Shown here: positions 1 to 64,000 of the stretch, in pieces
Numbering within the stretch: position 1 is the stretch's first letter
Layout of the letters: the number at the start of each line of letters is the position of its first letter
Origin: an uncultured bacterium
GTDB taxonomy: Bacteria; Pseudomonadota; Gammaproteobacteria; Pseudomonadales; JADFDG01
Reading direction: 5' to 3'
Assembly (NCBI GenBank): GCA_965232985.1
Contig: CBDDRC010000042.1
Span: 361,907-425,906 of the forward strand
Length of the DNA: 64,000 nt
The notes under the pieces: model-generated
Seen by the model: only the letters and a program-made list of their open reading frames with translations
Databases searched by the model: none
Told to the model about the DNA's origin: nothing
Made by a program: the position numbers and the translations under genes

Positions 1-53
1 CTTGCGACACCGGTTGCGTTCGCGCATGACCCGGCTGAACATGCGAAGGAAAT

Positions 54-85
54 CAGCACAGTCGGTGCCGGCCCCGACTGTGCTG
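54..85 (+). other. GC-rich stem-loop (12-bp perfect stem) immediately upstream of the Met-rich ORF
   Basis: CAGCACAGTCGG (54-65) is the exact reverse complement of CCGACTGTGCTG (74-85). No U-tract follows, so it could be a terminator of an upstream gene or a regulatory hairpin. Confidence 0.4.
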
Positions 86-87
86 CC

Positions 88-273
88 ATGAAGAACATGG
101 ATATGTCGACGCTGGCCATGAACGACCCGGTCGCACAAGCCATGCACCAGAAGTGCATGCAAGCGCAAGGCACGGATGGAGATCGCGCCGGCCACGACAT
201 GAAGTCGATGCCCATGCCCATGCCGATGCCGATGCCGAAGAAAACCGACGCACCCGATCAAGGGAGCCACTGA
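88..273 (+). CDS. Small Met-rich protein (61 aa), putative Cu(I)-binding peptide
   Basis: 12 Met in 61 aa, including SMPMPMPMPMPKK, plus His and Cys. Its TGA overlaps the ATG of the downstream oxidase (TGATG at 271-275). No obvious signal peptide or strong SD. Confidence 0.5.
   Translation: MKNMDMSTLAMNDPVAQAMHQKCMQAQGTDGDRAGHDMKSMPMPMPMPMPKKTDAPDQGSH
208..237 (+). repeat. (ATGCCN)x5 hexanucleotide tract encoding MPMPMPMPMP
   Basis: atgcccatgcccatgccgatgccgatgccg read directly; in frame within ORF 88-273. Confidence 0.9.
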
Positions 274-1748
274 TGATCAGCCGCCGCACCCTGCTGCAAA
301 TCATCGGCGTCGGCAGCGCCGGCCTGTTCGCCGGCCTTGCCCGCAGCGCGCCCGCCGCTCACGACATGAGCGACATGGCCAGCATGGAGATGCCCGAGCC
401 GGCCACGCCAGCACCCGTATCTGCGCCAGCGGATCCAACTACGCCGGATATGCTGCCGCCAGCAAAACTGCAGCGACACCCTCAGGGTTACCTGCCGGTG
501 CGCACGCTGAACGGCTGGACGCTGCCGTACAAACTCAACGGCGGTGTGAAGGAATTTCATCTTGTTGCGGAAGAAATCGAGCATGAATTTGCGCCGGGAT
601 CGCGCGCCAAATGCTGGGGCTACAACGGCACCACGCCGGGGCCGACCATTGAAGCCGTAGAAGGTGACCGCGTACGCATTTTTGTCACCAATCGCTTGGG
701 GGAATGGACCAGCGTGCATTGGCATGGCATCGATTTGCCCGCTGGTTACGACGGCGTTGGCGGTCTTAACCAGCCGCACATCAAGCCGGGTGAAACTTAT
801 GTGTACGAATTTATTCTGCGCCAGCACGGCACGCACATGTATCACCCCCATGCCGACGAAATGACGCAGATCGCGTTCGGCATGATGGGCCTTTTCATCA
901 TCCACCCGAAAAAACCCGAAGAAGTACGGATTGATCGCGATTACGCTTTTTTGCTGCACAACTGGGCGCTGCATCCGGGCACCTGGCGACCGGATCCGGC
1001 GGTAATGCTCAACTTCGATATCTGGACCTTCAACAGCAAGAGTTTTCCGGCCATCGAACACCTGGTGATGCGCACCGGTGAGCGCATGCGCATCCGCATC
1101 GGCAATGTGTCGATGTGGAACCACCCCATTCATCTGCACAGCAATCCGTTCTGGGTTACCGGTTCCGATGGCGGTCGCTGGCCACGATCGCAATGGCGGC
1201 GCGAAGTCACCGAAATCATCGGCGTGGGCCAGATGCGCGATCTCGAATTTATTGCCACTGAACCGGGCGACTGGGCGCTGCATTGCCACATGAGTCATCA
1301 CACGATGGGGCCAATGGGTCATGAGTTGCCCAATGCGGTTGGTGTTGATCAATCGGGCGTGGAAGATGAAATCCGCAAAGCGTTGCCCGGGTACGTGGCC
1401 ATGGGGAAAAGCGGCATGGCCGAGCACGCCGGTCATGTGGCCATGGGCATGTTGCCTGGCCCGAAAAATACGCTGCCGATGATGGCCGGCGAAGGACAAT
1501 TCGGCCCGCTTGAAATGGGCGGGATGTTCACGGTTGTAAAAGTGCGCAACGACATGAAAACTGGCGATTACCGCGATCCCGGCTGGTATGCCTATCCGCC
1601 GGACAAAATCGCGCGCCGGATCAGTGACGATCCAAACTTCGGCAGCCCGCAGCGGCAAAATCCCTATGCCACGACAAACGAAATGACCACAACGCCGGCA
1701 GCGGCGACATCCGCGCCAGTCCCAGGCCATGCCGGGCATGGCGAATAA
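273..1748 (+). CDS. Tat-exported multicopper oxidase (copper-resistance type)
   Basis: ATG at 273 is preceded by AAGGGAG. Twin-arginine signal MISRRTLLQIIGVGSAGLFAGLARSAPA. Copper-ligand motifs HWHG, HPHADEM, HLHSNPF and HCHMSHH. Met/His-rich C-terminal segment. The ORF-track start at 153 gives an Arg/His-rich non-signal extension and was rejected. Confidence 0.9.
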   Translation: MISRRTLLQIIGVGSAGLFAGLARSAPAAHDMSDMASMEMPEPATPAPVSAPADPTTPDMLPPAKLQRHPQGYLPVRTLNGWTLPYKLNGGVKEFHLVAEEIEHEFAPGSRAKCWGYNGTTPGPTIEAVEGDRVRIFVTNRLGEWTSVHWHGIDLPAGYDGVGGLNQPHIKPGETYVYEFILRQHGTHMYHPHADEMTQIAFGMMGLFIIHPKKPEEVRIDRDYAFLLHNWALHPGTWRPDPAVMLNFDIWTFNSKSFPAIEHLVMRTGERMRIRIGNVSMWNHPIHLHSNPFWVTGSDGGRWPRSQWRREVTEIIGVGQMRDLEFIATEPGDWALHCHMSHHTMGPMGHELPNAVGVDQSGVEDEIRKALPGYVAMGKSGMAEHAGHVAMGMLPGPKNTLPMMAGEGQFGPLEMGGMFTVVKVRNDMKTGDYRDPGWYAYPPDKIARRISDDPNFGSPQRQNPYATTNEMTTTPAAATSAPVPGHAGHGE

Positions 1749-1770
1749 TTTCCAGCAGAGGATTCAATGC

Positions 1771-2337
1771 ATGAAAACATTCATCACATCAGTGCTATTG
1801 ATTGGTGTACTGACGATTCTCGGTGGCGTGGCGTTTATTTATTCAGGCGCGTATCCGGTCGGCGCCGACAACCACCACACGGCGCCGGTGCACTGGGCTT
1901 TGGAAACACTCCGAAAACGCTCCATTGCCGCGCAAAGTGCGGATATCAAAGTGCCGCCACTTGATGATCCGCAGATGCTGTTGTCGGGCGGTACCGACTA
2001 CAATGACATGTGCGCCGGTTGTCACCTGAAACCGGGAAAAACCCGCTCGGATATGAGTCTGGGCCTGTATCCCGTGCCGCTGAACCTGGCGGCCCCTGCC
2101 GTTACAACCGATGTTGGCAACAACAACGCAGAAAATCGTGAACGCGCAGCCGCGCGACAGTTCTGGGTCATCAAGCACGGCATCAAGGCTTCCGGCATGC
2201 CGGCCTGGGGCATAACCCACGACGACCCGCGTATCTGGGCCATGGTCGCGTTTGTGCAACGGCTGCCGACGCTGACGCCGGCGCAGTACCAGATCCTGAC
2301 GGTACGGGAGCCTGCCGATGCGCGCATGATGCATTGA
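1771..2337 (+). CDS. Membrane-anchored monohaem c-type cytochrome
   Basis: Single CAGCH haem-binding motif. N-terminal hydrophobic anchor MKTFITSVLLIGVLTILGGVAFIY. AGAGGA SD upstream of ATG 1771; 22 nt after the oxidase stop. Confidence 0.8.
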   Translation: MKTFITSVLLIGVLTILGGVAFIYSGAYPVGADNHHTAPVHWALETLRKRSIAAQSADIKVPPLDDPQMLLSGGTDYNDMCAGCHLKPGKTRSDMSLGLYPVPLNLAAPAVTTDVGNNNAENRERAAARQFWVIKHGIKASGMPAWGITHDDPRIWAMVAFVQRLPTLTPAQYQILTVREPADARMMH

Positions 2338-2473
2338 CTACCCGGACACTTTTGTTTTTCCACAGCCCGCGAGGAGCACGCGCCATGTGCCGGAATTTAT
2401 TCCGTGCGCTGTTACACAGACCAACAAGCCTGCCTGACGCCAGGCTCCAGAACATTTCTGCAGGAGAACGCAA

Positions 2474-3853
2474 ATGGAAATAGGATTTTTCGGTGCCGCC
2501 GGCACAGTCACCGGCTCGCGCTACTTGGTGAGTTCGGAAAAATCCCGTGTCCTGATTGATTGCGGATTGTTTCAGGGCTACAAACAATTGCGCGAACGCA
2601 ACTGGGCGGAGTTGCCCTTTGAGGGCGATACGCTGGATGCTGTCCTGTTGACACATGCGCATCTCGATCACAGTGGTTATTTGCCCCTGCTGATCAAAAA
2701 CGGCTTTCGGGGGCCAGTGTATTGCACGCAAGCCACCGCTGCACTGTGCGCCATTTTACTGCCCGACAGCGGCCGCCTGCAGGAAGAACAGGCCGACAGC
2801 GCCAACCGCCACAAGGCGTCAAAACATTCGCCAGCATTGCCGCTGTATACCGAAAAGGATGCGGCGCGCGCACTGGAATACCTGGAAGAAATGCCATTCA
2901 ACCAGGAGTTCGCGGTAGCGAATGATCTACACGCACGTTTTTTGCCTGCCGGACATATCCTGGGTGCGGCGATGATCCAGTTGCGCGATGACAAAACGCG
3001 CATCCTGTTCAGCGGCGATCTCGGGCGACCCCACGATACGATCATGCAGCCACCGGCCGACATGCCAGAAACGGATTATCTGGTGGTTGAATCCACATAC
3101 GGCAACCGGCTGCACGATGCTCGCGATCCACATATCCAGCTGGGTGAAATCATCCAGCGTACCGCCGCGCGTGGCGGCATCGTGATCGTGCCTTCATTTG
3201 CCGTGGGGCGCACTCAAAGCCTGCTGTGGTGCATCCATCGACTGAAGTCAGAAGGACTCATTCCGGCACAACTGCCCGTTTATCTCAACAGCCCGATGGC
3301 GATTGATGTCACAGCCATCTACCATCAACACCGAAGCGAACATCGCCTGACACCGGAACAATGCGATGCCATGTGCCATACGGCGCATTATGTCAACAGT
3401 GTTGAGGAATCGAAGGCGCTCAATGACCGCCATGGCCCGATGATCATTATTGCCGGCAGTGGCATGGCAACGGGCGGACGTGTCGTGCATCACCTGAAGG
3501 CTTTTGCGCCTGATGCACGCAATACCATTGTTTTTGCCGGTTTCCAGGCGGGGGGTACACGCGGTGCGTCCATGCTGGCGGGGGCCCCGACCATTCGCAT
3601 TTACGGTGAGGATGTGCCGTTGCGTGCGGAGGTGGCATTGATCAATGCACTTTCCGCACACGCTGATTATGCCGAGGTACTTGCCTGGCTTGGCAGTGCA
3701 AAGAAGCCGCCCCTGAAAACGTTTATCACGCACGGTGAGCCGGATGCGTCGGATGCGTTGCGCCTGCACATTCAGGACACCTTGGGCTGGCGTTGCTCCG
3801 TACCCGCCTATCGTGATGTGGTTGAACTGAATGATGGCAGCGCAGGACGGTAA
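2474..3853 (+). CDS. MBL-fold beta-CASP hydrolase (RNA-metabolising metallo-beta-lactamase family)
   Basis: HAHLDHSG (HxHxDH) motif, a beta-CASP-like middle region and a C-terminal SAHADYAE...THGEP motif typical of the CPSF73/RNase J-like family. AGGAGA SD upstream. Confidence 0.85.
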
Positions 3854-3860
3854 GCCGGCA

Positions 3861-5393
3861 ATGAACAACCACGCGTTGCGCCTGCGTGCGCTGGGTATCG
3901 ACACCCAACAGCAATACGTCATCTATATGCGCAGCGACTGCGAAGTCTGCCGCGCCGAAGGGTTTGAGGCGCGGACGCGTCTTGAAGTAATTTTGGGTGA
4001 TCGCCACATCATTGCCACACTCAACATGTTGCGCCCGGATATGGCGCAGGCTGATGGCGTGCAAACCACGCTGCTGGCAGCCGGCGAAGCGAGTCTGTCG
4101 ATCAGTGCGTGGCAGGCATTGGGTGCGGTACCGGGTGACAGCATCAGGGTGGCGCATCCACCGACGCTTGATTCCCTGGGGGCCATGCGCGCCAAGATAT
4201 ACGGCCATCGGCTCGAAGCATCGGCATTGAGCGCCATTATCGGCGACGTGGTTGCCGGCCACTATTCGGACATCCACCTGGCGGCTTTTCTGAGTGCCTG
4301 TGCCGGCGGCCGCATGGATCTGCAGGAAACGATTGATCTGACCGGTGCCATGGTTGACGCAGGCGACCGCATCGATTGGGGAAGCACGCCCATTGCCGAC
4401 AAGCATTGTGTCGGCGGCTTGCCGGGCAATCGCACCACGCCGATCGTGGTGGCGATCGTGACGGCGGCCGGCCTGACGATGCCGAAAACCTCGTCGCGTG
4501 CCATTACCTCGCCGGCCGGCACCGCTGATGTGATGGAAACATTGACATGCGTCGATCTCGATCTGCCAACCATGCGCCGCGTGGTCGAGCGCGAGGGCGG
4601 CTGTTTCGTCTGGGGCGGCCGGATGAGCCTGAGCCCGGCCGACGACATTTTGATCCGCGTCGAGCGGCCACTTGATCTCGATAGCGATGCGCAACTCGTA
4701 GCATCCGTACTGTCGAAAAAAATTGCGGCCGGCGCCACGCATGCATTAATCGATATTCCGGTCGGCCCCACTGCCAAGGTACGCAGCGAAGCAGATGCCA
4801 TGCATCTGCAAGCATTGATGGAAAAGGTGGCGCTGGCGCATGGATTGAATGTGCGCGTATTGCGCACCGAAGGTACCCAACCGGTCGGTCGCGGTATTGG
4901 TCCGGCGCTGGAAGCGCATGATGTGCTGGCCGTGTTGCGGCGGGATGTTGCGGCACCGGTGGATTTGCGCGCGCGCGCGCTGGTGCTGGCCGGCGAATTG
5001 CTGGAATTTTGTGGCCACGACAAACCCGGCAGTGGTTATGCAGCAGCCGAAAAACTACTGGCCAGTGGCGCCGCCTGGGAAAAATTCCAGGCAATCTGCG
5101 AGGCCCAGGGCGGCTTGCGTGTGCCGGGTGTTGCCCCGTTGCAGGCAGCGGTATTGGCGACGCATACCGGGCACATTGCCAGCATCGATAACCGGCGGCT
5201 GGCGCGCGCCGCCAAACTGGCCGGCGCACCAGGGGCTTTGACTGCCGGCCTGGTGCTGCATGTGCGGCCGGGTGATCACGTGCAACGAGGCATGCCCTTG
5301 TTCACGCTGCACGCCGAGTCACCCGGGGAGCTCGCTTATGCGCAGCGTTATCTAGCGACACACCCGATCTTCACGCTGACCGACGAGGAGTGA
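3861..5393 (+). CDS. Thymidine phosphorylase family protein, long AMP-phosphorylase-like branch
   Basis: 510 aa. DKHCVGG...[14 protein letters not shown] core of the pyrimidine-nucleoside phosphorylase fold, plus a roughly 90-aa N-terminal extension ([23 protein letters not shown]...). Starts 7 nt after the preceding stop. Confidence 0.8.
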
Positions 5394-5397
5394 TGCC

Positions 5398-6285
5398 GTG
5401 AATACGCCCGTGGTCATCGCCATGCCCGGCAACGAGCGACTCGCCGACGAACTGGTGGCGCTGCTGGGACTGCAGCGTGGCGCAGCCACGGTGCGACATT
5501 TTCCCGACGGCGAATCACATGTGCGAATCGAAACACCGATCGCCAAACGCCATGCACTTATCGTCTGCACACTCGATAGGCCCGATGAAAAACTGGTGCC
5601 GCTGTTGTTGCTGGCATCTGCAGCCCGTGATGCCGACGCGCTGTCGGTAGGTTTGGTTGCGCCTTATCTTGCCTACATGCGCCAGGACCGGCAGTTTCAT
5701 CCGGGCGAAACGATCAGTGCCCGGCATATCGGCGCCTGGATTTCGCAGCATGTCGATTGGCTGGTCACAGTCGACCCGCATCTGCACCGCATTGCCGAGC
5801 TGTCTGCGGTCTACAGCATGCCGTCACGCGTTGTACATGCCGCCGACAGCGTGGCGCAGTGGGTGCGCGCAAACATTCCTCAACCGCTGCTGATCGGGCC
5901 GGATGAAGAAAGCAGGCAGTGGGTGCGGGATGTGGCGCAGCGTGCCGACGTGCCGTTTATGGTGCTGACAAAAACCCGCCATGGCGATCGCGATGTGGCG
6001 GTGTCGGTGCCGGACGTGGAACGCTGGCACGCACACACGCCGGTATTGATTGACGACATCGTCTCGACGGCGCGGACCATGATCGAAACCGTGGCGCATC
6101 TGCGCCGTGCTGGCCTCGCGGCGCCGGTGTGTGTTGCCGTGCATGCGGTATTTGCACAAACAGCGTACGCTGACCTGCGCGCGGCAGGCGCGGCGGAGGT
6201 CGTCAGTTGCGACACGATTATTCATCCTTCGAATCGCATTGGGCTGGCGCCGGCCATCGCGGCGGGTGTGCGCGGGTTTTTGTGA
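5398..6285 (+). CDS. Ribose-phosphate pyrophosphokinase (PRPP synthetase)-like protein
   Basis: GTG start 7 nt after GAGGAG. Motifs [20 protein letters not shown] and the PRPP loop [10 protein letters not shown]. 4 nt after the preceding stop. Confidence 0.8.
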
Positions 6286-6299
6286 AAACGGAGAACATT

Positions 6300-8663
6300 A
6301 TGAATCACGATGAGCACAGGCCACCGGCGAAAGCCACCGAACACAAGGATCCGGTGTGCGGCATGACCGTGCAGGAAAATACACCGCACCGTTACGTACA
6401 CGACGGCCAAAATTATTTTTTCTGTAATCCGAAATGCGTCGCAAAATTCCAGGCCGATCCGCAGCGTTATCTCGCGCCGGCGGGCGCGCAGGGTGAACAA
6501 GCCCCGCCACCGGCGAACGAAGCCGCCGCGCCTGGCACCATCTACACCTGCCCGATGCACCCGGAGATTCGTCAGGATCACCCCGGCGCCTGCCCGAAAT
6601 GCGGCATGGCCCTGGAGCCGGAAATGCCGTCGGCAGAGGAAGAGGAAAATCCCGAGCTCGCCGATTTTCGTCGCCGCTTTTGGTGGACGCTGCCGCTCAC
6701 TGTTGTTGTAACGGCGCTCGCCATGGGCGGCCACCGGCTTGACCTGTTTGATATGGCCACCCAAACCTGGATCGAACTGGTGCTGTCATTGCCGATCGTA
6801 CTGTGGGCCGGGCAACCATTTTTTGTGCGCGGTTTTCAGTCGGTGGTCCACCGCAGTCCGAACATGTGGACGCTGATCGGTCTGGGCACCGGCGCGGCGT
6901 TTGTTTACAGCGTGGCCGCAACCATTGCTCCGCAGTGGTTTCCCGAATCGTTTATGTCGATGGGGCGCATCGGAGTCTATTTTGAAGCAGCAGCAGTCAT
7001 CATCTCCCTGACGCTGCTCGGACAAATACTGGAACTCAAGGCGCGCTCGCAAACATCGGCAGCGATACGCTCACTGCTGGGTCTTTCGCCAAAAATTGCG
7101 CGGCGCATCAACGCCGACGGCAGCGAAGCGGATATCGAAATCACCCATGTGCATGTCGGCGATCAACTGCGTATTCGGCCCGGTGAAAAAGTACCGGTGG
7201 ACGGTGTCGTGGTTGAAGGCAGCAGTGCGATTGATGAATCGATGCTCACCGGTGAACCGATGCCGGTCACCAAGCGCATTGGCGACAAAGTCATCGGGGC
7301 AACGATAAATACCAGCGGCTCACTGGTGATGCGCTCAGAACGCATCGGCTCGCAGACCGTGCTGGCGCAAATTGTGCAGATGGTGGTGCAGGCGCAGCGC
7401 TCGCGTGCGCCAATGCAGCGCATGGCCGATGTCGTCGCCGGCTATTTTGTGGTTGGCGTCGTTTCCATTGCGATCACGACGTTTTTTGCCTGGGGGCTGT
7501 TCGGCCCGGCACAGGGCTGGGTTTACGGCCTGATCAACGCGGTGGCGGTGCTGATCATCGCCTGCCCCTGCGCGCTGGGCCTTGCCACACCCATGTCGAT
7601 CATGGTGGCCACCGGGCGCGGCGCCACCGCCGGCGTGTTGTTCCGCGATGCGGCGGCAATCGAGCACCTGCGCAAGGTCGATACGTTGATCATCGACAAA
7701 ACCGGCACCCTCACCGACGGCAAACCCGCGTTTGAACAAGTCATTCCGGCACCGGATTTTTCCGCGGATGAAGTATTGCGGCTCGCCGCCAGTCTTGATC
7801 AGGGCAGCGAGCACCCGCTGGCTGCCGCAATTGTTGCTGCGGCGCGCGAACGCAAATTAACTCTGGTGAAAGCCGATGACTTTGAGTCCAGCAGTGGTAT
7901 TGGTGTACGCGGGCGCGTTGAAGGCCACGCCCTGGCGCTCGGCAACACGGCCTTGATGGAGCAGATCAAGGTCGATGTCGCGCCGCTGCACGCGCAGGCT
8001 GAAGCATTGCGTGCCGAAGGCGCCAGCGTGATGCATCTCGCGGTCGATGGAAAACTGGCCGGCCTGCTCGCGGTATCCGACCCGGTGAAGGCGACGACGC
8101 CGGATGCGCTTGCCGCTCTGCGTGCCGCCGGGCTGCGCGTAATCATGGCCACCGGCGATGGCGTCACTACGGCAAACGCCATCGGGCGCCGCCTCGGGAT
8201 CGATGAGATCCATGGCGAGGTCAAACCTGCCGACAAACTTGCGCTGGTGGAAAAACTGCAACGTGAAGGCTGCATCGTGGCTATGGCTGGCGACGGCATC
8301 AACGATGCACCGGCACTGGCAAAGGCAAACGTGGGCATTGCCATGGGCACCGGCACTGACGTGGCTATGAACAGCGCACAGTTGACGCTGGTGAAAGGTG
8401 ACCTGCGTGGCATAGCGACGGCACGCAGGTTGTCGCAAGCCACGGTTGCCAACATGAAACAAAATCTGATGTTTGCGCTGGTCTACAACGCACTTGGAGT
8501 GCCGATTGCCGCCGGCGTGCTGTATCCGCTCACCGGCTGGCTGTTGTCACCGCTGATTGCTGCGCTGGCGATGAGCCTGAGTTCGGTATCGGTGATTTCC
8601 AATGCGCTGCGCCTGCGCGGCACGCGTATCGGTACGGCCGCGCAGCATCACCTGCCAAAGTAG
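6300..8663 (+). CDS. copA: Cu+/Ag+-translocating P1B-type ATPase
   Basis: CPC in [32 protein letters not shown]...P and MSLSSVSV motifs. The N-terminus has a YHS/TRASH-like DPVCGMTV...[12 protein letters not shown] module and a CPMHPE...CPKCGM module. Start taken at ATG 6300 (MNHDEH), 14 nt after the prs-like stop. Confidence 0.9.
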
Positions 8664-8701
8664 TGTCCAACTCGTTTCACCCACATCTCCCGGAGGAGAC
8701 C

Positions 8702-9049
8702 ATGAAAGCAGCAACCCTGATGGCACTTGTTACCGCATTCACCCTCACCACCGCGCAGGCGGAAGAGGCCACCACTGCCACCAAAACCATGCCCGCCAAA
8801 AGCATGCCGATGCAGGACATGGCAGGCTGCAAGGACAAACCGTCGCCGCAGCAGATGGAAAAAATGGGCGAGAGCATGCAGAACTGCAAAGAGATGATGT
8901 CCCCAGAGCATATGGAAATGATGCATCAGCATATGCAGGACATGCACTCGACCGCCGCGCCGGGAATGCAGGGCAAGGATGGCATGAAGGATGCCCAGCC
9001 CGCCGCCGACCATGCGGCACATCATCCGGAAACGCCAGCGAAGAAGTAA
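8702..9049 (+). CDS. Secreted Met/His-rich protein, putative periplasmic copper-binding protein
   Basis: GGAGGAG SD. Signal peptide MKAATLMALVTAFTLTTAQA. The mature part is rich in M, H and C (MEMMHQHMQDMH, HAAHHPE). Confidence 0.65.
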   Translation: MKAATLMALVTAFTLTTAQAEEATTATKTMPAKSMPMQDMAGCKDKPSPQQMEKMGESMQNCKEMMSPEHMEMMHQHMQDMHSTAAPGMQGKDGMKDAQPAADHAAHHPETPAKK

Positions 9050-9097
9050 CCCGGTTGTGCTTGTGTATGCGGCCGGCAACCCTTCAGGGAGACAGCA

Positions 9098-9334
9098 ATG
9101 ATGAATTGGACTGGCATGGATGGATGGATGGGCGGGGGCTGGATTTTCATGGCTCTTTTTTGGGTGTTGATCATCCTGGCGGTCGTCGCTCTGGTGCGAC
9201 GGACGGATATCGGCCGCAATGAAAGTCGGGATGCACCCCGCAAAACGCCGATCGAAATACTCCAGGAGCGCTATGCGCGGGGAGAAATCGAGCGTGAAGA
9301 GTATGAGCAGAAACGCCGCGATCTTGACGGCTGA
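9098..9334 (+). CDS. SHOCT domain-containing small membrane protein
   Basis: One TM segment (GWIFMALFWVLIILAVVALV) followed by the C-terminal motif LQERYARGEIEREEYEQKRRDL, typical of SHOCT. Confidence 0.75.
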   Translation: MMNWTGMDGWMGGGWIFMALFWVLIILAVVALVRRTDIGRNESRDAPRKTPIEILQERYARGEIEREEYEQKRRDLDG

Positions 9335-9605
9335 CCGCTTACGCTCGCTCGCGAGGCGCGCAAGAGGGCTTATTCGCATGTCGCAGGCAACACCGCCGCA
9401 CCGAAATGATTCGCCGCCCGGATAAACCCGGCGCCGCACGCACGCACCCGGTGCGCTGACCCGCACAACCGACCGGAAAAACTGCCTTCAGCTTCTGGCA
9501 TCAAACTTGCTTCCTACCTGCACGACGTCGCCTCACCCGAAACGGGGATGAGCGCGACGCCGGCTTGGACGCCGGAATCCTTTCCGCTGCCCGGAGTCCT
9601 GCCCC

Positions 9606-10823
9606 ATGAACCACCCGTTCAGCCTTGTCCCGCACGGCCAGATTACCCGCGTCGACGGCCACGCCACCGGTATTTTCCGCAACTTCACCTGCCGCAGCGT
9701 CTATCAGCCGATCGTGAGCCCCGCACTGATGCGGATGGTCGGCATGGAAGCACTGCTGCGCCTCGACTCACCGGCAGGCACCACCGATCCCGCCGACTTC
9801 TTCGCCGACCTCGACAGCAACGACGTGGTCGATGCCTGCCGGCTGGCGCGTGCCCTGCATGTACTCAACACCCCGACCACAGCCAACGGTAACGAATGGC
9901 TGTTCCTCAACGTGCACCCCGAATCCATACGCCAACGCCGCGCCTCGGCAGAAACGCTGGTGAACGAACTCGCTGCGCTGCACATGACTCCGGCGCGCAT
10001 CGTGCTGGAAATCGTCGAAAGCGCACCGCTGAGCGATGCCGAACTTGCCGCATTTGTCGCGGAATACCGCAGCGCGGGCTTTCGTATCGCCATCGACGAC
10101 TTCGGTGCCGGCGCTTCGAATTACGATCGCGTGCTGGCGGTGCATCCGGACATCATCAAGCTCGATCGCTCGTTGATCGCCAACGCCTCGGCGTCAACGC
10201 GCGCGCAGCGGCTGTTCCCGCACATGGTCGCGCTGTTGCGCGAGTCCGGCTCGCTGGTCCTGGTTGAAGGCGTCGAAACCGAAGCGCAGGCACACATTGC
10301 CATCGATGCCGACGCCGAATTACTGCAGGGCTGGTTCTTCGCCCAGCCAACTGCGCTGCTGGATGCAAACACTCCCTGGCAACTGCGGATTGAGCAATTG
10401 TTCAGCCGCCTGGGCGGCAAACGCACCATCAACGATACCGAACGTTTTCGCAGTCGTTTTCTCGATGTCTGGACGGCGTTTCGTAACGGCACGCCGATCG
10501 AATCGATTGCCGGGGAAATCACCGAACCACAGGTAACCCGGCTCTATGCCATCAATGGCCGCGGCTTTCAGATCGGCGACACGGCGCTCACCTGTCACGC
10601 CTTGCCGGGTATCGAGCACCCGCTGTCGAATGCCAAGGGTGCATGCTGGGCGCGCCGGCATTATTTCCGCAATGCTATGGAGCAGCCCGGCCGCATCCAG
10701 TTGACGCGCCCCTATCTCTCGCTTACCGAACAACGGCTGTGTGCGACCTTTTCCTGTGCCACCTTGCACAAGGAATACGGCCAGTGCGTGATCTGCATGG
10801 ATGTGCTGGTTATGGATGCCTGA
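9606..10823 (+). CDS. EAL-domain c-di-GMP phosphodiesterase with an uncharacterised C-terminal domain
   Basis: YQPIV, EALLRL, LNVHP, EIVES, DDFGAG, KLDRS, EGVETE and QGWFF are all present, so it is predicted catalytically competent. No TM segment. C-terminal ~150 aa of unknown function. Confidence 0.85.
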   Translation: MNHPFSLVPHGQITRVDGHATGIFRNFTCRSVYQPIVSPALMRMVGMEALLRLDSPAGTTDPADFFADLDSNDVVDACRLARALHVLNTPTTANGNEWLFLNVHPESIRQRRASAETLVNELAALHMTPARIVLEIVESAPLSDAELAAFVAEYRSAGFRIAIDDFGAGASNYDRVLAVHPDIIKLDRSLIANASASTRAQRLFPHMVALLRESGSLVLVEGVETEAQAHIAIDADAELLQGWFFAQPTALLDANTPWQLRIEQLFSRLGGKRTINDTERFRSRFLDVWTAFRNGTPIESIAGEITEPQVTRLYAINGRGFQIGDTALTCHALPGIEHPLSNAKGACWARRHYFRNAMEQPGRIQLTRPYLSLTEQRLCATFSCATLHKEYGQCVICMDVLVMDA

Positions 10824-11003
10824 TCGGCAGCAGAGCGCGACACCTGTCGTGGGCTCGCCTGCGAATGGCCACTGCTCCCAGGGCGTCTGCCGCGCGTGAC
10901 GGGGCGGCAAAAGCGCCTTACTGTACCGCCCAGGCTGATCCCGGCGGTGGTGCTACCCTGCCGCAGCCGGCCCCCATCGCTGCCAACACCCGCGAGCACA
11001 ACT

Positions 11004-11708
11004 ATGAGCGACGCCGCAAAAAAGAAGCATTCGTCCCCCGCCACCATGAGCCTCGAACAGGCCATCCGCGAACGCCGTTCAGTGCGCGGCTTTTTGCCCA
11101 CGCCGGTGCCGCAGGATGTGCTCGAACAGGTGTTCGCACTCGCGCAGCAGGCGCCGTCGAACTGCAACATCCAGCCGTGGTATGCGTACGTCTGCTCCGG
11201 CAGCACCCGCGACGAAATGCGGCGCCGCATGATGGCGCACGTCTCGAAAGGCCAGCCAATGAATCCCGACTTCGCGCACACGGCAAAATTCGAAGGCGCC
11301 TACCGCCAGCGGCAAGTCGACTGCGCTGTCGAGCTTTACAACAACATGGGCATCGCCCGCGATGATTCCATGGGCCGCATGAAAGCCCTGATGCGCAATT
11401 TCGAACTGTTCGATGCACCGCACGTGGTGTTCATCGGGATGAATCGCAATTTCGACGTGACCGTGGCGCTTGATGTCGGCATGTACATTCAAACCCTGCT
11501 GCTGACGATGACCGCACACGGCATCGCCTCCTGTGCGCAGGGTGCGATGCGTTACTACCCGGACGACGTGCGCGACATGTTCGGCCTGCCGGCGGAGATC
11601 GCCATCGTGGTTGGCATTTCCTTTGGCTACGAAGATGCCGCTGTCGCCGCCAACCGGACGCGCGTCGGGCGCGCGCCACTGGCCGAGAACGTGGTGTTCC
11701 GCAACTGA
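11004..11708 (+). CDS. Nitroreductase family protein
   Basis: RRSVRGF, PSNCNIQPW and the overall NfsA/NfsB-like layout. The start is uncertain (ATG 11004 or 11046). Confidence 0.75.
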   Translation: MSDAAKKKHSSPATMSLEQAIRERRSVRGFLPTPVPQDVLEQVFALAQQAPSNCNIQPWYAYVCSGSTRDEMRRRMMAHVSKGQPMNPDFAHTAKFEGAYRQRQVDCAVELYNNMGIARDDSMGRMKALMRNFELFDAPHVVFIGMNRNFDVTVALDVGMYIQTLLLTMTAHGIASCAQGAMRYYPDDVRDMFGLPAEIAIVVGISFGYEDAAVAANRTRVGRAPLAENVVFRN

Positions 11709-11718
11709 TCGTCACTGC

Positions 11719-12657
11719 TCAGGCGGTGGTGGTAACCGCCCGCACACCACGCAATGTCGCCAGGCAGGCATCCCGCGCCGTGGCAATGAAATCGCGCGCA
11801 TAGGCCAGCGCCAGATCCTCTTCGCGCAACGCTGCGTACAGCGTGCACCAGATGCCGCCACCCAGCGGCACGGCGTGCACCCAGCCACGGGCCAGGTAAT
11901 CGTGCGCCACCCAGTTCGGCAGCGCCGCGACGCCGCGCCCGCTCGCCACCAGCTGCACCAGCAACTGGGTGTGCTCGGCATGACGAACACGCGCCGGCCG
12001 GACGCCCGCCGGCAGCAGGAAGGTGCGGAACAGGTCGAGGCGATGTTCATCCACCGGATAGGCGATCAGCGTTTCGTCGGCAAGATCGGCTGGATTCACA
12101 AACGCCCGCCGCGCGAACGGATGGTTCGGCGCCACCAGCAGCACCGACTCGTATTCGAATAACGGCAGCGCCGCGAGGCCGGTACGTGCCTCCGGATCCG
12201 AAGTAATCACCAGGCTGAGTTCACCAGCGAGCAGCGCCTGCTGCGCGTCTGCATGCATGCCGCCCCGAAAATCCAGTTCGACATCGGGCCAGTGGCGCCG
12301 GAATGCATCGACCACCGGCATCAGCCAGTCGAAACAACTGTGGCATTCAATCGCCAGCACCAGACGCCCGGCGGTACCCGACTGCAGGCGGCCGAGTTCG
12401 CGCTCTGCCTCTGCGCTCGCCGCCAGCAGCGCGTCCGCAAGCGTAAGCAAGCGCTCACCGGCACGGGTGAATTGCAGCGGCCGGGTTTTGCGCACCAACA
12501 CCGGCATGCCGATGCCGGTCTCGATCTCGCGCAACTGATGCGACAGCGCCGACGGGGTCAGGTGCAGGCGGGCTGCGGCCTCCGTGAGGGAACCGGTATC
12601 GGCGATGGCTCGCAGGGTGCGCAAACCCCGCAGATCAGGGACCGATATCTTATTCAT
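11719..12657 (-). CDS. metR: LysR-family transcriptional activator MetR
   Basis: N-terminal wHTH LRTLRAIADTGSLTEAAARLHLTPSALSHQLREIE. Divergent from metE, with MetR boxes in the intergenic region. Confidence 0.8.
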   Translation of the reverse strand: MNKISVPDLRGLRTLRAIADTGSLTEAAARLHLTPSALSHQLREIETGIGMPVLVRKTRPLQFTRAGERLLTLADALLAASAEAERELGRLQSGTAGRLVLAIECHSCFDWLMPVVDAFRRHWPDVELDFRGGMHADAQQALLAGELSLVITSDPEARTGLAALPLFEYESVLLVAPNHPFARRAFVNPADLADETLIAYPVDEHRLDLFRTFLLPAGVRPARVRHAEHTQLLVQLVASGRGVAALPNWVAHDYLARGWVHAVPLGGGIWCTLYAALREEDLALAYARDFIATARDACLATLRGVRAVTTTA

Positions 12658-12668
12658 GAATATTATTC
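12656..12668. promoter_or_regulatory. MetR box 1 (TGAA-N5-TTCA)
   Basis: TGAATATTATTCA is a perfect match to the TGAANNNNNTTCA consensus. It overlaps the metR start codon. Confidence 0.6.
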
Positions 12669-12686
12669 ATAAGGCATGTGATTTAG

Positions 12687-12699
12687 TTGAGATTGATTC
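12687..12699. promoter_or_regulatory. MetR box 2 (one mismatch)
   Basis: TGAGATTGATTCA, 31 bp from box 1, immediately upstream of an AT-rich TAAATATAG -10-like element for metE. Confidence 0.45.
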
Positions 12700-12779
12700 A
12701 TAAATATAGCAGATCGACACTGCCACGCGCCCAGTCCAGCCCCGGAACCTGGGTAGCTCACCGCAAAACAGGAGCGATC

Positions 12780-15095
12780 GTGAAAGCCCATATTTCTGGA
12801 TTCCCCCGCATCGGTGCCCGACGCGAACTGAAAGTCGCCCTTGAACAATACTGGGCCGGCACATCCAGTCTTGCCGAACTGGAGGCCACCGGCCGAACCC
12901 TGCGCGCCCGGCACTGGCAGTTGCAGGCCGACGCCGGTCTGGATTTCGTGGCCGTCGGCGACTTCTCGTTCTACGACCATGTGCTCGACCAGAGCATCCG
13001 GCTGGGTGCCATCCCGGCCCGCTTGGGTGACACCCGCGCCGAATCCGGTCTCGACCTGCAATTCAGGATGGCCAGAGGCCGCCCGACCTGCGGCCACCGC
13101 CACGACAGCGGCGCCGATGCCGGCGCTTGCGAGATGACCAAATGGTTCGACACCAACTACCACTATCTCGTCCCGGAACTGCATCCGGCACAGGAATTCC
13201 GGCTGGCCTGCACGCGCCTGTACGACGAAGTACGCGAAGCGCAGCAACTCGGCTTCACCCCCAAGACCGTGCTGCCCGGGCCACTGACTTGGCTGTGGCT
13301 GGCCAAAACACCGCAGGGTGACTTTGACAAGCTCACCCTGCTGGAGCGGCTGCTGCGCGTTTACGGCGAACTGCTCGGCGGGCTTGCTGCGCTGGGCGTT
13401 GCCTGGGTGCAGCTCGACGAACCGATTCTGGCGCTTGATTTGCCGCGCGCCTGGCTGAGTGCTTTCGAGCGCGCCTACAACCAACTGCAACGGCGCGACA
13501 TCAATATTTTGTTGGCGACCTATTTTGGCCCGCTGGAAAATAACCTGTGGACAGTCTCGCAACTGCCGGTGGCCGGCCTGCACATTGATGTCACGCGCAG
13601 CGGCAACGAATGGCAACAGGTGCTCGACCGTCATGCCCCCTACAAGGTGCTTTCGCTGGGCGTCGTCGACAGCCGCAACATCTGGCGCAACGATCTCGAC
13701 AGCACCGCAACACTACTGCGCAAAGCGCATGCCCAACTCGGCGAACGCCTGTGGGTTTCAACCTCTGCCTCGCTGCTGCACGTACCGGTGGATCTCGACA
13801 ACGAAACCGGACTCGATGTCGAACAGCGTTTCGTGCTTGCCTTTGCCCGCCAGAAACTCGACGAAGTGGCGCTGTTGCGCGATGCCGTGCTGACGCCGCA
13901 CGACGAAACCGTGGTGCGCGCACTGAAAACGTCAACCTGCGCACAGCAAACCCGCCGCCGCATCTTCGGCAACCCCGACACCGCCCTGCGGGCGCGCCTG
14001 GCCGCACTCGATGCCGCTGCCGCCAACCGCGCGCACGCTTATTCGCTGCGCGCGGTTGCCCAGCAACAGCGCCTGGGATTGCCGCTGCTGCCCACCACCA
14101 CGATCGGCTCGTTTCCGCAAACACCGGCAATTCGGCACGCGCGCGCCGAACACCGAGCCGGCCGGCTCGACGCAGCCGGCTACGCGCAGGCCATGCGTGC
14201 CGAGATTGCCCACGCCGTGCAGTTACAGGAAGCCATCGGCCTCGATGTACTGGTGCACGGCGAAGCCGAACGCAACGACATGGTCGAATATTTCGGCGAG
14301 CAACTGGCGGGCGTGCTGGTAACGCGCAACGGTTGGGTCCAAAGCTACGGCAGCCGCTGCGTGAAGCCGCCGGTGATCGTCAGTGATGTCAGCCGTCCTG
14401 CACCGATGACGCTCGCCTGGGCGCGCTATGCGCAGTCCCTGAGCAGCAGGCCGGTGAAAGGCATGCTGACCGGGCCGGTGACGCTGCTGTGCTGGTCATT
14501 CGTCCGCGACGATCTGCCGCGTGCCGAGGTGGCACGCCAACTCGCCCTCGCGGTGCGCGACGAAGTGCAGGATCTGGAAAATGCCGGTATCGCGATCATT
14601 CAGGTCGACGAGCCGGCCTTCCGCGAAGGCCTGCCGCTACGCCGCAGCGCCCAGGACGACTACTGGCGCTGGGCCATCAACGCCTTTCGCGTCGCCACCG
14701 CCGGGGTGCGCGACGACACCCAGATACACACGCACATGTGCTATTCGGAATTCAACGACTGCATCGCGCAGATTGCCGCCATGGATGCCGACGTGATTAC
14801 CATCGAGACGGCGCGCTCGGCCATGGAAGTACTCGCTGCCTTCGCGCATTTCGACTACCGCAATGCCGTCGGCCCCGGCGTGTACGACATCCACAGCCCG
14901 CAGGTGCCCACCGTCGCTGCCATGCAGCAATTGCTGAGCCGCGCGGCCAGCGTCATTGCCCCGCAGCGCCTGTGGATCAACCCCGACTGCGGCCTGAAGA
15001 CACGGCAATGGCCGGAAACCCGCGCGGCGCTGGTCAATATGGTGAATGCCGCGCGCATCCTGCGGGCTGCACTGAGCGCAAATGCCGCCGTTTAG
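12780..15095 (+). CDS. metE: Cobalamin-independent methionine synthase
   Basis: GTG start after AGGAG. N-terminus VKAHISGFPRIGARRELK. 771 aa. Full-length similarity to MetE, including the C-terminal Zn-site region (HMCYSEF, NPDCGLKTR). Confidence 0.92.
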   Translation: MKAHISGFPRIGARRELKVALEQYWAGTSSLAELEATGRTLRARHWQLQADAGLDFVAVGDFSFYDHVLDQSIRLGAIPARLGDTRAESGLDLQFRMARGRPTCGHRHDSGADAGACEMTKWFDTNYHYLVPELHPAQEFRLACTRLYDEVREAQQLGFTPKTVLPGPLTWLWLAKTPQGDFDKLTLLERLLRVYGELLGGLAALGVAWVQLDEPILALDLPRAWLSAFERAYNQLQRRDINILLATYFGPLENNLWTVSQLPVAGLHIDVTRSGNEWQQVLDRHAPYKVLSLGVVDSRNIWRNDLDSTATLLRKAHAQLGERLWVSTSASLLHVPVDLDNETGLDVEQRFVLAFARQKLDEVALLRDAVLTPHDETVVRALKTSTCAQQTRRRIFGNPDTALRARLAALDAAAANRAHAYSLRAVAQQQRLGLPLLPTTTIGSFPQTPAIRHARAEHRAGRLDAAGYAQAMRAEIAHAVQLQEAIGLDVLVHGEAERNDMVEYFGEQLAGVLVTRNGWVQSYGSRCVKPPVIVSDVSRPAPMTLAWARYAQSLSSRPVKGMLTGPVTLLCWSFVRDDLPRAEVARQLALAVRDEVQDLENAGIAIIQVDEPAFREGLPLRRSAQDDYWRWAINAFRVATAGVRDDTQIHTHMCYSEFNDCIAQIAAMDADVITIETARSAMEVLAAFAHFDYRNAVGPGVYDIHSPQVPTVAAMQQLLSRAASVIAPQRLWINPDCGLKTRQWPETRAALVNMVNAARILRAALSANAAV

Positions 15096-15135
15096 TTCAT
15101 GCGCGCTGGCTATCGGTGCAGGCATCAACCATCAC

Positions 15136-17829
15136 TCAGCCGGTATTGCGCATACCCGCAGCAATGCCGGCAATGGTGACTTTCAGTGCCAGATCGATCG
15201 CCGGATCCACCGCGGCGCCGGCGGCGCGATGCCGACGAATCAATTCCGCCTGCAACAAATGCAGCGGATCAACATAGGGATTGCGCACGGCGATCGACCA
15301 CTGCGTGATCGGGTTGGTCTCCAGCAGGGTCTTGCGCCCGGCAAGCACGAGCAAATCCCGAATCGTTGCCTCAAGACGGGCACGCAACGCACTGCCAAGC
15401 GGCCGCAACGACGCATCAGCAAGATGGGCCTCATAATGCGCAGCGATGCGCGGCTCGGCTTTCGCCAGCACCATTTCCAGCATATCGATCACCGCCTGAA
15501 AATACGGCCAGCGCGCCAGCATCGCCGCGAAATCGGCCTGGCGTTCGGGATGGACGCGCAACCAGGCCAGCGCGGTGTCGGTGCCGAGCCAGGCGGGCAG
15601 CATCAACCGCACCTGCGTCCAGGCGAACACCCAGGGAATTGCCCGCAACGATTCGAGACCACCCTGGGCACGCCGTTTCGATGGCCGTGAGCCGAGCGAC
15701 AATGTTGCCAATTCCTGTTCCGGCGTTACCGTTCGCAAGTAATCGACAAAACGCGCCTCGCCATGCACTACCTCGCGATAACCCGTCACCGCAACAGCGC
15801 TCAGTTCGTCCATCAGCTCACGCCATGCCGGTTCCGGCGCCGGCGGCGGCAACAGCGTCGCTTCCAGGGTCGAGGCAACGTACAACTCAAGATTTTCCAG
15901 TGCCACGCCGAACAGGCCGAACTTGAAACGAATCATCTCGCCCTGCTCGGTTACGCGAATGCGGCCATTCACCGAACCGGGCGGCTGCGACAACAACGCC
16001 TGTCGCGTCGGCGTACCGCCGCGACTCACCGAGCCGCCGCGCCCATGAAACAATTCCAGGCGCACACCCTGCCGGGCGCACACCGCCGTGAGCGTTTCCT
16101 GGGCACGGTACTGCGCCCAGCTCGCGGCAAGATAGCCGGCATCCTTCGCCGAATCCGAATAGCCGATCATCACCTGCTGGTAATCACCGGCGTGCGCGCG
16201 GTAACCCGGCAAGGCCAGCAAGGCATCAATCGTGGCCGGCGCCTGATCGAGATCAGCGAGCGTTTCGAACAATGGCACCACCGGCAGCAACTCGCGCACC
16301 CCGGCCACATGCTGCAACAGGCAAACGGCGAGCACATCGGACGGCGCATGCGCCATCGAAATCACGTAGGCGCCAAAGGCACCACGCGGCATCGCGGCGA
16401 GCATGTCGAAGGTGTCGAGCACCTCGCGCACCGGCGCATCGCATAAAGGCGAATCGCGGAAATCCCTGCCCACCAGCGGCCGCCGGTTGCCCAGTTCCGC
16501 CAGCAGGAACACCTGTTTTTGCGCCTCCGGCCAGGCACGATAATCGCCAATTCCCAACCACTGGGTGATCGCAGCGAGCGCATCGCCATGGCGCGTCGAT
16601 TCCTGCCGGATGTCGAGCCTGACCAGACAAACGCCGAAGGTTGCAGCACGGCGCAGCGTATCGGCAAGCAGGCCATCGGCGATGCGTTCAAGACCGCAGG
16701 CCACCAACGATTGGTGCGCGAGCAACAGCGGCGCGCGCAGCTCGTCGTCTGAGGCGATGATCGGCCCGCAATCGATCTCGCGATTGGCCAGTTGCGCTGC
16801 GGCCCAGTCGCGGGTATTGCGCAAGCGATCACGCAAATCCTTCATCAACGCGCGATACGGCTCACGCGTATCGCCAACCGCCGCCCGCAACGCATCGCTG
16901 GCAAGGTGCATCGACAACTCACCTTGCAATATTTCCACATCGCGCAGAAAAAGTTCGGCGGCTTGCCAGCGCGCCAGCAAAATGACTTCCCGCGTCACCG
17001 CGTGCGTGACGAAGGGATTGCCATCGCGGTCACCGCCCATCCAGCTGGCGATACGCACCGGCGCGCAATCCAGCGGCAGCGCCTCACCGGTATGTTCGCG
17101 CAACCAGCGATCAAGCTCGCGCAAAAAATGCGGCAGCGCGTACCAGAGCGTTTGTTCGATGGTCGCAAAACCCCACTTTGCTTCATCGACAGGGGTCGGG
17201 CGGGCGCGGCGAATCTCATCGGTGTGCCAGGCTGCCGACACCAGGCGGCGCAGATCGTCTCGCGCCGCGTTCCGCTCGTCCGGGGTCAAGTCATCGTGAT
17301 CGAGATCCGCAAGCCGGCGCGCGATATCGTCGTACTTGTGCATCAGGGTGCGGCGGGTGATTTCCGTCGGGTGCGCAGTCAACACCAGCTCGATCGACAG
17401 CGCGCGCACTGTTGCCACAATTTTTTCCCGCGCGGTACCAGTGCGCGTCAGCGCCGCAGCCAGCGCGCTCAGCGAACCTTCCTCAGGTGGCCAGCGGCAG
17501 GCAATCACCGCCTGCCGGCGCATGCGCACCCGGTGGTGCTGCTCGGCGATGTTGGCCAGGTTGAGAAACTGGTTAAAAGCGCGGACGACGTGCAGTAATT
17601 CATCGCCGTCAAGGCGCGCGAGTTCCGGCGGCAACACGGCAGCATCGACCCGCCCCGCACGGGTATCGACCGAGAGGCGGCGCAGGTGCTCGATGCGCGC
17701 AAACAGCGGCTCGCCGCCATGTTCGCGCAACGTGCCGCCCAGCATGTCGCCCAGCAACCGCACGTTTTCGCGCAGCGGCGCGTGCGGGTCGGCAACATCG
17801 GTCGAAGAACTGGCCGGCGAATCGGTCAT
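15136..17829 (-). CDS. ppc: Phosphoenolpyruvate carboxylase
   Basis: 897 aa from ATG 17829 (MTDSPASS...). TAHPTE motif, GYSDSAKDAG, and a C-terminus ending in MRNTG. Confidence 0.93.
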   Translation of the reverse strand: MTDSPASSSTDVADPHAPLRENVRLLGDMLGGTLREHGGEPLFARIEHLRRLSVDTRAGRVDAAVLPPELARLDGDELLHVVRAFNQFLNLANIAEQHHRVRMRRQAVIACRWPPEEGSLSALAAALTRTGTAREKIVATVRALSIELVLTAHPTEITRRTLMHKYDDIARRLADLDHDDLTPDERNAARDDLRRLVSAAWHTDEIRRARPTPVDEAKWGFATIEQTLWYALPHFLRELDRWLREHTGEALPLDCAPVRIASWMGGDRDGNPFVTHAVTREVILLARWQAAELFLRDVEILQGELSMHLASDALRAAVGDTREPYRALMKDLRDRLRNTRDWAAAQLANREIDCGPIIASDDELRAPLLLAHQSLVACGLERIADGLLADTLRRAATFGVCLVRLDIRQESTRHGDALAAITQWLGIGDYRAWPEAQKQVFLLAELGNRRPLVGRDFRDSPLCDAPVREVLDTFDMLAAMPRGAFGAYVISMAHAPSDVLAVCLLQHVAGVRELLPVVPLFETLADLDQAPATIDALLALPGYRAHAGDYQQVMIGYSDSAKDAGYLAASWAQYRAQETLTAVCARQGVRLELFHGRGGSVSRGGTPTRQALLSQPPGSVNGRIRVTEQGEMIRFKFGLFGVALENLELYVASTLEATLLPPPAPEPAWRELMDELSAVAVTGYREVVHGEARFVDYLRTVTPEQELATLSLGSRPSKRRAQGGLESLRAIPWVFAWTQVRLMLPAWLGTDTALAWLRVHPERQADFAAMLARWPYFQAVIDMLEMVLAKAEPRIAAHYEAHLADASLRPLGSALRARLEATIRDLLVLAGRKTLLETNPITQWSIAVRNPYVDPLHLLQAELIRRHRAAGAAVDPAIDLALKVTIAGIAAGMRNTG

Positions 17830-17971
17830 GGTCGTCTCCCCACCCTGTATCGCCCCACGGGGCGTGCCAAGCGCAGGCCCGGCCCCTATGATAGGCGCTC
17901 CAGACCCGGCGCACCGTTTCTGCTCGCGACGAGCACCGGCCCTTCCAACGGCAGCAACAAGAAGTCGATTC

Positions 17972-18994
17972 ATGTCCCTGGCCATTTTTGATCGCCCGTC
18001 GCTCTACCTCGAGCTGGGCGGCCGCGTCCTGTTTGCCCTGCTCGCATTCACCTATTTTTTGGGCATTCCTGCCGAATTGTGGGCCATCAATCTGCCGGTC
18101 ACCGTGGCCGGGCTGATCCTCTATCTTGGCGCGCAGGCAGCGCTGTTCACCCGGCAACTGCGCGGCCGCAATATCGGCTGGATCGTACCGGCTGCGGCAT
18201 TGACCGATGCGGTTGCTGTGCTCGGTGCCGTCGCCTGCGATCCTTACCCGGTACCGCCGTCACTGCTGCTGATCTTGATTGCCGCACTCAATCTTGGCCT
18301 GCGCCAGAGCCGGCTGACCTTCGTGGCTGCCGTGGCCGGTGCCGGCGCGCTGATGGCGGCCACGCCCGGCCTGCGCGCGCAACTGCAGGGCGAGGTCGCA
18401 GCCCGGGAATTCCTGTTTGCCCTGGCGTTCATCCTGGCGTGTCTTGTTTACTTCGCGCTGCAGGCCTGGCGGCGCCATGCGCTGCAAACACAAGCCGCCC
18501 GCTGCGCCGAGCAGGACGTCGAAACCCAGCTGCTGAACCGCCGCGGTTTCGAGAGTGCCGCCCGCTTCCTGGTGCCCTTGCTGCAGCGCACACAGTCGCC
18601 GCTGGTGGTCATGCTGGCCAGCCTCGACACCCAAACAGCAAAACCACTCGTTGCCCGAACACTCGCCAGTGCGGTACGCCGGGTCGCCCATCTGGTGCGT
18701 CAACGCGCGCGCCGTAGCGATGTCGTTGCCCGCCTGTCGGAAGACGAGTTTTTATTCATGCTGTTCGATACCCCGCTCGCCGGCGGCGAAACACTCGCGC
18801 GCGCACTGCTTGAGGATTTCAATGCCTGGGCTGCGCAACAGACGCTCGATGCCCGCATTACCTTCGCCATGATCGTCACACCGGAAGGCCCGGTAGCCAT
18901 CGACCAGTTGATTGCCCGTGCCCGCCATGCCGTGCAGCGCGCCCAGAAACATCCCAGCTCGCCAGGCGTTGTTACGGCCCCGCCGCTGCGCTGA
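17972..18994 (+). CDS. Membrane protein with a degenerate GGDEF domain (SEDEF) and a retained RxxD I-site
   Basis: Several N-terminal hydrophobic helices. The C-terminal GGDEF fold reads RRSDVVARLSEDEF. The 212 codons upstream in the ORF track are antisense to ppc and were trimmed. Confidence 0.75.
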   Translation: MSLAIFDRPSLYLELGGRVLFALLAFTYFLGIPAELWAINLPVTVAGLILYLGAQAALFTRQLRGRNIGWIVPAAALTDAVAVLGAVACDPYPVPPSLLLILIAALNLGLRQSRLTFVAAVAGAGALMAATPGLRAQLQGEVAAREFLFALAFILACLVYFALQAWRRHALQTQAARCAEQDVETQLLNRRGFESAARFLVPLLQRTQSPLVVMLASLDTQTAKPLVARTLASAVRRVAHLVRQRARRSDVVARLSEDEFLFMLFDTPLAGGETLARALLEDFNAWAAQQTLDARITFAMIVTPEGPVAIDQLIARARHAVQRAQKHPSSPGVVTAPPLR

Positions 18995-19023
18995 GTCCCG
19001 GCAGGCATGGCGATGATCGCCAC

Positions 19024-20196
19024 TCAAACGAGCCGGTAGAGCGCCTCAATCAGGCGCGTGGCGCGCGGGTCCAGCAGGATGTGCGTGCCCATGCGATTCA
19101 TCACGTAGCCGAGCGCGATTTGCCGATCAGGATCGGCCATGCCCAGCGAACCACCCGCTCCCGGATGACCGAAACTGCGCCGCCCCGGCCCGAAGGCGGC
19201 GTACGGCCGATTCTGCGACAACATCCAGCCATAACTGAAACGCGTGCCGATGCCGAGCACCGCATCGTTGCCACAAGATTGCTCGTCCCAACAATATTTC
19301 AGAATGTCCTTCGGCAGTACTTCGACCTTATCGAGCGTACCGCCGCCGGCAAGTGCCGCATAGAAACGCGCGATCGCGCGTGCCGTGCCATGGCCATTCG
19401 CGGCGGGAATTTCCGCCATGCGCCACTCCACGCTGTTGGTGCCGGTGGCAATGCTCATCGGGTTGGCAAAAGCGCGCGCGGTGATGCCGGTCGGGTCGGC
19501 CATCATCTTCTGCATGAAACTTGCCGCTTCCAGATTGGCCGGATCCGGCAGCGGCCGGGAAATGCGCGCGATGCGGTGATGCTCGGTGGCCGGCACGCCG
19601 ATGTACAGATCAAGACCGAGTGGCGCGGCAAATGCCGCCTGCAAAAAGCGGCCGACACTCATGCCACTCACACGCCGGATCACCTCGCCGACCAGCCAGC
19701 CGAACGTGACCGGGTGATAGCCATGCTGGGTGCCGGGCTGCCACCAGGGTTGTTCGGCAGCAAGCGCCGCAACCATGCGGTCCCAGTCGTACAGCGCCGC
19801 ATCCGGCAGCAATTCGCGCAATGCCGGCAGACCAGCGCGATGTGACAGCAACCACTTCACCGGGATGCGGCCCTTGCCGTGTTGTGCGAATTCAGGCCAG
19901 TAATCGGCCACCGGCCGCTCCAGCGACAATTTTCCTTCCGCCACCAGCCGCAGCACCAGCGCACTGACGATGCCCTTGGTGGTGGAAAATACATTCACCA
20001 ATGTATTTTCTGCCCAGACAGCCGAATGCTTGCTGTCGACACTGCCGGCCCAAAGATCGAGTACCGGTTCACCGCCGACATAAACCGCCAGTGCTGCGCC
20101 CAGTTCGTTGGCCGCCTGAAAGTTCAGCCGGAAAGCATCCTGCAACGGCGCAAACTTTGGTGCACACCAGCCGTGAATTTCAATGTCGCCTGCCAT
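19024..20196 (-). CDS. Serine hydrolase of the beta-lactamase/esterase (class C-like) family
   Basis: SxxK motif in VFSTTKG; length and layout typical of EstB/AmpC-fold hydrolases. Confidence 0.75.
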   Translation of the reverse strand: MAGDIEIHGWCAPKFAPLQDAFRLNFQAANELGAALAVYVGGEPVLDLWAGSVDSKHSAVWAENTLVNVFSTTKGIVSALVLRLVAEGKLSLERPVADYWPEFAQHGKGRIPVKWLLSHRAGLPALRELLPDAALYDWDRMVAALAAEQPWWQPGTQHGYHPVTFGWLVGEVIRRVSGMSVGRFLQAAFAAPLGLDLYIGVPATEHHRIARISRPLPDPANLEAASFMQKMMADPTGITARAFANPMSIATGTNSVEWRMAEIPAANGHGTARAIARFYAALAGGGTLDKVEVLPKDILKYCWDEQSCGNDAVLGIGTRFSYGWMLSQNRPYAAFGPGRRSFGHPGAGGSLGMADPDRQIALGYVMNRMGTHILLDPRATRLIEALYRLV

Positions 20197-20294
20197 CCGG
20201 ACCTCGTTATGTTCCTGCGGTCTTTGTGTTCCTCAAGATCAGCCCCGGCCCATGCGCTAGAATGCGCACCTGACCACAAGCCACGCAGTCTGCC

Positions 20295-21656
20295 ATGAAC
20301 CTGACCTGCCTCCGAATACCGCCTTTCCAAACCCTGCTGCTCTGCGGCCTGCTGTTTTGTCTCGCCGGCATCAGCCATGCCGGCGTCGTGGCGAAGATCA
20401 TTGGCGGCAATGATGCCACCGTGCCTTATCCGTTCATGGCGGCACTGGTCGACCCGGCCATTGCCGAAGATTTTCAGGCGCAGTTCTGCGGCGGCACGGT
20501 GATCGCCCCGCGCTGGGTGCTCACTGCCGCCCACTGCATCACCACAACCAGCACTGGCGGGCTGATCAGCACCGGCAGCATTGAAGTGATCACCGGCGTG
20601 ACGACCTTGAGCGACACCGCCGCTGGTGCCGCGCGCATCGCCGTCTTGAACATAGTGCGCCACCCGAATTTCGAACCCTTGACGCTGCACAACGACGTTG
20701 CGCTGCTGTATCTGGCATCGCCTACCGGCATTGATCCCGGCAACTTCACCGTGGACGACGGCACAGTGATCGCAGCGACAGCATTCGGCGACGATCTGAC
20801 GACCATCGGCTGGGGCGTCACCAATCAACAAAACCTCGCAAACCCTACCGACGACCTGTTCGCAGCAACGCTGCAGGAAGTGCTGGTCGACTACATCCCG
20901 CTCGCCGACTGCAACAGCAGCAGTTACTACGACGGCGCGCTGGGCAGCGAAACACTCTGCGCCGGCTTCCTCGCCGATCCGCCACGCGACACCTGCTTCG
21001 GCGACAGCGGCGGCCCGCTGCTTGCCATCGCCGACGGCGGCTGGCGCCAGGTTGGCATCACCAGTTACAGCTTCGGCGATTTCTGCGCCACATCCGGCCA
21101 GCCGGGCATCTACGTCAATGCGTCACAATTTTACGGCTACATCATCGGCGCGACCGTGCAACCGGATCTGCGCGTGCTGGTCAGCACGGTGGCAGGTACG
21201 CAGGTCGACAACACGGTCACCGCTCGCATCACCGTTACCAACCTCTCGCCCGCCAATGCTGCCACCGGCACAGCGCTGAACATCAGCCTCACCGGCACCA
21301 CCGCGATCACCAACCTTGCCGCACTGCCCGACTGCACCGGGACCAGCGCCGGCCCGCTGAGCTGCAACCTCGGCACCATCGCCGCCAACGGCTCGGCGAG
21401 TTTCGATGTGCCACTGGTCTTCAATGGCTACGGGTTATTCACCATCACCGGCACTGTCAGCGCCACCACCGGCGATTACGACGGCACCAACAACACCAGC
21501 CTGCGCGAATACAATCTACTGGCGCCTGCGCCAATATCCAGCGGCGGCAGCGCCTCATTCGCCCTGCTTGCCCTGCTCGCTCTTTGCCTCGCCCGACACC
21601 CCGCGCATGCGCCGCATCATTCACTGCGACTGCGACAGTTTTTACGCCTCGGTTGA
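20295..21656 (+). CDS. Secreted trypsin-like S1 serine protease with a DUF11-like Ig domain and a GlyGly-CTERM-type sorting signal (VesB-like)
   Basis: Signal peptide then the IIGG activation site. Triad motifs LTAAHC, NDVALL and GDSGGPL. C-terminal SSGGSASFALLALLALCLAR followed by a basic tail. Confidence 0.85.
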   Translation: MNLTCLRIPPFQTLLLCGLLFCLAGISHAGVVAKIIGGNDATVPYPFMAALVDPAIAEDFQAQFCGGTVIAPRWVLTAAHCITTTSTGGLISTGSIEVITGVTTLSDTAAGAARIAVLNIVRHPNFEPLTLHNDVALLYLASPTGIDPGNFTVDDGTVIAATAFGDDLTTIGWGVTNQQNLANPTDDLFAATLQEVLVDYIPLADCNSSSYYDGALGSETLCAGFLADPPRDTCFGDSGGPLLAIADGGWRQVGITSYSFGDFCATSGQPGIYVNASQFYGYIIGATVQPDLRVLVSTVAGTQVDNTVTARITVTNLSPANAATGTALNISLTGTTAITNLAALPDCTGTSAGPLSCNLGTIAANGSASFDVPLVFNGYGLFTITGTVSATTGDYDGTNNTSLREYNLLAPAPISSGGSASFALLALLALCLARHPAHAPHHSLRLRQFLRLG

Positions 21657-22662
21657 GATGCGCGACGACCCGTCGCTGCGGGAAAAACCGGTCGCCGTCG
21701 GCGGCTCACCCGATCAGCGCGGCGTCATCGCCACCTGCAACTACATGGCGCGCCGTTTCGGCGTGCATTCGGCGATGTCATCACGCCGGGCGCTGGCGCT
21801 GTGCCCCGATCTCGTCATCCTCTTTCCGGACTTTCCCAAGTACAAGGCCGTCAGCCGCGCGGTGAACGCGATCTTCCTGCGCTACACCGACCGCGTCGAA
21901 CCGCTGTCGCTGGACGAAGCCTACCTCGATGTTACCGAAGCGACGCAAATGCACGGCAGCGCGACACACATTGCCGAGGAAATCCGCGCTGCGGTGCACC
22001 GCGAAATCGGCATCACCATTTCTGCCGGCGTCGCGCCGAACAAATTCCTCGCCAAGGTGGCCAGCGACATCAACAAACCAGACGGCCTGTGCGTGATCAA
22101 ACCACGCGATATTGATGCCTTTGTACATGGCTTGCCGGTGGAGAAGCTGTTCGGCGTCGGCAAGGTAACGGCTGCAAAAATGCACCGGCTGGGCCTCAGC
22201 ACCTGCGGCGATCTACAAACGCTGTCGGACGAGATGCTTGTCAATCACTTCGGCCGTTACGGCACCACACTCTGGCAACTGTGCCGTGGCATCGACGAGC
22301 GCCCCGTGCGCACCGATCATCGCCGCAAGTCACTGTCGGTGGAGCACACCTGGGCAACAGACCTTGCCTCGCCCGGGGAGTGTCTGGCGGCAATGACGCG
22401 GCTGACCGGCGAACTGCACGCGCGTTATGAAAAAATCGCGGCGCGCTATTGCATTACCGGCATCGACATCAAGGTGAAGTACGCGGATTTTCGCGAGCAT
22501 TCACGCCAGCGCAGCCACACAACGATCGACGCGGCATTGCTGCAGTCGTTGCTTGACGCCCAACTGGCGGCCCGGCCACCGCCGGTACGCCTGCTCGGCG
22601 CGGGCGTGAAACTTGCCTTGCGCGACGCTACCGAGCCACCGCAGCCGGATCTGTTCGACTGA
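21607..22662 (+). CDS. dinB: DNA polymerase IV
   Basis: MRRIIHCDCDSFYASVEMRDDP N-terminus; 351 aa, the same length as E. coli DinB. The start lies 50 nt inside the protease ORF. Confidence 0.9.
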   Translation: MRRIIHCDCDSFYASVEMRDDPSLREKPVAVGGSPDQRGVIATCNYMARRFGVHSAMSSRRALALCPDLVILFPDFPKYKAVSRAVNAIFLRYTDRVEPLSLDEAYLDVTEATQMHGSATHIAEEIRAAVHREIGITISAGVAPNKFLAKVASDINKPDGLCVIKPRDIDAFVHGLPVEKLFGVGKVTAAKMHRLGLSTCGDLQTLSDEMLVNHFGRYGTTLWQLCRGIDERPVRTDHRRKSLSVEHTWATDLASPGECLAAMTRLTGELHARYEKIAARYCITGIDIKVKYADFREHSRQRSHTTIDAALLQSLLDAQLAARPPPVRLLGAGVKLALRDATEPPQPDLFD

Positions 22663-22791
22663 TCTGTTCGACTAGGTAACCTGGGTGCACAGGTCATCCC
22701 GGGCACCAATATCGACCAGCCGGCGAGCTGCGGTTGTGGCCAGATGCTGCCGTCGGCTAATGTCGCCCCATGTCGCACCAAATTGTTCCGA

Positions 22792-25700
22792 ATGACTGCC
22801 ATGCAGGTTGATCGCCGTTCGACAATCCGTGCTGCGCTGCTCGCCGGTCTTGTCAGCCTGGCAAGCGGTTGCGGCGGCGGTGGCGGATCCGCAGCCAACA
22901 TCATGCCGACAGCCGCATTCGCAGCCACCCCCATCAGCGGCCTGGCAACACCTGCGGTGCAGTTTGACGGCAGCGCTTCCACCGACCCGGACGGCACCGT
23001 CGTCAGTTGGCAGTGGACGTTCGGCGACGGCAGCACCGGCAGCGGCAGTGTCATTCAGCACAGCTACGCCACCGCGGGCACCTACACCGCCACCCTGACT
23101 GTGACTGACAACCAGGGCGGAACGGCGAGCAGTACCGTCGTCGTCAGTGCCACCGTCAACGCCACCCCGAACACACCCCCGACAGCTCTTTTCAGCGCCA
23201 ACCCCGGCAGCGGCATTGCGGCACTGCCCGTCAATTTCGACGGCAGTGCTTCCACCGACCCGGACGGTACCATCGTCAGCTGGCAGTGGGCGTTCGGCGA
23301 CGGCAGCACCGGCAGCGGCAGTGTCATTCAGCACAGCTACGCCACCGCGGGCACCTACACCGCAACCCTGACCGTGACCGATGACCGCGGTGGCACTGCT
23401 GTCGCTACAGTCAACATCATCGTTGCCGCGAATACGCCGCCGCTGGCCGTACTCAACGCCAACACCGTCGCGGGTTTCGCACCACTCACCGTTCAGTTCG
23501 ACGGCAGCGCTTCCACCGATGCCGACGGCACCATCGTCAGTTGGCAGTGGGCGTTCGGCGACGGCAGCACCGGCAGCGGCAGCACGCTGCAGCACGCCTA
23601 CACGGCCGCAGGCACCTACACCGCCACCCTGACCGTGACCGACGACCACGGCGGCACCGCCGTCGCCACCACCAACATCACTGCCACCCTGAACACGCCA
23701 CCGCTGGCCGTGCTCAACGCCAACACCGTCGAGGGCTTCGCACCGCTCACCGTTCAGTTCAACGGCAACGCTTCCACCGATGCCGACGGCCCGATTGCCG
23801 GCTACCTCTGGAATTTCGGCAACGGCGACAGTGCGGCAATCGCTGCAGCGACTGCGCTGTACAGCAGTGCCGGACAATACACCGCGCAACTCACCGTCAC
23901 GGACGGCGGCGGCGTAACCGCCTCGGCCACCACCACAGTGTATGTAGCAACGACGGCAGACAGTTTCACCCTGGCAGGCGCGCTCAGCGTGCCCGATACG
24001 CTGTTCGCCGATTGCGACACCGCCGGCGGCGGCATACCCGGCTGCAACCAAAGCGTTGCCAATGCACAACCACTACCGGCGCCAGCCATTGTCGGTGGCT
24101 ATGCCGCGCTCGCCAGCGACGCAAGCGACTACTTCAGCATTGCGCTGGCTGGCGGCGAAACGATTTCACTGTTCGTGGCCGATAGCAGCCCGACAAATAA
24201 TATCGACCTGAAACTCTACGATGCCTCTGGCACTACCCTCGTCGCGCAGTCGGCGAATACCAATACCGCGCGGGAAAGCCTTGGCGTGCCGGCGGCCGGT
24301 AATTACATCGTGCAGGTGGAAAGCGTTGCCGGCAGTTCCAATTATGTGCTGTCGATCGGCACCGCAACGGCCAGCACGGCCGGCGAGTTTGTCGACGGCG
24401 AATTCATCGCGCATTTCACCCAATTGCGCGTGCCCTGGCGCATCGACGCCCAACGCGAAGCCCGCAGCGCCGAACTCGATCTGGAGGTAATCGGCGGCAA
24501 CGCCGACACCCCGATGCTGCTGCGCGACCGGACGCGACCACGCACGCTGCAGCGCAGCCTGGACAAGCATGCACAGGCCACGCTGGCGCGCCTGCGCACA
24601 CACCCGGATATCGCCTGGGTTGAACCAAACCGGGTGCGCAATTCGCTGGGCATCAACGCCACCGACACCTACTACCCGCTGCAGTGGAACCTGCCGCTCG
24701 CCCACTTTCCCGGTGCGTGGGAAATTGATGCCCTGCACGGCAGCGGCGCCGTCGTCGCGGTGATCGATACCGGCATTCTCGCCACGCACCCGGACCTTGC
24801 CGGCCGCATCACCACCGGCTACGACTTCATCAGCGACCCTGCGAATGCCAACGACGGCGACGGCATCGACACCGATCCGGCCGACCCGGGCGGCGACGGC
24901 ATCGGCCGCTCCACGTTTCATGGCTCGCATGTGGCCGGGATCATCGCCGCCAATGCGCAGTTTGTTGCCAGCGCCGGCAATACCGGCATCGCCGGCGCTG
25001 CACCCGGTGCGCAGATCATGCCGTTGCGCGTCATCGGCCGCTACGGCGGCACGAGCTATGACATCGTGCAGGCAATCCGCTATGCCGCCGGCCTGAGCAA
25101 TGACAGCAATACGCTGCCAGCGGCGCCGGCCGATGTCATCAATCTCAGCATCGGCGCCACCGGCTATTCGCAAGCCGAACAGGATGCCGTCACTGCTGCC
25201 CGCGCTGCCGGCGTGATCGTTGTCGCAGCCGGCGGTAATACCGGCACCAACATTTCCATTTATCCGGCTGCCTATGTCGGCGCGACCGGTGTCGGCGCCG
25301 TGACGCTCGACCAGCGCCGGGCAGCCTATTCCACCCTCGGCGCCCACATCGACATCGCCGCGCCTGGCGGCGACAACAGCGCCGATCTCGATGGCAACGG
25401 CTTCCCCGACGGCATACTCGGCACCCTCGCTGACGACAGCAGTGGCGTACTCATTGCCGGCTACGATTTTTACCAGGGCACGTCGATGGCAGCGCCACAT
25501 GTCGCCGCCGTTGCCGCGCTGATGAAAGCGTTGTCGCCCACCCTGACACCCGCCGCTTTCGACAGCCTGCTGGCGGCGGGCGATCTCACCCGCGATCTGG
25601 GTGCCGGCGGGCGCGACGACGAATACGGCATGGGTCTGCTCGATGCAGAGAAAGCGCTGGTCGCCACGGGTCTGGTCAGCGCCACACCCGCAGCACCGGT

Positions 25701-26340
25701 CGCGTCGCCGGCGCGCGTGAGTCTCGGCGCAACGGCAACGCAGGCGCTGGTCGTGGTCGACAACGGCGGCGGCGGTGCGATGCAGATAACGGGCGTCAGC
25801 GACGATCAGCCGTGGCTGACGGTCAGCACCGCGAATATCGATCCGCTCACTGGCCTTGGCAGTTACCTGATCAGCATTGATCGCAACACGCTCGCCAACG
25901 GGATCTACACCGGCACCATCACCTTCACAACCACGGCAGGCGCTCTCACCGTACCGGTCACCCTGGTGGTCGATGCGTCGATTCCTGCGGCCACCGCCGG
26001 CACGCTGTATGTGATCGTCTGGGATCCCGTCGCGCAACAAACCGTCACCGGCAGTGCCGGGCTCGCTGGCAGCTCCACAAGTTTCGATCTGGGCAGTGTG
26101 ATTGCCGGCAACTATCAGGTTTACGCCGGCACCGACAACGACAACGACGGCTTCATCTGTGATCCGGGCGAAGCCTGCGGCGCCTGGCTCACCCTGGACG
26201 AACCAAAACTTTTCCCGCATGTACGCAACCGTACCGATCTGTCATTCAGCATCGGCTACAGCACCACGCTCAGCACCCTTTCTGTCAACACACAAACGGC
26301 TGCAACCACTCTGCCTGCCCGCGGTCTGCCGCACAAATAA
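22792..26340 (+). CDS. Lipoprotein: 4 PKD domains + PPC-like domain + propeptide + S8 subtilisin-like peptidase + C-terminal Ig-like domains
   Basis: Lipobox LASGC. Four FDGSASTD...W.FGDG...Y...G.Y...LTVTD repeats. S8 triad motifs VAVIDTGI, HGSHVAGII and GTSMAAPHVAA. Confidence 0.88.
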   Translation: MTAMQVDRRSTIRAALLAGLVSLASGCGGGGGSAANIMPTAAFAATPISGLATPAVQFDGSASTDPDGTVVSWQWTFGDGSTGSGSVIQHSYATAGTYTATLTVTDNQGGTASSTVVVSATVNATPNTPPTALFSANPGSGIAALPVNFDGSASTDPDGTIVSWQWAFGDGSTGSGSVIQHSYATAGTYTATLTVTDDRGGTAVATVNIIVAANTPPLAVLNANTVAGFAPLTVQFDGSASTDADGTIVSWQWAFGDGSTGSGSTLQHAYTAAGTYTATLTVTDDHGGTAVATTNITATLNTPPLAVLNANTVEGFAPLTVQFNGNASTDADGPIAGYLWNFGNGDSAAIAAATALYSSAGQYTAQLTVTDGGGVTASATTTVYVATTADSFTLAGALSVPDTLFADCDTAGGGIPGCNQSVANAQPLPAPAIVGGYAALASDASDYFSIALAGGETISLFVADSSPTNNIDLKLYDASGTTLVAQSANTNTARESLGVPAAGNYIVQVESVAGSSNYVLSIGTATASTAGEFVDGEFIAHFTQLRVPWRIDAQREARSAELDLEVIGGNADTPMLLRDRTRPRTLQRSLDKHAQATLARLRTHPDIAWVEPNRVRNSLGINATDTYYPLQWNLPLAHFPGAWEIDALHGSGAVVAVIDTGILATHPDLAGRITTGYDFISDPANANDGDGIDTDPADPGGDGIGRSTFHGSHVAGIIAANAQFVASAGNTGIAGAAPGAQIMPLRVIGRYGGTSYDIVQAIRYAAGLSNDSNTLPAAPADVINLSIGATGYSQAEQDAVTAARAAGVIVVAAGGNTGTNISIYPAAYVGATGVGAVTLDQRRAAYSTLGAHIDIAAPGGDNSADLDGNGFPDGILGTLADDSSGVLIAGYDFYQGTSMAAPHVAAVAALMKALSPTLTPAAFDSLLAAGDLTRDLGAGGRDDEYGMGLLDAEKALVATGLVSATPAAPVASPARVSLGATATQALVVVDNGGGGAMQITGVSDDQPWLTVSTANIDPLTGLGSYLISIDRNTLANGIYTGTITFTTTAGALTVPVTLVVDASIPAATAGTLYVIVWDPVAQQTVTGSAGLAGSSTSFDLGSVIAGNYQVYAGTDNDNDGFICDPGEACGAWLTLDEPKLFPHVRNRTDLSFSIGYSTTLSTLSVNTQTAATTLPARGLPHK
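22906..23950 (+). repeat. Four tandem PKD-coding DNA repeats (period 261-273 nt)
   Basis: 23019-23090 and 23292-23363 are identical over 72 nt. Repeats 3 and 4 are progressively diverged. Confidence 0.9.
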
Positions 26341-26373
26341 ACGCACCGCAACACACTTGCCTGGAGCCCCTGC

Positions 26374-26673
26374 ATGTCTACACGTCCCGGTCTTGCCGCC
26401 GTCCTCAGTTTTGTTATTCCCGGCCTGGGCCAAATCTACAACGGCCATTTCATTCGCGCCGCCTTCTGGTTGCTGATTGCTTTTGGGTGGATGGACAACC
26501 CGATGGCATGGCCGTTCGAGGCAGAATTCAAACACTGGGTTGTGCACTTTCTGCCGGCGATGACTGCCTATCACAAGGCTCGGCAGATGGAGTTGTTCGC
26601 CACGTGGAAAACCGCGATGGAACGCAAGATCGGTGGCGATGCCGGCGGCACCGGCCGCACTTTTGACCAGTAA
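26374..26673 (+). CDS. Small membrane protein of unknown function
   Basis: 99 aa. LSFVIPGLGQIYNGHFIRAAFWLLIAFGW is a hydrophobic hairpin carrying the PGxGQxYxG motif seen in many small membrane proteins. Confidence 0.55.
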   Translation: MSTRPGLAAVLSFVIPGLGQIYNGHFIRAAFWLLIAFGWMDNPMAWPFEAEFKHWVVHFLPAMTAYHKARQMELFATWKTAMERKIGGDAGGTGRTFDQ

Positions 26674-26680
26674 CTTTGTC

Positions 26681-26706
26681 CCCTGTGATTGGGTGCCCTG
26701 TGATTG
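26681..26706 (+). promoter_or_regulatory. Direct repeat CCCTGTGATTG x2 (15-nt period) upstream of the MFS gene
   Basis: Identical 11-mers at 26681-26691 and 26696-26706, about 30 nt upstream of ATG 26738. Confidence 0.35.
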
Positions 26707-26737
26707 AGCAACCACCACCCGCGCCAGGTAACCAAAC

Positions 26738-27970
26738 ATGAGTGCCGGTTATTTCCGCCTGCTTGGCTCGCGGCGTTTCGGGCCCTTGTTCGCTACGCAG
26801 TTCCTCGGCGCCTTCAACGATAATCTGCTCAAGCAGGCACTCATCACGCTGGTCACGTTCCGGCTCATCGGCCAGGACGTCAGCATGATCGCCAACGTGG
26901 CGGCAGCGCTGTTCATCCTGCCGTTTTTCCTCTTCTCGCCGCTCGCAGGCCAACTGGCCGACCACTTTCCCAAACCGCAAGTGGCGCGGCTGGTGAAGCT
27001 CGCCGAGATCGCGATCATGGTGGTCGCGGGCATCGGCTTCTGGCTGTCGAGTGTGCCGGTACTGTTGCTGGCGCTGACATTGATGGGCCTGCACTCGGCA
27101 TTTTTCGGCCCGGTAAAATTCGGCGTACTCCCCGAACTGATTCCGCCAGGAGAGCTGGTCACTGCTAACGCGCTGATCGCTGCCGGGACTTTTCTGGCCA
27201 TCCTGCTCGGCAATCTCGGCGGCGTCGAAGTGGTGATGCGCGCCGACGCGCCCTGGCAACCAGCACTCTGGCTCGGCGGCGTGGCCGTGCTGGGGCTTGC
27301 CAGTGCCTGGCTGATCCCGGCGCTACCCGCCGCAGCGCCCGCCCGCCGCCTCGAATTCCATCCGTGGCGCGAATTGAAATCGTCGCTTGCCTTTGTGCGT
27401 GGCAACAACGCGGCCATCGCCGCGCTCGTCGGCATCAGCTGGTTCTGGCTGATCGGCGTCGCCTACCTGTCGCAACTGCCGGTGCTGGCGCGCGATATCG
27501 TCCATGCCGATGAGCGTGCCTACCAACTGATGCTGCTGGCCTTCTCGGTCGGCATCGCTGTGGGAGCGCTGCTGTGCAGCCGCATCTCACGTGGGCAGGT
27601 GATGCCGCGGCTGGCCATTATCGGCGCCCTGCTGATGAGCCTGTTTGCCGCCGAACTGGTGCGCTTGTGTGTTGTCGGCAACCCGGCGCCGGCTTACCTG
27701 ATCGCCGTGCTGACCTGTCTGGGCATCGGCGCCGGCATCTATATCGTGCCGCTGTACACCGTCCTGCAGATCAAGAGCCCCATCGACAGCCGCGCCCGCA
27801 CCTTTGCCGCCGCCAACCTGCTGAATGCGCTGGCCATGGTGTTGTCTTCGGTGCTGGCGATCCTGGTGCTGGTGGTACTGAAGCTGCCGCTGGCGGTGCT
27901 GTTCACCATCCTGCTGGCCGGCACCCTGCTGGTCGGTCTGCTGTTGTGGCGCCTGCTGCCCAAGCCCTGA
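26738..27970 (+). CDS. MFS transporter, LplT (lysophospholipid transporter)-like
   Basis: N-terminus FATQFLGAFNDNLLKQAL resembles LplT. About 12 hydrophobic segments. Confidence 0.7.
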   Translation: MSAGYFRLLGSRRFGPLFATQFLGAFNDNLLKQALITLVTFRLIGQDVSMIANVAAALFILPFFLFSPLAGQLADHFPKPQVARLVKLAEIAIMVVAGIGFWLSSVPVLLLALTLMGLHSAFFGPVKFGVLPELIPPGELVTANALIAAGTFLAILLGNLGGVEVVMRADAPWQPALWLGGVAVLGLASAWLIPALPAAAPARRLEFHPWRELKSSLAFVRGNNAAIAALVGISWFWLIGVAYLSQLPVLARDIVHADERAYQLMLLAFSVGIAVGALLCSRISRGQVMPRLAIIGALLMSLFAAELVRLCVVGNPAPAYLIAVLTCLGIGAGIYIVPLYTVLQIKSPIDSRARTFAAANLLNALAMVLSSVLAILVLVVLKLPLAVLFTILLAGTLLVGLLLWRLLPKP

Positions 27971-28070
27971 CGCGGCGACGGCCCTCAAGGCCGGCAGGCA
28001 AGATCCGGAGCGGTCATGCCCGATAAAACCGCCCATGGCGGCAGGCCCGCCCCGGCAGTACCATGCGCCA

Positions 28071-28100
28071 CCCGCCACGGGAGGCGGGGCCGTTTTGTTG
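28071..28100 (+). terminator. Possible rho-independent terminator or leader hairpin
   Basis: CCCGCC-acggga-GGCGGG followed by GCCGTTTTGTTG. Lies between the MFS gene and kup. Confidence 0.35.
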
Positions 28101-28151
28101 ACGGGATCATCGGCCGGATCTGGCCGAGTGTCCGGTCGCCGGGAGATTCCC

Positions 28152-30056
28152 ATGCAGTCCGTCAACACCGCCACACTCGGCACCGCACAGGATCCAGCCA
28201 ACAAACCGCTGGCTACCCTGACTCTCGGGGCGCTGGGCGTCGTTTTCGGCGATATCGGTACCAGCCCGCTGTACACCCTGCGCGAATGTTTTGCCGGCCA
28301 TCACCCGATGCCTACCACTCCGGAGAACGTGCTCGGCGTGCTGTCACTCATCACCTGGGCACTGATCATCGTCGTGCTGGTGAAGTATGTGACTTTCATC
28401 ATGCGTGCCGACAACAACGGCGAGGGCGGCATTCTCGCACTGCTGTCACTGACGCTGCGCGCCGGCTCCCAAAGCGCCCGCACCCGCATCGTCCTGACCC
28501 TGCTGGCACTGATGGGCGCCGCCCTGTTCTATGGCGATGGCGTCATCACCCCGGCCATCTCGGTACTGAGCGCAGTCGAGGGTCTCAACGTCGCCGCACC
28601 GAGCCTTGAGTCCTATGTCATTCCGATCACGCTCGGCATTCTCGTTGCGCTCTTCGTGGTGCAACGCCAGGGTACGGCCAGCGTCGGCACGCTATTTGGT
28701 CCGGTGATGTTGTTGTGGTTCGTGGTACTTGGCGCGCTGGGCATCAGCGGCATTGTGCAACACCCGGAAGTACTCGCCGCGCTCAACCCGCTGTATGCCG
28801 CCGCGTTCATCCTCGATCACCAGTTCGGCGCCTTCCTCACCTTCGGCGCAGTGGTACTCGCCGTCACCGGCGGCGAAGCGCTGTACACGGATATGGGCCA
28901 CTTCGGCCGCAAGCCGATCCGCATCGCTTTCGTCGTGCTGGTGTTCCCCTGCCTGCTGCTGAACTATTACGGCCAGGGCGGCCTGCTGATCGCTGAACCT
29001 GCGGCGATTGCCAACCCTTTTTATCACCTGGTGCCCGACGGTTTTCTGTATCCGATGATCGCGCTCGCCACCGCCGCAACGGTGATTGCGTCGCAAGCCG
29101 TGATTTCCGGTGTGTTTTCGGTGACCCAACAAGCGATTCTGCTCGGCTACTGCCCGCGCATGCACATACGCCACACGTCGCATCAGGCCAGGGGCCAAAT
29201 CTATATTCCCACCGTGAACACGTTTCTGCTCATCGCCGTGATCGGCGTGGTGCTGATCTTCCAGAACTCCAGCAACCTCGCCGCCGCCTATGGCATCGCC
29301 GTTACCGCAACAATGGCGGTCGATACCATTCTCGGCTTTGTCGTCGCCCGCACCATCTGGGGCTGGAGCAAGCCGGTGGCAATCGCCGCGCTGGTGTTCA
29401 TGCTCGGCGTCGACCTCACCTTCTTCAGTTCCAACCTGCTGAAGTTTTTCGAAGGCGGCTGGTTCCCGATCCTGCTCGGCGGCAGCGTATTTCTGCTGTT
29501 GTCGACCTGGCGACGCGGCCGCGAAATTCTCGCCGAGCGCTTGGCCTGCGATACCTTCGACATCAAGTTGCTGGTCGACAGCCTTGCCCTCGACCCGCCG
29601 ACGCGCGTCCAGGGCACGGCCGTGTTCATGACCTCGAATGCCGAGCGCGTACCGCCGGCGCTGCTGCACAACATGAAGCACAACAAGGTGGTACACGAGC
29701 GCAACATCCTGCTTACCGTGCGCGTCGCCGACATTCCTGCCGTCGATGACGAGCACCGCATCGACGTCGAAGAACTGGGCGGCGGTTTCTGGTGCATCGT
29801 CGGCCACTACGGTTACATGGAGGCGCCGGACGTGCCGTCGTTGCTCGAACTGTGCACCATTCAGGGGCTTTATTTCGACCTGATGGATACCACCTTCTTC
29901 CTGTCGCGCGAACGTATCGTGCCGAATGCCGAAGGCATGTCGATGTGGCGTGAGCGCATCTTCGGCGCGATGTCGCGCAACGCCATCGCCGCCACCGAGT
30001 TCTACAACCTGCCATCCAATCGCGTGGTGGAAATGGGCGCCCAGGTGTCGATCTAG
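28152..30056 (+). CDS. kup: Potassium uptake protein Kup
   Basis: 634 aa from ATG 28152. GVVFGDIGTSPLY signature and full-length KUP/HAK layout. Confidence 0.92.
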   Translation: MQSVNTATLGTAQDPANKPLATLTLGALGVVFGDIGTSPLYTLRECFAGHHPMPTTPENVLGVLSLITWALIIVVLVKYVTFIMRADNNGEGGILALLSLTLRAGSQSARTRIVLTLLALMGAALFYGDGVITPAISVLSAVEGLNVAAPSLESYVIPITLGILVALFVVQRQGTASVGTLFGPVMLLWFVVLGALGISGIVQHPEVLAALNPLYAAAFILDHQFGAFLTFGAVVLAVTGGEALYTDMGHFGRKPIRIAFVVLVFPCLLLNYYGQGGLLIAEPAAIANPFYHLVPDGFLYPMIALATAATVIASQAVISGVFSVTQQAILLGYCPRMHIRHTSHQARGQIYIPTVNTFLLIAVIGVVLIFQNSSNLAAAYGIAVTATMAVDTILGFVVARTIWGWSKPVAIAALVFMLGVDLTFFSSNLLKFFEGGWFPILLGGSVFLLLSTWRRGREILAERLACDTFDIKLLVDSLALDPPTRVQGTAVFMTSNAERVPPALLHNMKHNKVVHERNILLTVRVADIPAVDDEHRIDVEELGGGFWCIVGHYGYMEAPDVPSLLELCTIQGLYFDLMDTTFFLSRERIVPNAEGMSMWRERIFGAMSRNAIAATEFYNLPSNRVVEMGAQVSI

Positions 30057-30201
30057 CGCGATTGCCACAAAATGTGCAGGAAGCCGGAAGAGACGAAACC
30101 ACCGTGCCATCATGTTTCTCGCCAACGAGAAACCATATCTCAGACAAGAGATTGAGCGGCTGCAGCCTGAATGCACACGTTAGGTTTTATGAGGAGACGC
30201 A

Positions 30202-31017
30202 GTGAATCTTAGTGCCTACGAAAAGCATCAGATACGAAAAATTGGCGCATGGAAGCGCGAGGCGCCATCCATAGCCTTCAGGGCGATTGGCTTCGCGCTA
30301 ACACCCGTGACGCGGCTGATTCTTCGTGTAATTCCAGACTCCGCAATCAGGCGTGTTCTGGACTTTTCGTCGTCTGCCGCCGAATGGCTGACTGATACAG
30401 ATGACGTTGTACGCGATGCAGGGGTTAGCAAAGTGGAGGATCTGAGAAAACACGATTTGGAAAAATCAGATCAACTCGCGAACGCAGTTCATAACTGGGC
30501 CATTGCCATGGCCTCTGCTGAGGGCGGAGCAGCCGGCGCAGCAGGGATTTTTGGTCTGGCTATCGATGTGCCTGCCATCATCGTGATAGCACTTCGCACA
30601 ATTCACAAAATTGGTGCTTGCTATGGATTTGAGGTCAGGACGAAGAGCGATCGGGATTTTGTTCTGGCTGTCCTGTCGGTGTCCGGGGCAAATGATATGA
30701 CCGAAAAGGTCGCGGCTCTCAACACGTTAAGGGCAATCGAGGTTGCCGTGGCAAAAACAACATGGAAGGCGCTGGCGGAGCAGGCCGCAACGGAGCCGCC
30801 TGGCAAGCAGAGCGATATCATTGGAGTCAATAATCTTGCGAAGCAGATCAGCATTAACCTCACCAAGCGCAAAACGCTGCAAGCCATTCCGGCTATCGGC
30901 GCCGTCGTTGGGGCATCGGTGAATGGGTGGTATGTCAAGGAAGTGGGTTGGGCTGCCAGGCACGCGTTCCAAGAGCGCTGGCTCATTGAGAACCATAAAA
31001 TCATGGCGATCGCGTAG
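30202..31017 (+). CDS. EcsC family protein
   Basis: GTG start after GAGGAG. MNLSAYEKHQIRKIGAWK... and Gly/Ala-rich helices typical of EcsC. G+C is clearly lower than the flanks. Confidence 0.7.
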   Translation: MNLSAYEKHQIRKIGAWKREAPSIAFRAIGFALTPVTRLILRVIPDSAIRRVLDFSSSAAEWLTDTDDVVRDAGVSKVEDLRKHDLEKSDQLANAVHNWAIAMASAEGGAAGAAGIFGLAIDVPAIIVIALRTIHKIGACYGFEVRTKSDRDFVLAVLSVSGANDMTEKVAALNTLRAIEVAVAKTTWKALAEQAATEPPGKQSDIIGVNNLAKQISINLTKRKTLQAIPAIGAVVGASVNGWYVKEVGWAARHAFQERWLIENHKIMAIA

Positions 31018-31037
31018 GGCATAGCCCCCCACCTTGA

Positions 31038-31808
31038 TTACCTCGGCTGCATGCGGATGGCGCCGTCGAGGCGTACCGTCTCGCCGTTGAAAAACGCGTT
31101 CTCGACCATATGCACAACCAGCGCGGCATATTCCGCCGGGTTGCCCAGGCGTTTCGGAAACTGCGTCATCTCGATCAGCGGCTGCTTGATCTTGTCCGGC
31201 GCGGCATTCATCAGCGGCGTATTGAATATCCCCGGCGCGATGGTATTGCAGCGGATGCCCAACGGCCCAAGATCACGCGCAATCGGCAACGTCATGCCGA
31301 CAACACCACCCTTGGATGCTGCGTAGGCGACCTGACCGATCTGGCCATCGAACGCAGCAACCGACGCGGTGTTGATGATCACGCCACGCTCGTTGTCGGC
31401 CAGCGGCTCGTTCTTCGCCATCTGGGCTGCACACAGGCGCAGCACGTTGAAGGTGCCAATCAGGTTGATGCCAAGAATCATGCTGAACGTTTTCAGATCA
31501 TGCGGCACATTCTCGCGGCCGACCGTTTTCATCGCCGAACCGACACCGGCACAATTCACACACACGTGAATGGTGCCGAATTTTTCAACCGTTGCCTTCA
31601 CCGCCGCAGCAACCGAATCTTCGCTGGTGACATCGGCCTGCACGAAAATCGCGTTGCTGCCCAGATCGGCAGCCGCTTTCGGGCCACGCTCGGCATCGCG
31701 ATCAAAAATGGCAACTTTGCCGCCCTTGCCGATGATCGCCCCGGCGGTGGCGAGGCCGAGACCCGAAGCGCCCCCGGTGATAACAGCAACCCTACCCTTG
31801 ATCTCCAT
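31038..31808 (-). CDS. SDR family 3-hydroxyacyl-CoA dehydrogenase-like oxidoreductase
   Basis: TGGASGLG cofactor motif and YAASKGG active site. 256 aa from ATG 31808 with an AGAGGAG SD. Confidence 0.8.
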   Translation of the reverse strand: MEIKGRVAVITGGASGLGLATAGAIIGKGGKVAIFDRDAERGPKAAADLGSNAIFVQADVTSEDSVAAAVKATVEKFGTIHVCVNCAGVGSAMKTVGRENVPHDLKTFSMILGINLIGTFNVLRLCAAQMAKNEPLADNERGVIINTASVAAFDGQIGQVAYAASKGGVVGMTLPIARDLGPLGIRCNTIAPGIFNTPLMNAAPDKIKQPLIEMTQFPKRLGNPAEYAALVVHMVENAFFNGETVRLDGAIRMQPR

Positions 31809-31852
31809 GCCTGCTCCTCTTTTTTTAGAACATTTATGCGGAATCTTTGCGC

Positions 31853-32653
31853 CTAGAACCATTTTCCGAGCCAAGCGCTCACCTTGGCGCGCGTCCGGCC
31901 CCACAGACCCGGCTCCTGCGCTGTTGATACTGAAACATCGGGCGCGTAGTCATCCGGATCAACACCGGTTTCCGGAAAGGAATCGAAGGGTGCCCAGTGG
32001 TGACGCACGATGCGCCCGGACTCGAAATAGACACCCTGCTGATCAAGTTTGAGCGCGCCAATCTCGGCGAGCGCAACACTTTCCGGTACTTCCTGCAGGA
32101 AGCCTGCGTGCATAAAATTGTCCGGGTTCAGGCCTTCGGCCTTGTAGTCAAACGGCGCATCCTCGGAATACCGCAGGTAATAGTTCCTGCCGCCTTCAAT
32201 ATTCAACTCCAGATCGAAAATTTTCTTGATGAACAGGATCGACAGCGGCCGCTTCGCATGAAAACTGAACGTACCGGCATGCAATTCAAGCCAAGTATAA
32301 CTGCCGCTTTTCAGGCCGAAGAGTTTGCTGCCGTCAATGAAGAACGACGGCGCCTGCAATTCCTGATCCTCCCAAGAGGTGGAGGGCCGATACAGATAGA
32401 TCATCGCGTTGCGCGGATCGAGCGTGTCCATCGGCTCGAACAGCGGGCCTTGCGGCGGATACAGCCAGGTGCCAGGGGTGGTCATCAGCGGCAATGTTGA
32501 TGGCGCCAGGCGCTGTGCTGGCTTGGGCAGACCAATGCCAGAATCGGCAGCAGGGTCGGCCGCCGATTCTGGCTTGATCGTGCTGCAGGCAGAAAGCAGC
32601 AGGGCGACGCAAAACGCGCCGACATACCGCCGTACGCTGAGTGTTGTTGTCAT
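31853..32653 (-). CDS. Lipoprotein with a DUF2846-like domain
   Basis: Lipobox LLSAC. The pattern IYLYRP...FFIDGSKLFGLKSGSYTWLELHAGTFSF resembles DUF2846. Confidence 0.55.
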   Translation of the reverse strand: MTTTLSVRRYVGAFCVALLLSACSTIKPESAADPAADSGIGLPKPAQRLAPSTLPLMTTPGTWLYPPQGPLFEPMDTLDPRNAMIYLYRPSTSWEDQELQAPSFFIDGSKLFGLKSGSYTWLELHAGTFSFHAKRPLSILFIKKIFDLELNIEGGRNYYLRYSEDAPFDYKAEGLNPDNFMHAGFLQEVPESVALAEIGALKLDQQGVYFESGRIVRHHWAPFDSFPETGVDPDDYAPDVSVSTAQEPGLWGRTRAKVSAWLGKWF

Positions 32654-32727
32654 TATTGGCGTCTCCGGTCCGGCATGGCCGGCCGTCAGCTGGCGTTGCA
32701 AACGAGCGGCCAACTATCCCTTATTTT

Positions 32728-32764
32728 CCCGACGGTTGCCAAGGCCGGCTTGGCAGCCGTCGGG
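32728..32764. other. Long inverted repeat (16-bp stem, 5-nt loop) in a divergent intergenic region
   Basis: CCCGACGGTTGCCAAG gccgg CTTGGCAGCCGTCGGG, with a single G-T wobble. Confidence 0.8.
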
Positions 32765-32849
32765 TTCCGGCCCAAGCTGGCAACCTGCCGTTGGTCACCC
32801 TGGTGCTGCAACCCGGCGCCGGCCCACAAGAACCCCTCGAGGAGATGTC

Positions 32850-33206
32850 ATGACCATCAAGAACCCCGGCCCGCAAGCCATCGAGCACCCGCTCTATGTC
32901 CTGCTGCTGGAAGAAAACATCAGCGAATTCAATCGTCGGCGTGCGGCTGGCGAGCGCGTGAGCCTCGCTGGCGCGATGCTGCGCGGTCTCGATCTGCGCG
33001 GCATCGATGCTGACGGCCTCGATCTGCGCGATGCCTGCCTGCGCGGCTGCGATCTGCGCGGCATCGATTTCCGCACGGCGCAACTCGAAGGCGCAACAAT
33101 CACCGAGGCGCGCGTCAGCGGCGCCTACTTTGCAGCCGGCCTCAGTGCCGACGAGCTGCGACTGGCGCTGGAAAAAGGCACCCGCATGCGCAGCACCCCA
33201 CGCTGA
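32850..33206 (+). CDS. Pentapeptide repeat protein
   Basis: GGAGAT SD. Repeats LAGAMLRGLDLRGIDADGLDLRDACLRGCDLRGIDFRTAQLEGA. The upstream part of the ORF-track entry was trimmed. Confidence 0.8.
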   Translation: MTIKNPGPQAIEHPLYVLLLEENISEFNRRRAAGERVSLAGAMLRGLDLRGIDADGLDLRDACLRGCDLRGIDFRTAQLEGATITEARVSGAYFAAGLSADELRLALEKGTRMRSTPR

Positions 33207-33221
33207 CCGACAGCAAACGGC

Positions 33222-33695
33222 ATGTCTGCGCTGCGCATCCGCACGCCCTGCATCGGCATCTGCTCGACCACCTACGGTGGCGACGTATGTCGCGGCTGCA
33301 AGCGTTTTGCCCATGAGGTCATCGACTGGAACGCCTACAGCGAGGAGCAGAAAAAACTGGTCTGGAGCCGGCTTGCGCGCCTCGCCACCGAAGTGGCAGC
33401 GCCGCGCCTGACAATCTTTGATGCCGAGCTGATGGCGCAAACGCTACGCGCCCTCGGCGTGCGCTACCACATCGATCAGGCCCCGGTTTTTGGCGCCCTT
33501 GAATTGCTGCGCGCATTCGGCCAACAGCGTGTTGATCTGACCCGCTTCGGCATCACCGTCATGGCGCCCTGGCTGCACCTGGCGCCGGCTGAACTGCATC
33601 GCGAAATCAACGACGAACTCTACACGCGCACCGAAGCCTGGTACGACCTGCATCACGGTCGCGCCCGCCGGATTCTGCTCAATTGGGACAACTGA
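33222..33695 (+). CDS. DUF1289 domain protein
   Basis: PCIGICSTTYGGDVCRGCKR Cys motif at the N-terminus. Confidence 0.65.
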   Translation: MSALRIRTPCIGICSTTYGGDVCRGCKRFAHEVIDWNAYSEEQKKLVWSRLARLATEVAAPRLTIFDAELMAQTLRALGVRYHIDQAPVFGALELLRAFGQQRVDLTRFGITVMAPWLHLAPAELHREINDELYTRTEAWYDLHHGRARRILLNWDN

Positions 33696-33719
33696 AACGG
33701 ATGCCTTGCGCAGCTTTGC

Positions 33720-34727
33720 TCAACGGCGCGGCATCCAGCCCTGCAGCATTTTCAGGTAATTGACGCGCTCCAGGGCATGCGCGTTGGGCGCCTTTTCCAG
33801 CGACAGCACCCCACGTGCCGCATCAACCGACGGGTAACCTTTCTCGCCCAGCCACCAGTCGAGCTCCTCGACCACACCTTTCAGGCGCGAAACGCCGTTA
33901 TCCAGCAGCGCCGATACCATCTGCACCGACTGCGCGCCGCAAAGGATCGCCTTGGCAGCATCGAGGCCGGTATGCACCCCGCCACTGGCCGACAGGCCGA
34001 TGTCGATGCGGCCATGCAGCAGGGCAAGCGCGTGCAGGCGCAACGGCAACTCGGCACTGGTGGATGTCACCAGCGTACGGTCGACATCCAGCGTGTCGAG
34101 ATTCACGTCCGGCTGCCAGTAACGGTTGAACACAACGACGCCAGCGGCACCGACCTCGGCAAGTTGGCGCACGAAGCCGGGAACCGATGCATAAAATGGC
34201 GACAGCTTTACCGATACCGGCCGCTCCACTGCGGCCACGACCGTGCGCACGACCTCAAGTTGCTGCGCCTCAACCTCAGCGCCGGACAGCAGCGGATCGG
34301 TGACCACTTCATAAAGGTTCAGTTCGATCGCGTCGGCACCGGCATCAGCGAGCAGGCGCGCATACTCAACCCAGCCGCCCGGCGTGACGCCATTGAGTGA
34401 GGCGATCACCGGCACCTCGACGCGCGCACGCATGCGCCGCAGATGCCCGAGGTAGCGGTCAACGCTGAGCGGGAAAACATCGCTCGAAGGCAGCAACGAA
34501 CGCGCCTCGGCATCGGTATCAAGATGCGCGTCGAAATGCCGGTGCTCACCCAACTGTTCGAGAATAAGCTGTTCCTCGAACAGCGAATGCAGCACCACCG
34601 CGCCGGCACCGGCTTCGACCAGCATCGCGACTTTTTCCACGTCGTCGCCCAATGGCGAGGCGCCGATCACGAACGGCGTGCGCAACGAAAGCCCCAACCA
34701 ACGCGTTTTCAGTTCGGCCATGGCCAT
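33720..34727 (-). CDS. Dihydroorotate dehydrogenase-like (PyrD-fold TIM barrel) protein
   Basis: About 335 aa. The layout of LRTPFVIGASPL...GAGAVVLHSLFEEQ...NGVTPGGW...SVKLSP...FNR...SGGV resembles class-1 DHOD-like flavoenzymes. Confidence 0.65.
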   Translation of the reverse strand: MAMAELKTRWLGLSLRTPFVIGASPLGDDVEKVAMLVEAGAGAVVLHSLFEEQLILEQLGEHRHFDAHLDTDAEARSLLPSSDVFPLSVDRYLGHLRRMRARVEVPVIASLNGVTPGGWVEYARLLADAGADAIELNLYEVVTDPLLSGAEVEAQQLEVVRTVVAAVERPVSVKLSPFYASVPGFVRQLAEVGAAGVVVFNRYWQPDVNLDTLDVDRTLVTSTSAELPLRLHALALLHGRIDIGLSASGGVHTGLDAAKAILCGAQSVQMVSALLDNGVSRLKGVVEELDWWLGEKGYPSVDAARGVLSLEKAPNAHALERVNYLKMLQGWMPRR

Positions 34728-34797
34728 GGCCCTCCTGCGGCCAATCAAACGGCAACATGTATCGCAAGGGCTCGTGCAAAACGGCAGGCAAGCCAAT

Positions 34798-34882
34798 TGG
34801 TGCGCCAGGAGGGACTTGAACCCCCACGGATTGCTCCACTGGAACCTAAATCCAGCGTGTCTACCAATTTCACCACTGGCGC
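34798..34882 (-). tRNA. tRNA-Leu (anticodon UAG)
   Basis: 85 nt. 7-bp acceptor stem GCGCCAG/CTGGCGC, anticodon stem-loop CTGGA-TTTAGGT-TCCAG, long variable arm, GGTTCAAGTCC T-arm, encoded CCA. Close to E. coli tRNA-Leu(UAG). Confidence 0.93.
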
Positions 34883-34935
34883 AACAGGCTGCGAATTCTA
34901 GCAGGTCGGAGCCGGCGGCCGATCCTTAACTGGCG

Positions 34936-35763
34936 TCACTGACTGCCGATCTGGCGGTAAAGCTGGCGAATATCCGCAGCCATTTTGTCAGTCTTCTGGG
35001 CAAGCGACTTCAGCTGCGCCTGGGCATCACCACCGCCCGTACCGGTGCGCGGTGCGCCGGCAAGCTGCTCGTTGAGCGTTGCCACGCGGGCACCGACCTG
35101 CTCGATCTGTGCAAGCGCCAGCTTCGCGTCCTTCGCACCGCCGGCCGCCAGTGTGCGGATCTCGCCGACCTGCACGGTGATGCTCGCAACCTCATTGGCA
35201 ACCATATCAAGATCGTTGCGCAGGCTACGGATACCGGCGCTCAATTGCAGCGTATTGATGCGGCCGGGCGCATCCAGTTTCTCTGCGTCAGCCGATGCCG
35301 CACTGAGCTGCTCCTCCAGCTTGGTAATGCGCTCCGCAGCTGCCTTGAGCTTGACCTCGAACTGCTCATTCTGTGCGACAGGTGCAGCGGCGGCACCACC
35401 GGACAGCACGGCGTAACCTGCCAGCAGCAACGCCAACCCCGCCAGCCCCGCGGCAACCCATGTCGCCGCCGGGATTCTTTCTTTCAGCAAAGAGTCTGCC
35501 CCGCGCGCCGCAGGCCGCCTTGCCGAGCGGGGGGGCGCCGCAGTCGGTATCGCCGGCGGCTCCGGGGAGCTGACCTTGAAGACGTCCTGCGACGACGGCA
35601 TTGCCTTGCGCTCGCTGCGCTCAGCCGTGCGCTCGGGCGCCTCCTGCCGCGGCGGTTTTTCCGCATGGGCAGGCGACGCCGGTTGCCGGGGAACCGCAAT
35701 GACATCCTGACTGAGCGTGGACAGCCGGCTTTGCTTGTCCTTGTTGTCGGGCGGAGCAGCCAT
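34936..35763 (-). CDS. Bitopic membrane protein with a Pro/Arg-rich N-terminus and a long Ala/Gln/Leu-rich coiled-coil ectodomain
   Basis: Single TM AATWVAAGLAGLALLLAGYAVL; heptad-like remainder; ends in ADIRQLYRQIGSQ. No recognisable family. Confidence 0.6.
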   Translation of the reverse strand: MAAPPDNKDKQSRLSTLSQDVIAVPRQPASPAHAEKPPRQEAPERTAERSERKAMPSSQDVFKVSSPEPPAIPTAAPPRSARRPAARGADSLLKERIPAATWVAAGLAGLALLLAGYAVLSGGAAAAPVAQNEQFEVKLKAAAERITKLEEQLSAASADAEKLDAPGRINTLQLSAGIRSLRNDLDMVANEVASITVQVGEIRTLAAGGAKDAKLALAQIEQVGARVATLNEQLAGAPRTGTGGGDAQAQLKSLAQKTDKMAADIRQLYRQIGSQ

Positions 35764-35872
35764 GGTGAACCTGTCGAGACAAACCTGCCTGGGAGGAAGC
35801 ACCCGGACTGGCGGGCGTCATTCAGACCGCGACATTAGCACGCACCGTCAACCGGACGCAGTGCGACGCCTC

Positions 35873-36709
35873 TCAACGCCGTTGATACAACTCGGCAACC
35901 TGCTGATTAAGGCGATCAATGGTGGCGTTGACCTGCCGGCGAAACGCGTCATTGGAACCGACGGCCTGCTCGGTCGCCTTTAATCGCTTGCCATGGTCAT
36001 CCTGCAGATCGCGAACGGTAGCCCCGAGCGCGGCGACCTCCGAACGCAATTGCGCGGCGTCGCCATTGCGGGCGAGCCTGACCAGACCCTCCGCCTGGGT
36101 AGCCTGGCGGGCGGCAAGCTGGTCGATGCTCTCTGCTGCAGCCTTGAGGCGCGTGTCGAGTTGTGCGTCTGTCTGGGTGCCGGTCTGATCGGCCTTGCGC
36201 AATTCCGTGGCAATGCTTCGCAGTTCGCCCTCAAGCCCGGCCCGCGTCCGTGTCTCCTGCTCCAACTGACGTGACAACCGCGCCAGGTTGTCATTCAGTC
36301 TGCCGATATCCGCCGCGATCAGATCAAGTGACTTCTGCGTTTGTGAGTCGCTGCTCTTGAGGGTTGTGTTGGTGCTCGCCACCCGCGTTTCCAGCGTGGC
36401 CACCGAATTGCGTGCCGTGGCCTCGAGCACCGCCAACCCGCGACCCAGTTCGCGCTGCTGCAACACCAGGAAAATAACCACGCCAACCAACAACAGCCCC
36501 AGCCCACCGAGCGCCAACACCGCGACGAACAGCGGCGGCCGGCGCGGTGGCGCAGCCGGGCCGGACCCTGGCGGGACAACCGGGCGCTGGCCGGTACGCG
36601 TGACATCAAGGGTATCGGCACCCACACGCGGCTCGCCGGCACCACGGCCGGCCGCATCGACGGTGGAAAGATCGCCGAGATTTACGTCACGCCGGGTCTG
36701 ATCGATCAT
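35873..36709 (-). CDS. Paralogous bitopic coiled-coil membrane protein
   Basis: Same architecture: TM LFVAVLALGGLGLLLVGVVIFLVL, coiled coil, C-terminus QQVAELYQRR. Start taken at ATG 36709 (GGAG 9 nt upstream); GTG 36730 is also possible. Confidence 0.55.
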   Translation of the reverse strand: MIDQTRRDVNLGDLSTVDAAGRGAGEPRVGADTLDVTRTGQRPVVPPGSGPAAPPRRPPLFVAVLALGGLGLLLVGVVIFLVLQQRELGRGLAVLEATARNSVATLETRVASTNTTLKSSDSQTQKSLDLIAADIGRLNDNLARLSRQLEQETRTRAGLEGELRSIATELRKADQTGTQTDAQLDTRLKAAAESIDQLAARQATQAEGLVRLARNGDAAQLRSEVAALGATVRDLQDDHGKRLKATEQAVGSNDAFRRQVNATIDRLNQQVAELYQRR

Positions 36710-36749
36710 CTGCCGCCACTCCGGCAGCACCCGGTCAGCGCGGTGACTT

Positions 36750-37454
36750 TCATCCGCCGTTGCCCGGCGCAGGCTTCTGCGCCGGCGTTTTTTTCACGGC
36801 AGCGGCCTTGCCTTTGGCAGCGGCCCCTTTGGCGCCGGCAGCAGGTGTCTTCGGCGCGGGGGCTGCAGCTGCCGATCCATGTTCGAAAATCGGATTCACG
36901 CCAGGCTGATACACCGTGGTGCCCAGCACCAGCTTGCCGTTCTCGCGGACGTAGGGGATGAAGACCAAGCGCGGCGCACCGCGACGATGATCAACCTCGG
37001 CGCGGATACCGTTGACGCGCATCGTGCCGTCCGTGGTCGGCACCGACGTCGGCGCCACGGTGACGGCGGCAACCACGTCGGGTTTCGCCGCCTGCGCGCG
37101 GGTCGCGAGGAAAATCTGGCGGAACATCTCGATCGGCGGCGGCGGGTTCGGTTTGTTCCAGCGCACCGCCTGCAGCTTGCCGTCGGTCATCAGCAGGACG
37201 CCATAGGGAGCAAAGTCATCCCCTTTCTGCAACGGTGCGGATGCCCCCTGCACCGCCATCTCGACCAGCTTGTTCATTTCCACGACGACGTCAGCCGGAA
37301 TTTCATCGGCCGTTGCCGCAGGCACTGCCGCAACGGCCGCCGCCGGGGGATTTGCAGCCGGGGAAGTCGCCGGGTCAACGGGTTTGTTTTCGGCAACGGC
37401 AACCTGTGCCAGGCCAGCCAGCACAACCACCAACGCCGGAATCAGCTTTTTCAT
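36750..37454 (-). CDS. Secreted protein of unknown function with a Lys/Ala/Pro-rich C-terminal tail
   Basis: Signal peptide MKKLIPALVVVLAGLAQVAVA, a globular core, and the tail AAPAPKTPAAGAKGAAAKGKAAAVKKTPAQKPAP. Confidence 0.6.
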   Translation of the reverse strand: MKKLIPALVVVLAGLAQVAVAENKPVDPATSPAANPPAAAVAAVPAATADEIPADVVVEMNKLVEMAVQGASAPLQKGDDFAPYGVLLMTDGKLQAVRWNKPNPPPPIEMFRQIFLATRAQAAKPDVVAAVTVAPTSVPTTDGTMRVNGIRAEVDHRRGAPRLVFIPYVRENGKLVLGTTVYQPGVNPIFEHGSAAAAPAPKTPAAGAKGAAAKGKAAAVKKTPAQKPAPGNGG

Positions 37455-37626
37455 AATCGCTTCAGCAAACTTTATCTAAAGGAGGTGGGAAACCTTAGCA
37501 GAGCATGGTCGGTGGCGACCAGACCGCATGGGCGGTGGTCAAGGCAGCCGGCGGCGACGCGACCGGTTAGAATCTGCGCCCGCCACCTGCCTACAGACCG
37601 TCGCCCTGCCAGAGGAGTTCCATCGC

Positions 37627-38811
37627 ATGTCCAGCCAAGACGCCATTGTCATCGTCAACGCCGCCCGCACCCCGATGGGTGGCCTGCAGGGCAGCCTGGC
37701 CACGCTCACGGCACCGGAACTCGGTGCCGTCGCCATTCGCGAGGCCATCACCCGCGCCGGCCTTGCGCCGGCAGATGTGCAGGAAGTGATTATGGGTTGC
37801 GTGCTGCCCGGCGGCGTCAAGCAGGGCCCGGCGCGGCAGGCGATGCTGCAGGCCGGCATCCCGGCAAGCAGCGGCGCCACCACGATCAACAAGCTGTGCG
37901 GCTCGGGGATGAAGGCGACGATGCTCGCGCACGACCTGATTCGCGCCGGCAGCAACGACATCGTGGTCGCCGGCGGCATGGAAAGCATGTCGCAGGCACC
38001 CTATGTGCTGACAAAAGCGCGCAGCGGTTATCGCCTCGGACACGGCGAACTGAAGGACCACATGTTTCTCGACGGCCTCGAAGACGCGCAGACCGGGCGC
38101 CTCATGGGCTCCTTCGCCCAGGATGTCGCTGACCAGGAAGGCATCAGCCGGGAAGACATGGATGCCTTCGCGCTGGAATCACTCAAGCGCGCCCAGAATG
38201 CCATCCGCAGCGGCGCCTTCAAGGCCGAGATTGTCGGGGTGCCGGTGCCGGGAAAATCCGGCGAAACACTGGTGCTTGATGACGAGCAACCACTGAACGC
38301 GAAACCGGAAAAAATTCCCACCCTGAAACCCGCCTTCAAAAAAGACGGCACTATTACCGCTGCCAACTCGTCGTCGATTTCCGACGGCGCCTCGGCGATC
38401 GTGCTGACGCGCGCATCGGTGGCGAGCGCACGCGGCCTGAAAGCGCAGGCGCGCATCGTTGCGCATGCGACACATTCACGTCACCCCGGTGAATTTACTC
38501 TCGCCCCGATCGGCGCCATCGAAAAGGTGTTGGCCAAAGCCGGCTGGAAAACCGGCGATGTCGAGCTGTGGGAAATCAACGAAGCATTCGCCATGGTCAC
38601 CATGCTGCCGATGCGCAAGTACGGCCTCGATCATGCAACGGTGAACGTCTACGGCGGCGCCTGCGCCCTGGGTCACCCGATCGGCTCTTCGGGTTCGCGC
38701 ATCATCATCACGCTGATTCATGCGCTCCGGCAGCATGGCAAGAAAAGGGGGGTGGCGGCACTGTGCATTGGCGGCGGCGAGGCCACGGCGGTGGCGATCG
38801 AACTGCTCTGA
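37627..38811 (+). CDS. Acetyl-CoA C-acetyltransferase (thiolase II)
   Basis: 394 aa. NKLCGSGMKA active-site Cys and the C-terminal GGACALGHPIG and CIGGGEA motifs. Confidence 0.9.
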   Translation: MSSQDAIVIVNAARTPMGGLQGSLATLTAPELGAVAIREAITRAGLAPADVQEVIMGCVLPGGVKQGPARQAMLQAGIPASSGATTINKLCGSGMKATMLAHDLIRAGSNDIVVAGGMESMSQAPYVLTKARSGYRLGHGELKDHMFLDGLEDAQTGRLMGSFAQDVADQEGISREDMDAFALESLKRAQNAIRSGAFKAEIVGVPVPGKSGETLVLDDEQPLNAKPEKIPTLKPAFKKDGTITAANSSSISDGASAIVLTRASVASARGLKAQARIVAHATHSRHPGEFTLAPIGAIEKVLAKAGWKTGDVELWEINEAFAMVTMLPMRKYGLDHATVNVYGGACALGHPIGSSGSRIIITLIHALRQHGKKRGVAALCIGGGEATAVAIELL

Positions 38812-38864
38812 ACCCACATCGGCGTTCCCGGTCATGCGCGGGGAACGCCAATCCCGGGCACATC

Positions 38865-38894
38865 TTGTGACCGGACGGTCACAGCCTCTAGAAT
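38865..38894 (+). promoter_or_regulatory. Sigma70-like promoter (TTGTGA-N18-TAGAAT) overlapped by the palindrome TGTGACC-N4-GGTCACA
   Basis: -35 at 38865-38870, -10 at 38889-38894, palindrome at 38866-38883. About 60 nt upstream of the acyl-CoA synthetase ATG. Confidence 0.5.
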
Positions 38895-38953
38895 CGCTGC
38901 TTTCGCTGCCCGCATTCACCCCGCCCCCGGCAAAAACCGAGATACCGAGTCCC

Positions 38954-40666
38954 ATGGCTGCCACCGAAGCCCTCCAGGATCGTCCCTGGCACAAGATCTA
39001 CCGTGAACTGGGTGTCGCGCCCGCAGCGCCGAAAATCGCTGAACGCAGTCTGGCCGACATCCTTGAGCAACACGCTCGCGAGCGCCCCGATCAGGCCGCA
39101 CTCGAGTACCTCGGCATCACCCTCACCTGGCAGCAACTCGATACCTGCGCCAATCGCTTCGCCAACCTGATCAAGTCGCTCGGCATGAAAAAAGGCGATG
39201 TGCTCGGCGTGCACCTGCCGAACACGCCGCAATATGTCGTCGCGCTCATCGGCGCCAGCAAGCTGGGCGTTGCCGTTTCCGGCATCTCGCCGCTGCTCAC
39301 CACACCGGAAATCGTCCACCAGATCAACGACGCCCGAATCAAGGTGTTGCTCACTCTCGACAAACTGTTCAACGGCGCCGTCGCAAACGCCGGTAAAGAC
39401 ACACCAACCCTGCAACATGTGCTGGTATCGGGTGCCATTGATTTCCTGCCGGGCTGGAAAAAGTGGCTCGCCTACACGCTGAAAAAAATCGCGAAGGTGA
39501 CGCTGCAGCCGATGACCGACACCCAGGTTCACAACTACTGGGCGGTGTTGCAATCATCACCGACGCAACGCGTCCACACGCCGCTTGCCTTCAACGATAC
39601 GCTCTACATCCAGTACACCGGCGGCACTACCGGCAAACCCAAGGGCGCCGAACTGACCCTGCGCAACATGCTCGCCAATGCCCGCCAGGGCGAAGCGTTC
39701 AGCCCCTACGAGGTGGGCAACGACACCATCGGTGCGGCCTTTCCGTTCTTTCACATGGCCGGCCTGTCGCTGGTGCTGGTCGCGCTGCAGAATGCCGCAC
39801 GTTTCCTGGTGATTCCCGACCCGCGCGACGTCAAGCACTTCTGCGCCGTGATGAAAAAATACCCGCCGACGGTGCTCGCCAATGTGCCGACGCTGTACAT
39901 GCTGCTCAGCGACACACCGGAATTCCGCGAGATCGATTTTTCGCGTTTACGCATTGCCCTGTCGGGCGCGGCGCCTTTTCCGGTCGAAGCCATCCGCAAG
40001 CTTGAGGCGATCATCGGCGAGAAAAAACTCTGCGAGGTGTACGGGATGACGGAGGCAAGCCCCCTGCTCACCTCCAATCCGGCCGGGCGGCCGAAAATCG
40101 GCTCGGTCGGCATCCCGGTGATCGGCACCGACATCCGTATTGTCGATGTGGAAACCGGCACCCGGGAAATGCCGCTCGGTGAGCCCGGCGAAATCATCGC
40201 CCGCGGCCCGCAGATCATGAAGGGTTACCTGAACCTGCCGGAGGCCAGCGCGAACACGCTGCGCACGTTCGACGGCCACACCTACCTGTATACCGGCGAC
40301 ATCGCGACCATGGACAGCGAGGGCTACCTCACCATCTGCGACCGCAGCAAGGACATGCTGATCGTCGGCGGCTACAAGGTGTTCTCGGTCGAAGTGGAAG
40401 GAAAACTCAAGGAGCTGCCGTTTATCGAGTTGTCGGCTGTCATCGCCGAGCGCGATGTGGCGCGCCCCGGCAACGACATCGTCACGCTGCACCTGCAGCT
40501 CACCGCCCAAGGCAAGCAAGGCGAGCGCAAAGACATCGAAGCGCAGGTAATGCAGTTCTGTCGCGACAACATGGCTCCCTACAAAGTGCCGAAGAAAATC
40601 TACTTCCACGATGCGCTGCCGCTCACAGCCGTCGGCAAGCTCGACAAGAAAGCGCTGCGCAACTAA
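38954..40666 (+). CDS. AMP-dependent acyl-CoA synthetase/ligase (FadD-like)
   Basis: YTGGTTGKPKGA AMP-binding motif, GYKV and the C-terminal K of the ANL fold. 570 aa from ATG 38954. Confidence 0.85.
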   Translation: MAATEALQDRPWHKIYRELGVAPAAPKIAERSLADILEQHARERPDQAALEYLGITLTWQQLDTCANRFANLIKSLGMKKGDVLGVHLPNTPQYVVALIGASKLGVAVSGISPLLTTPEIVHQINDARIKVLLTLDKLFNGAVANAGKDTPTLQHVLVSGAIDFLPGWKKWLAYTLKKIAKVTLQPMTDTQVHNYWAVLQSSPTQRVHTPLAFNDTLYIQYTGGTTGKPKGAELTLRNMLANARQGEAFSPYEVGNDTIGAAFPFFHMAGLSLVLVALQNAARFLVIPDPRDVKHFCAVMKKYPPTVLANVPTLYMLLSDTPEFREIDFSRLRIALSGAAPFPVEAIRKLEAIIGEKKLCEVYGMTEASPLLTSNPAGRPKIGSVGIPVIGTDIRIVDVETGTREMPLGEPGEIIARGPQIMKGYLNLPEASANTLRTFDGHTYLYTGDIATMDSEGYLTICDRSKDMLIVGGYKVFSVEVEGKLKELPFIELSAVIAERDVARPGNDIVTLHLQLTAQGKQGERKDIEAQVMQFCRDNMAPYKVPKKIYFHDALPLTAVGKLDKKALRN

Positions 40667-40712
40667 CCACGCAAGTCACATCCACGTCGTTTTCTGTTGA
40701 GAAATATCCCGC

Positions 40713-42608
40713 ATGCAGAGGCTTCCTGTCATCGTCGGTTTCGGCGGCATCAACGCCGCCGGACGCAGCTCCTTCCACCACGGCTATCGCCGTATGACCC
40801 TCGACGCATTACCCGCTGCCGATCGCATTCCGGCGCTGCTGGGTCTTGCCACGCTCACCGGTCGCCTCGTCCATCGCAACGGCCACTTCGAAGATGCTGG
40901 CGGCAACGTGCTGGCGCCAGCGGATATCGAGTCCACCCTCGGCGCGGCCTTGCGCGATGCCACCTGCGTGCGCCGTATCGAAGCGGAACATTTCGATACC
41001 GAGGCGATTTCCTATAACCGGCGCGTCGCCCTGAAAGCCGGCAGCGGGCCGATCCGGGTTGTGCTGCGCAAGCGCGATATGCCGGATACGTTGCCCGCAA
41101 ACTGGTCGATCGTTGCGACGCATGCAGACGATGTCGAGATTGCTATCGCCGAGGGCATCGAGATTCTGCTGCCTGCCACCCGCAAAGCGGGCGTGCGTTC
41201 TGCCGGCCAGTTGCCGCAGGGCTTCGATCCGGGTGCGCTCTACGCGTCGCATCACCATCCGCGCGGATTGCAAATGGCCGTGTTCGCCGCCTCGGACGCC
41301 CTGCTCGCCACCGGCCTCGACTGGCAGGCGATTCGCAACATGCTGCCGCCGGATCAGGTGGCCGTGTATGCCAGCAGCGCGATGGGTCAACTCGATGACC
41401 CGGGCTTCGGCGGCATGATGAAGGCCGCCGCCAACGGCAAGCGCACCTCATCGAAGCAATGCCCGCTGGGCTTCCCGGAAATGCCTGCCGATTTCATCAA
41501 TGCCTATGTGCTCGGCAATGCCGGCGCCACCGGCGGTATGCTCGGTGCCTGCGCAACATTTTTGTACAACCTCGAAAAAGGGATTCGCGACATCCGCTGC
41601 GGCAAACGCCGCGTAGTGTTTGTCGGTGCTGCCGAGGCGCCGATCGTGCCGGAAGTGATGGAAGGCTATCGCGCCATGGGCGCGCTCGGTGAAGACAGCG
41701 ATCTGCTCGCACTCGATCCGCACCGCAGCGAACCGGATCATCGCCGCGCCGTGCGCCCGTTCAGCACCAACATCGGCTTCACCATCGCCGAGAGCGCGCA
41801 GTATCTGGTGCTGATGGACGATGCGCTGGCACTGGAGCTGGGCGCGTTCATCCACGGCGCCGCCCCCGAGGTGTACATCAACGCCGACGGCTACAAGAAA
41901 TCGATTTCCGCGCCCGGTGCCGGCAACTACATCACGATGGCCAAGGCTGCCGCCTGCGCCCGGGCGCTACTGGGCGAGGAGGCGTTGCGCCGGCACACTT
42001 TCGTGCATGCGCACGGCACCGGCACCCCACAAAACCGCACCACCGAATCGCATGTGCTCAACGAAACCGCGAAAGCCTTCGGCATCGAACGCTGGCTGGT
42101 CGCGGCGATCAAGTGCTATGTAGGGCATTCGATCGGTGCGGCGGCCGGCGATCAGATCGCCGCTGCGTTAGGCACCTGGGCTCACGGCATCGTGCCCGGC
42201 ATCGCCACCATCAATCATGTCGCGCCCGACGTGAACGACTCCCACCTCGACATCTCGCCTGCGCACCGCGAGGTCGGCCCTGACGGCATGGCGGCAGCGC
42301 TGATCAACGCGAAGGGCTTCGGTGGCAACAATGCCACCGGTGTCATCCTGTCACCGCAAGCCACCCGGCAACTGCTGGCTGCGCGCCACGGTGCGCGTGC
42401 GCTCGACAACTGGCAACACCAACATGAAGCAATCGCCACAGCAGCCGGCGCCTACGATGCCGCCGCAACGCGCGGCGAGTATGCGCCGCTTTACCGCTTC
42501 GGCGAGGGCGTGATCGACGGCAAACAGGTGCGCATTACCGATCGCGCCGTGCACCTGCCAGGCTTTGCATTGCCGGTGCGCCTTGACGACGATCTGTCGG
42601 GCGCCTGA
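40713..42608 (+). CDS. fabY: FabY-type beta-ketoacyl-ACP synthase (KAS I/II-fold initiation enzyme)
   Basis: 631 aa. The N-terminus MQRLPVIVGFGGINAAGRSSFHHGYRRM resembles my recollection of Pseudomonas FabY (PA5174) (from memory, not aligned). Cys-His-His triad contexts GACATF, HGTGTPQN and YVGHSIGAAAG. Confidence 0.75.
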   Translation: MQRLPVIVGFGGINAAGRSSFHHGYRRMTLDALPAADRIPALLGLATLTGRLVHRNGHFEDAGGNVLAPADIESTLGAALRDATCVRRIEAEHFDTEAISYNRRVALKAGSGPIRVVLRKRDMPDTLPANWSIVATHADDVEIAIAEGIEILLPATRKAGVRSAGQLPQGFDPGALYASHHHPRGLQMAVFAASDALLATGLDWQAIRNMLPPDQVAVYASSAMGQLDDPGFGGMMKAAANGKRTSSKQCPLGFPEMPADFINAYVLGNAGATGGMLGACATFLYNLEKGIRDIRCGKRRVVFVGAAEAPIVPEVMEGYRAMGALGEDSDLLALDPHRSEPDHRRAVRPFSTNIGFTIAESAQYLVLMDDALALELGAFIHGAAPEVYINADGYKKSISAPGAGNYITMAKAAACARALLGEEALRRHTFVHAHGTGTPQNRTTESHVLNETAKAFGIERWLVAAIKCYVGHSIGAAAGDQIAAALGTWAHGIVPGIATINHVAPDVNDSHLDISPAHREVGPDGMAAALINAKGFGGNNATGVILSPQATRQLLAARHGARALDNWQHQHEAIATAAGAYDAAATRGEYAPLYRFGEGVIDGKQVRITDRAVHLPGFALPVRLDDDLSGA

Positions 42609-42631
42609 TTCAGCACCTCTGATGCAACGCC

Positions 42632-44221
<1,590 letters not shown>

Positions 44222-44291
44222 AGCGCCGGGCAAAGTCGGAGGGCGCGCATTATAGCGCCCCGCGTGCAGGCCGCCGGCGCACGAATCGGGG

Positions 44292-44750
44292 CTAGATCGC
44301 CCGCGCCATGATGATGGCGTCTTCACAGCCGCCACCGGGCCGCGGGTAATAATCGCGACGCACCGCGACCTCGGCAAAGCCCTGATCGCGGTACAAGGTG
44401 AGCGCCGGCGTGTTGCCGGCCCGGACTTCAAGAAACAACTGGTCGGCCTCGCGCAGTCGTGCTGCATCCATCAGCGCCGCCAGCAACAGCTGGGCAATGC
44501 CCTGCCGGCGATGTGCCGGATCAACGACGATATTCAGTACATGCGCATCGCCACCGCCGGAGGAAAGAATCGCGAACGCAACCACGCACCCGTCACGATC
44601 GATCGCGACCGTGTTCCAGTAATCGGCCGCCAGGCAATCGCGAATGATGCCCTCGGTCCAGGGCACCGGCTGGCTGGCCCGTTCGATGCGCAACACCGCC
44701 GGCACATCAGCGGCCGTCATCGTGCGCAAACTGATCAACGGCAAGTTCAT
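44292..44750 (-). CDS. rimI: Ribosomal-protein-alanine N-acetyltransferase
   Basis: GNAT motif [10 protein letters not shown]. 152 aa. ATGA overlap with the upstream holD-like gene. Confidence 0.8.
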
Positions 44751-45523
44751 CCGCGCGGCACGCGACGCAGCGAACGTACTGCTTCCCAGCACGCACGCTT
44801 GGCCTGCGGATCGGCGAGCAACACCGCCAACGCCGGCGCCCTGGCCTGCACCATGTTCTGCCGGGTGATCGCATCGCCGAGCAACGTCGCCAGCTCAGCA
44901 CCGAGCACGACGACATCGCGCACTCCCCGCTTGCGCTGTTCGGTGAGCATCGCGACCAGAGCTTCGCGGCCGGCACCGGGTTTTTCCATGCCCGGCACGC
45001 GCATCCCGGCCGGTGGCCAGGAAAAATCGAGGGTAGCCGGCAACTCGGCGCCCGGCACCAGCGCCGCAGCAATATTGGCCAGCAGCGCGTGTTCCGGGCC
45101 GGACAGGCCCGGCGCCTGTGGTGTGCCAAACGCGGCGACGAGCAACAGGCCATCAGCGAGCGGCAGCAAGCTGCAACCGATGCGCTCGGCGCCGTCGCGT
45201 GCTGCCGGCGATGTCGGTTCGGTGCCCGCAACACCCGGCATTTCCGGCGCCGATGTACGCGGCGCCGGGCGCCCGCTGGCCGCCTGCGCCAACATGGCAT
45301 CGAGTTGCGCATTGCGCTCGGCAGGCAGCGCAACGGGCGCAGCCGCCGGAGCCGCAGCGGTGCGCTTCACAGCAGCATCGGGCGCATCAGACACATCCGC
45401 ACCCGGCGACTGCGCCTCGGCGACACCATCACCCGCAGCGTCGCGCCCGGCGCGCGGCACCCACTGCTCAATGCCCAGCAGCGCCAGATAGGCAAGCCGG
45501 GTCGCTTCGGGCATGGCCATCAT
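44747..45523 (-). CDS. holD: Probable DNA polymerase III psi subunit, long form
   Basis: N-terminal LALLGIEQWVPR resembles E. coli LQQLGITQWSLRR, and C-terminal LLADPQAKRACWEAV resembles LRANPTARAALWQQI. Conserved holD-rimI coupling. Ala/Pro-rich insertion. Confidence 0.6.
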   Translation of the reverse strand: MMAMPEATRLAYLALLGIEQWVPRAGRDAAGDGVAEAQSPGADVSDAPDAAVKRTAAAPAAAPVALPAERNAQLDAMLAQAASGRPAPRTSAPEMPGVAGTEPTSPAARDGAERIGCSLLPLADGLLLVAAFGTPQAPGLSGPEHALLANIAAALVPGAELPATLDFSWPPAGMRVPGMEKPGAGREALVAMLTEQRKRGVRDVVVLGAELATLLGDAITRQNMVQARAPALAVLLADPQAKRACWEAVRSLRRVPRG

Positions 45524-45529
45524 CGACGC

Positions 45530-47074
45530 TCAGATACCCGCGGTCTGCGGGTGGGCACGCCGGGCGCCGGAAGCGAGCACATTGAGGGCGTCGAGATAGG
45601 CTTTCGCGGAGGCCACGAGGATGTCGGTATCGGCACCATGACCGTTGACGATACGACCGCCCTGCTCAAGGCGTACGGTCACCTCGCCCTGCGAATCGGT
45701 GCCACTGGTAATCGCATTCACCGAATACAACTGCAACGCGGTATTGCTCGCCGCAATTTTCTCGATCGCCCTGAACGTGGCGTCGACCGGGCCGGAGCCT
45801 GCCGCCACTGCCGACTCCTCGCGGCCATCAACGCGCAGGCGGATGGAAGCCTGCGGCGTTGCGCCGGTCTTCGAGTACACCTCAAGAAAATCCAGCCCGT
45901 AATATTCATCGACCAGTGCGCGCTCGACATCGGTTACCAGCGCCTGCAGATCTTCGTCGAAAATCTCGTGCTTTTTGTCGGCGAGCGTCTTGAAGCGCTC
46001 GAATGCCGCCTGGAATTCGCTGTCAGTGGCGAAGGCGATACCGAGTTCCTCCAGCCGCGCCTTGAACGCAGCACGCCCGGAGTGCTTGCCGAGCACCATG
46101 CGGTTGGTATGCCAGCCGACATCCTCGGCGCGCATGATTTCGTAGGTCTCGCGATGTTTGAGCACACCGTCCTGGTGAATGCCCGATTCGTGCGCAAAAG
46201 CATTGGCGCCGACGATGGCCTTGTTCGGCTGCACCGGAAAACCGGTGATGCCGGCCACCAGCCGCGAGGTGGGAACGATCTCGCGGGTATCAATGCGCGT
46301 GTCGATCCCGAACAGATCCTGACGGGTCTTCACCGCCATCACGATTTCCTCAAGCGCCGCATTGCCGGCACGCTCACCCAAGCCGTTGACCGTGCACTCA
46401 ACCTGGCGCGCCCCGGCGCGCACGGCAGCCAGCGAGTTGGCGACAGCAAGCCCCAGGTCGTTGTGGCAATGCACACTGAAGATTGCCTGATGCGCGTTCG
46501 GAACGCGCAGAAGCAGCTGCCGGATGGTTTCAGCATATTGTTCGGGAATCGAGTACCCGACGGTGTCGGGAATATTGATGGTGCGCGCCCCGGCCTTGAT
46601 GACCTGCTCAACCAGGCGACACATGAAATCAAGGTCGGAACGGCCGGCATCTTCACAGGAAAACTCGACGTCCTCGCACAGCGAGCGGGCGCGCTTTACC
46701 GCATGCACGGCCGCTGCGAGCACCGCATCGGGCTCCATCTTGAGCTTGTATTTCATGTGAATCGCACTGGTGGCGATGAAAGTGTGGATACGCGCTGCGG
46801 CGGCGCCCCTGAGCGCCTCGCCGGCGCGATCGATATCGGCATCCTTCGCGCGTGCCAACGAGCAAACGCGGGAATCCCTGATGATCCCGGCTATCGCCTG
46901 CACCGCCTCGAAATCGCCCTGGCTCGCGATCGCAAAACCGGCCTCGATCACGTCCACCCGCATGCGCTCCAGCGCCCTGGCAATGCGGATCTTCTCGTCT
47001 TTCGTCATCGACGCGCCGGGACTCTGTTCGCCGTCGCGCAAGGTGGTGTCAAAAATGATCAGTGGGTCAGTCAT
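45530..47074 (-). CDS. leuA: 2-isopropylmalate synthase
   Basis: 514 aa from ATG 47074. [26 protein letters not shown], and a C-terminal LeuA dimerisation/regulatory domain. Confidence 0.93.
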
Positions 47075-47097
47075 GGGGCCTCCGGTCGAGCCGGCGA

Positions 47098-47715
47098 TTA
47101 TACGGCCCGGAAGCACGCCTGCCGTGCCTGCGAGCGGCGCCACAGCAACGCCGTGACCGGCAGGGCGGCAAATGCCCCGTAGAGGTGGGCATCAACCATC
47201 ACGGCGCCACCGATGGTTGCCTGCATGTAGTGAATGTCGTAGCCCGGCTGCTGTTCGAACCAGATCCGCGCGGCCATCGCCACGAACACAATGCCGTTGA
47301 TCAACGGCGTATGCCGGAAACTGAGCAGCAACCCGGCAAACAGCAGCGTATGCAGGACGCCGGAAATGCCGAGGTAGTAGCGAACCTCGGGGTTCAGGAA
47401 CCACAGACCAAGGCTGACCACGATCGCACCGGCCGTCATCGCCACGGCCCAATCGCGCGGCGCAAACACATCGCGGAAAAACAGCAGCAGCAAGGCAAGA
47501 CCGGTGCCGTCCAGCAACAGATGGCCGAAACCCAGGTGCACGAAATTGCCGCTCAACAACCGCCACCACTGCCCGGCCGCAATCAGCGCGCGATCATAAC
47601 GCAGCACCTCACGCGGGCCATCGCCGGCAACGGCCAGCAACGCCACCAGCAATAACGTAGCGACAGAAAACGCGATCTCGCTTCGCGTCCAGCGCGGCGT
47701 AAACAATCCGAACAT
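47098..47715 (-). CDS. rrtA: Rhombosortase (rhomboid-family intramembrane serine protease)
   Basis: 205 aa with 6 hydrophobic helices. [21 protein letters not shown] motif, catalytic GISGVLH, and His in DAHLYGA. Confidence 0.8.
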
Positions 47716-47763
47716 GCGGGATTCCGTGCAATCCTGGAGGCGAACCTGAGGGTGGATACTGGC

Positions 47764-48168
47764 TCAATACTTCGGCAAATAGGGCTTCAACCGACGATCC
47801 GGTACCGCGTCGCGTTTCCGCTCACGCACTTTCGCCGGGGCTTCACGCACTTTGGCTGCCGCTTCGCGCTCCGGACACAACTGTGCGGCTGTCGGGCAGG
47901 TTGGCGGCGCGGGGGCAGCAGCCGGCACAACGACCACCGGCTCACCTTTCGCAGGTGGCGGCTCGCCCAGCACAATGCCGCGCTGCAAATCGGACAGGCA
48001 GCTTTTCAGCACATCGAGTTCACCGACCTTCAGCGCGCCCGGGTCCTGAGCCAACCGCTGCGCGAGATCGCGGCATTCCTCGCTGTATTCCGCGTGCGCT
48101 GCCGTTGCCGCAACCAACACAACGGCCAACACAGCAATCGCACCCAAGCCCTTGCCCATTGCCGGCAT
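47764..48168 (-). CDS. Secreted Cys/Pro-rich hypothetical protein
   Basis: Signal peptide MPAMGKGLGAIAVLAVVLVAATAAHA, 4 Cys, a Pro-rich linker and a basic C-terminus. No family recognised. Confidence 0.5.
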   Translation of the reverse strand: MPAMGKGLGAIAVLAVVLVAATAAHAEYSEECRDLAQRLAQDPGALKVGELDVLKSCLSDLQRGIVLGEPPPAKGEPVVVVPAAAPAPPTCPTAAQLCPEREAAAKVREAPAKVRERKRDAVPDRRLKPYLPKY

Positions 48169-48281
48169 CCTCCGAACACATCCTGTGGCACCGCGCGCAA
48201 ACACTGTCAGCAGACGCCCGGCAGCACGCCCATGATAGGCCAGCACACTCCCGATCTGCCTGCCCTTCCCGCCCCAACAAG

Positions 48282-48308
48282 AAAAGCCCCGCACGAGGCG
48301 GGGCTTTT
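48282..48308 (-). terminator. Rho-independent terminator of groESL
   Basis: AAAAGCCCCGC-acgag-GCGGGGCTTTT. On the minus strand the hairpin is followed by TTTTCTTGTT. 28 nt downstream of the groEL stop. Confidence 0.85.
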
Positions 48309-48335
48309 CGGGTCACGCGGGGTAAAGCAGGAGGC

Positions 48336-50003
<1,668 letters not shown>

Positions 50004-50029
50004 TTACCTCTGCGAATTCTGTTGTGAAA

Positions 50030-50320
50030 TTACTTCTCGATGACGCCGAAAATTTCGGTCTCGGTCAGGACCAGCAGCTCGTCACCATCGACCTTCACGG
50101 TGGCGCCGGCGTACTGGCCGAACAGCACCTTGTCGCCGGCCTTGATGCCCATGGCGCGGACCGTGCCGTTGTCCAGGGCCTTACCCGGACCAACAGCGAC
50201 CACTTCGCCCATGCTCGGCTTCTCGGCGGCCTTGCCCGGCAGCAGGATGCCGCCGGCAGTCTTGGTTTCTTCTTCCACGCGCTTGACGACCACACGGTCG
50301 TGCAAAGGACGGATCTTCAT
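50030..50320 (-). CDS. groS: Co-chaperonin GroES
   Basis: [14 protein letters not shown]...; 96 aa from ATG 50320; GGGAGA SD. Confidence 0.97.
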
Positions 50321-50384
50321 ATCACTCGTCTCCCAGTATTCAGGTTGGAGATTCAATGGGTTAGGGCCTGAACAGCAGCCCGGA

Positions 50385-50411
50385 TTAGCACTCCCCCATC
50401 GGGAGTGCTAA
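50385..50411. promoter_or_regulatory. CIRCE operator (HrcA binding site)
   Basis: TTAGCACTC-N9-GAGTGCTAA is a perfect match to the consensus. It lies between the promoter and groES. Confidence 0.9.
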
Positions 50412-50438
50412 TCATAGGGACGGATTGCGGCGAGTCAA
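50411..50438 (-). promoter_or_regulatory. Sigma70-type groESL promoter (TTGACT-N16-TATGAT)
   Basis: On the minus strand, -35 is at 50438-50433 and -10 at 50416-50411. It abuts CIRCE. Confidence 0.65.
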
Positions 50439-50609
50439 CGACGGATTGCGGTCATTTTGGGGATACGGTGCACCCGGCAACCTCCGACAACTGGCCAAGC
50501 CCCCGTGCAGGCGGCCGGCCGGGGCCACGCCATTACGAAACACTCGTTGACCCTGTCGGGCGAGGACCGGAAAGTAGATCACTTCGAAAAATTTCCCGGA
50601 ACCTCAGGC

Positions 50610-53600
50610 ATGCACCGCACGCTGCGCCAATATCCCCTTTTGCTCTGCCTCCTGATGGCCCTGTCTGCGTGTAGCGGCGGCGGCTCGTCGTCCGGGCAGA
50701 CCACCGCGAACACCTACACGCTGGGCGGCCAGGTGTCAGGGCTGTCCGGCAGCGTGGTACTGCGCAACGGCACCAGCAATCTCATCGTCATCAGCAGCGG
50801 CAACTTTGCATTCCCGCAAGCGCTGCCTGACGGCAGCAGCTACAACGTCACGATTCTGACCCAGCCCACTGATCAAACCTGTGCAGTCACCGATGGCACC
50901 GGCGCCATTGCCGGCGGCGCCATCAACAGTGTCCGCGTCGCCTGCATCACCAACACCTACACAATCGGCGGCACGATATCCGGACTCTCCGGAACGATGC
51001 TGCTGCAAAACAATAATGGCGACGATCTGAGCGTCAACGCCAGCGGTGCGTTCGCATTCACAACACCGATCACCGCCGGCACGGCCTATGACGTTGCCGT
51101 ACAAAACCAGCCGGCCGACCAGACCTGCGCGGTGAGCAATGGCAGCGGCACTGCAAGCGGCGGCAACGTCACCGGCATCAGCATTGTTTGCGTCGACAAT
51201 ACCGTGGTCTATACGGTCGGCGGCACCATCAGCGGCCTCGCCGGCACCGTGATCCTGCAGAACAACGGCGGCAACAATCTGACCGTGAGCAGCAACGGCA
51301 GCTTCACGTTTACCACGGCATTGAATACTGGCAGCACTTACCGGATTGAGGTGCTGACACAACCGGCAGGCCAGACCTGCACCGTAAGCAACGGCAGCAG
51401 CACTCTTACGGCCAACGTCAACAATGTGACCATCCTTTGCGTAATGGCGAGCTATACGCTTGGCGGCACGATCACCGGCCTCACCGGCAACCTCGTGCTG
51501 CAAAACAACGGCAGCGACGACCTGTTGCGCCTCATCAACGGCGGTTTCGCCTTCGCGACCCTGATCCCAAACGGCAGCAGTTACAACGTCACGATACTGA
51601 CCCAACCGGCAGGCCAGGTCTGCACTCTGAGCAACGCCACAGGCACCGTCGCCGGTGCCGCCGTCACCAACATCGGCATCACCTGTGTGACCAACACCTA
51701 CGCCATCGGCTTCACGATATCCGGGCTGCTCAGCCCGGATGTGCCAGAAAACTCAGTCGTGCTGGCGAACAACGGTGGCGACAACAAAACCGTCGCGAAC
51801 AACGGCAGCGACACCTTCACGAACCGTATTGCGCATGGCAGCACCTACAACGTCACCGTGGTTACCCAACCCGCCGGGCGCACCTGTGCCGTGCTCAACG
51901 GCAGCGGTACCGCCACCGCAAATGTCACCGACATTCAGATCACGTGCGGCTTGTTCATCACGGTATCGGCCAGCAAGCCCAGAGAATTAACCTTCACCTG
52001 GCCGGCAGATGCCAGCGCAACGTACTACAAGCTTTATAAAAATCCGGATGGCCACAGCGGCTTTACCCAGTTGGGCGGCAACATCACCACGACCACAGCC
52101 ACGGATGTGATACCGGTACACCTGCACGACTGGATTAACGCCAGCTATCAGGTGGAGGCATGCAACACCAGCGGCTGCACGTCGCCCTATGCGCCAACGT
52201 ATACAACTGCGGTGATGTTGCAGGCGATCGGCTATTTCAAGGCAGCCAATACCGAGGCAGCCGACGGTTTTGGCTACGCCCTGGCGCTGTCTGCCGACGG
52301 CAGTACGCTGGCCGTGGGCGCACCGTACGAAAAGAGTGCTGCCACTGGCGTGAATGGCGCCGAAAACGACAATTCTGCGGCCGCCGCCGGCGCGGTATAC
52401 ATTTTTACCCGCAGCGGCACCACCTGGACTGCGCAGGCCTATATCAAGGCATCCAACACCGGCACCGGCGATTTGTTTGGTGCCGCCGTTGCCCTGTCTG
52501 ACGATGGCAATCTGCTCGCCGCCAGTGCGCCCGGGGAAACCAGTGCCGCCACCGGCATAAACGGCGATCAGACCAACAACAGCGTTGCCAGTGCGGGCGC
52601 CGTGTACACGTTCACGCGCGCAGGTTCCACCTGGTCCCAGCAGGCGTACATCAAGGCATCCAACACCGAAAAAGACGATTATTTCGGCTTCGCCCTCACG
52701 CTCTCAGGCAACGGCAACACCTTGGCGGTCGCCTCGCCCTTTGAAGACAGCGCCGCCAACAGCATCAATGGCGATCAATCCGGTAACACCGCGCCCAATG
52801 CGGGGGCGATTTATGTCTTCACCAACACCGCTAACACCTGGACCCAGCAGGCCTACATCAAGGCAGCCAATGCCGAAGCAAACGACTGGTTCGGCTATGC
52901 ACTGGCACTGTCTGCGGATGGCAACACCCTGGCCGCCGGCGCACTTTTGGAAGACAGCGCGTTGGTCGATGGCATCGCCACGCCAGGGAACAATGCCGCT
53001 GCCAGTGCCGGCGCCGTGTACACGTTCACGCGCGCAGGCTCCGCCTGGAGCCAGCAGGCCTACCTCAAGGCGTCCAATGCCGAAGCAGGCGACCTGTTCG
53101 GCACGGCCATTGCCCTGTCGGCCGACGGCAACACCCTGGTAGCCGGCGCATCCAGCGAGCAAGGTAGCAGTACCGGTATCAACGGCGACCAAACGAACAA
53201 CACGCTAACCGGCGCCGGTGCGGCGTACGTCTTTGTCCGCACCGACAACATCTGGAACCAGCAGGCTTATCTCAAAGCCTCCAACACCAACGCGTCCGAT
53301 CTGTTCGGTACCCGGCTGGCACTTTCCACCGATGGCAACACCCTCGCCATCAGTGCCACCGGCGAAAGTGGTAGCGCAACCGGCAGCAACGGCGATCAGA
53401 CCAGCAATGCAGCCAGCAACGCCGGCGCGCTCTATGTGTTCACGCGCAGCGCCGCGATCTGGAGCCAGAAAACCTATCTGAAAGCCGCCAATACCGGCGC
53501 CGGTGATTCTTTCGGTACTGCCGTTGCCTTGTCGGGTGACGGCCAGATGCTGGCCGCCAGCGCACCCGGCGAAGACAGCGCGAGCACCGGCGTCGGCGGC

Positions 53601-53651
53601 GACGCGGCCAGCAATGCGGCAACAGACGCCGGCGCGGTATACCTGTACTGA
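50610..53651 (+). CDS. Large repeat lipoprotein: 5 two-Cys ~81-84-aa repeats + FN3-like domain + 7 FG-GAP/integrin-alpha-like blades
   Basis: Lipobox LSAC. Repeats YT(L/I/V)GG.(I/V)SGL...Y.V.(I/V)..QP..Q.C.(V/L)...G..........(I/V).C. Seven D.FG..(L/V)ALS.DG..LA motifs. Confidence 0.8.
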   Translation: MHRTLRQYPLLLCLLMALSACSGGGSSSGQTTANTYTLGGQVSGLSGSVVLRNGTSNLIVISSGNFAFPQALPDGSSYNVTILTQPTDQTCAVTDGTGAIAGGAINSVRVACITNTYTIGGTISGLSGTMLLQNNNGDDLSVNASGAFAFTTPITAGTAYDVAVQNQPADQTCAVSNGSGTASGGNVTGISIVCVDNTVVYTVGGTISGLAGTVILQNNGGNNLTVSSNGSFTFTTALNTGSTYRIEVLTQPAGQTCTVSNGSSTLTANVNNVTILCVMASYTLGGTITGLTGNLVLQNNGSDDLLRLINGGFAFATLIPNGSSYNVTILTQPAGQVCTLSNATGTVAGAAVTNIGITCVTNTYAIGFTISGLLSPDVPENSVVLANNGGDNKTVANNGSDTFTNRIAHGSTYNVTVVTQPAGRTCAVLNGSGTATANVTDIQITCGLFITVSASKPRELTFTWPADASATYYKLYKNPDGHSGFTQLGGNITTTTATDVIPVHLHDWINASYQVEACNTSGCTSPYAPTYTTAVMLQAIGYFKAANTEAADGFGYALALSADGSTLAVGAPYEKSAATGVNGAENDNSAAAAGAVYIFTRSGTTWTAQAYIKASNTGTGDLFGAAVALSDDGNLLAASAPGETSAATGINGDQTNNSVASAGAVYTFTRAGSTWSQQAYIKASNTEKDDYFGFALTLSGNGNTLAVASPFEDSAANSINGDQSGNTAPNAGAIYVFTNTANTWTQQAYIKAANAEANDWFGYALALSADGNTLAAGALLEDSALVDGIATPGNNAAASAGAVYTFTRAGSAWSQQAYLKASNAEAGDLFGTAIALSADGNTLVAGASSEQGSSTGINGDQTNNTLTGAGAAYVFVRTDNIWNQQAYLKASNTNASDLFGTRLALSTDGNTLAISATGESGSATGSNGDQTSNAASNAGALYVFTRSAAIWSQKTYLKAANTGAGDSFGTAVALSGDGQMLAASAPGEDSASTGVGGDAASNAATDAGAVYLY
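50715..51950 (+). repeat. Five tandem coding repeats (243-252 nt each)
   Basis: Protein positions 36-447, parsed by hand into units of 81, 84, 81, 82 and 84 aa. Confidence 0.8.
52230..53648 (+). repeat. Seven tandem FG-GAP-like coding repeats (~62-70 aa period)
   Basis: Recurrent QQAY(I/L)KASN....D.FG..(L/V)ALS.DG.TLA.....E.S...G.NGD...N....AGA.Y.F.R. Confidence 0.8.
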
Positions 53652-53721
53652 TTTGCCCGGGCACTGCGTCGGCGCCGCCGGCACTCACCCTGCCGAGGCA
53701 ACGTCCGGCGGCGACGTTGCG

Positions 53722-54453
53722 CTAGCCACCGGCCATCGCCACCAACAGCCGGCGCGCATCCGCAGCCGTAGTGATCGGCTCCGGAAACGCCACCCAGCGC
53801 AGCATCTGGCCGCAACGCAGTTGCATGCCGAGGCGATCAATTGCAGCGATGCATACTGCCCCTGGCTGCTCGTTGAACGCCTCCTGCCAGTAGTGCGCGC
53901 AGGCTGCCGCGTGATCGTCATTCATGTGATCGAGCACGCGGTTGGTCGCCGCGCGATCGAGTGGCGACACCAGTTGCAACGCCGCCGGCGCGATCACCGC
54001 CGCCTTGCCGAATCCGCCGTTGTAGCGCGCATTGATCACATCGAGCCGGAAGAAATCGAAATTGAGCTGGCGAAACCAGGCATCGGCGCGCGGGTAACAG
54101 CGAGTGTAGGTATCCCGAGCCGACTCGACATCCGTTGCATCGCGCAGCAGGCGCGCATTGCAGGTGAGTTCCAGGCGCTCGCCGGTGAGGATATCGCCGG
54201 CATTGTCCTGCGCCAGCAGCAGTGCGCAGCGGCCGTCGGCGATCAGGTTCGCATGATGCGGCGCCAGGTGCGAAAACAAACCGACCAGATAACCTTCCGG
54301 TGCCAGCGCGAACGGCACGGCCGACAGCGACGGGTAACCCGGCACGCTCAACGCCTGGGTGGCGAGCACCGCCTGCGTGCGGCGCCGCAGGAAGGTGGCG
54401 GCAACCGGCGCGAGCTCGACGGCCAGTTCGGCAAAGCGCTGTTCGTTATCCAT
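53722..54453 (-). CDS. HugZ-like / pyridoxamine 5'-phosphate oxidase-fold protein with a DUF2470-like C-terminus
   Basis: Split-barrel-like N-terminal half (AVLATQ...PSLSAVPFAL...) and a C-terminal MNDDHAAA motif. Call is from recollection of the family. Confidence 0.5.
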   Translation of the reverse strand: MDNEQRFAELAVELAPVAATFLRRRTQAVLATQALSVPGYPSLSAVPFALAPEGYLVGLFSHLAPHHANLIADGRCALLLAQDNAGDILTGERLELTCNARLLRDATDVESARDTYTRCYPRADAWFRQLNFDFFRLDVINARYNGGFGKAAVIAPAALQLVSPLDRAATNRVLDHMNDDHAAACAHYWQEAFNEQPGAVCIAAIDRLGMQLRCGQMLRWVAFPEPITTAADARRLLVAMAGG

Positions 54454-54542
54454 GGCATCTTTCCTGGGGGCGGGCTGCAGCCCGACAACGAGCCGCGATA
54501 ATGTCCGGCTGCAGCCGTATCTACAACAATCCAGGATTGCCC

Positions 54543-54839
54543 ATGGACGAAAAACGCGCCGCCATCCTTGCCGCCCTGCATGCCATTCCTGAAGGCCACG
54601 TCACCAGTTACGGGGAGGTGGCCAAACGCGCCGGGCTGCCCGGCTACCAACGCTTTGTCTGTCGCGTCTTGCGCGAGCTGCCGGACCGGGCGCGCACACC
54701 CTGGTGGCGGGTGATCCGCGCCGACGGCCACTTCGCCATGACCAACAATTGCGGCGCCGGACGCGAGCAGCGCCGGCGGCTCAAGGCCGAGGGGCTCGAC
54801 ATCGTCAACGACCGCGTAAAAGGTCCGTGGTGGAAATGA
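54543..54839 (+). CDS. Alkyltransferase-like (ATL) protein, MGMT DNA-binding domain without a catalytic Cys
   Basis: HVTSYGEVA...PWWRVI replaces the PCHRV active site. 98 aa. Confidence 0.7.
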   Translation: MDEKRAAILAALHAIPEGHVTSYGEVAKRAGLPGYQRFVCRVLRELPDRARTPWWRVIRADGHFAMTNNCGAGREQRRRLKAEGLDIVNDRVKGPWWK

Positions 54840-54885
54840 GCGCGCGCCGGTTAATCTAGCGCGTCACTCCTTACGACCCCCGCCA

Positions 54886-56157
54886 ATGACCGATACCCCC
54901 CACCGCGAAAGCATCCGCGAGGCCCTGTTCAACCGGCGCATGCTCATCTGCGTGTTCACCGGTTTCAGTTCCGGCCTGCCGCTGTTCATTTTTCTGAACC
55001 TGCTGCCGGCCTGGCTCGACGACGCCCACATCAGCATCAAGGCAATCGGCCTGATGGCGCTGCTGCAGGTGCCGTATGTGGCGAAATTCCTGTGGGCGCC
55101 GCTGCTTGACCATTTCACCATTGCCTCGCTCGGTCGCCGGCGCGGCTGGCTGATCGTGCTGCATGTCGCGCTCATCGCGGCGATTGCGCTGATGGGTCAG
55201 GTTGATCCGACCACACAGCTCGCGCTGATCCCGGTGATCGGTTTGCTGATGAGCTTCCTGTCGGCCAGCCTTGATGTCGTCATCGACGCGTTTCGTCGTG
55301 AAATCCTGCCAGATGCCGAGCTCGGCCTCGGCAACAGCATTCATGTGAATGCCTACAAGGTCGCCGGGCTGGTGCCGGGCGCGCTGTCGCTGTTTCTTGC
55401 CGACCACCTGCCCTGGTCGATGGTGTTCGTGATCACTGCGCTGTTCATGCTGCCCGGGCTGGCAATGGTCCTGCTGGTGCACGAACCGCAGATCAAGGCA
55501 TTACCACCGCGCACGCTCACGGCAGCGGTGATCGAGCCCTTCCGCGAGTTCATCAACCGCAACGGCCTCGCCGCCGCGCTCACCGTGCTGGCGTTCATCT
55601 TTTTCTACAAGCTGGGCGATTCGCTGGCAACCTCGCTTGCCACCAAGTTCTACCTCGACATGGGTTTTTCAAAATCGGAAATCGCCGTGGTAGCGAAAAA
55701 TGCCGCGCTGTGGCCATCGATTGTCGGTGCCCTGGCCGGCGGCCTCTGGATGGTGCGGATCGGCATCAACCGTGCCCTGTGGATCTTCGGTGGCGCACAA
55801 CTGATCGTTATTCCGGGGTTCGTCTGGCTGTCGATCGTCGGCCACGATCTGCTCACCCTGGCGCTGGTCGTCGGCGCCGAAGCGTTCGGTATTGGTCTGG
55901 GCACTGCGGCGTTTGTCGCCTATATCGCCCGCACCACACATCCGGCCTATACCGCGACGCAATTTGCGTTGCTCACCGCGCTCGCGGCGGTGCCGCGCAC
56001 TTTCATCAACGCATCGTCAGGCTACCTGGTCGACAGCCTCGGCTGGACCAATTTCTTCTGGCTGTGCACCGCACTTGCCGTGCCGGGCATGTTGTTGCTG
56101 TTCAGGATCGCGCCATGGCACGGCGATTTCGCCGATCGGAAAACGACTGATGACTGA
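54886..56157 (+). CDS. ampG: AmpG family muropeptide MFS permease
   Basis: GFSSGLPLFIFLNLLPAWL signature and a 12-TM layout. Confidence 0.8.
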   Translation: MTDTPHRESIREALFNRRMLICVFTGFSSGLPLFIFLNLLPAWLDDAHISIKAIGLMALLQVPYVAKFLWAPLLDHFTIASLGRRRGWLIVLHVALIAAIALMGQVDPTTQLALIPVIGLLMSFLSASLDVVIDAFRREILPDAELGLGNSIHVNAYKVAGLVPGALSLFLADHLPWSMVFVITALFMLPGLAMVLLVHEPQIKALPPRTLTAAVIEPFREFINRNGLAAALTVLAFIFFYKLGDSLATSLATKFYLDMGFSKSEIAVVAKNAALWPSIVGALAGGLWMVRIGINRALWIFGGAQLIVIPGFVWLSIVGHDLLTLALVVGAEAFGIGLGTAAFVAYIARTTHPAYTATQFALLTALAAVPRTFINASSGYLVDSLGWTNFFWLCTALAVPGMLLLFRIAPWHGDFADRKTTDD

Positions 56158-57055
56158 GACGACCGATACGGTGATGTCCGGGTGCGGCCTCACCAAGCGT
56201 TACGGCGAAATCCTCGCCGTTGATGACCTGACGCTGGCAATCCGCGCCGGCACCTGCTTTGGCCTGCTCGGGCCCAACGGCGCCGGCAAAAGTACTACTC
56301 TGGAAATGCTGCAGGGCCTGCGCAAACCCGATAGCGGCGAAATTCGTTATCGCGGCAAACCGCTTGATGCCGATTTCAAGTTGCGTCACGGCACCCAGTT
56401 CCAGTCCACCGCACTGATCGATTTCCAGACCACGCGCGAAATGCTGACGTTGTTCGCTGCGTTTTATCCCACCGCGCGCAACGTCGATGAGTTGATCGCA
56501 CGCCTGAATCTCACGCCCTTCATCGATCAGCATGCCATGAAGCTCTCCGGCGGCCAGCGCCAGCGCCTGCTGCTCGCGCTGGCGCTGGTGAACGATCCGG
56601 ACATCGTGTTTCTCGACGAGCCCACCACCGGCCTTGATCCGCAGGCCCGCCGCAACCTCTGGGATCTGGTGCGCGCGATCAAGCGCGAGGGCAAAACCAT
56701 CCTGCTTACCACCCACTACATGGAAGAAGCCGAGTATCTGTGCGACGAGCTTGCCATCATGGATCACGGCAAGGTGATCGCCACCGGCACCCCGACTACG
56801 TTGCTGCGCGATCATTTCGGCGACACGGTGGTGCGTCTCGAAGCGCGCTCGACAACGATCGGGATGCTTGCGGAGGCCTGCCCGAACACCGGCGCCTTCG
56901 CCGACGGCGACCATCTTTACCTCGCCACCAACGATGTCGCGCGCACCCTGGCACAGCTCACGGCCGCCGGCATCGACTTGCGCACGCTGGCAGTGAAACC
57001 ACGCACGCTGGAAGACCTGTTCCTGCGACTCACCGGCCGGGCCCTGCGCGAATGA
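56150..57055 (+). CDS. ABC transporter ATP-binding protein (ABC-2 exporter type)
   Basis: Walker A GPNGAGKST, signature LSGGQRQR, Walker B VFLDEPTTGLD. ATGACTGA overlap with the ampG stop. Confidence 0.88.
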   Translation: MTETTDTVMSGCGLTKRYGEILAVDDLTLAIRAGTCFGLLGPNGAGKSTTLEMLQGLRKPDSGEIRYRGKPLDADFKLRHGTQFQSTALIDFQTTREMLTLFAAFYPTARNVDELIARLNLTPFIDQHAMKLSGGQRQRLLLALALVNDPDIVFLDEPTTGLDPQARRNLWDLVRAIKREGKTILLTTHYMEEAEYLCDELAIMDHGKVIATGTPTTLLRDHFGDTVVRLEARSTTIGMLAEACPNTGAFADGDHLYLATNDVARTLAQLTAAGIDLRTLAVKPRTLEDLFLRLTGRALRE

Positions 57056-57074
57056 ACACAAAAACCGTGATGCC

Positions 57075-58142
57075 ATGAAAAATGCTCTGCGCCAGTTCTT
57101 CGCCCTGCTCGCCGCGCGCAACCGCGAGTTCTACCGCGATCGTGCTGCACTGGGCTGGTCACTTGCCTTTCCGGCCTTCGTCATTATCGGTTTGTATTTC
57201 GCTTTCAGCGACAACAACAAAGTGCTCTACAAGGTCGGGCTGGTGGATGCAACGCCGGCGCAGGCGGCCGCCGATCCGGCACTGGCCCGCCTTCTTGGCC
57301 TGCAGCACGTCGCGTTCATTACCGAGACCCAGCTTGCCGACGCGCAGCGCAAGGTGGCTCACCACCAGCTCGATCTGCTGCTGGCCCCGGCCGGTTCCGC
57401 AGCCGCCGGGGCCACTGCCACAGCAACCCGTTACTGGGTAAACACCGATTCGCAAAATGGCTACATGCTCGAACAGCTGTTGATAGCAGGCCCGCCAGCC
57501 AGCGGCGACACCCTCCGACGCGAAACACTGGCCGGCAAGCAAGTGCGCTACGTCGACTGGGTTATCCCCGGCGTCATCGGCATGAACATGATGTTCGGCT
57601 GCCTGTGGGGCGTCGGTTACGTGATCGTCCGTTATCGCGCCAACGGCGTGTTGCGCCGCTTTCGCGCGACACCGGTGGCAGCATTCACCTTTCTCTCGGC
57701 ACAGGTCGTCTCGCGTTTGCTGATCACGCTGGCGATCACCGCGCTGATTTTCTTCCCCAGCTGGTGGCTGCTCGGTTTCCGCCTTGAAGGATCGCTGCTC
57801 GACCTGCTGGTCATCACCGTATTCGGCGCGCTGGCGATGATCGCCATGGGCCTGGTCACTGCCACCCGCACCAGCAGCATCGAAGTATCAGGCGGTATCC
57901 TCAACTTCCTGACCTGGCCGATGATGCTGCTCTCAGGCGTGTGGTTCTCGCTCGAAGGTGCTGACCCCTGGCTGAAACAGCTCGCCGATCTGCTGCCGCT
58001 CACCCACTTTGTCGATGGCGCCCGCGCGATCATGATTGATGGCGCCGGCCTTGCTGTCCTCTGGCCGCACCTGCTGGCACTCACCGCCATGACCGTCGTG
58101 TTCATGGCAATCAGCGCCGCTACGTTTCGCTGGGAGCGTTGA
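57075..58142 (+). CDS. ABC-2 type transporter permease
   Basis: Six hydrophobic segments. Follows the ATPase after 19 nt. Confidence 0.8.
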   Translation: MKNALRQFFALLAARNREFYRDRAALGWSLAFPAFVIIGLYFAFSDNNKVLYKVGLVDATPAQAAADPALARLLGLQHVAFITETQLADAQRKVAHHQLDLLLAPAGSAAAGATATATRYWVNTDSQNGYMLEQLLIAGPPASGDTLRRETLAGKQVRYVDWVIPGVIGMNMMFGCLWGVGYVIVRYRANGVLRRFRATPVAAFTFLSAQVVSRLLITLAITALIFFPSWWLLGFRLEGSLLDLLVITVFGALAMIAMGLVTATRTSSIEVSGGILNFLTWPMMLLSGVWFSLEGADPWLKQLADLLPLTHFVDGARAIMIDGAGLAVLWPHLLALTAMTVVFMAISAATFRWER

Positions 58143-58281
58143 ATACCACCGACCACCCGTATAACCCTACCGACGAACACTCCGCCGCAACTCGGGGGCG
58201 ACGGTGCTATGCTCGGGTGCTCCCGGGGGCGCTTAGGTCTCCTTAGCTGCTATCAACAAAAGCACAACCGCACGGTTCCCG

Positions 58282-59265
58282 ATGGCCCGCACCGGCACCT
58301 CCATCCTGATCGTCGATGACGCCAAGTTCTCGAGTGCCGTGGTTACCAAGGCGCTCACCTCGGCCGGCTACACCGACATCCGCTCCGTCAACAATGCGCC
58401 GGATGGCCTGAAGGCCATGGAGGAACGCCCGGCAAGCATCGTCATCGCCGACTGGCTGATGCCCGACATGGACGGGCTTGAGCTCACCCGCCGCATCCGC
58501 CAGCTCGACGAAGTATCCAACCGCTATACCTACGTCATCCTCCTCACTGCGAAGGAAGGCGTCGAGGCGCTGTTCAAGGCCTTCGACGAAGGCGTCGACG
58601 ATTTCGTCAACAAGTCGTCCATGACGCAGCAATTGCTGCCGCGCGTGCTCGCCGCCGACCGCATCACCAGCTTGAACAACCGCCTGCTGGCGGAGAACCA
58701 GCAACTGCTGGAACAGAATCGCAAGCTGAAAACCCTGTCAACGCTCGATCCGATCACCGGCCTCGGCAACCGCGCGTACGCATTAAAGCGGGTTGTCGAC
58801 GTGATGCGGCACGCGCAACTGCGCGGTGGCGCCGCCTGTTATCTGCTGATTACGCTGCAAAACTACAGCGAGATCGAGCGCAAAACACCGCGGGCGATGT
58901 TTGCACAACTGATTGCCGGCGTGGCCCGTCGTTTGCGCCAACTGGTGCGGCCGCTGGACATCGTGGTGCGCGTCAATCCACACCAGTTCGCCCTGATCAC
59001 CCATCAGGCGGATCTCGGCCAGTGCACACCGACCAGCTTCAAGCGCCTGCTCGACGGCATCAATCTGAAAGAATTCAAAACGCAGACCGGTTATCTCTCG
59101 ATCCGCTGCGCGATCACTCTCGTTGCTGCCGATCAAGGCACCGGTTTTCCCGAACCCGAAGCGATCATGACGCGCGCCGAGCAATTATTGCCGCGGGCGC
59201 TGGAAACCGGTCTGATCATCGCCGAGCAATGGCAACGGCCAGCGCGCTTGACCTTGCCGCGATAA
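58282..59265 (+). CDS. Response regulator: REC + degenerate GGDEF domain (NPHQF) with a retained RxxD
   Basis: REC motifs ILIVDD, ADWLMPDMDG and LLTAK. The GGDEF fold reads LDPITGLGNR...RPLDIVVRVNPHQF. Confidence 0.8.
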   Translation: MARTGTSILIVDDAKFSSAVVTKALTSAGYTDIRSVNNAPDGLKAMEERPASIVIADWLMPDMDGLELTRRIRQLDEVSNRYTYVILLTAKEGVEALFKAFDEGVDDFVNKSSMTQQLLPRVLAADRITSLNNRLLAENQQLLEQNRKLKTLSTLDPITGLGNRAYALKRVVDVMRHAQLRGGAACYLLITLQNYSEIERKTPRAMFAQLIAGVARRLRQLVRPLDIVVRVNPHQFALITHQADLGQCTPTSFKRLLDGINLKEFKTQTGYLSIRCAITLVAADQGTGFPEPEAIMTRAEQLLPRALETGLIIAEQWQRPARLTLPR

Positions 59266-59287
59266 ATCTCCCACAATCCGCGCCGCC

Positions 59288-59505
59288 ACAGGTGCCCGCG
59301 CTACGGCGCGGGTTGAACGGGAAGCAGGTCGGTGTGCATTGCCCGCAAGAGCAAAGCCACCCAGCCTGCGCTGCCCCCGCAACGGTGATTGACGCAAGGC
59401 GACGGCAGGACGATCGAACCCACCGGGTTTCGTAATCCAGCCACTGTGCCGTAAGGCCGCAGGCTTCCTGCCTGCACCGGCCCCACGCATGGGAAGGCGC
59501 CGCCC
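59288..59505 (+). promoter_or_regulatory. Cobalamin (B12) riboswitch
   Basis: GGTGCC..., AACGGGAAGCAGGTCGGTG, GCTGCCCCCGCAACGGT, B12-box CAGCCACTG and GGGAAGGC, in the canonical order, upstream of a TonB-dependent receptor. The boundaries are approximate. Confidence 0.75.
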
Positions 59506-59633
59506 GCTGCACGCATTGTGCGTGCCGTCATCAGCCCGGATACCGGCCTCGTGGTGCATGCATCCGCCTTCCCAAAATGGCCGGTGCGTGTCCCCACAGT
59601 TTTCATGCGCGGTGGGCGCATGCAGGAGAGCCG

Positions 59634-61529
59634 ATGAACACCCTCTCGTTTGCGCGGCCGCATCTGGCGGTGCGTCTTGTTGCGTTTGTTGTTTCATTAC
59701 CTGCATGCATGGCGTCCGCGCAGGCGGAGAGACTCACCCTCGAACCCGTCACGGCAATAGCCAGCAGCTACGCGCGGCCGCTGGCAACCACGCCGGCATC
59801 GGTCACCGTGCTTGAGGCCGCCGAGTTGGCGCCGTTCGCGGCGATGCCGGTCGAGGACATTCTCGCCCTGCGCGCCGGTGTAACGCTCGCCCGCACCGGC
59901 GGGCCCGGCCAGCAAGTGAGCGTTTTCCTGCGCGGCACAGACAGCGACAGCGTGCTGGTGCTGGTCGACGGGGTGAAATTCAATTCCGGCACTTTCGGTG
60001 GCGCCAACCTGCAAAACCTGCGCGGCGCCGATATTGCGCGCATCGAGATCGTCCGCGGGCCACGCGCCACGCTCTATGGTTCCGCCGCGATTGGCGGCGT
60101 GATCGCCATCACGACGCGGCAAGGTGGCCGTCAAGATGACCCGAAGGGTGAGCGTGAGGGCAATGCACAATCCATACGCATCGAAGGCGGCAGCGACAAC
60201 ACCACGCAGGTGCACGCCGACATGTCCCGCACGCGCGGCGACAGCAGCCTCGCACTGGGTATCGGCCAGTACCGCACCGACGGCGACCCGGTGACCGACA
60301 CCACCGATGTGACCGGCGAGCACCGCAACAGCTCGGCAACGCTGCATGCCGTCAATGCGCTTGGCGATGCGCGGATCGGCGTCGATGCCTGGGCAGCGCA
60401 GGGTCGCACGCAGTATCTCGACGATTTCACGCTGGCAGCACTGCACCAGGATTTTTCCAATCTGGTTGTCAACACCTTTGCCGACGCGCCGCTCAATAAT
60501 GACACGGCGTTGAAAATGCACATCGGGATCGCCAACGACTCCCTGGACCAACGCGAACCGAACTACCTCGGCGATCTCGATCATGCGCGCACACAGCGAC
60601 AACAGGCAGGCATCGAACTGCGGCGCGGCGCAGCCGGCAACCCAGCCAGCACTACATCTACCCACAACGTACTCATTGCCGGCATCGATGTGGAACGCGA
60701 AGCCGTCGATGCGCGCAGTTACGGCACGCTGATCGATACCATCAACGACAACCGTGCCGTCTACCTGCACAACGATGTATCACGCGGCAAACACCAGTTG
60801 GGCATCGGCGTGCGCAATGCGGTTTACGACAGCTTCGGCGAACACTGGACCGGCGACGCGAATTACGGCCTGCGCATGGGCGCCGATACCTGGGGCTGGC
60901 TCGCCTGGGGCCGTGGTTTCCGCGCTGCGGGTGCCATGGAGCGTTTCGGCTACGGCGGCAATCCCGCGCTGCAACCGGAAACGAGCGACAGCAGCGAAAT
61001 CGGTCTGCGCCAGCGTGTCGGCGCCCACGAATTCACCTGCACCGGTTTCCTGCAGCACATTGATGATCTGATCGACTACCCCGCACCCGCATACACCGCG
61101 ACCAACATTGCCCGTGCCCGCATCACCGGCACCGAACTTGGCTGGTCATGGCACAACGACACCACCCGGATCGACACCTTCGTGACGCTGATGGACCCGG
61201 TCGACGACAGTACCGGTACACAGTTGTCGCGACGCCCGCAAAAACAATTGTCTGCCAGCGCACATCACCGTACCGGCGCGCTGGAATGGCGCACCGGGCT
61301 GCTGGCCATGGATCGGCGTGACAACAGCGCCTATGACGCACAAATCTTGCCGGGCTTCGCCGTGCTGGATATGGGCCTCGCCTGGACGGTACGTCCCGGC
61401 CTCGTTGTCGACGGCCGCATCGAGAATGTCGCTGATCGCAACTACGCGCTGGCAAGCGGCAGCAGCGGCGACTACCGTATGCCGGATCGCGCGTTTTATC
61501 TTGGCATCGTCTGGCAGGCTACGCGCTGA
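59634..61529 (+). CDS. btuB: TonB-dependent receptor, BtuB-like cobalamin transporter
   Basis: Signal peptide, plug motifs (VEIVRGP...LYGS.AIGGVI) and a C-terminal beta-barrel. AGGAGA SD. Specificity is inferred from the riboswitch and the downstream adenosyltransferase. Confidence 0.8.
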   Translation: MNTLSFARPHLAVRLVAFVVSLPACMASAQAERLTLEPVTAIASSYARPLATTPASVTVLEAAELAPFAAMPVEDILALRAGVTLARTGGPGQQVSVFLRGTDSDSVLVLVDGVKFNSGTFGGANLQNLRGADIARIEIVRGPRATLYGSAAIGGVIAITTRQGGRQDDPKGEREGNAQSIRIEGGSDNTTQVHADMSRTRGDSSLALGIGQYRTDGDPVTDTTDVTGEHRNSSATLHAVNALGDARIGVDAWAAQGRTQYLDDFTLAALHQDFSNLVVNTFADAPLNNDTALKMHIGIANDSLDQREPNYLGDLDHARTQRQQAGIELRRGAAGNPASTTSTHNVLIAGIDVEREAVDARSYGTLIDTINDNRAVYLHNDVSRGKHQLGIGVRNAVYDSFGEHWTGDANYGLRMGADTWGWLAWGRGFRAAGAMERFGYGGNPALQPETSDSSEIGLRQRVGAHEFTCTGFLQHIDDLIDYPAPAYTATNIARARITGTELGWSWHNDTTRIDTFVTLMDPVDDSTGTQLSRRPQKQLSASAHHRTGALEWRTGLLAMDRRDNSAYDAQILPGFAVLDMGLAWTVRPGLVVDGRIENVADRNYALASGSSGDYRMPDRAFYLGIVWQATR

Positions 61530-61556
61530 CACCCTCCTCGGCACAGGACGCGCACC

Positions 61557-62144
61557 GTGGGCGACAACCGGCTGACCCGCATCACCACCCGTACCGGCGA
61601 CGATGGCAGCACCGGGCTTGCCGACGGTACGCGCCTGGCGAAAACGCAACCGCGCATTGCCGCGCTGGGTGATATCGACGAGCTGAATGCAGCACTCGGC
61701 TTGCTGTGTGTCGCCCCGGCGCTGGATGCAAAACTGCTCGCCCGTCTGCGTGAGGTGCAACACGATCTGTTCGATCTCGGCGGCGAATTATCGCTGCCGG
61801 GCTCGACGGTGCTGCGCCGCGATGCGTTGAACGCGCTCGAGGCCGACATCGCCGCCTGGAATGCCGCGCTGCCACCGCTCAAGGAGTTCGTATTGCCCGG
61901 CAGCAATGAGGCCAATGCCCGTGCCCATCTCGCGCGTACCCTGTGCCGGCGCGCCGAGCGGGCGCTGTGGGTGCTGGCGGCGCCCGCTGGCGAATCGTTG
62001 CCCGATACGCTGCCGGTGGCGCCGTCACCGCAGTTGCCGCGCTACCTTAATCGTCTCGGCGATTGGCTGTTCGTGCTGGCGCGGCTGACGGCACAGCACG
62101 ATGGCGGCACCGAAGTGACCTGGCGCCGTGGGGCCCTACAGTGA
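61557..62144 (+). CDS. PduO-type ATP:cob(I)alamin adenosyltransferase
   Basis: TRTGDDGSTGL N-terminal motif and the helical bundle region DIDELNAALG...QHDLFDLG. GTG start. Confidence 0.85.
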   Translation: MGDNRLTRITTRTGDDGSTGLADGTRLAKTQPRIAALGDIDELNAALGLLCVAPALDAKLLARLREVQHDLFDLGGELSLPGSTVLRRDALNALEADIAAWNAALPPLKEFVLPGSNEANARAHLARTLCRRAERALWVLAAPAGESLPDTLPVAPSPQLPRYLNRLGDWLFVLARLTAQHDGGTEVTWRRGALQ

Positions 62145-63476
62145 CAACCGCCGCAGATCGGTCAGCAATCCGGCCAGATACGCCGTAAAACGCGCCGCAT
62201 CGGCACCATCAATCACACGATGATCGTAAGAAAGCGACAACGGCAACGTCAGTCGCGGCTGGAACGTTTTTCCGTCCCACACCGGCTTCAGCTGCGATTT
62301 CGACACCCCGAGAATCGCCACTTCCGGCCAGTTCACAATCGGCGTGAATGCAGTGCCACCAATGCCGCCAAGCGAGGAAATGCTGAAGGTCGCGCCCGCC
62401 ATATCGGCCGGCGTCAATTTCTTTTCACGGGCTTTCTTGCCGAGCGCCGCCATTTCCCCGGCGATCTCGACAATGCCCTTGCGATCCGCATCGCGAATCA
62501 CCGGCACCACCAGGCCATCAGGTGTTTCCACCGCAATGCCGATATGCCAGTGGTTTTTCACAATCAATTTTTCGCCGTTGAGCGCCAGCGAGCTGTTGAA
62601 CTTCGGATATTTTTTCAACGCACCAACGCAGGCCCTGGCGATGAACGCCAGCATGGTCAGTTTCACGCCGTCGTCCTTGAGACGCACATTCTCCGTAATA
62701 CGGAACTCTTCAAGGGCGGTGATATCGGCTTCGTCGAATTGCGTAACGTGCGCAATGGCAAGCCAGGCACGATGCAGGTTGACGGCGCTGACGCGGCGCA
62801 ACTTGTTGAGGGCCTGCTCCTCAATCGGACCCCACTTGGCAAAATCGATCGTTGGTAGTTCCGGCAAGCTGCGGCCACTGCCTGCCGACTGTGTGCCGCG
62901 CTGAAGAAGCAGCATTTTCACATGCGCATGCACATCGTCTTTCAGGATGCGGGCCTTGGGGCCGGTGCCCGCCACTTCGGCAAGCGCAACACCAAGTTCA
63001 CGCGCCAGCTTGCGCACCGCCGGGCCAGCGTGGACATTGGCGGCACTGGCTACTGGAGATGACGCCGGGGTTGCCAATGTCGGTACCGGCGCAGCAGGCA
63101 CCGGCGCAGCCGCCTGTGGCACATCACTTTTCTGTGCCGCCATGGTCACGCCGGCTACCAGCGCGCCGGCGGCGACTGGCGCTTCAACTTTTCCCGCCGC
63201 GATTTTTTCCGGCGAGATTTTCTCCGATACAAATGCCGAGGCGGCCTCAACCACAAGAATCAGCGCACCCTGCGTCACCTTGTCGCCTGTTTTCAAGGCA
63301 ATGGACTTGACGATTCCGGCCACCGGGCTTGGCACCTCGACGGTCGCCTTGTCGGATTCAAGAACAATCAGCGTCTGCTCGGCGACGACGGCGTCTCCGG
63401 GCTTGACGCTGATCTCAATGACATCAATCGGCTTGTCGGTGCCGACATCGGGAACCTTTACTTCGGTTACAGCCAC
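62136..63476 (-). CDS. aceF: Dihydrolipoamide acetyltransferase (PDH E2), single lipoyl domain
   Basis: GTG start 2 nt after the aceE stop. Lipoyl motif LESDKATVEVPSP, a peripheral-subunit-binding domain, and the catalytic DHRVIDG. Confidence 0.9.
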   Translation of the reverse strand: MAVTEVKVPDVGTDKPIDVIEISVKPGDAVVAEQTLIVLESDKATVEVPSPVAGIVKSIALKTGDKVTQGALILVVEAASAFVSEKISPEKIAAGKVEAPVAAGALVAGVTMAAQKSDVPQAAAPVPAAPVPTLATPASSPVASAANVHAGPAVRKLARELGVALAEVAGTGPKARILKDDVHAHVKMLLLQRGTQSAGSGRSLPELPTIDFAKWGPIEEQALNKLRRVSAVNLHRAWLAIAHVTQFDEADITALEEFRITENVRLKDDGVKLTMLAFIARACVGALKKYPKFNSSLALNGEKLIVKNHWHIGIAVETPDGLVVPVIRDADRKGIVEIAGEMAALGKKAREKKLTPADMAGATFSISSLGGIGGTAFTPIVNWPEVAILGVSKSQLKPVWDGKTFQPRLTLPLSLSYDHRVIDGADAARFTAYLAGLLTDLRRLSL

Positions 63477-63478
63477 GG

Positions 63479-64000
63479 TCAGCACTCCACCGGGTTGCAC
63501 TTTTCGGGATCAACGCCGTAGCGCTGTATGGCCTCGGCAACGAGCTTGCGCTCGACCTTGCCGTCGGCAGCCAGCGCTTCGAGCGCGGCAATCACCACGA
63601 AACGGCGATCCACCTCAAAGAACTCGCGCAGCTTGCGCCGTGAATCGCTGCGGCCGAAGCCGTCGGTGCCAAGCACGCGGTAAGTGCCACGGACAAAGGG
63701 CCGGATCTGGTCGGCGAACAACTTCATGTAATCCGTGGCCGCAATCACCGGACCCTCGGTATCGCCAAGGCACTGCTCCACCCATGATATCTGCGGTTTT
63801 TTCGCCAGCGGATGCAGCAGATTGAAGCGTTGAACCTCAAGGCCATTACGACGCAACTCATTGAAACTGGTGACACTCCAGATGTCGGCGCGCACGCCGA
63901 AGTCCTGCGCCAACATTTCTGCGGCAGCCTCGACTTCGCGCAGGATGGTGCCACTGCCCAACAACTGGACAACCAATCCGGTTTTTTTTGCGGGCGGCTC
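63479..64000 (-). CDS. aceE: Pyruvate dehydrogenase E1 component, C-terminal part (truncated by the window edge)
   Basis: C-terminal AceE sequence ...RVLGTDGFGRSDSR...YGVDPEKCNPVEC. The ORF runs off the right end of the window. Confidence 0.88.
   Translation of the reverse strand, partial: EPPAKKTGLVVQLLGSGTILREVEAAAEMLAQDFGVRADIWSVTSFNELRRNGLEVQRFNLLHPLAKKPQISWVEQCLGDTEGPVIAATDYMKLFADQIRPFVRGTYRVLGTDGFGRSDSRRKLREFFEVDRRFVVIAALEALAADGKVERKLVAEAIQRYGVDPEKCNPVEC

Follow-up and report, generated by a model that had tools for sequence, protein, structure and literature searches.

In archaea, substrates enter the pentose bisphosphate pathway through AMP/NMP phosphorylases. The enzyme of Thermococcus kodakarensis, a DeoA homologue (PDB 4GA4, 4GA5 and 4GA6), belongs to an N-terminally extended branch of the thymidine phosphorylase (TP) superfamily and is partnered by ribose-1,5-bisphosphate (R15P) isomerase and type III RuBisCO. 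In Escherichia coli, R15P is converted to PRPP at the expense of ATP, with release of ADP, by PhnN (Hove-Jensen et al. 2003, as cited in PMC9700705). Previous work on Bradyrhizobium diazoefficiens showed that the bll3117-bll3116-bll3115 operon is induced in microoxia at both the mRNA and protein level, that its expression falls 6.6- to 30.6-fold when fixK2 is mutated and that a FixK2 box lies at position -74 (PMC6515984, PMC9104804). At the lxa locus, a low-oxygen island of Burkholderia cenocepacia, a metal-dependent RNase, BCAM0300, is 30-fold up-regulated (PMC3721108).

Here, a locus was analysed within a 64,000-nucleotide stretch of DNA from an uncultured bacterium (GCA_965232985.1, CBDDRC010000042.1:361907-425906), referred to below as the window. 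As in the Bradyrhizobium operon, the same three annotated families are encoded together, although in the order metallo-beta-lactamase (MBL)-TP-Prs as opposed to TP-Prs-MBL. The trio is a copy of a widespread, horizontally mobile bacterial module, for which no experimental characterisation was found in the searchable literature.

Organisation of the locus

The features of the locus are as follows.

153..1748, plus strand: multicopper oxidase (MCO), CopA/CueO-type (Pfam Cu-oxidase_3, Cu-oxidase_2)
1729..2337, plus strand: c-type cytochrome (Pfam Cytochrome_CBB3), overlapping the MCO gene by 20 nt
2338..2473, no strand: 136-nt intergenic region, holding an inverted repeat at 2391-2404
2474..3853, plus strand: predicted beta-CASP MBL RNase, TTHA0252/CPSF73 type, 459 aa, stop codon TAA (Pfam domains)
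3861..5393, plus strand: AMP/NMP phosphorylase-like protein of the TP superfamily, 510 aa (TIGR02645/PRK04350)
5398..6285, plus strand: Prs-like ribose-phosphate diphosphokinase, 295 aa (PRK07199 subfamily), GTG start with GAGGAG upstream
6300..8663, plus strand: P1B-1 P-type ATPase, predicted Cu+/Ag+ exporter (TIGR01511), GGAGA upstream
8702..9049, plus strand: Met/His-rich secreted protein, ribosome-binding site GGAGGA, start revised from 8663
9098..9334, plus strand: small membrane protein with SHOCT domain (Pfam SHOCT), the last co-directional gene, followed by a 271-nt gap

The three reading frames of the trio, their 7- and 4-nt gaps and the ATPase start 14 nt further on were as an earlier note on this DNA had described them. 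The TP-like start at 3861, which has GGACGG upstream as its ribosome-binding site, was preferred to an ATG at 3831 because alignments with homologues begin at residue 1 of the 510-aa form. For the Met/His-rich protein, which has no Pfam match, ATG 8702 is more probably the start than 8663, since it is associated with the GGAGGA site and a signal-peptide-like N-terminus. Gaps across the six-gene cluster are 7, 4, 14, 38 and 48 nt, each successive gene having its own ribosome-binding site, and inspection of the 14 nt at the 6285/6300 junction revealed no space for a terminator. As judged from this spacing, the trio, the CopA-type Cu+ exporter, the Met-rich periplasmic protein and the SHOCT protein most probably share one transcript. 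The earlier idea of a six-gene unit holds for spacing and order in the window, but not for the near relative L002, where a 6.5-kb insert splits the Prs/ATPase junction, indicating that the exact unit is a local mosaic. The MCO gene, upstream on the same strand, is part of the copper island and lies outside the trio; MCO genes recur 5' of the module in related loci L029, L031, L040, L074 and L077. The cytochrome gene has a counterpart in L002 that is 87% identical.

Comparison with L002, which shows no homology to 2338..2473 and has DUF2933 and ICMT genes in its place, identifies this region as a recombination joint. The 14-nt palindrome reported there proved to be a 6-nt inverted repeat, CGGAAT-TT-ATTCCG, with a non-palindromic TT centre, and a role as a conserved operator was not borne out. 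Shuffling the 136-nt gap gave an equally good repeat in 12% of cases and such repeats occur at 0.36 per 136 nt across the window, i.e. at chance level; none of 57 related loci had the repeat 5' of the MBL gene, and its counterpart in L001, the closest relative, carries three disrupting substitutions between flanks that are ∼80% conserved. No sigma-70 match, Rfam match or FNR box was detected in 2338..2473, and in the window the sequence 5' of the trio contains no copy of the lxa motif TGA-N6-TCA. A search for TTGAT-N4-ATCAA (FNR/FixK) with up to one mismatch, confined to the window, which begins at the MCO gene, revealed no site near 2338-2473, the sole nearby match being at 1339, inside the MCO gene. 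In this respect the window differs from the Bradyrhizobium operon with its FixK2 box, for which, in turn, no adjacent Cu pump has been reported.

Predicted activities of the trio proteins

Model scores, structures, a tree and signature residues all place the 510-aa protein, as had been anticipated, in the N-terminally extended AMP phosphorylase-like branch as opposed to with canonical DeoA. The protein scored 648.8 bits against PRK04350 (cut-off 434) and, in a full-length match over residues 6-499, 576.1 bits against TIGR02645 (cut-off 434.6), whereas the score of 420.9 bits against the AMP phosphorylase equivalog TIGR03327 (EC 2.4.2.57) was under the cut-off of 535. Canonical TP and PyNP models were rejected (TIGR02643, 130 bits versus a cut-off of 570.7; PRK05820, 185 versus 269; TIGR02644, 180 versus 409; PRK06078, 127 versus 559). 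The closest solved relative is Thermococcus AMP phosphorylase (4GA5, 305 bits over residues 69-493, versus 116 bits for PyNP), and core identity to the characterised Thermococcus enzyme is about 45-50%. Residues N190, R191 (K in the T. kodakarensis enzyme), S212, T216, S217 and K306 are shared with that enzyme and unlike those of E. coli DeoA; the shared changes relative to DeoA are D92 to N, V93 to R, G114 to S, G118 to T, H119 to S and F210 to K. Active-site motif variants of the characterised AMP phosphorylase are also present, namely GGLPGNRTT and a second stretch of 16 residues. An unbootstrapped neighbour-joining tree separated the protein from the subclade of the Thermococcus enzyme, and put E. 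coli DeoA on a long branch of its own. Besides being bacterial, the window protein differs from the archaeal enzyme in its first ∼65 residues and in its partners, a beta-CASP RNase and a Prs homologue; the recurrent neighbour families annotated for the module loci included neither R15P isomerase nor RuBisCO. Core identity and the active-site signature suggest an AMP-type NMP phosphorylase, which would convert NMP and Pi to base and R15P; the equivalog score and the position in the tree speak against this.

The Prs-like protein scored 415.8 bits against PRK07199 (cut-off 322) and 185 against TIGR01251 (cut-off 113), but 204 against the archaeal model PRK00934 (cut-off 296). The model for class I Prs, the housekeeping, ADP-inhibited bacterial enzyme, was rejected (PRK01259, 121 bits versus a cut-off of 297). 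The closest structures are the class III archaeal enzymes of Methanocaldococcus jannaschii (1U9Y) and Sulfolobus solfataricus (4TWB), with which the window protein shares FxDGE, RQDR, H, KTR and DDIxST and a similar length (284-291 versus 295 aa). All of the catalytic motifs are kept (FPDGE, RQDR, DPH, KTR and DDIVST), including the two noted previously, found here as MRQDRQ and DDIVST. The protein is accordingly assigned by its sequence to PRK07199, a distinct class-III-like PRPP synthase subfamily with predicted activity which, unlike the archaeal enzymes, is bacterial and nearly always adjoins, or is fused to, a TP-like gene. Its motifs are, however, those of an ordinary diphosphokinase using ribose 5-phosphate (R5P) and ATP, and the window has no enzyme leading from R15P to R5P or PRPP; the 'self-contained' module envisaged previously is therefore not demonstrable.

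The MBL protein exceeds the Pfam cut-offs for Lactamase_B (130 bits), Beta-Casp (58.8) and RMMBL (56.3), and has HAHLDH and the remaining metal motifs. Its closest solved structure is RNase TTHA0252 of Thermus thermophilus (PDB 2DKF; 263 bits), which has the same three-domain architecture and size. Scores against the aCPSF1 model were under the cut-off, and identity as Cas14 (type VII CRISPR) was rejected, the match of 361 bits versus a cut-off of 800 covering only model positions 1-425 of 612. The family suggests a beta-CASP RNase with predicted RNA endo- or 5'-3' exonuclease activity, which would yield 5'-NMPs. We know of no link between TTHA0252 and a phosphorylase/Prs pair.

Conservation, mobility and gene fusions

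A neighbourhood survey of 70 related loci with adequate flanks upheld the suggestion that the trio is a conserved syntenic unit: the full trio is present, with order and strand kept, in 35, MBL and TP in 17, TP and Prs in eight and the TP-like gene alone in ten. Synteny with conserved order spans alpha-, beta- and gamma-proteobacteria and Acidobacteria, and, being kept in dozens of genomes and plasmids, the arrangement is far above chance. The ten loci with a solitary TP-like gene, together with L001, where the MBL gene is largely deleted, indicate that the RNase gene, although often the first in the module, is dispensable. Among plasmid records the TP-like gene occurs in 125 (49 of them conjugative) and the Prs-like gene in 112, with closely matching taxon counts, and the two reading frames often overlap, which marks TP and Prs as a dedicated pair.

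The same genes are also found fused. TP-Prs fusions in operon order are represented by P0390, P0393 (23 members), P0394 and P0400, and by P0471 with weaker domain support; P0137 has the reverse order, and P0424, of 1193 aa, is a triple Beta-Casp, TP and Prs fusion. Such fusions and the cross-class synteny contradict the view that these are ordinary salvage genes brought together by chance or hitch-hiking, i.e. a normal thymidine or pyrimidine nucleoside phosphorylase, a second canonical Prs and an unrelated RNase. Public annotation as 'thymidine phosphorylase family protein' and 'ribose-phosphate pyrophosphokinase' would suit that view, but with canonical TP/PyNP models at 127-185 bits (cut-offs 269-571) and class I Prs likewise far under its cut-off, it is very unlikely.

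A further set of at least 14 cluster representatives, recognised by length and alignment offset, have a PhnN-type domain N-terminal to the TP-like domain; all four such domains scanned exceeded the TIGR02322 cut-off (164-212 bits versus 156). These fusions are placed by sequence as a sister clade of the TP-like enzyme, and are adjoined by a QRPTase-like, PRPP-using gene. Searches with tblastn revealed no PhnN-like gene in the window (best E = 0.11) or in 84 loci (L001-L084), nearly all of the Prs-associated clade, and Prs and PhnN thus look like alternative partners. Both kinds of fusion lend independent support to the proposed link between R15P and PRPP, which in E. coli is made by PhnN itself; in the window, by contrast, the PRPP-forming partner is a Prs homologue, for which the known chemistry starts from R5P.

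Since Prs and PhnN both form PRPP, the TP-like enzyme could feasibly be instead a PRPP-dependent phosphoribosyltransferase with TrpD-like chemistry, building a nucleotide or other metabolite, possibly modified, from PRPP supplied by Prs or the fused PhnN. The superfamily does include anthranilate phosphoribosyltransferase, the 510-aa protein gives a weak TrpD match, and the QRPTase-like neighbour would be in keeping. That match, however, amounts to 37 bits versus a cut-off of 199, and core identity and signature (GGxPGN[RK]T, and K at the position of DeoA F210) fit the Pi-dependent Thermococcus NMP phosphorylase. To our knowledge R15P is the only substrate of PhnN, and as it is also the phosphorylase product, the PhnN-TP fusion is more simply read as sequential formation of R15P and PRPP. 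A transferase is consequently considered unlikely.

Mobility on plasmids and islands, with the 49 conjugative records and the relationship of the beta-CASP domain to Cas14, might alternatively denote a nucleotide-depleting system for phage defence or abortive infection, in which a nuclease acts together with enzymes that degrade nucleotides. PADLOC, however, gave no match for TP or Prs and weak MBL-fold matches for the nuclease only, and the MBL protein is without the C-terminal part of the Cas14 model. Moreover, the Bradyrhizobium operon is chromosomal and under FixK2/microoxia control, and elsewhere the module is embedded in long stress and transport operons or overlaps an ATPase gene. Such a defensive role is extremely improbable.

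Association with copper export genes

The ATPase scored 576.7 bits against TIGR01511 (cut-off 397), matched Pfam YHS, HMBD and E1-E2_ATPase, the YHS and HMBD domains being N-terminal, and contains CPC, YN....P, MSLSS and DKTGT. It shares 94-96% identity with its L001 and L002 counterparts and is of the P1B-1 Cu+/Ag+ (CopA) type, a predicted exporter. The trio sits, with the MCO gene upstream, inside a copper-resistance island. In L029-L033 and L043 the module likewise has Met-rich proteins as neighbours, and SHOCT proteins recur nearby. The accessory genes of copA-DUF2933-ICMT clusters, described from Alteromonas and other marine gamma-proteobacteria (PMC8478169), are shared, as genes flanking the module, by L002, L003, L081, L087, L090 and L091 but not by the window, which is without DUF2933 and ICMT. 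Those clusters appear to be without the trio, since none of the terms 'phosphorylase', 'metallo-hydrolase' and 'pyrophosphokinase' was found in that paper.

The presence of the trio beside a pump, left unexplained in the earlier note, is not a peculiarity of this window but recurs in many genomes and on plasmids of several genera. A P-type ATPase is encoded in 37 of the 70 loci, within 5 kb in 27, and 35 of 42 neighbouring ATPases bear the P1B-1 signature; there is a 4-nt overlap between the Prs and Cu-ATPase genes of Roseovarius and Martelella plasmids, and HMA, DUF2933, ICMT, CopC, CusF and MCO genes are among the module's neighbours. The module could perhaps serve metal resistance itself, by clearing Cu-damaged RNA or nucleotides or by boosting PRPP for histidine/NAD metal buffers or cofactors, a role that would account for the selection of an operon shared with P1B ATPases. 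Against this, the expression data found concern low oxygen only, and Sphingobium and Cupriavidus modules lie among USP, alcohol dehydrogenase, ackA-pta and hemerythrin genes, not copper genes. The DUF2933-ICMT genes of B. diazoefficiens are themselves FixK2/microoxia targets, and the 'metal' neighbours may thus belong to a general low-oxygen stimulon. A dedicated role in metal resistance is accordingly thought rather improbable.

Low oxygen and the proposed role of the module

The suggestion of similar trios in low-oxygen islands was correct: bll3117-bll3116-bll3115, the only case of the module found with expression data, is microoxia-induced and FixK2-dependent, and USP, phosphoketolase and acetate kinase genes adjoin the trio in other genomes. 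The lxa locus has several families in common (metal-dependent RNase, acetate kinase, cation-transporting ATPase, USPs and nitroreductase), although no TP-like or Prs-like gene is listed there (PMC3721108).

On balance, the trio seems best viewed as the core of a mobile stress operon that recycles RNA-derived nucleotides when energy or oxygen is limiting and under metal stress. In this scheme, the beta-CASP RNase would degrade RNA to 5'-NMPs, and the TP-like enzyme, as its core identity and active-site signature suggest, would phosphorolyse these to free base and R15P. The ribose-phosphate may then be channelled into the PRPP/pentose phosphate pool with the aid of the dedicated class-III-like PRPP synthase, which, in contrast to the class I housekeeping enzyme, probably escapes shutdown by ADP/GDP inhibition. 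PRPP would be the hub, sister-lineage phosphorylases being fused to either this Prs or PhnN. Phosphoketolase, acetate kinase and type II GAPDH genes, which recur beside the module, could take pentose phosphate on to ATP.

Gene layout and context of the island

The earlier note described a tight, co-directional trio, and inspection of the ORF table and junction sequences bears this out, with gaps of 7 and 4 nt between the three genes and a further 14 nt to the copper ATPase gene. The features in this part of the window are listed here.

Features of the island (window coordinates)
153-1748, + strand: multicopper oxidase, upstream of the trio on the same strand
1729-2337, + strand: c-type cytochrome, upstream of the trio on the same strand
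2474-3853, + strand: gene 1, beta-CASP metallo-beta-lactamase (MBL), 459 aa (from ORF table and junction sequences)
3861-5393, + strand: gene 2, AMP-phosphorylase-like protein (TP), 510 aa; plausible ribosome-binding site GGACGG
5398-6285, + strand: gene 3, Prs-like protein (PRS), 295 aa; plausible ribosome-binding site GAGGAG
from 6300, + strand: gene 4, P1B-1 ATPase, 787 aa; plausible ribosome-binding site GGAGA
from ATG 8702, + strand: Met/His-rich protein; strong GGAGGA site and signal-peptide-like N-terminus
9098-9334, + strand: SHOCT gene, followed by a gap of 271 nt

For the Met/His-rich protein, the ATG at 8702 is a likelier start than the GTG at 8663, overlapping the ATPase stop codon, that was originally suggested. 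For gene 2, homologues align from the first residue of the 510-aa form, which makes the alternative ATG at 3831 unlikely. Beyond the cluster lie genes for an EAL protein and a nitroreductase, and then the housekeeping genes for a LysR regulator, MetE and PEP carboxylase. GC content is 57.5-62% across the first 9 kb of the window as opposed to mostly 62-66% beyond, third-position codon GC is 0.62-0.69 (positions 1-9500) as opposed to 0.70-0.82 (9500-30000), and GC skew is approximately zero or positive before ∼9 kb and negative thereafter. This shift in composition fits a horizontally acquired island that abuts core genes and has its left end outside the window. The nitroreductase-family gene (10896-11708) lies just past the EAL gene and the island; low-oxygen regulons typically include nitroreductases (lxa BCAM0279, B. 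diazoefficiens blr4652). A search with PADLOC for a defence system was negative, and in positions 1-11000 no known RNA, riboswitches included, was matched by Rfam at E up to 1.

The 136-nt gap that precedes gene 1 does contain the palindrome noted previously, the inverted repeat CGGAAT-TT-ATTCCG at 2391-2404, but indications that it is functional are absent. An equally good repeat occurs in 12% of shuffled 136-nt gaps, and such repeats are found at 0.36 per 136 nt across the window, within which the repeat core GGAATNNATTCC has no second exact copy. Of 57 related loci, 0 have the repeat upstream of MBL, a search upstream of the related loci revealed no shared palindrome of any kind, and in the nearest relative, locus L001, the repeat reads CCGGCATGTATTTCG within a region that aligns with ∼80% conservation overall. 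On the grounds of its absence from these 57 upstream regions, its lack of conservation in L001 and the frequency of matches among shuffled sequences, a role as an operator was rejected. The gap is a recombination joint, the same place in locus L002 being occupied by DUF2933 and ICMT genes. Searches in and around the gap revealed neither an FNR/FixK nor an lxa box, the sigma-70 consensus was not matched within it, and the promoter and terminator scan was uninformative since the terminator-like matches were weak and lay inside genes.

Identity of the encoded proteins

Gene 1 encodes a protein with Lactamase_B, Beta-Casp and RMMBL domains and a HAHLDH motif. Among solved structures, the Thermus RNase TTHA0252 matches it best (263 bits), and Cas14 and the archaeal and eukaryotic CPSF73-type nucleases match less well; its scores against the equivalog models of Cas14 and aCPSF1 lie far under their cut-offs.

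The gene 2 protein scores above the cut-offs of PRK04350 (649 versus 434) and TIGR02645 (576 versus 434.6), below that of the AMP-phosphorylase equivalog (421 versus 535), and far below those of all canonical thymidine and pyrimidine-nucleoside phosphorylase models. Its best PDB match is the AMP phosphorylase of Thermococcus kodakarensis (305 bits, E = 1e-89), compared with 116 bits for the best nucleoside phosphorylase. In a neighbour-joining tree of 107 sequences, constructed without bootstrapping and with short internal branches, the window protein belongs to a clade of bacterial sequences nested within the AMP-phosphorylase-like radiation, with E. coli DeoA on a long separate branch. These scores, the PDB match and the tree agree with the initial assignment of the protein as AMP-phosphorylase-like as opposed to canonical DeoA. 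The window clade, the Thermococcus enzyme and a clade of PhnN-fused proteins share a series of changes relative to DeoA, namely D92 to N, V93 to R/K, G114 to S, G118 to T, H119 to S and F210 to K. The window and fusion clades keep K84, S113, T123, S186 and K190, the ligands of phosphate and base; the Thermococcus enzyme itself aligns with V at K84 in the column comparison. We infer that two new basic residues, R191 and K306, may bind the 5'-phosphate. An AlphaFold model of the protein, built on a shallow alignment of 15 sequences (mean pLDDT 65.7, <50 in the active-site region), was set aside.

Gene 3 exceeds the cut-off for PRK07199 (416 versus 322) and that of the general Prs model, and the solved structures closest to it are class III enzymes, from M. 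jannaschii and S. solfataricus. It falls below the cut-offs of the class I bacterial model (121 versus 297) and of the archaeal model (204 versus 296). The RQDR and DDIVST motifs reported from the initial reading are present, together with FPDGE, DPH and KTR, such that none of the motifs for ATP binding, the catalytic loop and ribose-5-phosphate is missing. Given these scores and motifs, the protein appears to be a catalytically active member of a separate diphosphokinase subfamily, as opposed to a second copy of the housekeeping enzyme. Finally, gene 4 encodes a P1B-1 Cu+/Ag+ pump (TIGR01511, 577 versus 397) with CPC, YN....P and MSLSS motifs and N-terminal YHS and HMBD domains.

Conservation of the module and carriage on plasmids

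A pattern scan of a one-genome-per-species collection found relatives of gene 2 encoded on at least 418 contigs, of which the best 80 were taken; arrangements were counted by tblastn at the 70 loci that have enough flanking sequence on both sides.

Arrangement of the module genes (70 loci, tblastn)
MBL-TP-PRS, same order and strand: 35 of 70 loci
MBL-TP only: 17 of 70 loci
TP-PRS only: 8 of 70 loci
TP alone: 10 of 70 loci

Synteny of the trio, for which a survey had been proposed, is thus conserved in order and strand at half of the loci. These counts derive from tblastn and deposited annotation; a GC3-based gene caller, which mis-called several genes, was used solely to find recurrent neighbour clusters. 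Carriers of the module include Burkholderiales, Thiobacillus-like bacteria, Acidiferrobacteraceae, Thalassobaculum (alpha-proteobacteria) and one Blastocatellia MAG. TP-like genes occur in 125 plasmid records (49 conjugative, 16 mobilizable) and Prs-like genes in 112, with close counts for TP and Prs in Sphingobium (29 and 30), Ralstonia (7 and 7) and Legionella (5 and 5), and the two reading frames frequently overlap on plasmids. The similarity of these counts and the overlapping frames indicate that the phosphorylase and Prs form a dedicated pair.

The closest relative of the window, L001, is 93% identical across TP-PRS-ATPase, and comparison of L001 463-1000 with window 2267-3839 revealed that its MBL gene is cut down to approximately the first 200 nt and that the cytochrome c gene is partly missing. 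Since the MBL gene is mostly deleted here, the RNase is dispensable in nature, a frequent yet non-essential partner of the other two.

Protein fusions

Among 1.84 billion cluster representatives searched, 5002 relatives were recovered, 586 of them at E up to 1e-30, and longer proteins of three kinds are present in the top 150. One type, of ∼590-690 aa, has an N-terminal PhnN-type domain that scores 164-212 bits, against a cut-off of 156 for PhnN (the ribose-1,5-bisphosphate phosphokinase, which forms PRPP), in all four proteins scanned. Length and alignment offset indicate at least 14 cluster representatives of this type, homologues of which, named PhnN by NCBI, are present in Bosea, Xanthobacter, Methylobacterium, Pseudomonas and Oxalobacteraceae. 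TP-Prs fusions in operon order are represented by P0390, P0393 (23 member sequences), P0394 and P0400, with P0471 as a further example with weaker domain support, and a singleton, P0137, has the reverse order, Prs-TP; in all, several independent proteins are fused to Prs. The 1193-aa P0424, from a 15-kb ENA contig, carries Beta-Casp, TP and Prs domains in operon order, and could represent either a true fusion of all three or an artefact of a frameshift where stop and start codons overlap.

No PhnN-like gene was found in the window or in loci L001-L084, and PhnN and Prs therefore look like alternative partners of the phosphorylase. The AMP-phosphorylase family is the known source of ribose-1,5-bisphosphate (R15P) from NMPs. 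R15P is the sole known substrate of PhnN (PMC9700705), and since product and substrate coincide, the fusions lend independent support to the R15P/PRPP route that was proposed from the window sequence.

Three further TP-like proteins, P0168, P0192 and P0241 (950-1017 aa), are split by an intein with a LAGLIDADG endonuclease domain, placed inside the Glycos_transf_3 catalytic a/b domain. At a guess, these are archaeal.

Linkage to metal pumps

The association with a metal pump is general, and not peculiar to the window. Of the 70 loci, 37 include a P-type ATPase in the fetched sequence, and in 27 it is no more than 5 kb away, where ordinary genome content would lead one to expect, by rough estimate, a few per cent; the P1B-1 signature is present in 35 of 42 neighbouring ATPases. 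A conjugative Roseovarius plasmid has the order DUF5676-MBL-TP-PRS-Cu-ATPase-DUF2933-ICMT with 4-nt frame overlaps from MBL through to the ATPase, and TP-PRS-Cu-ATPase is arranged likewise on a Martelella plasmid. In Ralstonia pB1901 and B. pseudomultivorans the order is HMA-DUF2933-ICMT-MBL-TP-PRS-CFA synthase-DUF6629-P1B ATPase-MFS, the DUF6629 gene being annotated on pB1901 as a 'hypothetical protein'. Operon linkage to copper and heavy-metal pumps recurs in mobile resistance islands carried by bacteria, both environmental and opportunistic, such as Ralstonia, Cupriavidus, Legionella and Sphingobium.

The exact form of the PRS/ATPase junction in the window is common to L001. In L002 (6100-12560), an insert of 6.46 kb falls precisely at this junction, separating the stop of PRS from the start of the ATPase gene, and carries genes for a choice-of-anchor I protein, a toxin-antitoxin-like Fic/HTH pair and a YgjP-like metallopeptidase. 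The upstream segment is 88% identical to L002, the trio 83% and the ATPase segment 94%, and these unequal values indicate that the island is a mosaic.

A variant pump was also observed. In the P1B ATPase at L003 1100-3340, CPD (IACPDALG) replaces CPC in the transmembrane metal site, with YN....P and MxxSS kept; equivalents occur in L009, L012-L019, L026, L035-L037 and L081, and this CPD type is the commonest module-linked pump in Polaromonas-, Variovorax-, Ralstonia- and Burkholderia-type loci.

Low-oxygen expression and recurrent neighbours

In B. diazoefficiens the three annotated families form one operon, bll3117-bll3116-bll3115, whose proteins increase 2.1-4.4 log2-fold and mRNAs 5-15-fold in microoxia (PMC6515984). 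Transcripts of the operon are reduced 6.6- and 30.6-fold in a fixK2 mutant, and a FixK2 box, ATGATCTGGGTCAA, is located at -74 (PMC9104804). The FixK2 regulon also holds oleate hydratase, phosphoketolase with acetate kinase, and a DUF2933-ICMT operon. Low-oxygen induction is, then, a published finding from one species.

The same families recur beside the module elsewhere, its neighbours including DUF3141, DUF2933, ICMT, a lycopene-cyclase-domain protein, type II GAPDH, CFA synthase, DUF6629, LemA, TPM, MFS, phosphoketolase, acetate kinase, MCRA and ABC1. In Cupriavidus taiwanensis a USP gene is directly upstream, with hemerythrin proteins, a PAS-HisKA_3 kinase and a P2-type ATPase also nearby, and the module region of Sphingobium pSH1 has ackA-pta, alcohol dehydrogenases, three USPs, catalase and mgtA. 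The lxa locus of B. cenocepacia is alike in having a metal-dependent RNase, acetate kinase, cation ATPase and nitroreductase; however, a TP or Prs gene is not listed there (PMC3721108).

An archaeal-type S-adenosylmethionine synthase gene (PF01941), called as two pieces, is near the module at L081 2451-3679 (B. pseudomultivorans), and the Bradyrhizobium methionine adenosyltransferase gene 'mat' (bll7989) adjoins the FixK2-controlled DUF2933-ICMT operon. The synthase may supply SAM to the ICMT and CFA-synthase methyltransferases.

A candidate route to PRPP

Set beside the direct observations of domain identity, motif integrity, conserved order, fusions and plasmid carriage, the following pathway can be envisaged. 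The beta-CASP RNase would release 5'-NMPs, which the phosphorylase would convert with Pi to base and R15P, and Prs, which as a class-III-like enzyme would be expected to escape inhibition by ADP and GDP, would yield PRPP. The ribose-phosphate could enter salvage or NAD synthesis via PRPP or, alternatively, could be routed to ATP via phosphoketolase, acetate kinase and GAPDH. One possibility is that AMP released by Prs serves as a phosphorylase substrate, which would also account for the fusion. The module would be a bacterial counterpart, linked to PRPP, of the NMP-phosphorylase step through which archaea enter ribose-bisphosphate metabolism. That a bacterial NMP to R15P to PRPP phosphorolysis pathway, with Prs- and PhnN-type variants, is coupled to P1B heavy-metal ATPases in function as well as in position is a speculative proposal that we regard as rather improbable.

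If true, the coupled pathway would add a new metabolic branch to the tolerance of metals and hypoxia, in which, for example, ribose-phosphate is salvaged from metal- or anoxia-damaged RNA while the pump removes the metal. Should the biochemistry hold, it would represent a previously unrecognised bacterial route from RNA or NMPs to PRPP, running while housekeeping Prs is inhibited, with a bearing on anoxic survival of the Burkholderia type and on persistence under hypoxia in the nodules of rhizobia. The routine annotation of the genes is already known, as is the low-oxygen induction, which is recorded in tables of two Bradyrhizobium papers. A full-text literature search found no functional study of the bacterial phosphorylase, the PRK07199 Prs or the fusions, in keeping with the earlier note's remark that the function had not been defined experimentally in bacteria.

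A QRPTase-type (NadC-like) phosphoribosyltransferase gene directly precedes the PhnN-TP fusion in Bosea vestrisii (L085 7148-10043) and in Pseudomonas typographi (L086 7160-10037). This arrangement suggests a possible PRPP-recycling cycle, in which base and PRPP would give a nucleotide, then base' and R15P, and then PRPP once more. In the Pseudomonas locus, an NMT1/phosphonate-type ABC importer is encoded upstream of the QRPTase-type gene.

Follow-up and report, generated by a model that had tools for sequence, protein, structure and literature searches.

Three contiguous genes, here designated A, B and C, lie on the minus strand immediately upstream of a tRNA gene in the 64,000-nucleotide stretch of DNA analysed (the window), and may constitute a conserved envelope module in which B and C form a coiled-coil stalk on the inner membrane and A acts as a soluble partner. 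Judged from sequence, this reading falls slightly short of an even chance. The original prediction of three same-strand genes followed by tRNA-Leu(UAG) was confirmed: gene A (36750..37454, minus) is an ORF of 234 aa in which a signal peptide is followed by an Ala/Pro linker, then by an alpha+beta core and finally by an Ala/Pro/Lys tail; gene B (35873..36709, minus) is an ORF of 278 aa for a protein predicted to cross the membrane once and to form a long coiled coil; and gene C (34936..35763, minus) is an ORF of 275 aa for a second predicted single-pass coiled-coil protein, a paralogue of B. The tRNA-Leu(UAG) gene, found by ARAGORN and Rfam, is directly downstream of C (34798..34882, minus). 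Family alignments and gene calls in relatives favor ATG 36709 as the start of B and ATG 35763 as that of C. Because the intergenic gaps are only 40 and 109 nt and a promoter/terminator scan found no convincing terminator between the genes (nothing above shuffled expectation), A, B and C are likely co-transcribed. The GC content of the cluster equals that of its flanks, which points to native DNA. Neighboring genes in the window encode a thiolase, an acyl-CoA synthetase, a DHO-dehydrogenase-like protein and a DUF1289 protein.

None of the three proteins matched a Pfam or NCBIfam family at the curated threshold, and comparison with PADLOC, PHROGs and PDB sequences returned weak coiled-coil-type matches only. 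B-like singletons and 82 members of the A-core family gave coiled-coil noise or nothing against Pfam, NCBIfam, PADLOC and PHROGs; PDB sequence and profile searches with A, the A-core family, B and C retrieved designed coiled coils, tropomyosin, ApoE and chance matches only; and the PADLOC defence-system matches (JetC, LmuB and DruC) were coiled-coil noise with E ≥ 0.002. No domain known for peptidoglycan, outer-membrane or lipid binding was identified in A, B or C using Pfam and NCBIfam, and a literature search found no paper on these proteins. By the measure of these searches, A, B and C are uncharacterised, as had been claimed when no family was recognised for any of them, and the A-B-C module is not previously described.

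Export is predicted for protein A, which starts with 21 residues (MKKLIPALVVVLAGLAQVAVA, followed by EN; 37392..37454, minus) arranged like a signal peptide in the n-h-AxA layout: MKK, a hydrophobic region (maximum at aa 4-22) and AVA. Cleavage before EN is predicted by rule. The same layout is found in nearly all A proteins with an assignable start, including those of every triad locus. The core (~140 residues, aa 50-190; 36885..37307, minus) was modelled by AlphaFold2 with pLDDT >90 in the order alpha-alpha-beta-beta-alpha-beta x5 and contains the invariant motif IRAEVDHRxGxP; A has no cysteine. The earlier description of A as a signal peptide plus globular core thus stands, with the former as a prediction. 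Foldseek comparison of the A model with the PDB gave no match at E<1e-3, nor any below E 0.05, and comparison with BFVD gave matches solely to uncharacterised phage proteins. Homologues of A numbered 15 among 5.8 billion proteins, a profile search found 278 distant relatives, and the core belongs to an unannotated family. The C-terminal tail (aa 195-234, ~40 residues; 36753..36872, minus) is 70% A/P/K with a net charge of +7 and is predicted to be disordered (pLDDT <50). It had been likened to KPAA tails, but TRF identified nothing beyond a marginal repeat (15 nt, 1.9 copies), which is no real tandem repeat and no KPAA array. The proposal that this basic tail binds peptidoglycan or anionic polymers as the mechanism of the system also fails: the tail is limited to the high-GC lineage of the window, its net charge there ranges from -2 to +8, and Alcanivorax-type A proteins have no Lys/Ala/Pro tail, so it cannot be the core mechanism.

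Protein B begins with a predicted cytoplasmic motif (aa 1-15; 36665..36709, minus) with the consensus M-T-D-x-T-R-R-D-I-x-L-G-D-L-S, in which D8, G12, D13 and S15 are nearly invariant; the form R-[DE]-[IV]-x-L-G-[DN]-[LI] is also found in the paired B proteins of the Alcanivorax type. Reading its 'TRRD' as a Tat signal was rejected, as the motif is 50 residues away from the hydrophobic segment. The predicted transmembrane helix (aa 60-83; 36461..36532, minus; pLDDT 84-91) reaches a Kyte-Doolittle value of 2.9 in a 19-residue window, so that the N-terminal region measures ~59 residues and not the ~90-125 originally assigned to it. The coiled-coil region that follows (aa 84-278; 35876..36460, minus) has a period of 3.5 and invariant columns, with a conserved break, TLKSxDSxTQKSL (aa 116-128; 36326-36364, minus), and a near-invariant C-terminal motif, SxDAFRRQVNATIDRLNQQVxELYQRR (aa 252-278; 35876-35956, minus). 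There were 52 full-length B homologues with 44-98% identity. The B model consists of three long helices (60-115, 121-215 and 218-277; single-chain pTM 0.27), and Foldseek found nothing similar to it.

Protein C, for which 17 homologues were found, has two conserved motifs before its helix. Motif 1, K-x-K-Q-x-R-L-S-T-L-S-Q-D-V-I-A-V-P (aa 8-25; 35689..35742, minus), is predicted to be cytoplasmic and occurs in 24 of 30 C proteins, the Alcanivorax ones among them; motif 2 is P-x-x-Q-D-V-F-[KR]-V (aa 56-64; 35572-35598, minus). Columns K10, L14-V24, P56 and Q59-F62 are nearly invariant. The predicted transmembrane helix (aa 99-121; 35401..35469, minus) has a Kyte-Doolittle 19-residue window value of 2.04 at aa 103-121 and is followed by a coiled-coil region with a period of 3.5 and invariant columns (aa 122-275; 34939..35400, minus) and, within it, the conserved C-terminal motif QAQLKxLxQKTDKMAADIRQLYR (aa 249-270; within 34939-35025, minus).

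B and C each have one strongly hydrophobic segment, in agreement with the shared architecture and single transmembrane helix originally proposed. The further claim that they are paralogous holds for profiles (hhalign of broad B and C profiles: 97.7%, E 2e-12) but not for pairwise BLASTP, where the match is not significant (E 0.1). In the window, the C HMM matches B at 2.5e-9 and the B HMM matches C at 1e-5; such B/C cross-matches were obtained in 28/30 and 87/88 cases, with no further match among 4470 ORFs. B and C are therefore paralogues, detectable at the profile level only. In family alignments, their post-helix regions have a dominant period of 3.5 residues (window z up to 7), a pattern by which the coiled coils are true heptad repeats and the possibility that they are low-complexity disorder is not favored. 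The lengths of these regions are nearly constant despite identities of 25-50%: 189-208 residues in 34 paired B proteins (~196 in B) and a median of 157.5 (IQR 154-164) in 32 C proteins. Conservation in B and C is highest in the short N-terminal motifs, which are kept from the window to Alcanivorax, and the C-terminal helices are near-invariant and polar; together these suggest specific binding surfaces. Both N-terminal regions (60-100 residues) are charged and have no signal peptide. Lys/Arg counts before versus after the helix are 2.9 versus 0.95 in single B proteins and, within 15 residues, 1.75 versus 0.88 in the C family, while the positive-inside signal of paired B proteins is neutral (1.82 versus 1.85). 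We infer from these features that B and C are oriented N-in, C-out.

The triad was defined by an A protein with the exported domain GxFYPF ... DG ... [DE]H[RxG]xP ... PY, a B protein with DA[FY]RRQVN near its C-terminus, a C protein with N-terminal RLxxLxQD[VI][IL]AV and C-terminal D[IV]RxLYR, and a tRNA-Leu(UAG) gene after C. All of these are present in the window, whose proteins match HMMs built from all loci at 1e-61 (A), 8e-64 (B) and 2e-76 (C). Non-redundant loci that contain the triad and have complete flanks number 20, one of them in the complete Alcanivorax genome CP179933.1, and the order A-B-C is found at all loci with close B homologues, is kept down to ~25-35% identity and extends to the more distant lineages L034 and L036. 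The genes are thus syntenic in relatives, Alcanivorax among them, as a module of this kind had been expected to be. Every close relative has the order A-B-C-tRNA-Leu, as does Alcanivorax (thiolase, sodB, A, B, C, tRNA-Leu); overall, the tRNA gene follows C in 29/32 triad loci, Alcanivorax included, and the remaining three have little sequence past C. C was never seen without B. A adjoins B in 20/22 loci with C versus 1/33 loci without C (Fisher p 9e-12, a value that ignores kinship among the loci and, as these are not phylogenetically independent, overstates the A-C association). B and C occur without A at two loci, and B-like genes occur singly in Halieaceae, Zooshikella and Endozoicomonas; A is thus not strictly required.

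Part of this conservation of gene order may reflect shared descent and not selection, because synteny between the lineage of the window and Alcanivorax extends to a wider block (ketoacyl synthase, thiolase ... DUF1289, DUF2846). The suggestion that A, B and C are unrelated neighbors, held in order merely by regional synteny in Alcanivoracaceae-like bacteria, draws on this block and on the solitary B-like genes of other families. We consider it rather improbable. The three genes stay together although what surrounds them varies: some loci have sodB and others do not, downstream genes differ, PFOR is inserted after the tRNA gene in L009 and a filamentous prophage lies at tRNA-Leu in L121. Moreover, A co-occurs with C much more than with B alone, and the predicted compartment is the same for all three products. 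The stronger argument that differing flanks prove linkage was discarded, since the sodB flank of L036 represents the ancestral block thiolase-sodB-A-B-C-tRNA. Location beside a tRNA gene could also suggest a mobile-element or phage remnant, such as a spanin-like lysis cassette, and C does have weak PHROGs matches to Rz-like spanins (E 0.03-0.05), to which the BFVD matches of the A fold and the L121 prophage may be added. The PHROGs matches are at noise level, however, the cluster is upstream of the tRNA gene with a GC content equal to its flanks, and no integrase or phage gene adjoins it in the window. Its constant chromosomal position over lineages at 25-35% identity largely refutes this reading, which we regard as extremely unlikely; GC content and synteny likewise argue against a genomic island at the tRNA.

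Two other explanations accept a joint function. If the triad were a transmembrane signalling or regulatory device, the N-terminal motifs would act on a cytoplasmic factor while the coiled coils and A sense the envelope, in the manner of RseA/RseB and sigma-E. These motifs are the best-conserved parts of B and C over very divergent lineages, as would be expected of docking peptides, soluble exported A tracks C as RseB does RseA, and the cluster adjoins sodB in Alcanivorax-type genomes. The sodB adjacency is lost in the lineage of the window, however, genes for a sigma factor, kinase or transcription factor are not consistently found next to the cluster, no homology to anti-sigma or sensor families was found in Pfam or NCBIfam, and the tightly fixed stalk length is a better fit to a structural element; signalling therefore seems unlikely to us. 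It is very unlikely that the proteins are cytoplasmic coiled coils which coat or organise lipid inclusions in the way of phasins, TadA or HBHA. Alcanivorax is a hydrocarbon degrader that stores wax esters, the neighboring genes include thiolase, acyl-CoA synthetase, ketoacyl synthase, thioesterase and patatin, the Ala-rich amphipathic helices are phasin-like and C has a weak ApoE profile match (E 0.009). Against this, A is predicted to be exported, there is no phasin match in Pfam or NCBIfam, the Lys/Arg bias and long charged N-terminal regions favor N-in, C-out, and B-only loci elsewhere are not adjoined by lipid genes (for example, tsf-B-fumA in Halieaceae).

For the envelope module preferred here, we infer the topology, complex formation, stalk reach and biological role as follows. 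B would be the ancestral component, a single-pass inner-membrane protein with a cytoplasmic N-terminal motif and a periplasmic coiled coil of ~195 residues. Its duplication in the lineage containing the window organism and the Alcanivoracaceae would have produced C, which keeps the B layout with a shorter stalk (~157 residues) and a different N-terminal motif. The Sec-exported soluble A protein would then have joined the B/C pair. B and C may pair via their coiled coils into a fixed-length stalk that is anchored in the inner membrane and extends ~20 nm into the periplasm (up to ~29 nm if fully extended), with A bound to the periplasmic part; the Lys/Ala/Pro tail of A would be a lineage-specific addition that is dispensable for core function. 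Conserved cytoplasmic-side motifs would not be needed by a purely periplasmic scaffold, so the system probably also contacts something cytoplasmic, and the N-terminal peptides are candidates for docking on this partner. The module could in this way connect the outer layers of the envelope with the inner membrane and the cytoplasm, physically or informationally. Of the periplasm-spanning scaffold in the original prediction, the conserved module, the paralogy and the predicted export are retained, while the tail mechanism and the purely periplasmic character are not. A more detailed proposal, which we put forward with considerable doubt, is that the triad is a trans-envelope apparatus of Alcanivoracaceae-like Gammaproteobacteria, whose B/C stalk of fixed ~20 nm length serves as a ruler, tether or mechanical relay coupling the cytoplasmic partner to the peptidoglycan or outer-membrane zone, with A as a cap or regulator. 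Its evolutionary origin would be a simpler homo-oligomer of B alone, which would still operate in Halieaceae, Zooshikella and Endozoicomonas.

Three families without a Pfam, NCBIfam or PDB entry form one conserved module in an ecologically important group, Alcanivorax and related uncultured bacteria; Alcanivorax is the main marine oil degrader. A fixed-length periplasmic stalk tied to a cytoplasmic partner would be a novel type of element that organises or senses the envelope, with a clear evolutionary path from a single B to a B/C pair to B/C plus A. Should the proteins instead be accessory structural components with mild phenotypes, they would merely make another annotated group of conserved hypotheticals. 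Because the triad is found in cultured, genetically tractable Alcanivorax and the single-B form in cultured Zooshikella, Endozoicomonas and Halieaceae, the function is directly testable.

Several known systems share features with the triad. Phasins and PhaF-type granule proteins differ from it in the absence of a phasin match (Pfam, NCBIfam), the signal peptide of A and the charge bias. The Lys/Ala/Pro-rich low complexity of the A tail recalls AlgP, PhaF and histone H1-like tails, but those are DNA-binding tandem arrays of KPAA units in the cytoplasm, while the A tail is predicted to be exported, has no tandem array, varies in charge and is missing in Alcanivorax. Lpp is, as proposed for B and C, a periplasmic heptad coiled coil of fixed length that sets an envelope distance, and its C-terminus (...YRK) is superficially similar to ...ELYQRR and ...QLYRQ. 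With its 58 residues, however, Lpp is a lipoprotein of the outer membrane that carries a lipobox Cys and is cross-linked to peptidoglycan through its terminal Lys, whereas B and C have a transmembrane anchor, lack both signal peptide and lipobox, and terminate in ...YQRR and ...IGSQ; the NCBIfam Lpp match has an E-value of 0.55, and Lpp-like cross-linking through the C-terminus was rejected as the terminal Lys is missing. The Rz i-spanin is, as predicted for B and C, a type II bitopic inner-membrane protein with periplasmic coiled coils reaching a partner, but it does not have the long N-terminal cytoplasmic region of the triad proteins, its PHROGs match to C is at noise level, and the triad has no o-spanin lipoprotein or phage genes nearby and a conserved chromosomal position. 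TolA has an inner-membrane anchor and a long helical region, rich in Ala, that is believed to cross the periplasm, and it works with soluble periplasmic and outer-membrane partners; A is a candidate soluble partner of B/C. TolA has no N-terminal cytoplasmic extension (the helices of B and C start at residues 60 and 99), its globular C-terminal domain III (TolA_C / TolA_bind_tri) is not in B or C by Pfam and NCBIfam, and tolQ, tolR, tolB and pal, with which it is encoded, are not beside the triad.

RseA/RseB show no homology to the triad, which has no adjacent sigma factor and whose periplasmic parts are predicted long coiled coils; the likeness is in the layout of a bitopic protein whose N-terminal region binds in the cytoplasm, while an exported soluble partner attaches to its periplasmic region. 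PilN/PilO and GspL/GspM differ in that no pilM, pilP, pilQ, secretin or gsp genes neighbor the triad in the window and relatives; PilN, PilO and GspM gave no family match down to E = 1; and the B and C coiled coils are three to four times longer with no globular domain after them. As predicted for B and C, both systems consist of two adjacent paralogous bitopic inner-membrane proteins, each with a short conserved cytoplasmic N-terminal peptide (that of PilN binds PilM) and one transmembrane helix. Their periplasmic coiled coils heterodimerise and a third envelope protein, PilP, attaches to them, an arrangement that we predict to have its parallel in B/C and A.

The three genes of the triad lie on the minus strand, with A at 37454-36750 (an ORF of 234 aa), B at 36730/36709-35873 and C at 35802/35763-34936, followed by tRNA-Leu(UAG) at 34882-34798 (anticodon tag). 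Based on family alignments and the gene calls of relatives, the starts of B and C were fixed at ATG 36709 (278 aa) and ATG 35763 (275 aa), respectively, giving intergenic gaps of 40 nt (A-B) and 109 nt (B-C). No signal above shuffled expectation was obtained in a terminator scan. Upstream of the triad is a divergent thiolase gene, and beyond the tRNA is a DHO-dehydrogenase-like gene. The thiolase gene is part of a conserved lipid-metabolism block (37636-42600, plus strand) that includes a 570-aa acyl-CoA synthetase-like gene; in relatives this block also contains a 631-aa ketoacyl synthase, with RF3 beyond, and the synteny extends from the window lineage to Alcanivorax. An ORF at 34546-34839 (minus strand) beginning MEQSVGVQVPPGAP is an artefact of translation across the tRNA-Leu and not a gene; equivalents recur at three other loci (L018, L034 and L036). 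The sole other Rfam match in the window is a cobalamin riboswitch aptamer at 59273-59563 on the plus strand (RF00174, 56 bits, E-value: 3e-11).

The A, B and C families are missing from the curated libraries searched. In Pfam, NCBIfam, PADLOC and PHROGs, A had zero matches and B and C gave only sub-threshold coiled-coil noise, while PDB sequence and profile searches returned no meaningful match for any of the three. Word-indexed searches of 5.8 billion proteins identified 15 close homologues of A, 52 of B and 17 of C, all from metagenomes or MAGs labelled Pseudomonadota or Gammaproteobacteria, and every contig carrying them has the order A-B-C, divergent from a thiolase gene. When GTDB species genomes were scanned, the triad was found in seven MAGs, and single B-like genes with the DAFRRQVN motif were found in cultured Zooshikella, Endozoicomonas, Pseudohalioglobus and other Halieaceae as well as in Porticoccaceae and Ketobacteraceae MAGs. 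A metagenome scan seeded with distant B-like proteins added 80 further loci.

All loci were typed with HMMs, and arrangements were counted over the non-redundant loci in which B is flanked on each side by 1 kb or more. A, B and C occur together at 20 loci (among them three where a short insertion separates A from B, and two mis-scored by the script through overlapping stop-to-stop ORFs), B and C without A at two, and B alone at 32, while at one (L029, Ketobacteraceae) A lies two genes upstream of B and there is no C. At both B-C loci lacking A, an unrelated lipoprotein is encoded in its place. C was never found without B among the typed loci, and the presence of A tracks that of C (Fisher p 9e-12, a statistic that ignores shared ancestry). 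In L029 (4517-10189; MAG chromosome OZ244969.1), the A-like exported protein and the B-like protein are encoded on the same strand, separated by alpha/beta-hydrolase and NAD-dependent epimerase-like genes, with a GGDEF-EAL protein encoded divergently upstream; another locus, L077, has similar A-B spacing. The lone B-like genes of Zooshikella and Endozoicomonas each precede a gene for a putative lipoprotein of approximately 350 aa (L019 11136-12215; L023 10727-11752) with no Pfam or NCBIfam match, a candidate alternative partner for B in these lineages.

The marine triads are Alcanivorax loci, from A. jadensis T9, strains DSM 26293 and MD8A and the complete genome CP179933.1 among others. There the order is ketoacyl synthase, thiolase (minus strand), sodB (plus strand), A, B, C and tRNA-Leu(UAG), with DUF1289 and DUF2846 genes farther on. 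The window has the same macro-synteny minus sodB, which makes its organism an uncultured relative of the Alcanivoracaceae, order Pseudomonadales (GTDB). The Fe-superoxide dismutase gene sodB lies between thiolase and A, on the strand of A, in Alcanivorax-type loci such as L042, L044, L045, L050, L055 and L119-L124; it has been lost from this position in the window's lineage and is found nowhere in the window. It is likewise next to the solitary A-like gene of L037 and, in Endozoicomonas (L023), next to the solitary B-like gene, there on the opposite strand.

Two rival explanations concern the locus itself, namely that A, B and C are unrelated neighbours or the remnant of a mobile element. Because the larger block is also syntenic, the conserved A-B-C order taken by itself is less strong evidence than it initially seemed. 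A, B and C nonetheless remain contiguous at loci that differ in the presence of sodB, of a PFOR gene (L009), of a prophage (L121) and of the downstream genes, and the GC content of A-B-C (0.62-0.68) matches that of its flanks. The triad is a real, conserved gene module. The prophage of L121 (11466-18534; JGI Ga0589542_000165, an Alcanivorax-type contig) is filamentous-phage-like, with integrase, Zot, Phage_Coat_B and DUF2523 genes, and takes the place of the genes that other Alcanivorax contigs have at this position. As it directly follows the triad's tRNA-Leu, tRNA-Leu(UAG) appears to be a phage attachment site.

B and C are not significantly similar by pairwise BLASTP (E-value: 0.1). Comparison of family alignments with hhalign gave a probability of 90% (E-value: 1.7e-6) for narrow alignments and 97.7% (E-value: 2.2e-12) for broad ones (88 B and 30 C proteins), the latter match aligning, in register, the predicted transmembrane helix and the initial segments of the coiled coil. 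Non-iterated HMMs of B and C cross-match 28/30 and 87/88 sequences (E-value < 1e-3) and zero other ORFs among 4470. The ending ...[VI]xxLY[QR] is common to both families, bearing out the original prediction that their C-termini are related. Taken together, these comparisons identify B and C as paralogues. The C-terminal motif of singleton B-like proteins is of the B type, and the simplest history would be one ancestral B gene that was duplicated to give B and C, with A recruited subsequently.

Each protein has a single strongly hydrophobic segment (B 60-83, C 99-121). Fourier analysis of hydrophobicity in the two family alignments gives, in both, a dominant period of exactly 3.5 residues after this helix (window z-scores up to 7), and these regions are true heptad coiled coils as opposed to low-complexity disorder. 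Their lengths are tightly distributed though identities fall to about 25%, with medians of 196.5 residues in paired B proteins, which are encoded beside C (range 189-208), 189 in single B proteins (IQR 188-196.5) and 157.5 in C (IQR 154-164). Near-invariant stretches of B are the break TLKSxDSxTQKSL and the last 27 residues, SxDAFRRQVNATIDRLNQQVxELYQRR; C conserves QAQLKxLxQKTDKMAADIRQLYR. The model of B contains helices at 60-115, 121-215 and 218-277, and its pTM of 0.27 indicates that B is extended and unpacked as a monomer.

A further rival, in which B and C are coats of lipid inclusions, has the coiled coils facing the cytoplasm. Lys/Arg residues within 15 positions before versus after the helix number 2.9 versus 0.95 in single B, 1.75 versus 0.88 in C and 1.8 versus 1.85 in paired B. 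The N-terminal regions are charged, 60-100 residues long and lack a signal peptide. These sequence features favour an orientation in which the N-terminus is cytoplasmic and the coiled coil periplasmic. The N-terminal regions retain, from the window to Alcanivorax, the motifs R-[DE]-[IV]-x-L-G-[DN]-[LI] in paired B (for B also given as RRDIxLGDLS) and K-x-x-R-L-x-x-L-x-Q-D-[VI]-[IL]-A-V in C (also given as RLSTLSQDVIAV), and their conservation implies that a partner on the same side of the membrane is conserved too.

The N-terminus of A, MKKLIPALVVVLAGLAQVAVA|EN, has the n-region, hydrophobic region and AxA layout of a signal peptide, and the predicted destination of A is the periplasm, the compartment favoured for the B and C coiled coils. 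The protein contains no Cys. In an AlphaFold2 model based on a 16-sequence alignment, the core (residues 50-190, pLDDT > 90) has the order alpha-alpha-beta-beta-alpha followed by five beta strands, with a disordered Ala/Pro linker on one side and a disordered Ala/Pro/Lys tail on the other. Invariant residues include D79, F81, Y84, D91-G92, P105, I150-R-A-E-V-D-H-R157, G159 and P161. The original prediction had a basic-tailed partner that could bind peptidoglycan or anionic envelope polymers. This role of the tail finds no support as a core feature: the tail, which is not a tandem array, is confined to the window's high-GC lineage, where its net charge is -2 to +8, and Alcanivorax A proteins (167-182 aa) end directly after the domain. 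Among 1.84 billion cluster representatives, profile searching identified 278 distant relatives of the core, mostly 130-200 aa with or without a signal peptide, some fused or tandemly repeated, and none with a Pfam domain. One cytoplasmic protein (P0137) contains the core three times in tandem; the core is also joined to other N-terminal domains in P0122 and the lipoprotein P0108, and is preceded by several hydrophobic segments in P0097. The A core is a reusable module, used both inside and outside the cytoplasm, that is missing from Pfam.

The best-supported reading is that B and C would form a stalk of coiled coils on the periplasmic side of the inner membrane, in which it is anchored, with A as its soluble periplasmic partner and a cytoplasmic factor docking on the N-terminal peptides of B and C; a signalling module is a rival to this stalk. 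With helices 1 and 2 of B running on without interruption and helix 3 folded back, the geometry of the model would place the tip about 20 nm from the membrane; with the whole region extended, the reach would be about 29 nm, and either distance would be enough for the peptidoglycan or outer-membrane zone. The periplasm-spanning scaffold first proposed is therefore a plausible hypothesis, and the proposed cytoplasmic link is new relative to it. As the triad is present in cultured Alcanivorax, it is testable. In general type it resembles PilN/PilO/PilP, TolA, spanins and RseA/RseB, familiar systems in which bitopic coiled-coil proteins of the periplasm have a soluble partner.
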